Shown: positions 1 to 6,926 of the stretch, one piece after another
Layout of the letters: the number at the start of each line of letters is the position of its first letter
Numbering within the stretch: position 1 is the first letter of the stretch
The notes under the pieces: model-generated
What the model was told of the DNA's origin: nothing
Seen by the model: only the letters and a program-made list of their open reading frames with translations
Databases searched by the model: none
Made by a program: the position numbers and the translations under genes
Virus record (IMG/VR): IMGVR_UViG_2648501390_000002
Coordinates: 1 to 6,926 of that record
Source: a virus
Lineage: Duplodnaviria > Heunggongvirae > Uroviricota > Caudoviricetes
Length of the DNA: 6,926 bases
Reading direction: 5' to 3' (one strand)

Positions 1-129
1 GAGCAAGTAATAGAAATAAAGAAATCAAAGGGAGTTAATCAAAGAGAGCTTGCTAAAAAATACTGTGTCAGTCAGACGGTGATTCACAATATCCAGTCTG
101 GTAAATCGTGGAGGCATGTTAATGGCTGA
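1..129 (+). CDS. 3' end of an upstream gene (5' end outside window); the last 42 aa contain a helix-turn-helix-like segment
   Basis: Frame 1 is open from base 1 to TGA at 127-129 and translates [42 protein letters not shown]. The segment [21 protein letters not shown] has the spacing of a classic HTH (Gly turn, hydrophobic recognition helix). Its stop overlaps the start of the next gene (ATG 122), implying translational coupling. Only 42 aa are visible, so the fold assignment is tentative. Confidence 0.45.
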
Positions 130-1075
130 TTCGAATCTCAATGAGCCAGTAATCATTCAGGCTACGCGGCTCGATACATCAATCCTTCCACGCAATATCT
201 TCTCGCAGTCGTATCTGCTTTACGTTATCGCACAGGGTACTGATGTTGGTAACGTGGCTAACAAAGCCAACGAGGCCGGACAGGGCGCTTATGATGCACA
301 GGTCAGGAACGATGAGCAGGATGTCACCCTTGCAGACCATGAATCCAGAATTGAAGCAGCTGAAGCAACTCTCATCAATCATGAGCATAGAATTGCAGCA
401 GCGGAAAGCACTCTTGCAGATCATGAAACAAGGATTACGGCTGCTGAAACAGAGCTGGCTGATCACGAGACGAGAATTGCTGCCAATGAATCTGAGTTAG
501 CAAACCATGATGCGCGCATAACTCAGAATACAACCGATATCGACGCACTTGATACCAGGCTCACAGCGGCAGAGGGAAGTATTTCGACGCTACAAAGCAC
601 AGTTGGTGATCACTCAACAAGAATATCTGCGCTTGAGTATGCCACCACGCGCAAGAAATCAGAGGTTGTTTACTCAGGGGTATCTGTAACCATCCCGACA
701 GCGCCGACTAACCTTGTTAGCCTGCTGAAAACGCTCACGCCGTCATCCGGAACGTTGGCACCATTCTTCGACACCGTTAACAACAAGATGGTTGTGTTCA
801 ACGAGAACAAAACCCTGTTCTTCAAGCTGTCGATTGTCGGGACGTGGCCCAGTGGAACCGCCAACAGGTCAATGCAGCTAACCTTTTCCGGCTCTGTTCC
901 TGACACACTGGTAAGCAGTCGCAACTCGGCGACAACGACCGATAACATCCTGTTAGCTACGTTCTTCAGCGTGGATAAAGACGGCTTTCTTGCCACAAAT
1001 GGCAGCACGTTAACCATTCAGTCGAATGGTGCGTCGTTTACTGCCACAACCATCAAGATAATCGCGGAGCAGTAA
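122..1075 (+). CDS. Tail needle / cell-envelope-penetrating fiber (P22 gp26-like) with an extra C-terminal knob-like domain
   Basis: ORF-track ORF 116-1075. I prefer ATG 122 because GGAGG at 110-114 sits 7 nt upstream of it but only 1 nt upstream of ATG 116. The N-terminus [43 protein letters not shown] closely matches my recollection of the P22 gp26 N-terminus (from memory, not searched). The centre is five 14-aa coiled-coil repeats (ADHExRIxAAExxL). The protein is 317 aa versus about 233 aa for P22 gp26, and the extra about 150 C-terminal residues are beta-rich (S/T/N/G), as in knob-bearing needles of Sf6-type phages. Confidence 0.85.
332..541 (+). repeat. Five imperfect 42-bp tandem repeats inside the needle gene, encoding 14-residue coiled-coil units
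   Basis: Units at 332-373, 374-415, 416-457, 458-499 and a degenerate one at 500-541 encode [14 protein letters not shown] / [14 protein letters not shown] / [14 protein letters not shown] / [14 protein letters not shown] / [14 protein letters not shown]. Read directly from the sequence. Confidence 0.8.
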
Positions 1076-1530
1076 TGATTCAGTTCAAACCAACGCGAAA
1101 CATCGACCTGATAGAAGCCGTGGGAAATCACCCCGACATTATCACCGGGAGCAACAACGGTGATGGATACGACTACAAGCCTGAATGCCGTTACTTCGAG
1201 GTGAACGTGCACGGTCAGTTTGGCGGCATTGTTTACTATCAGGAGATTCAGCCGCTGACATTCGATTGCCACGCCATGTACCTGCCAGAGGTTCGTGGAT
1301 TCAGCAAGGAAATCGGGCTGGCGTTCTGGCGATACATTCTGACTAACACCACTGTTCAGTGTGTCACATCGTTCGCTGCACGCAAATTCCGCCACGGGCA
1401 GATGTACTGCGCAATGATTGGCCTTAAGCGTGTCGGAACCATCAAGAAATACTTTAAAGGCGTGGATGACGTGACTTTTTACAGCGCCACACGCGAAGAA
1501 CTAATCGACTTCCTGAATCACGGGAGATAG
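1075..1530 (+). CDS. Gene 14-like protein (position and size match P22 gene 14, associated with ejection-protein function/assembly)
   Basis: 151-aa ORF. Its ATG at 1075-1077 shares a base with the TAA stop of the needle gene (TAATG), and GGAG lies 5 nt upstream. The assignment rests on synteny (needle-14-7-20-16 order) and size; I do not recognise the sequence itself. Confidence 0.6.
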   Translation: MIQFKPTRNIDLIEAVGNHPDIITGSNNGDGYDYKPECRYFEVNVHGQFGGIVYYQEIQPLTFDCHAMYLPEVRGFSKEIGLAFWRYILTNTTVQCVTSFAARKFRHGQMYCAMIGLKRVGTIKKYFKGVDDVTFYSATREELIDFLNHGR

Positions 1531-1532
1531 CC

Positions 1533-2228
1533 ATGTTATATGCATTTAAGCTGGGCAGAAAACTGCGCGGCGAGGAACCTTATTGCCCTGAAAAAGGCGG
1601 GAAAGGTGGCTCCGATAAAAGTGCAAAGTATGCCGCAGAAGCTCAGAAGTATGCCGCAGACCTGCAAAATCAGCAGTTCAACACCATCATGAATAACCTG
1701 AAGCCGTTTACTCCTCTGGCTGAGAAGTATGTCGGTAGCCTCGAGAACTTATCGTCTCTGGAGGGGCAAGGTCAGGCACTTAACCAGTATTACAACTCTC
1801 AGCAGTATAAAGACCTTGCAGGTCAGGCTCGCTATCAGAGTCTGGCGGCAGCGGAAGCAACAGGTGGATTGGGTTCCACCTCAACCAGTAATCAGTTAGC
1901 AACAATCGCACCAACGCTTGGTCAGCAATGGCTATCTGGACAAATGAACAACTACCAGAATCTGGCAAATATTGGTCTTGGCGCGCTTCAGGGACAGGCA
2001 AACGCCGGGCAGACATATGCCAACAACATGAGCCAGATTTCACAGCAAAGCGCAGCACTGGCGGCGGCAAACGCTAACAGACCTTCCGGCCTTCAATCTG
2101 CAATAGGCGGGGCTGCCTCTGGAGCAATTGCTGGAGCACAGCTTGGCAGCATTGTTCCCGGTATTGGTACTGGTATTGGTGCCGCTGTTGGCGGCGGTCT
2201 TGGTCTTCTTGGTTCACTACTTTATTAA
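1533..2228 (+). CDS. Ejection (E) protein, P22 gp7-like
   Basis: 231 aa (P22 gp7 is about 229 aa, from memory). It starts 2 nt after the gene 14 stop. It has a basic N-terminal segment (MLYAFKLGRKLRGEEP...), a Gln/Ala/Asn-rich middle, and a Gly/Ala/Ile-rich hydrophobic C-terminus (GGAASGAIAGAQLGSIVPGIGTGIGAAVGGGLGLLGSLLY) suited to membrane insertion. Confidence 0.7.
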   Translation: MLYAFKLGRKLRGEEPYCPEKGGKGGSDKSAKYAAEAQKYAADLQNQQFNTIMNNLKPFTPLAEKYVGSLENLSSLEGQGQALNQYYNSQQYKDLAGQARYQSLAAAEATGGLGSTSTSNQLATIAPTLGQQWLSGQMNNYQNLANIGLGALQGQANAGQTYANNMSQISQQSAALAAANANRPSGLQSAIGGAASGAIAGAQLGSIVPGIGTGIGAAVGGGLGLLGSLLY

Positions 2229-2238
2229 GGGGTAATCA

Positions 2239-3582
2239 ATGGCTACGTGGCAACAGGGTATTAATTCTGGTGGTTTTCTGGCTGGCATCGGTGCGCAAAA
2301 TGAGAATGCGCCAAAGGCAAGCGACATTAACGCAACGCTTGGTCTGATCCGCGAAAACAATGAACTGGCTCGCTCAGGTGCAAATAACGTTGGTCTGACC
2401 GCGTTACGTGGTCTGGCTGGAGTTGCTGATATTTATAAGCAGCAGCAACAGCAGGAACGTAAAGCGGCATTCCAGAAAGGTTATGCAGATGCTTATGCGT
2501 CCGGCGACAGGGAGCAGATGCGTAATCTTATTACAGCATTCCCTGAAGAGTTTGAGGAAGTCCGTAAAGGCATGGGGTATGTCGATGATGCCCAGCGGGA
2601 TGATTTTGGCAATCTGGCGCTCAAGGCTCAGGTAGCTTCGTCGCTTGGTCCGGGCGCATTTGGCAGGTTCATGATGGATAACGAAAAGGAGATGCGTCGT
2701 TTAGGTATCCCTCCAGAAACTATTGCGGAAATGCAGGTTAATGACCCGCAGGGCTTCCAGCACTTCACAGGTAATCTGGCACTATTTTCTCTCGGTCATG
2801 AGAAGTATTTCGATATCAAAGATCGAATGGAGGGGCGTCGACTTGAGCAAGGGCGATTGGATGAAAGCATCCGTCAGGCTGACATGGAGAATGCGAGAGG
2901 ATGGGCAAATATCCAAAATGCTCAACTAGACAGGGCTCAGCGGGCACAAATGCACTCAGATGAGATGGGATTGAAGCTAATGGAGCTGGGGCAAAAAGGT
3001 AAGCCGTCAGCAGACTTAATTAAGGGATTAAATTCTGACATTACCAATTTTGGCAAAAATTATAACTCTGTCAGAGCGGCGGCAAACTCTCTGCAAGCCC
3101 TTAGCAAGGTAAATACTGGCGCTGCCCAACTTGGGATTATCTTTAATTACATGAAGTCTCTCGACCCTCAGTCAGTTGTTCGCGAAGGTGAACAGGTTCA
3201 GGTCATGCGCTCTGATGGCATATGGGGGCAGATAAAAGGATATGTAGACCAGCTTAATGCAGGGAATGGCTTGTCACAGGAAGCGAGGGATAACATTGTC
3301 AACGCAGCAAAAATTAACGCCAACGCTATGGGGCAGCAGTTTAACCAGCAGGTAGACGAATATCTGGATACGTATGGAGATACTATTCCTCAGGGGCTGA
3401 AAAAAAGTTTAGGGAGAAGGAAGGCCAAGCTATTTGACGATGTCCCAGCGCAGCCTACACCACAAGGTGGTAATGGGCAGACAAAAGCTGCGCCAAGTGG
3501 GATATCAGAAGGCGCGACGGCAACGAACCCTAAAACTGGTCAGAAACTCATTTATAGGAACGGACAATGGCAACCGATGTAG
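2239..3582 (+). CDS. Ejection (E) protein, P22 gp20-like
   Basis: 447 aa (P22 gp20 is about 471 aa, from memory). AAGGGG lies upstream of ATG 2239. It is third in the conserved 7-20-16 order, Gln-rich and predicted largely helical, and overlaps the next gene by 16 nt. Confidence 0.7.
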   Translation: MATWQQGINSGGFLAGIGAQNENAPKASDINATLGLIRENNELARSGANNVGLTALRGLAGVADIYKQQQQQERKAAFQKGYADAYASGDREQMRNLITAFPEEFEEVRKGMGYVDDAQRDDFGNLALKAQVASSLGPGAFGRFMMDNEKEMRRLGIPPETIAEMQVNDPQGFQHFTGNLALFSLGHEKYFDIKDRMEGRRLEQGRLDESIRQADMENARGWANIQNAQLDRAQRAQMHSDEMGLKLMELGQKGKPSADLIKGLNSDITNFGKNYNSVRAAANSLQALSKVNTGAAQLGIIFNYMKSLDPQSVVREGEQVQVMRSDGIWGQIKGYVDQLNAGNGLSQEARDNIVNAAKINANAMGQQFNQQVDEYLDTYGDTIPQGLKKSLGRRKAKLFDDVPAQPTPQGGNGQTKAAPSGISEGATATNPKTGQKLIYRNGQWQPM

Positions 3583-5690
3583 GTTTACCCGAAGGCTTTG
3601 TTCTCGATAATCAGCCTGATAACTCACAGCTTCCTGATGGCTTTGTGCTTGATTCCCAACCAGAACAGCAGCAATCTCCTTTGGTTTCACCAGAGGAAAA
3701 TTCCAGACAGGAAAATGTTGTTAATAATGCTAACGGTTTCGACCGTTTTATGTATGGCGTTCTCAGTGGATTGATGGATGTTGGTAAAGGTGTTGGCCTG
3801 TTTCAGGACATGACACCAGAAGAGCAAGCCGCAATTCAGTCTCTACAGCAGAAGTTAGCGGCAAAACCATCAACCGCACAAGATGTTGGTGAGTTCGTTG
3901 GACAAGCAGCACCATTTGTTAGTGGTGGTGGGATTATTTCTCAGGTTCCGAAAGGGGCGGCAAGGCTGGCTGCCGCCGCAGGGCTTGGTGCTGGAGAAGG
4001 GGCTATTGTAGCCAATGGAACAAATAGCGATGTTGCTTCCGGCGCTGCTATTGGCGCTGTGGCTGGCCCTGTAGCCGAGATTGTTGGTCCAGCGCTTGGG
4101 AAGATTGCAGGAAAAATTAAAAATAGTGCCGGAGATATTTATCGCTCATCCGTAGGGATGGGTAGTAAATCATCTAAAGCAACGTTAAAGAAAGCTGCTG
4201 GCGCAATGGATAATAAATTTATTGGTGGGCAACGAGCTATTCAAGATTTCGCCGATGAAGTTAATCCTGATTTTAACGCGATAAATGCTATTCGTGAGCT
4301 AGAACTGGAAAATTATGCCACTCCAGGCATGATCTCTAATAATCCTGCTGTCAGGGCTCTTGATAATGCAGTGGCAAGTCTCCCTGGAACAGAGATTAGT
4401 GAGGCGCATAAGCGTTTTATTACTGAATTAGGAAGAAAAGCTGATGAAATGATAACTTCATTTGGGGGAAACCTTGATAAGCAACTGGTTTCTGACAGGC
4501 TTGCAGATAATTTTGATAAAACCATTTCATCATTACAAAATCAGTCAGATAACATCTACAACAAAATTGCCGAAAAGGTACCTGTAAGAGACCGGATTGA
4601 GGCAACTAATACATTGAATTTTTTAGAGGATTTTGCTGATGACATAGGTGGAATTGATGAATTATCTCCAATAATGAAGCGGACATTGAACCGACTTGAT
4701 CCAAACACCTTGCCAACGTATGGGCGTTTAGATCTCGCTAGAAAGCAGGTTGGACAAGCTATTGGCAAAGGCTCTGGCCCATTCAAGGATGAAGAAACAG
4801 GTGTTCTTAAAAAGTTATATGCAGCCATAACAGATGACCAACAGGCTGTCGCAGAAAAATATGGCGCAGGGGAATTATGGACGCTTGGTAAGGAGTTGGT
4901 AAAAAAACGAAAATCCATTGAAGATGATGCTGTAACCGTCTTGGGTAGAAAACTTCAGCAATCAGCAATTCCAAAAGTTGAAAGTGCCGTTGTTAATATG
5001 GCAAAAGGAAACGGTGGTGACTTTAGGCAATTAATGAAGTCAATTCCAAAGGATATGCGGCAGGAAGTTGCGCTCACCTCAATGAATAAAGCATTTACCA
5101 GCTATGCCAAATCACCTGGTCAGCAATTAGGAGTTGATGGATTTGTAAAATGGTATAACGGAATGTCACGCAATGGGGCCAATATGAAGGCTCTCCGTGA
5201 TGCTATTGGCACAGATGCATCAAAGCGCCTTGATACGATTTATCAAGCAGCTAAGGCTATGAATAGACTCAATACTGGTAAGCAGTATGCTAGTAGCCTT
5301 GTGGATCAGCAAGTTAATAACTTTCTGAAAGAAAAGGGTAGTCTCGCAAAAATTTATGGAATAGCCTCAAAAGCTGCTGCGGCGGAAGGTATTACAAGCT
5401 TATCTGGTCTTCCTGGTGTAGGTGCAACAGGGGTGATAACGTCAGCATTGATGTCAGGGAAAACAAGCAGGATAAAGGCTGCTGATGCCCTACTGTCTTC
5501 TCCTGAGTTTAAATCAATGCTATTTCGCCTGCAAAACGCACCAGTAGACAGAGCAGAAGTGAGACGCGTAATAGAAAGGAAACTGATGCAATCTGGGGCA
5601 TTTAAGAGATGGGAGAAAACCTTATCAACAGATGAAGCAAAAACCATTGCCCGCACGGGGATTATTACATGGCTCGCTAGTGACAGTTAG
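3567..5690 (+). CDS. Ejection (E) protein, P22 gp16-like, with an N-terminal tandem peptide repeat and a compositionally distinct distal part
   Basis: 707 aa (P22 gp16 is about 609 aa, from memory). AGGAA lies 7 nt upstream of ATG 3567, and the start overlaps the gp20-like stop. It is the last gene of the co-directional block and has a Gly/Ala-rich segment (aa about 110-180). Confidence 0.7.
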   Translation: MATDVGLPEGFVLDNQPDNSQLPDGFVLDSQPEQQQSPLVSPEENSRQENVVNNANGFDRFMYGVLSGLMDVGKGVGLFQDMTPEEQAAIQSLQQKLAAKPSTAQDVGEFVGQAAPFVSGGGIISQVPKGAARLAAAAGLGAGEGAIVANGTNSDVASGAAIGAVAGPVAEIVGPALGKIAGKIKNSAGDIYRSSVGMGSKSSKATLKKAAGAMDNKFIGGQRAIQDFADEVNPDFNAINAIRELELENYATPGMISNNPAVRALDNAVASLPGTEISEAHKRFITELGRKADEMITSFGGNLDKQLVSDRLADNFDKTISSLQNQSDNIYNKIAEKVPVRDRIEATNTLNFLEDFADDIGGIDELSPIMKRTLNRLDPNTLPTYGRLDLARKQVGQAIGKGSGPFKDEETGVLKKLYAAITDDQQAVAEKYGAGELWTLGKELVKKRKSIEDDAVTVLGRKLQQSAIPKVESAVVNMAKGNGGDFRQLMKSIPKDMRQEVALTSMNKAFTSYAKSPGQQLGVDGFVKWYNGMSRNGANMKALRDAIGTDASKRLDTIYQAAKAMNRLNTGKQYASSLVDQQVNNFLKEKGSLAKIYGIASKAAAAEGITSLSGLPGVGATGVITSALMSGKTSRIKAADALLSSPEFKSMLFRLQNAPVDRAEVRRVIERKLMQSGAFKRWEKTLSTDEAKTIARTGIITWLASDS
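3585..3674 (+). repeat. Two 45-bp tandem repeats encoding LPEGFVLDNQPDNSQ / LPDGFVLDSQPEQQQ at the N-terminus of the gp16-like protein
   Basis: Direct read: 3585-3629 and 3630-3674 encode near-identical 15-aa units with the core LP[ED]GFVLD[NS]QP. Confidence 0.75.
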
Positions 5691-5914
5691 TCAACTTTGG
5701 TTATTTTGCCTTCTTTTTCTTGATGAACTTTGCATCCATCATCTTTTGATAGCCAAACTAAAAACTTTAAAACCTTAAACACAAGTAAGGCTACTGCAAT
5801 GAAAGCACCAATCGCAATTATTGCTAGCGAAATTATTTGCATTGGTGCTTTTAATGCAGGGAAAATAGTGTAAATGATCGCGAAAACAGTAATTATGAGG
5901 AACCATCGCTTCAC
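5687..5914 (-). CDS. Small inner-membrane protein (75 aa, two predicted TM helices, charged C-terminal tail); candidate superinfection-exclusion or membrane-acting accessory protein
   Basis: The ORF track gives 5687-5989 (100 aa from ATG 5989), but that ATG has no Shine-Dalgarno sequence. An in-frame GTG at 5914-5912 is preceded by a perfect AAGGAGG (complement of 5920-5926) with a 5-nt spacer. The product is VKRWFLIITVFAIIYTIFPALKAPMQIISLAIIAIGAFIAVALLVFKVLKFLVWLSKDDGCKVHQEKEGKITKVD: two hydrophobic stretches of about 18-23 aa, then a Lys/Asp/Glu-rich tail. Its stop (complement of 5687-5689) overlaps the gene 16 stop (5688-5690). Confidence 0.55.
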   Translation of the reverse strand: MKRWFLIITVFAIIYTIFPALKAPMQIISLAIIAIGAFIAVALLVFKVLKFLVWLSKDDGCKVHQEKEGKITKVD

Positions 5915-5978
5915 ACCAACCTCCTTAGTTTTGTGCAGGATACCAGATGATAATGTGTAGTTGGAGTAGCGCGGTTGT

Positions 5979-6070
5979 AATGCAAGCATTTTGTTTTGGT
6001 TTTATGCTTGCTTGTATGTGTGTACAGTGCATATAATGCAAGCATACATCACAATAAAGGTGCTTGCATT
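5979..6070. promoter_or_regulatory. Divergent control region with four copies of a near-palindromic operator-like motif (consensus AATGCWWGCATT)
   Basis: O1 at 5979-5990 is AATGCAAGCATT (perfect 5-bp inverted arms around AA). O2 at 6003-6014 is TATGCTTGCTTG (core ATGCTTGC). O3 at 6035-6046 is AATGCAAGCATA. O4 at 6059-6070 is GGTGCTTGCATT and abuts ATG 6071. Centre-to-centre spacings are about 23, 33 and 24 bp, with alternating AA/TT centres. Confidence 0.5.
6008..6037 (+). promoter_or_regulatory. Putative sigma70-type promoter for the rightward gene (-35 TTGCTT, 18-bp spacer, -10 TATAAT)
   Basis: TTGCTT at 6008-6013 and a consensus TATAAT at 6032-6037. O2 overlaps the -35 and O3 overlaps the -10/+1 region. 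AAAGG at 6055-6059 is a plausible RBS for ATG 6071. Not experimentally supported. Confidence 0.4.
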
Positions 6071-6926
6071 ATGACTGAAAAGAAAAGTGGCGAAGGGAAA
6101 GCTAAGGGCGGTATCGCTCGCGCAAAGTCGCTGACTAAAGAGCAGCGTTCTGAAATAGCAAAGAAAGCAGCGGCTGCAAGATGGAAGGATAAACCATTAA
6201 TTGCTACGCATAAGGGATCGTTCCAGCATGAATTCGGGATTGATGTTGAGTGCTATGTGTTAAATGATGATAACAAAACTGCCGTTATTAGCCAGAGAGG
6301 CATGGGAGAAGCGATTGGTCTTGGCGAAGGTGGCAGCAGGTTGCCAAAGTTTATTCAGGGGAAAACTATTTCTCAGTATATCGGGCATGAATTAAGGGCA
6401 AAACTTGAAAATCCTCTTATTTTTCAATACAAACAGGCGGGCACGAACACTCCAGCTAATCCTGTAATACATGGCTACGATGTAACAATATTAATTGATT
6501 TATGTCGAGCAATCTCTAATGCTAAAGCTGAAGGTAAGTTGCTTTCCAGTCAGGAAGGGATTGCTAAGCAAGCCAGAATCATTATTGATGCATCAGCCAA
6601 GGCGGGCATTCAGGGGCTTGTTTATGCTTTGGCAGGGTATGACAGAACAAAAGAAGAGGTAATTCAAGCATATAAGCGATATGTTGCTGAAGAGGCTCGT
6701 GAGTATGAAAGAGAGTTCACCCCTGAACTTTATGAGCATTGGTATCGTCTGTATGGTATAGACAAACCAGTTAGAGGGCGACCATGGGCGTTTAAATATC
6801 TTACGATAGATCACATTTATTACCCATTAGCCAGAAGTGAAGGAAAGGTATTTAATTTAGCAAAAACGTCAAAAGAAGAAAAAGGCAGCAAAAACGATAA
6901 AATACACCAGTTTTTATCAGAGGTTG
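6071..6926 (+). CDS. 5' part of a gene for a phage regulatory-type protein (P63C-domain / antirepressor-like family; 3' end outside window)
   Basis: Frame 2 is open from ATG 6071 to the window end (285 codons). It is missing from the ORF track, presumably because it has no stop in the window. The N-terminus MTEKKSGEGKAKGGIARAKSLTKEQRSEIAKKAAAARWKDK carries the basic motif GGxARAxxLTxEQRxEIAxKAAxARW, which I associate from memory with P63C-domain proteins that accompany Bro-N/KilA-N/Ant-type antirepressor domains. It is preceded by the operator/promoter region. Confidence 0.7.
   Translation, partial: MTEKKSGEGKAKGGIARAKSLTKEQRSEIAKKAAAARWKDKPLIATHKGSFQHEFGIDVECYVLNDDNKTAVISQRGMGEAIGLGEGGSRLPKFIQGKTISQYIGHELRAKLENPLIFQYKQAGTNTPANPVIHGYDVTILIDLCRAISNAKAEGKLLSSQEGIAKQARIIIDASAKAGIQGLVYALAGYDRTKEEVIQAYKRYVAEEAREYEREFTPELYEHWYRLYGIDKPVRGRPWAFKYLTIDHIYYPLARSEGKVFNLAKTSKEEKGSKNDKIHQFLSEV

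Follow-up and report, generated by a model that had tools for sequence, protein, structure and literature searches.

Genes at the 5′ End of the Window

The window, i.e., the whole 6,926-nt stretch of phage DNA analyzed here (Caudoviricetes; IMG/VR record IMGVR_UViG_2648501390_000002, positions 1–6,926), opens inside one gene and runs directly into a second. The features of this region are the following:

1–129, + strand: very probably the 3′ end of a free-standing NUMOD4/HNH homing endonuclease gene, residues 140–181 of 181 plus TGA (translation; 129/129 nt identity to L001 7001–7129)
110–114, + strand: GGAGG, Shine-Dalgarno-like motif, putatively for the needle gene (read directly from the sequence)
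120–129, + strand: right-hand boundary of the insertion (TAATGGCTGA); alignments with all phages and genomes that lack the endonuclease begin at query position 120
122–1075, + strand: tail needle gene of the P22 gp26/Sf6 gp9 type with a C-terminal knob (ORF; RefSeq ‘tail needle knob protein’)

Frame 1 is open from the first base of the window and is translated for 42 codons up to a TGA stop at 127–129. As the first-pass annotation had noted, this stop overlaps the start of the needle gene: the needle frame, which begins with the ATG at position 122 (MADSNL...), and the endonuclease frame share 8 nt (ATGGCTGA). The mechanical ORF list gives an alternative needle start at ATG 116. The start was taken as ATG 122 because homology to loci without the upstream gene begins at position 120 and the RefSeq start is the equivalent of 122. 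Trp-Arg codons close to the endonuclease stop form the GGAGG motif at 110–114, 7 nt before ATG 122; from its sequence, this motif may well be the ribosome binding site of the needle gene. In a related HEG-bearing contig (L007), the needle gene carries PF16532 (Phage_tail_NK).

The junctions were compared in four loci (L001, L002, L003, and L004), and the same arrangement was found in Providencia and metagenomic relatives. The last two endonuclease codons and the stop (AAT GGC TGA) are sequence common to endonuclease-less loci, mostly the first 8 nt of the needle gene. The endonuclease gene has no stop codon outside this common sequence and extends 8 nt into the needle gene. Moreover, TGGAGGCATGTTAATGGCTGA is common to two endonuclease families, A (the window type) and B, although the HTH coding sequences upstream of it differ.

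The window covers residues 140–181 of the endonuclease only. The first 139 codons lie upstream of it, and the remainder of the protein, as well as the completeness of the window’s copy, is deduced from loci that are identical to it at 129 of 129 nt over positions 1–129.

Identity and Domain Architecture of the Endonuclease

In E. coli STEC346 (L001), the sequence identical to window 1–129 lies at 7001–7129 and forms the end of a 546-nt gene (6584–7129; 40% GC). Its product, WP_021514124.1, is a protein of 181 aa designated ‘NUMOD4 domain-containing protein’ in RefSeq. This full-length relative consists, in order, of an N-terminal NUMOD4 β-strand module, an HNH_3 domain (beta-beta-alpha-metal), a linker, and a three-helix HTH. 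In the part outside the window, Pfam detected the NUMOD4 module at residues 7–60 (E = 2.4e-11, 44.1 bits against a 23.4-bit cut-off) and the HNH nuclease domain (HNH_3, E = 1.7e-10, 40.8 bits against a 24.8-bit cut-off). The HTH scored below threshold: HTH_3 matched the 42-aa fragment with an E-value of 3e-4 and 21.2 bits, just under the 23-bit cut-off, and residues 144–174 of the full-length protein with an E-value of 0.0048 and 17.3 bits. The fragment alone matched PHROG 59 (‘HNH endonuclease’) with an E-value of 1.8e-7, and the full-length protein matched the same family over residues 1–180 with an E-value of 3.3e-58. Homologues in the protein database number more than 3,000 at E ≤ 1e-10.

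By sequence, the top PDB match is I-HmuI (1U3E, E = 2.3e-12). An alignment of 72 homologues showed that His91, Asn112, and His115 of the HNH motif are invariant, and His91 and Asn112 align with the His and Asn of the I-HmuI HNH motif. The Asp that precedes the catalytic His in I-HmuI is replaced by Asn, which is also invariant in the 72 homologues and is therefore probably normal for the family. Of the 16 E. coli copies, 15 retain the whole 181-aa frame together with the catalytic His and Asn; at 99–100% identity, the copies are too alike for selection on the reading frame to be measured from them.

The AlphaFold2 model built on the 72-homologue alignment has a mean pLDDT of 91.8, with β-strands in the NUMOD4 and HNH parts. 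Three helices (residues 139–147, 153–160, and 164–171; pLDDT about 88–96) form the HTH, the portion seen in the window. The HTH-like character that had been read from the 42 visible residues is thus upheld by the model, next to the sub-threshold HTH_3 score. A Foldseek search against the PDB ranked I-HmuI (1u3e_M) first, with an E-value of 6.6e-9, a probability of 1.00, 182 aligned columns, and TM values of 0.53–0.55. It was the only match with an E-value below 0.001; I-PpoI followed weakly, and the small HTH proteins SinR, HipB, and C.Esp1396I matched the C-terminal part only.

By sequence and predicted structure, the protein shows every feature of I-HmuI-like HNH homing endonucleases that was tested for. 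Window 1–129 is therefore very likely to encode the C-terminal HTH DNA-binding domain of a free-standing HNH homing endonuclease, which is presumed to cleave at a specific target.

Insertion Site between gp10 and the Needle Gene

In L001, gp10 (‘packaged DNA stabilization protein’, 472 aa, 5144–6562) is intact and ends 21 nt before the endonuclease ATG; the 21-nt spacer carries AAGGAG 7 nt before that ATG. An intact gp10 likewise lies upstream in L003, L010–L012, L014–L015, and L017–L030. Thus, the hub gene, which the first-pass annotation had expected directly before the needle gene, is not missing: a complete, separate gp10 lies upstream of the endonuclease in the relatives. In the endonuclease-less loci (L002 and L004), as in most related prophages, the gp10 TAA directly overlaps the needle ATG as TAATG, which confirms that the gene order next to the window’s needle gene is atypical. 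The TAATG of genomes without the gene and the intact gp10 upstream in carriers indicate that the endonuclease gene is an insertion placed exactly at the gp10–needle junction. The host locus is the late operon of a P22-like prophage with an Sf6-type needle.

Searches around the gene for other elements were negative. Against an intron-encoded endonuclease, no intron was detected in L001 6200–7400 by Rfam, whose single match under a permissive threshold was snoRNA-like and attributable to chance (E = 0.26); in the window, neither Rfam nor the tRNA scan returned a match. The RNA at the endonuclease start folds no better than shuffled sequence (z = −0.09), giving no sign of a hairpin sequestering the ribosome binding site, and counts of candidate promoters and terminators of the endonuclease gene’s own were at or below the shuffled expectation.

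Distribution among Genomes

A megablast search of window positions 1–400 against 5,426 complete E. coli genomes matched the 5′ end of the needle gene in 776 genomes. The first 120 nt were also matched in 16 of these 776 (match over at least 80% of the query), and all 16 have a ‘NUMOD4 domain-containing protein’ annotated at the matching position. Altogether, an endonuclease gene is present at the gp10–needle junction in about 50 of the 776 genomes, including the 16 with the window type; only about 6–7% of related prophages have an endonuclease at this site. The best overall matches to the window, 97% over 120–6926, are without the endonuclease gene.

Outside these genomes, the isolated phage HZ41 carries the gene with 100% amino-acid identity, and a Providencia rettgeri genome and metagenome-assembled P22-like contigs have orthologues with 61–85% identity at the gp10–needle junction. 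These orthologues overlap the needle gene by 8 nt, or by 14 nt in L009. When species-representative genome contigs were scanned with the protein, the sole match was an unrelated Vibrio contig of 515 nt (41% identity), which gave no taxonomic range. In E. coli M160133 (H68; NZ_CP022164.1, 1923410–1924744), a window-type endonuclease gene is broken by IS1A and the prophage is otherwise retained. As a separate observation, the IMG/VR contig L028 has a gap of ~800 nt (1691–2501) where M160133 has IS1A.

Uniformity of the Element and the Linked gp10 Tail

The 129 nt of the window are identical in 16 of 18 family-A loci, and the adjoining needle sequence is 71% to 95.5% identical. Mean pairwise identities among the 18 loci, calculated without gaps so that indels in the needle region may depress the figures somewhat, are 92.1% for the gp10 body (first 1080 nt), 96.0% for the last 300 nt of gp10, 98.0% for the spacer and endonuclease gene, and 81.0% for needle nt 9–208. 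Moreover, the same endonuclease adjoins different gp4 alleles and needle genes of three lengths (702, 849, and 954 bp).

The gp10 genes of carriers and non-carriers differ chiefly at their 3′ ends. Nucleotide identity between the two is about 94% over the first 1080 nt and 58–59% over the last 300 nt, and protein identity is 99.7% over the first 360 aa and 64% over the last 100 aa. In carriers, the GC content is 51% over the first 1080 nt and 34% over the last 300 nt, whereas the corresponding values in non-carriers are about 52% and 49%. Five loci have the switch point near nt 1110–1140 of gp10, and L003 and L011 have it near nt 1081. A low-GC gp10 tail (37–42%) also lies beside the orthologues, in lineages with a gp10 body of 53–57% GC. 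That of Providencia (L005) is just 63% identical to the low-GC tail of the carriers, too distant to mark it as the donor.

A query made of the diverged gp10 tail and the first 117 nt of the endonuclease gene was run against the 5,426 E. coli genomes. At detectable similarity, the diverged tail was never found in these genomes without the start of the endonuclease behind it; the ranking drops from 79% to 30% coverage, and the matches at 30% are the endonuclease 5′ end only.

Uniformity in comparison with the flanks, together with a linked diverged flank, is the signature of free-standing (“intronless”) homing, as far as it can be read from sequence. The gp10 tail of carriers is presumed to be an uncleavable, self-immune allele. 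Its perfect linkage could also reflect simple hitch-hiking from a low-GC donor phage instead of a determinant of immunity. A further reading, which we regard as unlikely, is that the mobile unit is a cassette of the endonuclease gene and a recoded C-terminal segment of ~100 gp10 residues that is 64% identical to the resident allele. If this were true, P22-like lineages of different genera (E. coli, Providencia, and others) would repeatedly exchange a structural part of gp10 close to its C-terminus through homing, and this could alter hub/needle compatibility or make competing phages assembly-incompatible. With a second endonuclease at the gp4–gp10 junction, as described below, gp10 would then be a bracketed, endonuclease-driven exchange module in temperate podoviruses.

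Related Endonuclease Families

Family B (177 aa) is about 50% identical to family A and occupies the same gp10–needle junction in about 35 E. coli genomes. The two families share the first 30 and last 6 residues, the upstream spacer, and the final TGGAGGCATGTTAATGGCTGA, but their HTH sequences differ. Family C is 55% identical to the window type and lies at the gp4–gp10 junction (L003 1875–2600; L021; L032–L058, IMG/VR). It is always preceded by a duplicate of the first 31 codons of gp10, which is annotated as a gp10 pseudogene in L003, and in the full gp10 of L003 the first ~120 nt are only 60–63% identical to other alleles. Families A and C have nearly identical first 47 residues and unrelated C-terminal HTHs. 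These mosaics (L001 6584–7129 compared with L003 2016–2600 and 3988–4521) suggest, at the sequence level, that DNA-binding domains have been shuffled among the families. In four loci (L003, L021, L035, and L051), endonuclease genes flank gp10 on both sides.

Alternative Explanations

Of the explanations offered in the first-pass annotation, that of a foreign gene inserted next to the needle gene stood as regards the insertion and fell as regards the identity of the gene, which had been given as a regulator or an invertase; the domains are NUMOD4, HNH_3, and HTH, and the closest structure is that of I-HmuI. Its other explanation, that the frame is the C-terminus of the tail hub gp10 with an acquired HTH-like tail, draws on position only, gp10 being directly upstream of the needle gene in most P22-like genomes. 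This can practically be dismissed: gp10 is separate, intact, and 472 aa long in all relatives examined, every locus with the exact 129-nt sequence has the gp10 TAA 21 nt before the ATG of the 181-aa gene, and neither the 181-aa protein nor the 42-aa fragment matches Phage_stabilise (PF11134). Indeed, the full-length protein does not align end to end with gp10, and it does contain an HTH. A DNA invertase of the Hin/Gin type, inverting all or part of the needle gene in the manner of the Mu or P1 tail-fibre switches, would account for a C-terminal HTH beside a tail gene, and the HTHs of serine recombinases are among the weak fold matches (2r0q and 1zr2, E about 0.5–1). However, Pfam detected no resolvase family in the full-length protein at E ≤ 1, the match over the whole length of the fold is I-HmuI, and the needle gene points the same way in all loci examined. 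Inverted repeats flanking it, which the first-pass annotation had proposed to look for, are likewise lacking in the window and in L001, where only pairs of 14–24 nt with 71–86% complementarity were found, internal or scattered and none bracketing the gene. The probability of an invertase is accordingly negligible.

A stand-alone XRE-type regulator or sigma region-4-like factor for late or needle expression is slightly less remote, although still highly improbable. HTH_3 is the best Pfam score of the fragment, and several PHROG families of transcriptional repressors or regulators matched the fragment with E-values of about 1e-3. Yet, HTH_3 falls under the Pfam cut-off, PHROG 59 scores better, sigma-70 region 4 gave no Pfam match at E ≤ 1, and no operator-like repeats or promoter occur nearby beyond chance; moreover, in all relatives this HTH forms the C-terminal 42 residues of a nuclease whose HNH motif is intact. 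The most serious rival, although itself improbable, is a decayed or domesticated endonuclease, an immobile relic kept by hitch-hiking or as the source of the needle’s ribosome binding site. In line with it, the last codons carry the GGAGG, one copy is disrupted by IS1 in a prophage that is otherwise retained, and few related prophages carry an endonuclease at the site. It is opposed by the intact frame and catalytic residues of nearly all E. coli copies, by the presence of the gene in the isolated phage HZ41, and by the greater uniformity of the gene than of its flanks across several needle and gp4 alleles, which argues for recent spread.

Proposed Mechanism

The following mechanism for the free-standing homing endonuclease is modeled on the I-HmuI family and on the free-standing endonucleases of T4. 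The endonuclease gene would be part of the late-operon transcript, with its own strong AAGGAG serving for translation. When a carrier and an endonuclease-less P22-like genome share one cell, the NUMOD4 module and the HTH would bind a long asymmetric site in the endonuclease-less allele, probably within the 3′-terminal ~300 nt of gp10 or spanning the TAATG junction, the one interrupted by the insertion. There, the HNH domain would nick or cut the endonuclease-less allele, and recombinational repair from the carrier would copy in the gene and the adjacent diverged gp10 tail, with sequence differences protecting the carrier allele. I-HmuI is a nicking enzyme, and nick-driven homing is less clear than homing by double-strand cutters. 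Since the endonuclease gene ends within the first codons of the needle gene and supplies the GGAGG, the insertion need not be polar on needle expression. Downstream expression of the needle gene is thus probably preserved, possibly by translational coupling, as the overlap would permit.

Comparison with Known Systems

I-HmuI from the Bacillus phage SPO1 is of similar size (174 aa, compared with 181 aa here) and has the same module order, including the linker helices, but the sequence identity is just about 27% and the HTH region is unaligned at the sequence level. I-HmuI is encoded in a group I intron of a DNA polymerase gene. The element described here, in contrast, stands by itself between two structural genes, and no intron was detected. 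Hin, Gin, and Cin serine invertases resemble it in having a C-terminal HTH and a tail-gene neighbor, but it has no serine-recombinase domain, no inverted recombination sites, and no sign of inversion.

Free-standing phage homing endonucleases such as SegF and MobE of T4 move by ‘intronless homing’ or marker exclusion (reviewed in PMC2988022; for mobE, PMC2790892). As with SegF and MobE, the gene has conserved essential genes on either side and occurs in some close relatives but not in others, and a linked diverged stretch of the neighboring gene is consistent with co-conversion and a cleavage-resistant carrier allele. The hosts differ, being T4-like virulent phages in those systems and a temperate P22-like podovirus prophage here, and the present element is known from sequence alone. 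SegF is a GIY-YIG enzyme, whereas this one is HNH.

In lactococcal Skunavirus phages, I-HmuI-like HNH endonucleases cluster by insertion site (PMC12724721). The present enzymes belong to the same I-HmuI-like fold family and also cluster by site, with families A and B sharing the gp10–needle junction and family C occupying the gp4–gp10 junction. Endonuclease genes are also known to adjoin and sometimes bracket essential phage genes, to form ‘HEG islands’, and to shuffle their DNA-binding domains (PMC10448857). Similarly, both sides of the essential gp10 are occupied in four loci, and domains are shuffled among the families. Unlike the Skunavirus cases, the present ones occur in another phage group and host phylum, and the 8-nt run-on and the low-GC recoded gp10 tail are peculiar to this site. 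The literature surveyed, whose incomplete coverage makes it weak evidence of novelty, describes no endonuclease at the gp10–gp26 junction of P22-like phages and reports endonucleases only at other sites, in epsilon34 and SEN22.

Part of this is already known, as RefSeq holds a domain label for the protein and PHROGs hold the family. The recoded gp10 tail and the bracketed gp10 are neat but unsurprising to a specialist. The apparent anomaly in a P22-like late operon is explained by a selfish element of an ordinary sort, phage parasites of this kind being common, and the HTH beside the needle gene should therefore not be annotated as a regulator. Among temperate enterobacterial podoviruses, the locus is a clear natural case of an HNH endonuclease that is free-standing and travels with a recoded piece of an essential structural gene, with two related endonuclease families at one junction and a third across gp10. 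This is useful for prophage annotation and for the study of homing endonucleases in mosaicism, although it opens no new question.

Other Features of the Window

Within the needle gene, the coiled coil (330–640, + strand) contains about 5–6 repeats of an 11-residue motif, LADHETRI(T/A)AAE. The C-terminus of the needle has been swapped independently of the endonuclease, as judged from the 702-, 849-, and 954-bp needle forms beside the same endonuclease.

Further downstream, the genes of the gp20-like (2239–3582) and gp16-like (3567–5690) ejection proteins overlap by 16 nt (3567–3582). The gp16-like protein has 707 aa, and the GC content drops to 39–43% over 4201–5400 within its gene, suggesting a mosaic origin. 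Directly after this gene, on the − strand, a 100-aa ORF with long hydrophobic stretches (5687–5989) lies where the GC content is locally about 37%; it resembles a moron or a superinfection-exclusion-type membrane protein. An ORF starting MTEKKSGEGKAKGG... (6071–6926, + strand) runs off the 3′ end of the window and for that reason is absent from the ORF list; it is the counterpart of a ‘P63C domain-containing protein’ in the best-matching prophage (L004 8488–9480).

Follow-up and report, generated by a model that had tools for sequence, protein, structure and literature searches.

The gene at nt 122–1075 (plus strand) of the window, the whole 6,926-nucleotide stretch of DNA that was analyzed, is almost certainly the tail needle gene of a P22-like (Lederbergvirus-type) temperate Escherichia coli phage or prophage, of the "knobbed" type known from Sf6 and HS1, with a 16-heptad shaft built of 14-aa units whose number changes in the population. 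The gene comprises 317 codons and a stop, running from the ATG at 122 to the stop codon ending at 1075. The mechanical list of open reading frames begins six bases earlier, at the ATG at 116; homologues begin with MADSNLNEP, and the start at 122 given by the sequence-only reading is therefore correct. The gene is the orthologue of P22 gene 26, Sf6 gene 9, and HS1 EcHS_A0316. Its best full-length DNA match was found in E. coli HS (NC_009800.1, 320115–321068; 97.8%), where it is annotated as "tail needle knob protein", and phages Gally, JEP4, and vB_EcoP-720R6 matched across the full needle gene at 95–96%, with Sf6 gene 9 matching in two pieces and part of the shaft skipped. The protein matched phrog_1030 ("tail needle knob", E = 2e-136) and phrog_1219 ("tail needle protein", E = 6e-60). 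Nothing was found against the identification, and the earlier description of a tail needle with a P22-type plug and a repeat-built coiled coil is borne out by the PDB, Pfam, and PHROG matches.

The protein is already known, because Leavitt et al. 2013 (PMC3741392) describe an HS1 needle of 317 aa and 16 heptads with a solved knob. The window protein is a near-copy of that needle (EcHS_A0316, WP_000785558.1; knob 4K6B), sharing its length, heptad number, and knob, with 311 of 317 residues identical and 97.8% identity at the DNA level. It is not a new design, and the novelty implied by the sequence-only reading is absent, 317 aa, 16 heptads, and the knob 4K6B all having been published in 2013. 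Six substitutions separate the two proteins (window to HS1: E8V, I21V, D100E, A107D, T138A, and S305A), and at the last of these the window shares Ser305 with Sf6, unlike HS1. The N-terminal domain of the HS1 needle is itself 98% identical to that of Sf6 (PMC3741392).

The window covers the module in which a P22-like E. coli phage encodes its needle and ejection proteins. Downstream of the needle gene lie a DUF2824, gp14-like gene (nt 1075–1530; Pfam), a P22 gp7 family gene (nt 1533–2228; PF25688, E = 7e-128), a gp20 family gene (Inj_translocase, nt 2239–3582; PF16928), and a gene for a 707-aa gp16-like DNA-transfer protein (nt 3567–5690), which matched phrog_6704 over its full length and had no Pfam match. 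The same gene order (needle, DUF2824, gp7, gp20, gp16-like) occurs in annotated prophages, and the downstream neighbors in HS1 are likewise DUF2824 followed by the gp7 and gp20 homologues. The P22 gp26 gene also sits directly upstream of gp14-like and ejection-protein genes, and by analogy the two needles would have a plugging and ejection role in common. The needle gene thus sits where it is expected, with the gp14-like and ejection genes on one side; gp10, the hub gene expected on the other, lies outside the window. The HS1 needle gene directly adjoins gp10, whereas the window starts inside an HNH/NUMOD4 endonuclease gene that ends at nt 129. In E. coli STEC346 this endonuclease gene sits between gp10 and the needle gene.

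Partial database matches show that module joints lie at both ends of the needle gene and at the boundary between plug and shaft. Matches to the needle gene begin at nt 120 of the window, and phages E212 and EC.P3 match nt 1075–5967 at 96% and carry a different needle type. Many P22-like phages match the DNA of only the first 200–204 nt of the gene, HK620 doing so at 94% (nt 1–203 of the gene). These matches, confined to the first ∼203 nt, mark a mosaic joint at the start of the repeats. The needle of HK620 (5BU5, 5BU8, and 5BVZ) resembles that of the window in its N-terminal domain, where the first 200 nt are 94% identical and the proteins align over aa 1–79; unlike the window needle, it ends in a P22-type tip of subtype A (PMC3741392), without a knob.

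The N-terminal part of the protein comprises a gp26-type plug/hub-binding domain together with the start of the helix (nt 122–325, plus strand; aa 1–68). Over this region 57 of 68 residues (84%) are identical to those of P22 gp26 (233 aa; 2POH and 3C9I). The PDB entries 2poh (E = 2e-42), 3c9i, and 4zkp align with aa 1–139, with E values of about 1e-42, and 8eap_B, which contains the gp26 residues in the virion, matched the needle N terminus with E = 7e-28. Together with phrog_1219, the matches to P22 gp26 and 8eap_B place a plug/hub-binding domain of about 60 aa in the window protein. The NxxQD motif is also retained (N63, Q66, and D67; nt 308–322). In P22 gp26 these three residues occupy heptad positions a, d, and e, respectively, and form a Ca2+ site (PMC13580157).

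The plug is followed by a coiled-coil shaft of 16 uninterrupted heptads (nt 308–643, plus strand; aa 63–174), delineated using the register of P22 gp26. The register was anchored on two gp26 residues, N63 (position a; PMC13580157) and I133 (position a; PMC4786415), which are mutually consistent because they lie 70 residues, or ten heptads, apart. The window protein aligns with gp26 without gaps over aa 1–124, and heptads were counted from N63. Position a is occupied by Leu, Ile, or Val in 15 of the 16 heptads, and position d by Gln once, His six times, Ala four times, Asn twice, and Leu three times. The AlphaFold2 model, a monomer built from a shallow alignment with a mean pLDDT of 74.7 and with the N terminus and parts of the knob poor, contains a single helix spanning aa 42–175, for which block-mean pLDDT values are ≥90 over about aa 71–160. 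A continuous heptad shaft is therefore present by sequence pattern and by the helicity of the monomer model, and its trimeric state and coiled-coil geometry are predicted by analogy with the P22 gp26 structures and from the sequence. None of the solved structures covers aa 140–165 of the HS1-type shaft. The helical core of HS1 has 16 heptads versus 11 in both Sf6 and P22 (PMC3741392). P22 gp26 resembles the window needle in its plug, its NxxQD motif, and a register that puts His73 and His87 at position d, and differs from it in its 11 heptads, in a shaft identity of only 36% over aa 69–124, and in an unrelated tip (aa 141–233).

Six histidines of the shaft fall at heptad position d: H73 (nt 338–340), H87 (nt 380–382), H101 (nt 422–424), H115 (nt 464–466), H129 (nt 506–508), and H164 (nt 611–613), all on the plus strand and all placed by the register. 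The first five are distributed one to each of the five repeat units, in agreement with the earlier observation of a conserved His in every repeat, and H164 is the sixth. Leu precedes each of the six His3 layers at position a, and the residue following His, at position e, is Glu or Asp in the five array units and Ser at H164. The 14-residue unit, L-x-x-H-E-x-R / I-x-x-A-E-x-x, spans two heptads, and core layers of Leu(a)/His(d) alternate in it with layers of Ile(a)/Ala(d).

The His layers may be places of ion binding or pH sensing. A function of this kind for the six His3 layers at d, governing needle stability or triggered unfolding during ejection, is unlikely. In its favor, His fills core position d in six of the 16 window heptads; of the 536 shaft histidines counted across 109 homologues whose shafts stay in phase, 504 occupy d and the remainder f; and H73 and H164 are invariant in the homologue protein alignment. 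The gp26 core is also said to hold anions at its Asn(d) layers, as reported by Hartmann et al. in 2009. Within the array, all five units pair His(d) with Glu/Asp(e), reminiscent of the Q(d)-D(e) arrangement of the P22 gp26 Ca2+ site (PMC13580157), and Ca2+ is held in the gp26 core at N63/Q66 (PMC13580157). Against it, a limited literature search found no report of His-bound ions in the gp26 structures, in which H73 and H87 are both present. In addition, a degenerate sixth unit carries Leu (L143) at the place equivalent to His, and His may be merely a tolerated mid-size core residue.

Within the shaft, nt 326–535 (plus strand; aa 69–138) hold five in-phase units of 42 nt (14 aa) that follow the pattern xL[AI][DN]H[ED]xRIxxxxx. 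Beyond them the repeat continues in degenerate form (nt 536–643, plus strand; aa 139–174); this stretch takes in the knob junction and the last motif, DHSTRI, with H164 at nt 611–613. Residue identity along the shaft at a lag of 14 is 44%, compared with 9 ± 3% for shuffled sequences, none of 5000 shuffles reaching 44%, and falls to only 14% at a lag of 7. At the DNA level identity peaks at lags of 42 (0.60) and 84 (0.59), with a knob control of at most 0.31. The description of five near-identical 42-bp repeats holds for the number, length, and phase of the units and fails for their similarity, the units having diverged to pairwise identities of 36–76% in DNA and 36–79% in protein. Units 1–4 are 52–76% (DNA) and 64–79% (protein) identical among themselves, and unit 5 differs most, with 36–55% and 36–50% identity, respectively, to the others. 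Tandem Repeats Finder reported a period of 42 with 2.5 copies and 69% matches at nt 325–427, and a repeat search also placed two repeat families (D1 and D2) in the array; these results, with the pairwise identities, rule out near-identical repeats. The array decays gradually, unit 6 being a degenerate copy and the sixth DHxxRI motif lying at aa 163–168.

With the units aligned in register, exact homology between them extends over only 3–8 nt, no pair exceeding 8 nt. A high-frequency, contingency-type tandem-repeat locus is excluded by this short exact homology (≤8 nt) and by the 36–76% DNA identity of the units. Changes in unit number exist between genomes and nothing points to a high rate of switching; in the window gene itself length changes are probably rare, given how short these exact matches are.

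Lengths were compared in the best 120 cluster representatives of 2,540 relatives returned by a protein search. Among these best 120 of 2,540, needle lengths differed by multiples of seven residues (254, 268, 282, 289, 296, 303, 310, 317, 324, 331, 338, and 345 aa), and shafts counted between the NDEQD and LEYAT anchors contained 7, 9, 11, 12, 13, 14, 15, 16, 18, 19, or 20 heptads. Repeat number is thus variable among homologues, ranging from 7 to 20 heptads, rather than invariant. Only four homologues of the best 120 clusters, all from singleton clusters, had out-of-phase shafts, which may represent sequencing errors or dead genes. In the protein alignment every insertion or deletion sits between equivalent points of the DHExRI motifs, and two shaft flavors, HS1-like and Sf6-like, each occur in several lengths. 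Shigella phage Sf6 gp9 (282 aa; 3RWN) shares with the window needle the plug domain, the knob (152 of 153 residues), and the 14-residue type of unit with His at d; it differs in having 11 heptads versus 16, or 35 aa fewer (PMC3741392), and its shaft is of the other sequence flavor, ILADHEQRISAAEATLVNHEERISQAES... In some homologues, such as P0062 (268 aa), unit 4 is joined straight to the last DHxxRI motif.

Alignment of the DNA of near-identical genes resolved several of these differences into exact units. In the 345-aa variant 84 nt are duplicated, and the two copies differ at only one of the 84 positions; the 289-aa variant has a matching 84-nt deletion that joins unit 1 to unit 3, the 303-aa variant a 42-nt deletion, and the 331-aa variant a combination of +84 and −42 nt. 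The crossovers are located in microhomologies of 5–8 nt between units, for example CTTGCAGA or CATGAA. Junctions of this kind suggest that units are gained and lost through slippage, through annealing at short homologies, or through exchange out of register between related co-infecting phages. Because the homologies are short, changes in unit number would be rare events and not a fast switch. The earlier proposal that the repeats expand and contract, altering needle length, is accordingly supported by in-register 42- and 84-nt insertions and deletions and by the range of 7–20 heptads among the best 120 clusters.

An alternative would be that the 14-residue periodicity reflects a generic coiled-coil constraint without tandem-repeat dynamics, and that the length differences are ancient differences between lineages. 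The divergence of the units (36–76% DNA identity, exact in-register runs ≤8 nt) and the mere 2.5 copies detected by Tandem Repeats Finder are compatible with this, as is the dominance by members of two length classes, 11 heptads (3,650 sequences) and 16 heptads (1,643 sequences). However, a lag of 14 gives 44% identity, three times the 14% found for a lag of 7, and the unit is therefore a 14-mer and not a generic heptad. Moreover, where genes are otherwise near-identical across the aligned part of the shaft, what sets them apart is whole units of exactly 42 or 84 nt; the 84-nt duplication, with copies matching at 83 of 84 positions, is therefore recent, and several lengths arise independently in both shaft flavors. 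Periodicity without repeat dynamics is very improbable on these grounds, being largely refuted, as far as sequence comparison can do so, by the DNA alignment of near-identical genes.

The very short variants are not prophage remnants, as the 254-aa and 268-aa genes were both located in full P22-like structural clusters. The 254-aa locus contains uncalled gaps at the expected place of the tailspike gene, and that prophage may be decaying. The shaft range published earlier was 11–16 heptads (PMC3741392), and the range of 7–20 heptads with unit-exact junctions is a modest extension of it that introduces no new principle.

The C-terminal part of the protein is an Sf6-type knob, a TNF-like jelly-roll trimer by its PDB and Pfam matches (nt 644–1072, plus strand; aa 175–317). 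Residues 165–317 are identical at 152 of 153 positions to each of 4k6b (HS1 knob) and 3rwn (Sf6 knob), with E of about 4e-90, and the sequence-only reading had rightly named the Sf6 and HS1 knobs as comparators. Pfam PF16532 (Phage_tail_NK, "Sf6-type phage tail needle knob") matched with E = 8e-109 and 361 bits against a cut-off of 27. The HS1 knob, solved at 1.1 Å, is 99% identical to that of Sf6 (PMC3741392). In the AlphaFold2 monomer, strands extend over aa 179–316 and form a separate β-rich domain. The residues that contact L-glutamate (E181, K235, S283, and D285) and the tip triad S266-R267-N268, as listed in PMC3741392, are all present and are invariant in the homologue alignment. The P22-type tip (gp26 aa 141–233) has no counterpart in the window, and alignments to 2poh, 3c9i, and 4zkp end at about aa 139; the knob replaces P22's own C-terminal tip (PMC3741392). 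The earlier account of an extra β-rich C-terminal extension of about 150 aa is consequently correct in that the domain is a separate one, by both the AlphaFold2 monomer and 4k6b/3rwn, and incorrect in that it takes the place of the P22 tip and is not an add-on.

A rival reading would have the knob bind a receptor and thereby determine host range, in the manner of the adenovirus and PRD1 knobs that it resembles. The 2013 description reports that a TNF-like fold is common to the knob, the adenovirus fibre knob, and PRD1 P5, with the knob forming the outermost tip of the virion (PMC3741392), and in 2013 knob-type needles were known only from Escherichia and Shigella phages (PMC3741392). Such a role is nevertheless highly doubtful. 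P22 chimeras with Sf6 or HS1 knobs infect Salmonella normally, mutation of the L-glutamate site has no apparent effect, and changes to the tip alter only the kinetics of K+ release (PMC3741392). Close homologues are, furthermore, now annotated in Klebsiella aerogenes, Serratia marcescens, and a Klebsiella phage. The suggestion that the knob adds receptor interactions thus finds no support in published work, the normal infection of Salmonella by P22 with Sf6 or HS1 knobs (PMC3741392) counting against it. Escape mutations selected by the defense system TaiEcC fall in the C-terminal region of gp26 in both P22 and HK620 (PMC11364771), and such selection may be one pressure for swapping of the tip.

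The proposed mechanism follows work on P22, Sf6, and HS1, according to which three needle chains would form one fibre. Once the DNA is packaged, its conserved N-terminal roughly 60 residues would enter the gp10 hub and close the DNA channel, this hexameric hub being the known site plugged by the needle N terminus (PMC9728967). The 16-heptad trimeric coiled coil would then constitute a rigid shaft of about 20 nm, reaching past the tailspikes and carrying the TNF-like knob as the distal tip of the needle. As the tailspikes digest the O-antigen, the needle would be pushed into the outer membrane, the hub would loosen, and the needle would be ejected, followed by the ejection proteins gp7, gp20, and gp16, which are encoded directly downstream in the window. 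Consistent with these last steps, a small opening of the hub releases the needle, after which gp7, gp20, and gp16 exit (bioRxiv 10.64898/2026.09.03.749273). Plugging and ejection are known for P22 gp26 and have been modelled for Sf6 gp9 (PMC9728967; bioRxiv 10.64898/2026.09.03.749273), and we infer by homology that the window needle plugs the portal and is ejected on infection.

At roughly 1 nm per heptad, the length of the shaft may determine the reach of the tip and hence the timing of the trigger. A more speculative extension is that the shaft acts as an evolvable length ruler, in which gains and losses of units (7–20 heptads, roughly 13 nm) tune the projection of the tip past the tailspikes and hence the timing of outer-membrane-triggered release on hosts with different surface layers, and to which stacked His3 layers might add ion- or pH-dependent stability; we regard this as quite unlikely. 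A link between shaft length and stability was reportedly made by Bhardwaj et al. in 2009.

Knobbed needles, solved knob structures, and the 16-heptad HS1 shaft are already in the literature, and the present analysis makes modest additions to them: a census of 7–20 heptads in whole-heptad steps, the DNA junctions of recent unit-sized duplications and deletions, and the finding that nearly all shaft His residues lie at core position d. As annotation, its value is in settling the gene identity of the needle open reading frame at nt 122–1075. Although no new question is opened, these additions could inform the design of gp26-type protein fibres or experimental work on the length of the needle.

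The tail needle gene (window 122-1075, + strand) is immediately preceded by the 3' end (42 codons and the stop codon; window 1-129, + strand) of a homing-endonuclease-like gene that is free-standing, encodes NUMOD4, HNH_3, and HTH domains, and overlaps the needle start codon, the overlap being 8 nt. This segment is identical over 120/120 nt to L1P11_RS16975, a gene for a 181-aa protein in E. coli STEC346, where it separates the hub gene gp10 from the needle gene. In HS1 (the E. coli HS prophage with a near-identical needle), the Shigella phage Sf6, and most prophages, gp10 directly adjoins the needle gene. Of 5,426 complete E. coli genomes, just 16 contain the full endonuclease-like gene. Phage HZ41 carries this gene at the same site but beside a different needle type, an arrangement suggesting that the gene homes site-specifically to the junction of gp10 and the needle gene.

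The gene at the position of the ejection protein gp16 (window 3567-5690, + strand) encodes a 707-aa protein whose entire length matches phrog_6704, with only a weak match to phrog_770 ("DNA transfer protein"). No Pfam match was found for this protein, whereas in other P22-like prophages the homologues of gp16 match PF26808. The G+C content falls from ∼0.50 to ∼0.40 from window nt 4200 onward, suggesting a mosaic joint within or near the gp16-position gene.

Directly past this gene, on the opposite strand, lies a 100-aa ORF (window 5687-5989, - strand) that matches phrog_7294, a family of unknown function (E = 9e-48), with no match in Pfam. P22-like phages have genes for lysogenic conversion or exclusion, sieA among them, at this position. 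Two hydrophobic stretches were identified by eye in the ORF and its product may thus be a membrane protein, perhaps expressed from the prophage. The window ends within an ORF (about 6071-6926, + strand, continuing past the window end) that encodes 285 aa or more and has a P63C domain at its C-terminus (PF10546, E = 5e-8). Downstream of its homologue in E. coli M15 are a ClpP-like gene, two genes for Arc-family (Arc/Mnt-like) repressors, and an antirepressor gene, an arrangement that looks like the immI region.

The shortest needle homologue (254 aa, seven heptads) is encoded by the prophage at locus L008, in which two stretches (13220-13715 and 16534-18817) contain no called gene, one lying between gp20 and gp16 and another at the expected site of the tailspike gene. 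This prophage may be decaying and, consequently, a functional seven-heptad needle is not proven.

Database matches to the window break at nt 120, where the needle gene starts, at nt 325, where the N-terminal plug gives way to the coiled-coil shaft (about nt 203 of the gene), and at the stop codon, nt 1075. Window nt 1075-5967 is common to phages E212 and EC.P3 at 96%, with a different needle in both. The needle gene and the sub-domains of the needle appear to be exchanged as cassettes.

Follow-up and report, generated by a model that had tools for sequence, protein, structure and literature searches.

A small moron gene in the sieA position of a P22-like prophage encodes a predicted two-helix membrane protein and candidate entry-exclusion factor

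The closest described counterpart of the gene analyzed here is sieA of phage P22, the product of which is an inner-membrane injection blocker with escape mutations located in the C-terminal regions of gp16 and gp20. A copy of sieA with only 85 bp of upstream sequence suffices for exclusion, and SieA proteins that differ greatly from one another exclude phages in which gp16 and gp20 are likewise highly divergent, an observation that has been called puzzling (Leavitt et al. 2024, PMC10883804). Many unrelated genes, the functions of which are thought to be non-identical, occur in the ant moron that lies between genes 16 and 9 (PMC2629481).

A second system has been described from the same position in phage BTP1, where the slot transcript alone excludes BTP1 and phages escape through SNPs that alter the amino acid sequence encoded by the 3′ end of gp16 (Owen et al. 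2020, PMC7067206). The authors took this transcript, STnc6030, for a non-coding RNA acting in antisense against late transcripts; it is expressed in the lysogen, its exclusion is specific to its own phage type, and BTP1 prophage induction is unaffected (PMC7067206). Like the small gene described below, STnc6030 is encoded on the strand opposite the late operon and extends into gp16 at its 3′ end. It also covers a conserved 23-aa hydrophobic membrane ORF, the stop codon of which overlaps gp16 with the same geometry as for the small gene, although the ORF differs in consisting of a single helix, in its unrelated sequence, and in the type of gp16 beside it. The BTP1 gene st313-td was considered as a slot cassette and rejected, as it is bstA and adjoins cI.

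Several other small phage proteins offer points of comparison. T4 Imm and HK97 gp15 are small inner-membrane proteins that block DNA entry and have no known enzymatic domain. Imm is expressed by a lytic phage, and gp15 acts on a phage with a long tail, which employs PtsG and a tape-measure protein rather than a P22-type ejection conduit; like the small gene, gp15 is encoded by a moron within a virion-gene cluster. Class II holins and pinholins (e.g., S21) are ~70 aa in length with two transmembrane (TM) segments and a charged C-terminal tail, and thus resemble the 75-aa protein in size and two-TM layout.

The window, i.e., the whole 6,926-nt stretch of DNA analyzed here, carries late genes homologous to those for gp26, gp14, gp7, gp20, and gp16, followed on the opposite strand by the small gene, which sits between gp16 and a P63C gene. 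This is the sieA-equivalent position that the earlier note had assigned to it, between homologues of genes 16 and 9 and convergent on gene 16. The small gene also has the 34-nt leader, Shine-Dalgarno sequence (SD), and GTG start of P22 sieA. The features of the locus are as follows.

3567..5690, plus strand: gene for an ejection protein of the gp16 type (707 aa), which converges on the small gene with a 4-nt overlap; the linked partner and candidate target class
5687..5914, minus strand: coding sequence of the 75-aa two-TM protein, GTG at 5914..5912 and TAA at 5689..5687, supported by the phrog_7294 match and homologues; protein sequence MKRWFLIITVFAIIYTIFPALKAPMQIISLAIIAIGAFIAVALLVFKVLKFLVWLSKDDGCKVHQEKEGKITKVD
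5690..5749, minus strand: charged C-terminal tail, residues 56-75, with the conserved motif CKV[HY]QE..G[KR].T[KR][VI][DE]
5750..5836, minus strand: TM2 as predicted by hydropathy, residues 27 to ~46, continued by FKVLKFLVWL, an amphipathic segment with lysines that extends to residue 55
5843..5860, minus strand: conserved turn P19-A-L-K-A-P24, with P19 and L21 invariant even in a 28%-identical homologue
5852..5902, minus strand: TM1 as predicted by hydropathy, residues 5-21; by alignment and codon changes the most variable part, with replacements that are all hydrophobic
5912..5945, minus strand: 34-nt leader including the SD AAGGAGG and the start codon, 100% identical to the P22 sieA leader; sequence TGGTATCCTGCACAAAACTAAGGAGGTTGGTGTG
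5947..5952, minus strand: candidate -10 hexamer TATCAT immediately 5′ of the leader, by sequence comparison the probable equivalent of the TTTCAT with which PsieA, as annotated in P22, ends on its 3′ side

We show here that the minus-strand sequence from 5914 to 5687 is a real moron gene that codes for a protein and belongs to a P22-like (Lederbergvirus-type) prophage, based on a unique SD-N5-GTG site, three independent start regions, a pN/pS of 0.29, and homologues at 56% and 28% identity that keep the turn and the tail motif. The earlier note had placed the protein at 5687-5989 with an AAGGAGG-N5-GTG initiation site. The ORF is present on the minus strand, but that span corresponds to the maximal ORF of 100 aa from an ATG at 5989, while the 75-aa form begins at 5914. 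The initiation site is as described, with AAGGAGG at 5926..5920 separated from the GTG by a 5-nt spacer, and it is unique, as the window contains a single SD-N5-RTG site where shuffles predict 0.01. A second allele initiates at the same codon from GGGAGG-N5-ATG, just 28 nt past the preceding gene, and a distant homologue provides a third initiation region, AAGAGG-N5-ATG. The SD, the sieA-identical leader, and these three independent initiation regions at one codon support the GTG start of the 75-aa form; PGAP annotates the gene as either 75 or 100 aa depending on the genome.

The value of pN/pS derives from the most divergent close pair, with 8 synonymous and 8 non-synonymous changes, and the replacements within TM1 in this pair swap one hydrophobic residue for another. 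No disruption of the gene was seen across the 1108 public-assembly index blocks that list it. Its presence is variable among syntenic relatives, it lies on the minus strand within the late operon, its GC content is atypical (34.6% compared to 43.8% in gp16), and it has a putative promoter of its own, all of which are features of a moron. The small gene and gp16 converge with zero intergenic space, such that the TAA stop codon of the former overlaps the gp16 TAG (5688..5690).

Hydropathy divides the protein into an N-terminal MKRW, a hydrophobic segment (residues 5-21), the P19-ALKA-P24 turn, a second hydrophobic segment (residues 27-55, including K47 and K50), and a tail (residues 56-75) with five K and five D/E, in agreement with the two hydrophobic helices and charged tail noted previously. 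By the positive-inside rule the C-terminal tail is predicted to be cytoplasmic, and the predicted periplasmic exposure of the protein amounts to only ~6 residues. An AlphaFold2 model built on an 18-sequence alignment is a single continuous helix (residues 2-72; pLDDT 77, pTM 0.37), a result that is typical of a shallow alignment and a small membrane protein and was judged uninformative as to a hairpin or partners.

The full length of the protein matches phrog_7294, a family of unknown function (residues 1-75 against positions 1-75 of a 75-position profile, E = 1.1e-48). A scan of Pfam-A, the models of which should cover Imm superinfection immunity, holins, and small toxins, returned 0 families at E ≤ 0.1, leaving T4 Imm and HK97 gp15 without a sequence relationship to the 75-aa protein at that threshold. 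No holin or toxin family matched in Pfam or PHROGs, and PADLOC and NCBIfam gave nothing meaningful, including no NCBIfam toxin match. The PDB profile search retrieved only a designed protein (E = 0.043). Among 1.8 billion representatives searched exhaustively with an HMM, no genuine relative was found besides the family itself and one further protein (P0022); two other hits (P0023 and P0024) were rejected as low-complexity artefacts, being long repetitive proteins. A degenerate DNA pattern for the tail motif retrieved already-known contigs only. The statement in the earlier note that no family could be recognised is therefore upheld for SieA similarity, Pfam (E ≤ 0.1), PADLOC, and NCBIfam, with phrog_7294 as the only match.

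The comparison with SieA reveals a shared setting for two different proteins. The slot, the 34-nt leader, the SD, and the GTG are held in common, as is the promoter region in some prophages. Both proteins are hydrophobic and presumably located in the inner membrane, in both the best-conserved element is C-terminal and predicted to be cytoplasmic, and both are known from P22-like prophages and phages only. In contrast, SieA types A-C are 162-200 aa in length, so that the 75-aa protein is indeed much shorter, as noted previously, and have three (type A) or four (types B and C) TM segments compared to two; the same hydropathy-window method detects three segments in P22 SieA and two in the 75-aa protein. 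SieA also leaves a 22-nt gap to gene 16, whereas the small gene overlaps gp16. The 75-aa protein has no match to phrog_7745 (E ≤ 0.1), which P22 SieA matches at 3.7e-108, and the best BLASTP segment between the two has E = 3.5. A regular expression for FxRYPxEAxxFNK, a motif conserved at the SieA C terminus, finds FGRYPGEANGFNK in P22 SieA and has no occurrence in the 75-aa protein. By these sequence comparisons with P22 SieA, the 75-aa protein is not a SieA homologue.

In the P22 annotation, PsieA lies directly upstream of the sieA leader, and four of the loci bearing the small gene match P22 at ≥97% identity over the 400 nt that precede sieA, a region including the annotated PsieA. As aligned, the alleles in these four loci have the small gene in place of sieA, exchanged exactly at the start codon. 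The last 22 nt of the leader are fused to at least 12 unrelated ORF families, 11 of 12 with an N-terminal hydrophobic segment. SieA is the sole leader-fused family with a known function; 10 of the 11 other cassettes besides the small gene are uncharacterised, and one sister cassette resembles YobH, which represents a family of small proteins of host type. A general function for the slot would be an extrapolation from SieA and the one BTP1 transcript that shares the position, with the leader shown for SieA.

Expression of the gene in the lysogen is predicted from its operon context. In the commoner allele, the small gene is the last in an operon of mnt, a 92-aa gene, a 186-aa gene, and the 75-aa gene, where the mnt homologue belongs to the Arc family, and Mnt in the P22 annotation is the repressor for maintenance of lysogeny. 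In the window itself, the candidate TATCAT -10 is accompanied by no good -35, a promoter scan found no promoter on the minus strand, and the candidate promoter is weak by consensus; transcription from it would be predicted to begin near 5941-5939.

Every family member with examined surroundings resides in a P22-like prophage or phage. All 20 of the 20 gp16 genes ending in ...RTGIITWL(A/V)SDS are followed by the small gene with the identical overlap, and the homologues at 56% and 28% identity occupy the same position relative to the same gp16 lineage. The two neighbours diverge together, with gp16 at 78% and the small protein at 56% in one pair, and the gp16 C-terminal region at 72% and the small protein at 28% in another. 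Such linkage, ancient and confined to a single gp16 lineage, suggests specificity for a type of ejection protein, though it could simply reflect a 4-nt overlap that leaves no room for recombination. Among 5426 complete E. coli genomes, 34 (~0.6%) carry the gene in undisrupted form, strain 55989 being one of them. E. coli ATCC 43886 is a further natural lysogen.

The position, the membrane architecture, and the restriction to P22-like prophages lead to the reading that we favor, to which, by analogy with SieA, we would assign an even chance: the 75-aa protein may be an unrelated alternative blocker of incoming phage DNA that confers SieA-like exclusion. Against this stand the lack of sequence, motif, or TM-number similarity to SieA and the lack of a match to any defence model. 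Under such a mechanism, the gene would be transcribed in the lysogen from its own weak promoter, against the late operon, and its product would form an inner-membrane hairpin with both ends in the cytoplasm. Blocking would then proceed as proposed for SieA, carried out by an unrelated and much smaller protein, with the membrane helices, together with the conserved tail predicted to be cytoplasmic (CKV[HY]QE...GK.TK), as the putative interaction surfaces. As only ~6 residues are expected to be exposed to the periplasm, any contact with the gp20 tube in that compartment would have to occur within or below the membrane. If true, a 75-aa blocker would be a much simpler probe of the inner-membrane step than SieA.

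A broader version of this reading is more tentative, and we regard it as possible but doubtful. The gp16-convergent position could be a dedicated, fast-exchanging exclusion slot in which a portable leader (-10, SD, and GTG) drives interchangeable small envelope proteins, each jamming the gp16/gp20 conduit of particular ejection types. The 75-aa protein would be a minimal, gp16-lineage-matched injection blocker acting via its cytoplasmic tail, and the "antisense RNA" exclusion of BTP1 would in reality be peptide-mediated. The products of such a slot would span a 23-aa peptide (BTP1, ST64T), the 75-aa hairpin, and the 164-aa SieA. The conserved leader provides a handle for listing a dozen candidate exclusion cassettes, akin to the defence hotspots of other temperate phages.

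It is unlikely, in our judgement, that the protein is instead a lysogenic-conversion membrane factor unrelated to phage entry, altering host envelope physiology (stress tolerance, transport, or membrane-protein modulation) to the benefit of the lysogen. The many unrelated genes of the ant moron, with functions thought to be non-identical (PMC2629481), would accommodate such a role, as would the YobH-like sister cassette, the lack of a defence-family match, and a layout typical of many small bacterial membrane regulators. However, the family is found only in P22-like prophages and phages and is fixed to one gp16 lineage, where greater mobility would be anticipated for a factor of general host fitness, and the gene replaces sieA exactly. 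Should the function prove unrelated to entry, the locus would still be a clean case of cassette exchange at a start-codon junction.

There is little probability that the active agent is the transcript, reading antisense into the 3′ end of gp16 and silencing incoming late transcripts as proposed for STnc6030. The overlapping stop codons and the terminator predictions are compatible with read-through, as the terminator scan returned only a weak terminator-like site at 5483-5466, inside gp16, and a 3-bp hairpin with a U-run lies at ~5660-5639, downstream of the small-gene stop; self-specific exclusion by a transcript from the same position in BTP1 provides a precedent (Owen et al. 2020, PMC7067206). 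Yet conservation acts at the level of the protein, with homologues at 28-56% identity keeping the helices, turn, and tail as the DNA diverges and with pN/pS <1, and the folding of the antisense stretch downstream of the stop is unremarkable (z = -0.76). For BTP1 itself, escape SNPs that are all non-synonymous in gp16 and an induction that is unaffected fit a block to entry at least as well.

Compared with entry exclusion, a membrane-permeabilising effector, either class II holin-like or a small toxin, that upon triggered depolarisation leads to abortive infection or toxicity also seems improbable. The two TM segments, predicted N-in/C-in topology, charged tail, and strong SD are what such an effector would present. 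Unlike a class II holin, though, the small gene lies outside the lysis cassette and opposite the late operon and has no Pfam or PHROG holin or toxin match. Nor is there any sign of an antitoxin, an antisense regulator, or a partner acting as a sensor. For type I toxins (Hok, TisB, Ldr, and similar), in which a cognate antisense RNA and mRNA structure that blocks translation accompany a small hydrophobic toxin, the searches addressed family membership: Pfam and NCBIfam gave no toxin match, and the only Rfam models returned by an E-value scan over 5400-6926 were sub-threshold plant or animal miRNA models, which lay over an AT-rich palindromic intergenic region and were treated as noise. Co-transcription with mnt in one allele implies constitutive expression that lysogens tolerate, and the gene persists undisrupted in the 34 E. 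coli genomes that carry it.

That the ORF is non-functional, having arisen by chance or being in decay opposite the end of a late-operon gene, might be supposed from its short length, its AT-rich composition, the lack of a characterised homologue, and its omission from the annotation of some phage records, but is very unlikely given the unique strong SD, the three independent start regions, the 28-56% homologues with conserved motifs, the pN/pS of 0.29, and the intact state of every copy among the loci examined.

The window comes from a P22-like phage or prophage and covers the end of its late operon that encodes the ejection proteins. Nearest to it are E. coli prophages and two phages, EC.P3 and E212. 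The genes and ORFs are as follows.

116-1075, plus strand: tail needle with an Sf6-type knob
1075-1530, plus strand: gp14-like DUF2824 protein
1533-2228, plus strand: gp7
2239-3582, plus strand: gp20
3567-5690, plus strand: gp16-type protein, 707 aa
5989 to 5687, minus strand: maximal ORF of the 75-aa gene
5914 to 5687, minus strand: 75-codon form from GTG 5914, with AAGGAGG and five bases before the start
5687-5690: 4-nt overlap of the convergent 75-aa gene and gp16 stops
6071-6926, plus strand: P63C-domain protein gene, running off the window end and intact as far as the window reaches

The earlier note had described a minus-strand ORF at 5687-5989 with an AAGGAGG-N5-GTG start, two hydrophobic helices and a charged tail, and this observation was confirmed. 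The AAGGAGG-N5-start pattern has a single occurrence in the window (0.01 expected), and the 4-nt stop overlap means that the gene and gp16 converge without a spacer. The protein is built as follows.

Residues 1-4: MKRW
Residues 5-21: first hydrophobic stretch, followed by a PALKAP turn
Residues 27-55: second hydrophobic stretch; K47 and K50 lie towards its end
Residues 56-75: tail with five Lys and five Asp/Glu

With two basic residues at the N-terminus, one in the loop and three or more after the second helix, the positive-inside rule favors a predicted topology in which both termini are cytoplasmic and the periplasmic loop is about six residues long. The annotated starts in RefSeq disagree, with a 100-aa form from the upstream ATG (WP_244489063.1; locus L134, 6088-6390) versus a 75-aa form (WP_052935169.1; locus L133, 7001-7228), and the phage E212 record leaves the gene without annotation. 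Comparisons of alleles and homologues give no support to the 100-aa form from ATG 5989 that PGAP calls in some genomes.

The proposed sieA-equivalent position is now strongly supported. The leader (window 5945 to 5912; TGGTATCCTGCACAAAACTAAGGAGGTTGGTGTG, 34 nt) has 100% identity to P22, where its counterpart starts at the border of the annotated PsieA and takes in the sieA start codon, and the flanks of the two sequences are unrelated on either side. In four comparison loci (L007, L053, L079 and L109) the 75-aa gene follows 400 nt that match the P22 sieA upstream region at 97% identity or more, PsieA and the mnt terminator among them; the 75-aa gene therefore takes over from sieA exactly in these loci, with the junction at the start codon. 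A single chromosomal copy of sieA with 85 bp of upstream sequence is enough for exclusion (Leavitt et al., PMC10883804). Directly upstream of the leader, all upstream variants carry a T(A/T)TCAT hexamer (TATCAT at window 5952..5947) at the position of the 3' end of the annotated P22 promoter; it is probably a -10 element paired with a poor -35, and was not reported by a consensus promoter scan.

The leader also precedes other genes. A scan of IMG/VR with its last 22 nt, translating from the GTG, returned 123 complete ORFs belonging to 12 unrelated families, and the leader of window 5912-5945 occurs at about 120 viral-contig loci (L005-L124). Together with the Shine-Dalgarno sequence and GTG, this sieA leader makes up a portable junction for at least 12 unrelated ORF families. 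The cassettes (ORFs fused to this leader between the gene 16 and gene 9 homologues) include SieA type A (164 aa), the 75-aa family, a two-TM protein (62 aa), a four-TM protein (116 aa), several proteins that begin with an anchor or a signal peptide (99-149 aa), a YobH-like protein (68 aa) and one soluble family (140 aa); 11 of the 12 families have an N-terminal hydrophobic segment. Variability of the "ant moron" had been noted earlier (ten types in sixteen genomes; PMC2629481), and no description of the shared leader and start-codon junction was found in the literature searched. What is new is a non-homologous sieA replacement inside a leader-defined cassette system; the protein family was already catalogued as hypothetical. 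Locus L075 has two leader copies in one ant moron (2351-2372 and 4116-4137), ahead of a 129-aa protein with a signal peptide and of the 149-aa type; a P63C gene lies between the copies.

The best-supported reading, a plausible one with an even chance of being correct, is that the 75-aa protein would be a prophage-expressed inner-membrane excluder of superinfecting P22-like phages, acting at the DNA-delivery step. Several features point to exclusion: the exact replacement of sieA, the shared orientation with an mnt homologue (and co-transcription with it in one allele), slot contents that are nearly all envelope proteins, experiments on the slot position in two P22-like phages, and the restriction of the family to P22-like phages and prophages, where the gene lay wherever its surroundings were read. 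In the P22 annotation, Mnt is a repressor that serves to maintain lysogeny. SieA is the only one of the 12 cassette families with a known function. A moron acting on host physiology is a doubtful alternative.

An abortive-infection effector, holin- or toxin-like, is unlikely. No Pfam model matched at E<=0.1, those for Imm, YebO, holins and small toxins included, and PADLOC and NCBIfam gave no hit. The failure to recognize a family in the earlier note was borne out: the protein lacks similarity to SieA and any SieA motif, differs from it in TM count and has no relative in the PDB. Among 1.8 billion representative proteins, an exhaustive HMM search turned up no genuine relative outside the family and a 56%-identical homologue (P0022). 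The AlphaFold model, a single long helix, is uninformative.

An antisense-RNA mechanism, to which the ORF would be secondary, is also improbable. One of the two phages with experiments on the slot position, which are among the grounds for the exclusion reading, is BTP1, whose lysogen-expressed transcript STnc6030 is antisense to the gp16 3' end and alone excludes BTP1, not P22, leaving prophage induction unchanged; the escape SNPs that it selected were all non-synonymous and at the end of gp16 (PMC7067206). None of the ORFs in STnc6030 exceeds 60 aa, which led Owen et al. to class it as non-coding. The region of this published exclusion 'asRNA' contains a hydrophobic 23-codon ORF without annotation (MERDLLNFVFLIFGLVVGKLLFA; BTP1, L180, LT714109.2, 14082..14011, minus strand), with a GGAGGG-N4-ATG start and a stop overlapping gp16 by 12 nt, and with conserved counterparts in g341c, HF4s and ST64T. 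Seven of its codons differ synonymously between BTP1 and ST64T, and there are four replacements, mostly conservative; the sequence upstream is unrelated. Because a conserved ORF lies inside STnc6030, a membrane mini-peptide in the sieA slot might be an alternative cause of the exclusion phenotype, which is offered as a lead.

That the 75-aa ORF is not a gene is very improbable, as its family match, alleles, divergent homologues and pN/pS argue that it is genuine. It matches phrog_7294 (function not assigned) end to end at 1e-48, and close homologues (84-99% identical) in E. coli and Salmonella are all named "hypothetical". There are two alleles, that of the window with the GTG leader and a commoner ATG allele (P0008, listed in 1108 index blocks) with its ATG at the identical codon, GGGAGG ahead and the preceding gene only 28 nt away. 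P0022 (locus L130) carries the GTG leader in a diverged form, and a 28%-identical homologue (L163, 3119-3337) has a third kind of leader. Homologues keep the basic N-terminus, an FPxL turn and the tail motif CKV[HY]QE..G[KR].T[KR][VI][DE], and helix replacements exchange only hydrophobic residues for one another. The most divergent close pair has a pN/pS of 0.29 (8 synonymous and 8 non-synonymous changes).

Cassette type follows gp16 C-terminal type. Wherever gp16 ends in ...RTGIITWL(A/V)SDS the 75-aa gene is next with the same overlap (20/20), and near-identical gp16 proteins with an extra tail of ~11 residues are followed by other cassettes after a ~60-nt spacer, which places the recombination junction within the last codons of gp16. 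Such loci (L155-L160) have gp16 92-98% identical to that ending at window 5655-5690 (matched part of the last 200 residues), the extra tail ...TTASD(G)DQ(P)KM(Q), and the 140-aa soluble or 68-aa YobH-like cassette. Diverged homologues adjoin diverged members of the same gp16 lineage (gp16 78% and small protein 56% identity in one pair; gp16 C-terminal region 72% and small protein 28% in another), so the two have long been inherited together, the small protein evolving faster. Physical linkage without intergenic space could alone be a sufficient cause of this association.

In E. coli and Salmonella prophages (L125-L129, 4875-6228) the ATG allele ends an apparent operon of an mnt-like Arc-family repressor (82 aa), a 92-aa protein, a 186-aa protein and the 75-aa gene. 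The 186-aa protein, a coiled coil with a C-terminal TM anchor, might be a partner of the 75-aa protein. The divergent P63C gene of the window is paired with the 75-aa gene in E. coli ATCC 43886 as well; phage 611R6 keeps the P63C gene but has another cassette, annotated as a 134-aa CDS (109 aa from the leader GTG), where the window has the 75-aa gene. The divergent intergenic region (5978-6072) contains the half-site ATGCAAGCA(T) four times, forming two palindromes.

6033-6072: ATAATGCAAGCA-N16-TGCTTGCATTAT, overlapping the ATG of the plus-strand gene
5982-6011: GCAAGCAT-N14-ATGCTTGC

These look like operator sites for a repressor, and the same putative operators could control the 75-aa gene too.

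What the first reader, a model, noticed from the sequence alone, without database searches (positions are those of the whole stretch)
5687..6926. AT-rich accessory island directly downstream of the ejection-protein genes
Downstream of the gp16-like gene the sequence turns AT-rich and changes gene polarity (one leftward gene, a divergent control region, one rightward gene). This corresponds to the moron/immunity hotspot that follows gene 16 in P22. Taken together, the membrane protein, operator array and P63C-like gene look like a horizontally acquired, lysogen-regulated module rather than part of the virion operon.
Basis: inference. Interest (0 to 1): 0.6.

Follow-up and report, generated by a model that had tools for sequence, protein, structure and literature searches.

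The report
Self-regulated P63C cassette in prophage hotspot
The stretch after the DNA-ejection genes of this P22-like prophage is the already known swap-prone accessory region; it holds a small membrane-protein gene in the "sieA slot" and, separately, a widely travelling gene of unknown function that carries its own promoter framed by four conserved binding sites, most likely for its own product.

Summary
The gene layout is as described: one leftward gene (5687-5914), a 156-bp control region and one rightward P63C-domain gene (6071 to the window end). The "AT-rich turn" is only partly real, because GC already falls inside gene 16 at about position 4100.

The locus is the gene 16-gene 9 accessory hotspot of P22-like phages. 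A 34-bp stretch is identical to the P22 sieA start and leader. Content is variable: of 39 related loci, 21 carry the membrane gene and 3 carry the P63C gene.

It is two independently assorting units, not one module.
- **Unit 1** is a 75-aa two-segment membrane protein that is not a SieA homologue. It sits on the conserved sieA leader and is linked to this gene-16 allele.
- **Unit 2** is a self-contained cassette of four 10-bp sites (ATGCAAGCAT/ATGCTTGCAT) at 5980, 6004, 6036 and 6060. They overlap the -35, the -10/+1 and the ribosome-site/ATG region.

The same array precedes homologues in phages of alpha-, beta- and gamma-proteobacteria, down to about 30% protein identity. It is absent from the three homologues that lack the N-terminal basic motif. 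The best reading is autorepression through that motif. The protein's effector function is unknown, with a lysogen-expressed defence role a plausible guess. The hotspot is known; the conserved operator array appears undescribed.

The parts
3567..5690 (+). Gene 16-type ejection protein (context). GC drops from 0.50 to 0.42 at about 4100, inside this gene.
   Evidence: ORF; PF26808 Phage_P22_gp16 on the 707-aa gene-16 product at the same position in L009 (its similarity to the window's gp16 fell below the E 1e-5 tblastn cut-off); composition.
5687..5914 (-). 75-aa small membrane protein gene ('TM75') in the sieA slot. It has two hydrophobic segments (about residues 4-21 and 25-56) and a charged C-terminal tail. 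Its stop overlaps the gene 16 stop by 4 nt (TM75 TAA 5687-5689, gene 16 TAG 5688-5690).
   Evidence: translation, hydropathy. PHROG 7294 E 9e-48 covers residues 26-100 of the 100-aa ORF, which is the 75-aa form. Only 21 clusters, all E. coli or Salmonella, at 82-99% identity. No similarity to P22 SieA. No Pfam, PADLOC or NCBIfam hit.
5912..5945 (-). Conserved sieA-slot start codon, Shine-Dalgarno (AAGGAGG 5926-5920) and 5' leader. It is shared by all leftward genes at this slot whatever they encode, and is a recombination joint.
   Evidence: 100% identity to P22 13828-13861 in more than 40 phage records. Alignment of 8 loci with different leftward genes. Match ends at 5912/5913 and 5945.
5980..5989 (+). 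Operator O1, ATGCAAGCAT (upstream of the -35).
   Evidence: conserved at this relative position in 78 of 91 distinct homologous upstream regions.
6004..6013 (+). Operator O2, ATGCTTGCTT (inverted relative to O1). Its last 6 nt are the putative -35 TTGCTT.
6008..6037 (+). Putative promoter of the P63C-family gene: -35 TTGCTT (6008-6013), 18-nt spacer, -10 TATAAT (6032-6037). Predicted start is near 6044.
   Evidence: Read from the sequence. The same geometry (-35 inside O2, -10 ending in the first two bases of O3) appears in unrelated sequence backgrounds. It was NOT called by the consensus scan, because the -35 matches only 3 of 6.
6036..6045 (+). Operator O3, ATGCAAGCAT (covers the -10 end to +1).
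6060..6069 (+). Operator O4, GTGCTTGCAT (between the ribosome-binding site and ATG 6071).
6071..6926 (+). P63C-family gene, first 285 of 330 codons (cut by the window end).
   Evidence: One residue differs from P0001, 330 aa (99.6% by tblastn; listed as 100%). PF10546. PHROG 2384.
6095..6184 (+). N-terminal basic two-helix motif G9-W38 (GKAKGGIARAKSLTKEQRSEIAKKAAAARW), the candidate operator-binding module. An allele breakpoint follows immediately (about 6186).
   Evidence: Conserved in operator-linked homologues that are otherwise only 27-35% identical. Absent from L097, L100 and L104, which also lack the array. Helices 9-20 and 23-39 in the model. Shared at about 98% or more nucleotide identity between two alleles that are 54% identical at the protein level.
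6674..6922 (+). P63C domain (residues 202-284).

Best explanation
Window 5687-6926 is the left part of the hypervariable accessory region that lies between gene 16 and the tailspike gene in P22-like prophages. It holds two independent accessory units.

**Unit 1 (5687-5945, leftward).** A 75-aa membrane protein is expressed from the conserved sieA-slot leader. It is an allele-replacement of sieA, not a homologue. By position it is probably an inner-membrane protein made in the lysogen, possibly an exclusion factor; this is inference.

**Unit 2 (5980 to the window end, rightward).** A self-contained, horizontally mobile cassette comprises four 10-bp operators, a promoter embedded in them, and a 330-aa P63C-family protein. 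I propose that the protein binds its own operators through its N-terminal basic two-helix motif (residues 9-38). O2 covers the -35, O3 the -10/+1 and O4 the ribosome-binding region. The whole array is one dyad centred at 6024.5, which suits a symmetric oligomer.

Binding would shut off its own promoter, so the gene holds itself at a low, constant level wherever it lands, independently of the host phage's repressor and of the late operon. The rest of the protein (an alpha/beta domain with weak Bro-N-like fold hits, plus the helical P63C domain) carries the unknown effector function.

**Shown:** anatomy, mosaicism, family-wide co-occurrence of the array with the gene, and confinement of the sites to that promoter. 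**Inferred:** who binds, the repression, expression in the lysogen, and the effector role.
For: **Hotspot and variability**
- 34 bp are identical to the P22 sieA leader, with synteny to mnt-arc-ant-gene 9.
- TM75 is present in 21 of 26 loci with the close gene-16 allele and 0 of 13 with distant alleles. P63C is present in 3 of 39.
- E. coli genome counts are 34, 67 and 3.
- Published work reports that sieA lies between genes 16 and 9 and is present in only 22 of 66 P22-like phages (PMC10883804).

**The cassette is a unit**
- The identical array and promoter sit behind four different leftward genes and in front of two alleles only 54% identical.
- The same A-T-A-T array, with modal spacings of 24/32/24, occurs in 78 of 91 distinct upstream regions of homologues. 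These include a Magnetospirillum MAG, Duganella, IMG/VR phages and Salmonella phage ST104 ORF23. It occurs in 0 of 1,820 shuffled controls.
- Site density is 20.9 per kb in the 160-nt upstream window against 0.09 per kb in the remaining 809 kb of those loci.
- A blind DNA-pattern scan of 2.9 million viral contigs gave 40 loci. Of these, 34 were directly in front of a P63C-family gene in the right orientation, and a further one had the gene split by an IS.
- In the whole 45.9-kb phage 611R6 record the sites occur only at this promoter.
- No neighbouring gene is conserved across the 55 diverse loci, so the only constant protein is the P63C-family one.

**The N-terminal motif as the binding module**
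- It stays highly conserved while the rest falls to 27-35% identity and the operator sequence is unchanged.
- With the motif present, 83 loci have at least 2 sites and 5 have fewer. With the motif absent, 0 have at least 2 sites and 4 have fewer.
- The allele breakpoint falls right after codon 38.

**Accessory-type placement elsewhere**
- In 23 of 55 diverse loci a CI-like repressor gene lies nearby; in the clearest cases it is directly upstream on the same strand, 87-400 nt away, sometimes behind a terminator.
Against: - There is no experimental or expression evidence of any kind.
- The promoter is my reading. The consensus scan did not call it because the -35 is weak.
- The three motif-less, array-less homologues are related to each other and may represent a single evolutionary event, so the association test overstates independence.
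- Five motif-bearing homologues have degenerate or absent sites, including the 933W copy in the nin region.
- Five of the 40 pattern hits lie next to unrelated genes.
- Symmetric base changes in paired sites fit a hairpin as well as a dimeric protein.
- TM75 has no homologue of known function, and its promoter could not be located. P22's annotated PsieA is not conserved beyond the 34-bp leader.
Confidence: 0.6

Rival explanations
1. One reading: the membrane gene, the operator array and the P63C gene form one acquired module with a shared divergent control region governed by the prophage's lysogeny regulators.
For: The two genes are divergent and only 156 bp apart. O1 lies about 65 bp from the leftward start codon, so it could influence a leftward promoter. 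Both are accessory and variably present.
Against: - The parts assort independently. 21 loci have TM75 and only one of them (L015) also has a P63C gene. The P63C cassette sits behind at least four different leftward genes.
- The array follows the P63C gene into alpha- and beta-proteobacterial phages that have no TM75, no sieA leader and different immunity regions.
- L006 has TM75 with the same leader but no array.
Confidence: 0.08
2. The four sites are bound by some other factor, not by the P63C-family protein. Candidates are a conserved host protein or another phage regulator (Mnt, Arc, C2/CI, LexA).
For: No binding data exist. An imperfect LexA-like TTGT-N8-ACAG lies in the promoter spacer (6012-6027), with better versions in some enterobacterial relatives. 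Five pattern hits lie beside unrelated genes.
Against: - The array is found almost only in front of this gene family (34-35 of 40 blind hits) and nowhere else in a whole phage genome.
- It persists across hosts from alpha- to gamma-proteobacteria and across phages with unrelated immunity regions.
- It disappears together with the protein's N-terminal motif.
- The LexA-like element is in the spacer, not in the four sites, and lacks the invariant C of CTG.
Confidence: 0.1
3. The inverted repeats work at the RNA level. In transcripts that enter from upstream (the late operon in P22-like phages, or the cI transcript elsewhere), O3 pairs with O4 and hides the ribosome site and AUG, so only transcripts from the cassette's own promoter are translated. 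This would be a fold-back insulation like that of IS10 transposase. It could act in addition to operator binding.
For: RNA 6030-6085 folds into a 14-bp hairpin of -16.4 kcal/mol (z -4.8) that includes the AU of the AUG. RNA starting at the predicted +1 (6044-6100) has no significant structure (z 0.65). O1/O2 also pair (-10.3 kcal/mol, z -2.2). Some O3/O4 end changes are complementary. That late transcription crosses this region in P22 is recalled from the literature and was not checked here.
Against: - The core TGCAAGCA is invariant (94-100%) instead of covarying, which is the signature of sequence-specific recognition.
- O1/O2 lie upstream of the -35, and their fixed register with the -35 and -10 is unexplained by RNA pairing.
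- Many O3/O4 end changes are not compensated.
- Rfam has no such family.
Confidence: 0.12
4. The region is core: the same genes are conserved at this position in all related phages.
For: TM75 is frequent (21 of 26) among loci with this particular gene-16 allele.
Against: TM75 is absent from all 13 loci with other gene-16 alleles. P63C is present in 3 of 39. The interval length ranges from 1.9 to 5.2 kb, and P22 itself has sieA-orf59a instead.
Confidence: 0.02

Closest known systems
P22 sieA / immI region (between genes 16 and 9)
   Same: Same genomic slot. The start codon, ribosome site and 34-nt leader are identical to sieA, the gene is leftward and encodes a membrane protein, and mnt-arc-ant-tailspike follow in relatives. 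The region is known to be variably occupied (PMC10883804).
   Different: The leftward protein is 75 aa with two hydrophobic segments and no detectable similarity to SieA (164 aa, three TM segments, FxRYPxEAxxFNK motif). P22 has no P63C cassette, and P22's annotated PsieA sequence is not conserved here.
BstA-aba prophage defence (Owen et al. 2021, PMC8585504)
   Same: BstA is a single ~300-aa prophage protein with an N-terminal DNA-binding-type domain. It is found across alpha-, beta- and gamma-proteobacteria and typically sits just downstream of the cI repressor, as ST104 ORF23 and many P63C homologues do. A short DNA element spans the region just upstream of, and the first bases of, its own gene.
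   Different: No sequence relationship was found; the PADLOC scan returned no family for any of the three proteins. aba is one 63-bp, homologue-specific element shown to give self-immunity. Here there are four copies of a 10-mer that is nearly invariant across the family, positioned as promoter operators. No defence phenotype is known.
Phage morons and lysogen-expressed genes beside the repressor (lambda rexAB type)
   Same: An autonomous transcription unit is inserted between conserved genes, is present in some relatives and absent in others, has lower GC than the virion genes, and elsewhere sits after a terminator downstream of cI.
   Different: The cassette brings its own repressor-operator circuit instead of relying on a constitutive promoter or on the cI transcript. 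Its own terminator could not be examined because the window ends inside the gene.
Bro-N / KilA-N proteins with a C-terminal P63C domain (Mx8 p63; Iyer et al. 2002, recalled from the Pfam entry)
   Same: The P63C domain scores above the Pfam threshold. Foldseek against viral models lists Mx8 p63 and many Bro-N, 'repressor domain' and antirepressor proteins.
   Different: No Pfam Bro-N or KilA-N match at E up to 1 in any of 36 members. The fold hits are weak (E 1e-3 or more, TM 0.2-0.3). The N-terminal basic motif and the operator array are not part of that description.
IS10 'fold-back inhibition' of read-through transcripts (recalled from the literature)
   Same: An inverted repeat has its upstream arm lying before the element's own transcription start, so only outside transcripts can form the hairpin that covers the start codon.
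   Different: Here the repeat sequence itself is conserved family-wide and duplicated upstream of the promoter, which points primarily to protein binding.

Membership tests
SieA superinfection-exclusion proteins (types A-C, PMC10883804) | Gene lies between homologues of P22 genes 16 and 9 in a P22-like prophage | tested here: met
   Directly after gene 16, on the sieA leader. Gene 9 follows in relatives.
SieA superinfection-exclusion proteins (types A-C, PMC10883804) | Sequence similarity to a SieA type | tested here: not met
   BLASTP against P22 SieA (type A) gives best E 3.5. The homologue search finds only 21 near-identical clusters, all unnamed or called 'hypothetical protein'. Types B and C were not compared directly.
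SieA superinfection-exclusion proteins (types A-C, PMC10883804) | About 160-200 aa with three or more transmembrane segments and the cytoplasmic motif FxRYPxEAxxFNK | tested here: not met
   75 aa with two hydrophobic stretches and no such motif in the sequence.
SieA superinfection-exclusion proteins (types A-C, PMC10883804) | Blocks DNA injection by P22-like phages | not testable with these tools
   Needs plaque or potassium-release assays.
P63C domain family (Pfam PF10546) / PHROG 2384 | Profile match above the curated threshold | tested here: met
   33.8 bits against 26.1. All 36 aligned homologues match. PHROG 2384 E 7e-90.
Moron (autonomous accessory transcription unit in a phage genome) | Present in some close relatives and absent from others at the same position | tested here: met
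   P63C in 3 of 39 loci and TM75 in 21 of 39.
Moron (autonomous accessory transcription unit in a phage genome) | Own promoter | tested here: inconclusive
   Perfect TATAAT with a weak -35. The geometry is conserved across unrelated backgrounds, but the consensus scan did not call it and there is no transcript mapping.
Moron (autonomous accessory transcription unit in a phage genome) | Own terminator | not testable with these tools
   The window ends inside the gene. A terminator upstream of the cassette is seen in L066, L067 and ST104.
Moron (autonomous accessory transcription unit in a phage genome) | Nucleotide composition differs from neighbouring genes | tested here: inconclusive
   GC is 0.35-0.42 against 0.49-0.51 for genes 26, 14, 7 and 20, but equal to the 3' 1.6 kb of gene 16.
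BstA defence family | Match to the BstA profile | tested here: not met
   No PADLOC family at E up to 0.1 for the window protein or for the L005 allele.
BstA defence family | Cognate DNA self-immunity element overlapping the gene start | tested here: inconclusive
   A conserved DNA array overlaps the promoter and start. Its function is untested, and unlike aba it is not homologue-specific.
Bro-N / KilA-N DNA-binding domain proteins | Profile or fold match to Bro-N or KilA-N | tested here: inconclusive
LexA (SOS) box | CTGT-N8-ACAG palindrome | tested here: not met
   6012-6027 is TTGT-N8-ACAG, so the conserved C is missing. No matrix score was computed.

The most novel reading that the evidence does not exclude
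The P63C-family cassette is a widespread single-gene prophage defence (abortive-infection or exclusion) module. In this reading the invariant four-site array is more than an autoregulatory operator. As in BstA-aba, it would act as a DNA 'self' signal: when the resident phage replicates, the multiplying arrays titrate or redirect the protein. Because the array is the same across the family, all carriers would be mutually immune. The N-terminal motif plus operators would be a detachable control module, and the Bro-N-like plus P63C part would be the effector.
Probability: 0.15. Interest if true: 0.75.

Novelty: new variant of a known kind. Interest (0 to 1): 0.5.

Why it matters
The island itself is ordinary. 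Specialists already know that the gene 16-gene 9 interval of P22-like phages is a mosaic accessory region.

What is worth keeping is the cassette. The search returned 2,662 proteins at E <= 0.001 in phages and prophages of alpha-, beta- and gamma-proteobacteria, with no assigned function. The family carries a nearly invariant four-operator promoter and an N-terminal motif that appears and disappears with it.

This gives three things:
- a concrete, cheap experiment (gel shift and reporter) on an uncharacterised but common prophage gene;
- a sequence signature (ATGCAAGCAT-N14-ATGCTTGCAT, twice) that finds the family by DNA alone;
- a candidate portable autoregulation module.

Its habitual positions, just after cI or next to sieA/immI, are where lysogen-expressed defence genes such as rexAB, bstA and sieA sit, so it is a reasonable candidate for a new defence gene. 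The 75-aa protein on the sieA leader, tightly linked to one gene-16 allele, is a second small candidate for an exclusion factor.

Tried and rejected
- **Literature.** Searches for 'P63C', 'P63C domain' plus phage, and the 10-mer itself found nothing on function or on the array.
- **Defence annotation.** PADLOC, NCBIfam and Pfam gave nothing beyond the P63C domain for either protein.
- **Structure.**
  - The AlphaFold model was mediocre (pLDDT 68.8).
  - A profile search of PDB sequences hit only designed repeat proteins, which I treat as spurious.
  - Foldseek against viral models gave only weak Bro-N-type hits.
  - No fold assignment was made.
- **Partner gene.** Clustering of all flanking ORFs in 55 diverse loci found no conserved partner; the only recurrent neighbour is a CI-like repressor in 23 loci. 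Two 480-aa neighbours, in Duganella and Variovorax, turned out to be unrelated.
- **Leftward promoter.** Neither the scan nor an alignment with P22's annotated PsieA located one. Only the 34-bp leader is shared.
- **RNA families and tRNAs.** None were found; there were only far-sub-threshold miRNA-precursor hits caused by the large dyad.
- **LexA box in the promoter spacer.** Considered and not accepted, because the sequence is TTGT rather than CTGT.

Full report
**What is in the window.** Positions 116-5690 encode, rightward, a P22-type tail needle, gp14, gp7, gp20 and a 707-aa gp16-type ejection protein. In the related locus L009 the genes at the same positions carry the precomputed Pfam families DUF2824, P22_gp7, Inj_translocase and Phage_P22_gp16.

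After the gp16 stop the polarity changes. A leftward ORF runs 5687-5989 by its first ATG. A 156-bp spacer follows, and a rightward ORF starts at ATG 6071 and runs off the end of the window. The rightward product has a P63C domain above the Pfam threshold (33.8 against 26.1 bits, residues 202-284) and matches PHROG 2384, of unknown function, at E 7e-90.

**Checking the observation.** The compositional claim is only partly right.
- The finding region has GC 0.401 against 0.472 for the rest of the window.
- The drop happens inside gene 16 at about 4100.
- The last 1.6 kb of gene 16 has GC 0.416, the same as the P63C gene (0.417).
- Only the small leftward gene (0.346) and the spacer (0.391) are lower.

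The repeated 10-mer is real. ATGCAAGCAT with at most one mismatch occurs six times in the window, four of them within 90 bp. Shuffles average 1.36, and none of 200 reaches six.

**The leftward gene.** Its real start is almost certainly GTG 5914-5912, five bases after AAGGAGG, which gives 75 aa. The supporting evidence:
- The PHROG 7294 profile is 75 positions long and matches residues 26-100 of the long ORF.
- RefSeq annotates the 228-nt form in one genome.
- Most database members are 75 aa.

The protein has two strongly hydrophobic stretches and a charged tail. Positions 5912-5945 (start codon, ribosome site and leader) are 100% identical to the start and leader of P22 sieA in dozens of phage records. 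Homology to P22 ends there, so P22's annotated PsieA is not shared.

The protein is not similar to P22 SieA. It also lacks the length, the third membrane segment and the FxRYPxEAxxFNK motif that a recent study gives for SieA types A-C (PMC10883804). Other prophages have quite different coding sequences (109, 134, 140 and 164 aa) on the same leader. The 'sieA slot' is therefore a fixed expression platform with exchangeable cargo. The family is tiny: 21 clusters, all E. coli or Salmonella, at 82-99% identity.

**Is it a variable island?** Yes.
- I fetched 47 IMG/VR loci with a relative of this gp16, and 39 extend at least 1.5 kb beyond it.
- Among the 26 with the close gp16 allele, 21 carry the 75-aa gene and 2 carry a P63C gene.
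- Among the 13 with distant alleles, none carries the 75-aa gene and one carries a P63C gene.
- The distance from the gp16 stop to the tailspike gene ranges from 1.9 to 5.2 kb.
- In 5,426 complete E. coli genomes the 75-aa gene occurs in 34. The spacer plus the first 38 codons of the P63C gene occurs in 67. The body of this P63C allele occurs in 3.
- Matches end at window positions of about 5912/5913, 5945-5967 and 6186.

It agrees with published knowledge that sieA lies between genes 16 and 9 and is present in only a third of P22-like phages.

**Two units, not one.** The 75-aa gene follows the gene-16 allele; their stop codons overlap. The four sites and the P63C gene always travel together. 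They sit behind at least four different leftward genes and in front of two alleles that are only 54% identical in protein. Those two alleles share the spacer and the first 38 codons at about 98% or more nucleotide identity. A locus with the 75-aa gene and no P63C gene also lacks the sites.

**The array belongs to the gene family, not to P22-like phages.** This was the main unexpected result. Upstream of homologues in a Magnetospirillum MAG and in Duganella (61-68% identical protein, unrelated flanks), the same four sites appear in the same order and orientation.

I then collected 80 more homologous loci from viral contigs with a family alignment.
- Of 91 distinct upstream regions, 78 have the four-site A-T-A-T architecture with modal start-to-start spacings of 24, 32 and 24.
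- None of 1,820 shuffled controls has it.
- The core TGCAAGCA is 94-100% conserved at every site.
- Site density is 20.9 per kb in the 160 nt upstream against 0.09 per kb in the other 809 kb of these loci.

As a test blind to the protein, I scanned 2.9 million viral contigs for ATGCAAGCAT-N11-17-ATGCTTGCAT. Of the 40 loci returned, 34 have a P63C-family gene starting right after the match in the right orientation. One more has the gene split by an IS. Several of these proteins are only 27-35% identical to the query.

Salmonella phage ST104 ORF23 (32% identical) has the array directly after the cI terminator. The 933W homologue, embedded in the nin region, does not have it. In the complete record of phage 611R6 the sites occur only at this promoter.

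**Geometry.**
- O2's last six bases (TTGCTT here, TTGCAT in most relatives) sit 18 nt before a hexamer that ends in the first two bases of O3. Here that hexamer is a perfect TATAAT at 6032-6037.
- O3 then covers -8 to about +2.
- O4 fills the space between the ribosome site and the ATG; in many relatives the ATG overlaps O4.
- O1 lies one 24-bp step upstream.
- The four sites are symmetric about 6024.5.

This register is kept in backgrounds of very different GC content. The consensus promoter scan did not call the promoter because the -35 matches only three of six positions, so the promoter remains an inference. Sites on the -35, the -10/+1 and the initiation region would repress.

**Who binds?** No flanking gene is conserved across 55 diverse loci. 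The only constant protein is therefore the P63C-family one itself.
- Its N-terminal motif G9-W38 (two predicted helices) remains highly conserved in the divergent homologues that keep the same operator, while the rest of the protein falls to about 30% identity.
- Three homologues (L097, L100, L104) are about 70% identical in the body but have an unrelated Pro/Lys-rich N-terminus, and they have no sites at all.
- With the motif present, 83 loci have at least two sites and 5 have fewer. With the motif absent, 0 have at least two sites and 4 have fewer, one of the four being the IS-split copy.
- These three homologues are related to each other, so this may be one evolutionary event rather than three.
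- The allele breakpoint right after codon 38 fits a module made of 'operators plus binding motif'.

I therefore propose autorepression through the N-terminal motif. This is inferred, not shown.

**What the protein does.** This is unknown.
- Pfam, NCBIfam and PADLOC add nothing, and the literature is silent.
- The model (pLDDT 68.8) has an alpha/beta domain at 43-137 and a helical C-terminal half.
- Foldseek against viral models lists Mx8 p63 and many Bro-N, 'repressor domain' and antirepressor proteins, all weakly.

Placement is suggestive. In 23 of 55 diverse loci a CI-like repressor gene lies nearby; in the clearest cases it is directly upstream on the same strand, 87-400 nt away. That is the position of lambda rexAB and of bstA. 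Here the gene sits beside the sieA slot and immI.

BstA is a useful comparison. It is a single prophage protein with a DNA-binding-type N-terminal domain, encoded after cI. A 63-bp DNA element across its own gene start gives self-immunity (PMC8585504). No sequence relationship to BstA was detected. Unlike aba, the array here is invariant across the family. My best guess is a lysogen-expressed accessory, possibly defence, function kept at a fixed low level by autorepression. I put the defence reading at no more than about one in four.

**Rivals.**
- An RNA mechanism is possible as an addition. If a transcript enters from upstream, O3 and O4 form a 14-bp hairpin (-16.4 kcal/mol, z -4.8) that covers the start. 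A transcript from the predicted +1 is unstructured. This would insulate the gene from read-through, as in IS10.
- However, the invariant core sequence, the O1/O2 pair upstream of the promoter and the fixed register with the promoter hexamers all argue that protein recognition is primary.
- A foreign regulator (host factor, Mnt/Arc, CI, LexA) is unlikely given the family-specific distribution across host classes and immunity types, and the co-loss with the N-terminal motif.
- The 'core region' alternative is refuted.

**Verdict.** The island is ordinary. The conserved four-operator, self-contained P63C-family cassette appears to be undescribed and is directly testable.

Noticed in passing
window 3567-5690, break near 4100: GC falls from about 0.50 to about 0.42 inside gene 16, and GC3 is low throughout the gene. 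This suggests a mosaic joint within the ejection-protein gene itself. The 98%-identical variant in L026-L029 also ends 9 nt earlier and has a different downstream gene.
   Followed up: partly
window 6012-6027: An imperfect LexA-box-like palindrome, TTGT-N8-ACAG, lies in the spacer of the P63C promoter. Enterobacterial relatives keep it (L105, L116, L118). L066 and L067 have CTGAATGGTTATACAG, which resembles the ssb/uvrA box as I recall it. This is a possible SOS input and was not scored with a matrix.
   Followed up: partly
L097, L100, L104 (P63C homologues from IMG/VR): These three homologues are about 70% identical in the body. Each has a Pro/Lys-rich N-terminus in place of the basic motif, has no operator array, and lies downstream of a CI-like gene (327-1275 nt). 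They look like natural 'regulatory-module-less' versions, perhaps co-transcribed with cI.
   Followed up: partly
L148 3924-6144; E. coli GPEC1405 (hit H33): Copies of the P63C gene are interrupted by insertion sequences: an IS3-type element after codon ~38 in L148, and an IS5 family transposase in GPEC1405.
   Followed up: no
L003 7992-8528, L004 6205-6741, L009 11047-11583: A 178-aa ClpP-like protease subunit gene lies immediately downstream of, and co-oriented with, the mnt-like gene in the immI region of several E. coli P22-like prophages.
   Followed up: no
L154 6440-6471 and L160 4814-4845: The same inverted 10-mer pair, with a 12-nt gap, occurs once each in AT-rich viral contigs. It sits next to homologous small genes that are unrelated to the P63C family. 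L141, L143 and L162 also have one pair beside unrelated genes.
   Followed up: partly
L180 10249-11691 (Duganella): The Duganella copy of the cassette sits next to an IS and a 480-aa protein that matches the PADLOC candidate defence family HEC-07 (E 9e-70). The Variovorax copy sits next to an integrase.
   Followed up: partly
window 116-1075: The tail-needle gene is 319 aa with tandem ADHETRI-type coiled-coil repeats and an extra C-terminal part. In L009 the gene at the needle position encodes 233 aa. L009 also has an HNH/NUMOD4 endonuclease gene inserted just upstream of the needle gene.
   Followed up: no
window 5972-6079: The whole operator array forms one long imperfect palindrome centred at 6024.5. 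It draws far-sub-threshold Rfam hits to eukaryotic miRNA precursors (22-30 bits against gathering scores of 90-119), which are artefacts of the dyad.
   Followed up: yes

Follow-up and report, generated by a model that had tools for sequence, protein, structure and literature searches.

A conserved array of four 10-bp palindromes as the putative operator region of a probably autoregulated P63C-domain prophage gene

The stretch of viral DNA analysed here (the window; 6,926 nucleotides, positions 1 to 6,926 of IMG/VR record IMGVR_UViG_2648501390_000002) covers the late/immI end of an E. coli prophage of the P22-like (Lederbergvirus) kind. It raises the question of what an array of four small palindromes in front of a P63C-domain gene is for, and which protein reads it. 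An earlier note on this DNA had taken the array for cooperative repressor sites in a divergent promoter region and had named the downstream P63C-like protein as one of several possible binders. At a probability of roughly 65%, we favor the reading that the four sites (O1 to O4; Table 1) are operators of a self-contained, autoregulated prophage accessory ("moron") cassette and that they are bound by the cassette's own P63C product.

Table 1. Coordinates of the features discussed, numbered from the first base of the window
Feature	Coordinates	Strand	Remarks
Sf6-type tail needle gene	116-1075		First complete ORF; knob domain PF16532, 8.5e-109
gp14-like DUF2824 protein	1075-1530		
Ejection protein gp7	1533-2228		
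Ejection protein gp20	2239-3582		
gp16-position protein	3567-5690		
75-aa predicted membrane protein, sieA position	5687-5914	-	phrog_7294; GTG start, RBS AAGGAGG at 5920-5926
Mosaic module (leftward 5' UTR, array and first 39 codons)	5912-6186	.	Inherited as a unit, 96-99% identity
Putative operator O1	5980-5989	.	ATGCAAGCAT, perfect 10-bp palindrome except for the central AA; about 48 bp 5' of the -10
Putative operator O2	6004-6013	.	ATGCTTGCTT, 1 mismatch; TTGCTT within it is the -35 hexamer
Putative -35 of the P63C gene promoter	6008-6013	+	TTGCTT, read from the sequence
Putative -10	6032-6037	+	TATAAT; shares its final two bases with the start of O3; TG at 6028-6029
Putative operator O3	6036-6045	.	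ATGCAAGCAT, perfect; overlaps the -10 and the predicted transcription start
Shine-Dalgarno-like element of the P63C gene	6056-6060	+	AAAGG, read from the sequence
Putative operator O4	6060-6069	.	GTGCTTGCAT, 1 mismatch; overlaps the Shine-Dalgarno element and ends one base 5' of the ATG
P63C-domain gene	6071-6926	+	phrog_2384, annotated 'unknown function'; runs off the window
N-terminal motif	6104-6184	+	Codons 12-38, KGGIARAKSLTKEQRSEIAKKAAAARW; proposed DNA-binding element

The helix-turn-helix protein that had been placed at the window start, also as a possible binder, was not found from position 116 on (bases 1-115 lie outside this range), and the first complete ORF there is the tail needle gene, whose product carries about six copies of a heptad-like repeat, ADHETRIxAAE, ahead of its Sf6-type knob domain. 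At the other end of the window, the order of genes can be read from the closest complete relatives, in which mnt, arc, ant, and the tailspike gene come after the P63C gene. The prophage of strain MS 21-1, the nearest one in E. coli, carries an unusual immI passenger at this place: a gene for a ClpP-like protease subunit lies directly 3' of the Mnt-position Arc-family gene (L002 10205-10741), between the P63C gene and arc/ant, and is apparently cotranscribed with the Arc-family gene. The record of the complete related phage vB_EcoP-611R6 (L003, ON470589.1), entered as a 'complete genome', contains host genes at 1-4300 and 44800-45921, and since these genes (sucrose operon, tRNA-Arg, and yfdC) stand at both ends, the record is a prophage region with its flanks.

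The leftward 75-aa protein on the other side of the array is a neighbor and not demonstrably a part of the operator system. The 34 bp at 5912-5945 (L004 2501-2534) hold the leftward gene's RBS and 5' UTR. They agree in every base with the P22 sieA 5' region, just ahead of the annotated PsieA, and the coding cassette behind them is swapped among relatives, encoding 75 aa here and 109-, 134-, 154-, and other-sized proteins elsewhere. Exchange of this cassette while the UTR and the array stay fixed places the recombination joint at the start codon.

The P63C protein is 330 aa long in E. coli MS 21-1 and 322 to 330 aa long in the closest complete relatives. The window protein matches phrog_2384 (4.5e-103) and, at residues 202-289, the Pfam P63C domain (PF10546; 1.2e-8, 35.9 bits against a cut-off of 26.1 bits), and it is thereby a member of the family named for the C-terminal domain of Myxococcus phage Mx8 p63. 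PF10546 covers those residues only, and both the N-terminal motif discussed below and the array fall outside any described family. No hit to the protein came from PADLOC, NCBIfam, or PDB, and fold comparison gave no match either.

The four motifs lie within 92 bp, as the earlier note had described, and the central dinucleotides alternate in the order AA, TT, AA, TT. The note had seen them as 12-bp dyads, and four dyads are indeed present; the conserved unit, however, is the 10-mer ATGCWWGCAT (0, 1, 0, and 1 mismatches at 5980, 6004, 6036, and 6060) and not the 12-mer, whose copies at 5979, 6003, 6035, and 6059 differ from AATGCWWGCATT by 0, 3, 1, and 2 mismatches, respectively. Of the spacing of two and three helical turns that had been proposed, the three-turn interval holds for the middle pair but the two-turn interval does not hold for the outer pairs, the centers being 24, 32, and 24 bp apart, or about 2.3, 3.0, and 2.3 turns. 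The whole region (5978-6071) forms an imperfect palindrome with 34-nt arms, and a perfect 12-bp inverted repeat pairs 6033-6044 with 6061-6072.

That this cluster might be a chance or compositional artifact of an AT-rich intergenic region has practically no probability left. The count of 12-mer matches with up to two mismatches in the whole window (4 observed against 2.5 expected) is not significant by itself and would by that measure allow such a reading, but none of 2000 first-order Markov simulations of the window gave such a cluster, a 92-bp stretch holding at most two hits with up to one mismatch where four are observed, and the array is kept in more than 150 loci, which has already refuted this explanation. 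The four-palindrome array is genuine, and chance is excluded. Two further one-mismatch 10-mers, ATGAAAGCAT and ATTCAAGCAT, occur at 2861-2870 and 6662-6671, both within coding regions, and fit the chance expectation of about 1.3 per window. The earlier note had also proposed a search for further copies of the motif in the genome; in vB_EcoP-611R6, the motif is found only at the array locus, with no other copy in 45.9 kb.

The overlap of the array with a rightward -35 and -10 and its abutment on the ATG were likewise borne out at the level of consensus matches. TTGCTT and TATAAT are separated by an 18-bp spacer, with the ATG at 6071, which agrees at consensus level with a sigma-70 promoter (16 to 19 bp between hexamers) overlapped by operators, and from this geometry transcription is predicted to start at about 6044. 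A generic promoter and terminator scan did not report the P63C promoter, because its -35 agrees at only 3 of 6 positions, and found no terminator. On the minus strand, no convincing leftward promoter could be recognized by eye, TTGCAT-19 bp-TACACA being a poor match. A divergent promoter region, as the earlier note had it, is not needed, since most relatives have no divergent gene at the array.

That the sites are functional units is indicated by their conservation. Homologues of the downstream protein were taken from viral contigs at 32 to 100% identity, and in nearly all of them three to four exact TGC(AA/TT)GC cores lie shortly before the gene, with order and distances unchanged. In about 48 nonredundant relatives, a number whose apparent independence, like that of the other counts given here, is inflated by kinship among the sequences, the spacers cannot be aligned from AT-rich enterics to high-GC hosts while the four 10-mers stay unchanged as ATGCAAGCAT or ATGCTTGCAT blocks in the order AA, TT, AA, TT. 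Information content was calculated for 65 arrays with pairwise spacer identities below 60%; each of the ten positions carries about 1 to 2 bits and the flanks about 0 bits, and the 3' A and T, which were outside the search pattern, score 1.0 to 2.0 bits and thus confirm the dyad symmetry. The identical 10-mer is found in Proteobacteria, Acidobacteriota, Myxococcota, Firmicutes, and other metagenome-assembled genomes (MAGs).

The same 65 arrays tie the sites to the promoter. The distance between O2 and O3 is held at 30 to 33 bp (mode, 31), which gives a -35/-10 spacer of 16 to 19 bp (mode, 17). The family consensus of O2 is ATGCTTGCAT, in which TTGCAT serves as the -35, and a TAnnAT element is conserved immediately 5' of and overlapping site 3, with 0.8 to 1.1 bits at the T and A positions. 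The start codon forms the final three letters of ...TGCTTGCATG in 32 of the 65 diverged relatives and lies within 1 to 4 nt in most others. In a minority architecture with ttgacATGCTTGCAT (L020, L023, L077, L093, and L110), site 2 falls within the promoter spacer; overlap of the sites with the core promoter is nonetheless kept. The distances from O1 to O2 and from O3 to O4, by comparison, range from 20 to 26 bp. The proposal of cooperative repressor sites survives in part: discrete 10-bp blocks kept amid diverged spacers behave like protein-binding operators over a promoter, but a variation of up to 6 bp in the outer spacings argues against rigid face-of-the-helix cooperativity within the outer pairs.

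To which gene the array belongs can be asked from the DNA side. A scan of IMG/VR with the pattern ATGCAAGCA-N10-20-TGCTTGCAT, in which no protein information was used, returned at least 120 loci; among the matches listed, 98 of 120 adjoin a gene with the N-terminal motif, and most of the remaining 22 have the two seeded cores only or are cut off at the locus end. At one locus (L107), a main-type pair stands more than 1 kb away from a truncated family gene. When the neighbors of 44 divergent loci were clustered, the P63C gene was the sole gene common to all. A CI-like HTH-S24 repressor gene and a terminator lie directly upstream of the cassette in 18 of these loci, and further contexts include immI (as in the window), the interval between the lambda-type tail genes K and I, and places beside lysis genes. 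The four sites, unchanged in order and spacing, stand before P63C homologues in dozens of unrelated genomic contexts in several phyla. The array belongs to the rightward P63C gene, and its linkage is exclusive to this family. These varied contexts, with only the P63C gene in common, are those of a mobile accessory ("moron") gene that brings its own promoter along.

Within the P63C protein, the part that goes with the sites is a segment of about 30 aa near the N terminus (consensus KGGxARAxxL(S/T)xxxRxxIAKKAAxARW in the alignment), which has no Pfam model and is predicted to form two helices at residues 11-20 and 23-37. A set of 80 species genomes, among them Proteobacteria, Acidobacteriota, Myxococcota, Verrucomicrobia, Chloroflexi, and Firmicutes MAGs, was chosen with an alignment query restricted to the protein body of a closer subset of homologues. 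The motif is present in 75 of the 80, and 58 of these 75 have at least two exact cores within 270 nt upstream, whereas none of the 5 genomes without the motif has exact cores upstream; a viral member (L027) that lacks both motif and sites makes a sixth such case. Most, not all, of the 17 motif-bearing genomes without exact cores have variant operators.

These variants change together with the protein. An acidobacterial N-terminal subtype, AAKxLSxLGAxKGGEARA...QARWxKAGK, lacks ATGCWWGCAT and has instead the operator TATACTTGCYCGGGCA ... CTCGGGCAAGTATA (full form TACTTGC-N4-GCAAGTA) around a TTGACT -35. A DNA-only metagenome scan for the variant operator pair gave 55 loci, in 48 of which a motif-bearing gene comes next, and the corresponding scan of viral contigs found no loci. 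Among distinct N termini, all 56 behind a main operator are of the main type, all 32 behind a variant operator are of the variant type, and both subtypes of the protein body are found in each operator/N-terminus class. A 54-aa protein that consists of the motif only (L294) stands behind a variant operator-promoter layout. The variant layout was also seen before a transposase-like ORF (L298), and three variant operators precede an unrelated ORF at L302. In the acidobacterial L226, both half-sites are changed in concert to TACGTGC-N4-GCACG, and the motif carries the substitutions GGAARA and ESARKAVQ; judged from the sequence, L226 may be a third specificity subtype. Variants such as L208, with the operator ATGCTTGC-N3-GCAAGCAT, suggest that the elementary half-site may be GCAAGCAT, arranged differently between the subtypes.

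Recombination among E. coli prophages draws the same boundary. In these prophages, the array is shared, the N-terminal 35 aa are identical, and the remaining protein is only 53 to 54% identical; the genes on either side of the mosaic module (Table 1) are exchanged among relatives, and the DNA homology of the window to vB_EcoP-611R6 is confined to 5912-6186 and stops at codon 39. The sites are thus coinherited with, and specific to, the segment of the protein that is proposed to bind DNA. Presence and absence, subtype covariation, and mosaic boundaries together suggest that the first approximately 40 residues probably read the sites, and co-occurrence, covariation, and these boundaries strongly favor the P63C protein among the binders that the earlier note had considered. 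The KGGxARA...ARW motif is also found in thousands of stand-alone proteins of 55 to 80 aa, in one to three tandem copies, many of which bear the JGI label 'general stress protein YciG', which looks like a misannotation; no ATGCWWGCAT was present upstream of two such stand-alone genes, one of them at two contig locations, and the motif may thus not recognize this sequence in every protein.

Our results lead us to negative autoregulation as the simplest model of the cassette. With its -35 in O2 and its -10 overlapping O3, the P63C promoter would be embedded in the array, and O4 would lie over the beginning of the transcript (approximately its first 25 nt), with the ribosome-binding site and the start codon in it. 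The P63C protein would bind ATGCWWGCAT, presumably as dimers, through its N-terminal two-helix motif, and dimers at O2 and O3 would occlude the -35 and the -10/+1 region and keep RNA polymerase off the promoter, while O4 (about +17 to +26) and O1 might add affinity or allow a higher-order assembly. If occupied operators block RNA polymerase in this way, the level of the gene product would be low and self-limiting wherever the cassette lands in a prophage, and the landing site here would be a P22-type immI, between the gene at the sieA position and mnt. Physical binding, repression as the sign of the regulation, and the oligomeric state and stoichiometry of the bound protein are what we infer here. 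The tolerance of 20 to 26 bp in the outer spacings is not fully accounted for by this model, and the strict alternation of AA and TT is not explained by symmetric dimers on symmetric sites.

This alternation is exactly what maintains complementarity between adjacent sites, and it is therefore one of the points that speak for a different explanation, in which the palindromes act mainly as nucleic acid structure that silences or terminates expression at the RNA level, either as an O3/O4 hairpin hiding the Shine-Dalgarno element and ATG in read-through RNA of the late operon or as a long O1-O4 hairpin or DNA cruciform. The O3/O4 hairpin has a predicted energy of -16.4 kcal/mol (z, -4.5) and the region 5975-6078 one of -43.4 kcal/mol (z, -5.4), in most relatives O4 reaches into or borders on the start codon, and hairpins tolerate the variable loops of 20 to 26 bp. 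However, every arm is a palindrome in its own right and, free of compensatory changes, stays the same from phylum to phylum; neither property is required of a hairpin. With the promoter inside the array, the gene's own transcript should lack O1 to O3, and the leader expected from 6044 shows no structure (z, +0.65). Complementarity between the spacers 1-2 and 3-4 shows no excess within loci over that between loci (-1.89 versus -2.12 kcal/mol), and the native arrays showed no advantage in folding over spacer-shuffled ones (35 of 65). We therefore consider a mainly structural role very unlikely, while a secondary role of the O3/O4 hairpin, hiding the start codon in read-through late transcripts, is possible. 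No Rfam family matched the region; subthreshold hits to plant and animal miRNA precursor models in window 5971-6079 (at most 30 bits against the 79 to 119 required) arise because of the long imperfect palindrome and are an artifact that any long hairpin would produce. Similarly low is the probability we give to the sites being operators for another regulator, either phage encoded (CI/Cro, Mnt, or Arc) or a host protein; under such control, the cassette would be expressed according to the lysis-lysogeny state or the physiology of the host. The CI-like repressor gene directly upstream in 18 of 44 loci, and mnt and arc just downstream in the relatives of the window, would be at hand for such a role, but no neighboring gene other than the P63C gene is common to all 44 loci, ATGCWWGCAT is absent from the OR/OL (CI/Cro) and mnt-arc regions of the complete related phage, and no single host factor would be expected to span the many phyla in which the same 10-mer occurs. 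Moreover, where the adjacent protein has the other N-terminal subtype, the operator type is different as well. To our knowledge, and as judged by eye, none of the boxes of Fur, LexA, CRP, sigma-54, or PurR and other LacI-family regulators fits the 10-mer or is conserved in the relatives.

A further explanation keeps the P63C protein as the binder and regards the array chiefly as a DNA target or 'self' mark for the main activity of this protein, with promoter control as a side effect; the array could then act by titration or self-immunity, or as a nucleation site. The model for the former is the abortive-infection protein BstA, whose cognate DNA element, aba, also reaches from upstream of its gene into the first codons and acts as DNA (Owen et al. 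2021, PMC8585504). The P63C family is found at classic prophage defense and accessory positions (after cI, in immI, and among late genes), and four sites exceed what simple autoregulation needs. The likeness to BstA extends to the gene, which is also a prophage accessory gene encoding about 310 to 330 aa, has its own promoter, and often lies directly downstream of cI. On the other hand, aba is a single 63-bp sequence whereas the window has four palindromes, BstA has no KGG...ARW N terminus, the P63C protein has no hit in PADLOC or NCBIfam, and the precise alignment of the sites to the -35, -10, and ATG across phyla is most simply understood as control of transcription. Homology to BstA itself (PF26567 in its C-terminal part, KilA-N-like in its N-terminal part) was rejected: hhalign gave probabilities below 1% in both single-sequence and profile-profile comparisons (0.7% in the latter), and PADLOC gave no hit. 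A short local resemblance between the two proteins, VLNDxxT...RG...G, is at best a candidate similarity, and BstA serves here as a functional analogy only. A primary function as a self mark thus seems distinctly unlikely to us.

Among known regulatory systems, P22 immI, with its Mnt and Arc ribbon-helix-helix (RHH) repressors, the operators Omnt and Oarc, and the overlapping promoters Pant and Pmnt, was the analogy drawn in the earlier note, and it turns out to be one of position only. The array lies in the same neighborhood, from the ejection genes and sieA to the tailspike gene, and both systems have small palindromic operators over promoter hexamers. The P22 operators ATGATAGAAGCACTCTACTAT and AGGTCCACGGTGGACCT, however, show no similarity to ATGCWWGCAT, and the array does not lie between divergent mnt and arc-ant genes; the relatives of the window have their own mnt and arc farther downstream, beyond the P63C gene, with a different set of inverted repeats, and the array accompanies the P63C gene to loci outside immI that have no mnt or arc. 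The binder proposed here is the N terminus of a 330-aa protein, in contrast to the RHH proteins of about 50 to 80 aa in P22.

Operator arrays over autoregulated promoters are a classic design. The lambda and P22 CI repressors at OR/PRM and the operators of antitoxins likewise place several copies of a palindrome over the regulator's own -35, -10, and +1, with regulator and operator inherited together as a specificity module. The P63C protein differs from these regulators in having no HTH, RHH, or AbrB domain, the reader apparently being the two-helix motif of about 30 aa, and its operator is near invariant across phyla, with two or three subtypes, rather than diversified into immunity types. 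What is new here is the operator sequence, its near invariance across phyla, the cochanged second subtype, and the small N-terminal motif as the likely reader. Literature searches on 'P63C domain' and the motif strings returned incidental or irrelevant mentions only, and among them none of the operator, the subtype pair, the N-terminal reader, or regulation of P63C genes.

Prophages of Proteobacteria, Acidobacteriota, Myxococcota, and other phyla commonly carry P63C-domain genes (phrog_2384), which occupy positions that are usual for defense or exclusion genes expressed in lysogeny. One may speculate on a wider picture, which we regard as rather unlikely in its entirety: the N-terminal motif would be an unrecognized minimal DNA-binding module, found also in the stand-alone proteins, P63C proteins would be cross-phylum prophage defense or exclusion effectors tethered to the array, and the array would be both an operator and a copy-number-sensitive 'self' element that, like aba, disarms the effector when the prophage replicates.

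Our findings give the P63C family a promoter, a precise 10-bp operator, ATGCWWGCAT, and a candidate DNA-reading segment of about 30 residues that has no domain model, and they are a first regulatory handle on a widespread and uncharacterized family of prophage genes. The operator is also a simple DNA signature by which these cassettes can be found and oriented in metagenomes. A near-invariant regulator-operator pair that spans phyla, together with a second, cochanged subtype, is a compact natural system for the study of protein-DNA specificity, and such a pair is a possible source of small orthogonal repressor parts.

Follow-up and report, generated by a model that had tools for sequence, protein, structure and literature searches.

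The DNA analysed here, referred to as the window, is a stretch of 6,926 nucleotides that forms the late-region end of a P22-like prophage. Its last gene, a member of the P63C family, lies behind a small divergent gene in the position that sieA has in P22 and is cut by the window end. The genes are:

116-1075, tail needle
1075-1530, gp14-like gene
1533-2228, 2239-3582 and 3567-5690, three ejection proteins
5687-5989, minus strand, divergent small membrane protein with two spans, in the sieA position (ORF list; PHROG 7294); context, outside the cassette described below
6071-6926, plus strand, P63C-family gene, 5' 285 codons of about 330 in full (open frame; 99% nucleotide identity to the copy L001; PHROG 2384)

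The small membrane gene probably starts at a GTG near 5914, as the match to PHROG 7294 covers residues 26-100 of the listed frame. A run of 34 bp (5912-5945) is identical to the 5' region of P22 sieA, and this is the sole homology to P22 in the target region.

The P63C frame runs from the ATG at 6071-6073 through 285 codons without a stop to 6925. Its closest relative, the copy of E. coli MS 21-1 (L001; 99.3% identity), encodes 330 residues, and from this copy we estimate that the last ~45 codons lie beyond the window end. In the truncated protein, P63C (PF10546) is matched at residues 202-284 with 33.8 bits, where the gathering cut-off of Pfam is 26.1 bits. The full-length L001 protein scores 35.9 bits and the allele in a second related locus, L002, scores 52.7 bits. 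All aligned relatives match the model (40 of 40 and 47 of 47, 87 in all). The match to PHROG 2384 is full-length (E 4.5e-103, residues 6-328 against profile positions 4-331 of 338), and RefSeq already names the identical protein 'P63C domain-containing protein'. Both the truncation and the P63C assignment, the latter made tentatively in an earlier note on this DNA, are thus borne out, and we regard the gene with high confidence as a genuine member of the family.

The family is widespread and poorly characterised, as the same note stated. The protein matches 2552 clusters at 50% identity, the function of PHROG 2384 is entered as unknown in the database, and the homologues found in phage records (35 of 50,697) are all labelled either 'hypothetical' or 'P63C'. 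No match was obtained in a search of the NCBIfam profiles, nor for either E. coli allele among the defence models of PADLOC-DB v2 at E-values up to 0.1. The P63C domain was reportedly defined in a 2002 paper by Iyer, Koonin and Aravind. In the literature on P63C, Mx8 p63, Bro-N combined with P63C and IS1 passenger genes we found passing mentions and no functional study.

Since the window stops before the stop codon, the downstream context of the gene was taken from its two closest relatives, the E. coli P22-like prophages L001 and L002. In L001 the order is gene 16, the small gene (minus), P63C (plus), a ClpP-like gene (minus), a mnt-like gene of the Arc family (minus), arc (plus), ant (plus) and the tailspike gene. 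In L002, gene 16, the small gene (minus) and P63C (plus) are followed by several small genes and a mnt-like gene (minus), and then by arc (plus), a small gene, ant with a P22AR C-terminal domain (plus) and the tailspike gene. The corresponding order in P22 is 16, sieA (minus), ORF59 (minus), mnt (minus), arc, ant, 9, and P63C is absent. The tailspike gene is therefore found further on in both relatives, where the earlier note expected it. The gene itself was placed in the position of arc/ant in that note, and this cannot be maintained, as in L001 and L002 the gene is followed downstream by mnt(-), arc(+) and ant(+) in full, and the equivalent interval of P22 is sieA-ORF59-mnt. With a complete immI downstream and no such gene in P22, we place P63C with high confidence upstream of immI, as an insertion that separates the sieA position from mnt.

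The P22 immI region (mnt, arc, ant) and the P63C locus are both located after the ejection genes and before the tailspike gene, and both are small regulatory regions in which dyad operators overlap a promoter, in the case of P63C a predicted one. However, the window protein has no homology to the ribbon-helix-helix proteins Arc and Mnt or to Ant, and the mnt-arc-ant set of the relatives is separate from it. No Pfam match to the Arc family or to other ribbon-helix-helix domains was obtained for the P63C protein, and its N-terminal motif is predicted as two helices with no leading strand.

It had also been proposed that a longer rightward operon begins with P63C. The sequence directly after the P63C stop codon of L001, AAAAACCCACCGTCAGGTGGGTTTTTT, has the form of a hairpin followed by a T-run terminator, and the next two genes are on the opposite strand, so that the gene does not open such an operon. 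In other prophages an intrinsic terminator often precedes the gene and its upstream region as well, directly upstream of the array in the loci L085, L089 and L090. Autonomous promoter-gene-terminator insertions, called morons, are described for lambdoid phages. The P63C cassette resembles them in its own predicted promoter, which is conserved, in its single gene, in the flanking terminators, in its presence or absence amid syntenic, conserved phage genes, and in its varied positions in prophages. It differs from them by a conserved array of four operator-like sites and by being carried on transposons in other phyla.

The array lies directly in front of the gene. Its sites are 10-bp dyads with the consensus ATGCWWGCAT, and the two forms ATGCAAGCAT and ATGCTTGCAT alternate, so that the centres read AA, TT, AA, TT. 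The features, with the dyads listed without strand, are:

5980-5989, site 1, ATGCAAGCAT, centred about -60 from the predicted transcription start; position and orientation conserved in related loci
6004-6013, site 2, ATGCTTGCTT, one mismatch; holds the predicted -35 TTGCTT (6008-6013), where the consensus ATGCTTGCAT gives TTGCAT in 43 loci
6032-6037, plus strand, predicted -10 hexamer TATAAT, 18 bp past the -35; its last two bases open site 3; TAnnAT conserved in 43 loci
6036-6045, site 3, ATGCAAGCAT, spans the end of the -10 and the predicted transcription start (~6044); from the cross-locus alignment
6060-6069, site 4, GTGCTTGCAT, one mismatch; between the Shine-Dalgarno sequence (AAGG, 6057-6060) and the ATG at 6071; same placement elsewhere

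In the window alone the motif is found 6 times where 2.1 matches are expected, which is only marginally above chance. The evidence for the array comes from related loci. Scanning one genome per species gave 80 loci with full-length homologues that are 51-68% identical. They come from Alpha-, Beta-, Gamma- and Deltaproteobacteria as well as from Acidobacteriota, Firmicutes, Chloroflexi, Verrucomicrobia, Abditibacteriota and Myxococcota. Over the 160 nt that precede the gene, the density of the 8-mer core is 12.7 per kb, compared with 0.069 per kb over the other 1.03 Mb of the loci, an enrichment of about 185-fold. All four exact 8-mers, TGC(AA/TT)GCA, are found in the same order in 37 of the 80 loci, with a spacing of about 23, 31 and 24 nt, and 21 more have two or three of them. 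None of the four sites differs between the three E. coli copies. In Burkholderia cenocepacia and Azotobacter chroococcum, genes that are 62-65% identical are preceded by the same four sites, again ordered AA, TT, AA, TT and with site 4 directly next to the ATG, and in these loci the flanks and the base composition are unrelated to those of the window. Gene and sites are thus conserved together across at least six phyla, in dozens of loci. The array noticed in the earlier note is real, and the tie between the gene and the AATGCWWGCATT motif, also proposed there, is strongly backed by this co-inheritance.

When 43 loci are aligned on site 3, the second site, ATGCTTGCAT, is followed by a 17-bp spacer of variable sequence and then by TAnnAT-GCAAGCA. 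Sites 2 and 3 are 31 nt apart in 29 of the 43 loci, and 30-33 nt apart in the set as a whole. The conserved TTGCAT, the spacer of 17-18 bp and TAnnAT are a predicted sigma-70 promoter. It was assigned from the conservation across these 43 loci and not from a generic promoter scan, which missed it because the -35 of the window matches the hexamer at only 3 of 6 positions.

The protein divides into three parts. A deep alignment of 47 sequences, the most distant about 30% identical, was used for an AlphaFold model with a mean pLDDT of 86.8, in which two N-terminal helices (residues 15-20 and 23-38) precede an alpha/beta domain (43-155) and an all-helical part (159-319) that contains P63C. On the DNA, these are:

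6104-6184, plus strand, residues 12-38, KGGIARAKSLTKEQRSEIAKKAAAARW, basic two-helix motif, the proposed operator-recognition module (sequence; AF2 helices)
6197-6535, plus strand, residues 43-155, alpha/beta domain weakly similar to Bro-N or winged-helix-like DNA-binding domains
6674-6922, plus strand, residues 202-284, P63C domain (PF10546), cut by the window end (33.8 bits against the cut-off of 26.1)

The N-terminal motif is strongly basic, as the earlier note had it, with a net charge of +8 over residues 12-38 and, counted by eye, 13 K/R against 5 D/E in residues 1-41. Several observations connect this motif to the sites. In the two E. coli alleles, the array and residues 1-39 are 100% identical, while the remaining 290 residues are about 48% identical, and the nucleotide homology between the window and L002 breaks at 6186, at the end of the motif. 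In ten acidobacterial loci a variant dyad, TATACTTGCYCGRGCAAGTATA (the dyad of the clade is also given as TACTTGCYCGRGCAAGTA), is found around the promoter. In the proteins of this clade, 13 positions are nearly fixed for a residue that is rare in the canonical clade, and 11 of the 13 are at or before residue 41, a comparison that represents one clade and one evolutionary event. Finally, the proteins of L067, L068 and L074 are without the motif, and these loci have zero or one site each. Together this is suggestive, although not decisive, of the P63C protein reading the sites with its own N-terminus.

In at least 25 loci a second, 78-aa ORF is oriented towards the gene and ends with the same 26-residue motif, the pattern shared by the two proteins being KGGxARAxxLxxExRxEIAxKAAxxRW. 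The motif is therefore an independent module, which would again point to the N-terminus as the reader. Homologues of the 78-aa neighbour number more than 7,800, all of them small, unnamed and devoid of Pfam domains, and they offered no functional lead.

The strand and helix order of residues 43-155 resembles that of Bro-N and KilA-N proteins. A Foldseek search of the viral models in BFVD, made with a first model of lower confidence (pLDDT 69), has Mx8 p63 (Q94MQ6) as its second-best match, with E 8.3e-4 and a probability of 0.97 but a TM-score of only 0.19-0.24. Below it follows a long tail of recurrent, weak matches to Bro-N proteins (E 0.01-0.5). The Pfam models of Bro-N, KilA-N, Ant and P22_AR match neither the query nor the 87 relatives at E-values up to 1-5. 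A Bro-N-like or winged-helix-like middle domain may be taken as a lead only.

Hydrophobic residues, glycines, cysteines and a single tyrosine make up the invariant and near-invariant columns of the deep alignment. Invariant polar residues are absent, and no charged or histidine residue is conserved, which argues for binding rather than catalysis. No solved structural homologue was found by sequence search of the PDB, nor was a catalytic signature. The PDB search with the family profile returned designed Kelch-repeat proteins only, and these were rejected as spurious, consisting of summed 20-residue matches to 'GLVYALAGYD'.

We propose that the gene, together with the 100 bp that precede it, forms a moron inserted into a P22-like prophage, between the DNA-ejection genes and the true immI. 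Our best reading, in which we place moderate confidence, is a portable and self-contained accessory cassette whose DNA-binding product would repress its own synthesis. In this scheme, (i) the gene would have its own sigma-70 promoter built into the four dyads, with site 2 supplying the -35, site 3 lying over the -10 and the start, site 4 covering the ribosome-binding region and site 1 located ~60 bp upstream; (ii) the P63C protein would bind the four dyads as an oligomer, most likely via the basic N-terminus as a reading head; (iii) this binding would repress the promoter of the P63C gene itself; and (iv) the conserved C-terminal body would be the effector, probably non-enzymatic and acting by binding a partner.

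Self-regulation of the gene is on balance probable from these comparisons, but not without points against it. The co-inheritance of gene and sites would also fit another reader, for example the 78-aa neighbour that shares the motif in the transposon copies. A simple operator for a symmetric dimer needs no strict order of AA, TT, AA and TT centres. Further, region 5972-6077 can adopt a long nested-hairpin fold (-50.4 kcal/mol, z = -6.3), which leaves room for a role as single-stranded nucleic acid.

What the effector does can be asked separately. Three alternative effector roles have been considered for the protein, namely exclusion or defence, control of a transposon, and antirepression. The first of them is a statement about the effector and can hold alongside self-repression.

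The positions of the cassette in other prophages bear on exclusion. In L004, L089 and L090 it lies directly downstream of a cI-type S24 repressor on the same strand, the slot that rexAB has in lambda, and in L003, L085 and L087 it is found at prophage ends. In L085 and L087 it is near a weak match to the Pfam family Imm_superinfect, and the L004 copy lies beside ParE/Phd. These are typical slots of accessory genes, and they fit, without proving it, exclusion, defence or some other function that is expressed in the lysogen. In the case of exclusion, the protein would block superinfecting phages or other mobile DNA, and binding to the DNA as it enters or to a protein of the phage would be one way of doing so. 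The predicted promoter with its flanking terminators and the place beside the gene in the sieA position would suit such a gene. However, position alone is weak evidence, neither a PADLOC match nor a catalytic or NTPase signature is present, and outside phage contexts the gene belongs to the core cargo of a minimal transposon of 2.3 kb. We consider an exclusion or defence role possible but rather unlikely.

The transposons are evident from the relatives. An IS1-like transposase of ~290 residues is encoded divergently from the gene in about 36 of 84 loci, with the array between the two. Terminal inverted repeats, GGTAGTG[GT]nTCAGTTTGAA[AT] (the repeat sequence being GGTAGTGGKTCAGTTTGAAW), enclose the transposase, the array, the P63C gene and a small ORF in units of 2.3-4.7 kb, and perfect 8-bp target-site duplications are found in 22 of the 22 elements for which both ends are visible. 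These relatives resemble the IS1 family of insertion sequences in the DDE transposase, the GGTAGTG termini and the length of the duplications. The transposase has 25.5 bits with the Pfam IS1 DDE model (cut-off 24.1). However, it remains below the NCBIfam IS1 cut-off (62 against 100 bits), and the units carry two or three extra genes. The high identity of the family across phyla is at least partly explained by recent spread on such transposons.

It could accordingly be speculated that the protein properly serves as a regulator of the divergent transposase, acting at the intergenic sites that the two genes share, with the phage copy as a decaying remnant. The location of the array between the two genes, the inverted repeats with their duplications and the retention of the P63C gene even in the minimal elements of ~2.3 kb are all in line with this. 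The phage copies, however, consist of the gene and the array alone. Neither a transposase nor an inverted repeat, at up to 5 mismatches, is found in L001 or in the available part of the window locus, whose 3' flank lies outside the window, and L002 has no transposase and one weak match to the repeat, with 5 mismatches. These enterobacterial prophage copies nevertheless have intact ORFs and sites, two diverged alleles are kept, and the gene is found at several independent positions in phages. The preservation of ORFs, sites and both alleles where the transposase is missing argues for a function that is independent of it, and we regard a role confined to transposon control as unlikely.

The earlier note described the gene as antirepressor-like, which would have the protein inactivate the repressor of its own or of a rival prophage, as Ant of P22 does. 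This receives no direct support. The modular layout, with a DNA-binding-like N-terminal part and a helical C-terminal part, is like that of Bro and Ant proteins, the weak viral fold matches include Bro-N, 'repressor domain' and antirepressor proteins, and the gene adjoins immI. Against this, a bona fide ant with P22AR domains is present downstream in both L001 and L002, and none of the 87 family members has a Pfam match to Ant, P22_AR or Bro-N. Elsewhere the gene is located just after cI on the same strand, where acting on the resident repressor would be self-defeating, and it is common in transposons, which have no phage repressor, in genomes without an adjacent phage. An antirepressor is thus improbable.

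That the 'operators' are RNA or single-stranded DNA hairpins, such as a leader structure or a recombination site, and not double-stranded protein sites is highly improbable: the stable fold and the strict AA/TT alternation, which keeps the sites mutually complementary, would agree with it, but with the predicted -35 and -10 the transcript of the gene would, of the first three sites, include only the end of site 3, which argues against an RNA leader, and the site sequence is conserved and not covarying within the main clade, while the Rfam matches are sub-threshold and microRNA-like. The Rfam search of 5600-6926 gave only these matches to microRNA precursors, and they were rejected as being caused by the long hairpin.

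It is possible, if doubtful, that the P63C protein, the four-dyad array and the 78-aa protein are the regulatory or accessory core of a previously undescribed IS1-related transposon present in many phyla, from which temperate phages would repeatedly have captured the gene with its operator as a cassette expressed in the lysogen. The shared 26-residue motif would then be a new and very common minimal, sequence-specific DNA-binding module that reads ATGCWWGCAT. Gene-sharing networks link phages of unrelated hosts through one accessory gene, according to a passing mention in connection with a Paracoccus phage (PMC6536676). The link to transposons offers an explanation of how one accessory gene of phages can connect phages whose hosts are unrelated.

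For annotation, the gene should be treated as an add-on upstream of immI, and the label of an antirepressor is unwarranted. P63C is a common phage domain of unknown function, and to belong to the family says nothing about mechanism. PF10546, whose proteins are named after p63 of the Myxococcus phage Mx8, and PHROG 2384 are profile matches that the window protein has in common with the family, to which its subfamily adds the basic N-terminal motif and a fixed promoter with four sites, neither of which we found described in the searchable literature. This subfamily is also unusually conserved, at 50-68% identity from Enterobacteria to Acidobacteriota, Firmicutes and Verrucomicrobia. As the site array is fixed and easily synthesised, it offers a directly testable handle on the widespread P63C domain.

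The four-site array (four ATGCWWGCAT dyads upstream of the P63C-family gene, with centres AA, TT, AA and TT) and the P63C gene itself are, in relatives, carried together as cargo by a family of IS1-like transposons, 2.3-4.7 kb each and present in several phyla. The count of 22 comprises the two copies below, numbered as loci with P63C homologues, and 20 further loci.

L008:6973-9275, transposon copy
L026:6990-9276, transposon copy

Besides a DDE transposase encoded by a single ORF, every transposon contains the four-site array and the P63C gene, with a small ORF converging on the latter. The termini read GGTAGTG[GT]nTCAGTTTGAA[AT], and perfect 8-bp target-site duplications are found in 22 of 22.

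In the window, the intergenic region (5972-6077) is a nested dyad throughout, in which site 1 (5980-5989) pairs with site 4 (6060-6069) and site 2 (6004-6013) with site 3 (6036-6045); the predicted fold has -50.4 kcal/mol, z = -6.3. The order of the site centres is strict and is kept across phyla, which a simple model of an operator for a symmetric dimer leaves unexplained. In an acidobacterial clade (L024, L027, L032, L034, L036, L039, L048, L052, L057 and L070), the ATGCWWGCAT sites are replaced by two copies of TATACTTGCYCGRGCAAGTATA, about 150 nt upstream of the P63C gene and with a CTTGAC -35-like element between them, and the P63C proteins have an extended N-terminus (…AAKxLSxLGAxKGGEARA…). 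Further variant sites are seen in L054 and L066 (TGCTTGACA / TGTCAAGCA) and in L084 (ATGCGTGC).

Two other window genes and one from the prophage of E. coli MS 21-1 (L001), one of the two closest relatives, are listed here.

5687-5989 (-), gene at the sieA position for a small protein that has two hydrophobic spans; PHROG 7294, function unknown
116-1075 (+), tail-needle (gp26-like) protein
L001:10205-10741 (-), ClpP-family protease gene, truncated-looking, 178 aa; Pfam CLP_protease, E 2e-11

As the PHROG 7294 profile spans only residues 26-100 of the first ORF, translation probably begins instead at the GTG near 5914, with AAGGAGG as the Shine-Dalgarno sequence in front of it. A stretch of 34 bp (5912-5945) matches the 5' end of P22 sieA without a mismatch; despite this common stretch, P22 SieA is unrelated in size to the window protein. 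The tail-needle protein looks ordinary, with the tandem heptad-like repeats that one would expect of a trimeric coiled coil, but it may differ from P22 in the number of repeats. The ClpP-family gene lies directly upstream of the mnt-like gene on the same strand, and is an unusual partner for immI, the mnt/arc/ant region of P22.

The basic N-terminal motif of the P63C protein recurs as the C-terminus of a protein of about 78 residues (GGKARAxxLTxExRxEIAKKAAxxRW), encoded at the following and other loci.

L017:8965-9231 (-), ORF of the small protein
L020:8971-9246 (-), ORF of the small protein
L013:8975-9241 (-), ORF of the small protein

A homologue search returned more than 7,800 relatives, none of them named and none with a Pfam domain; the family of small proteins is uncharacterised and very abundant. 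In the deep P63C alignment (47 sequences), one distant member also has the RelB antitoxin domain of Pfam (E 1.4e-10), a hint at fusions of some P63C proteins to DNA-binding modules of the toxin-antitoxin type.
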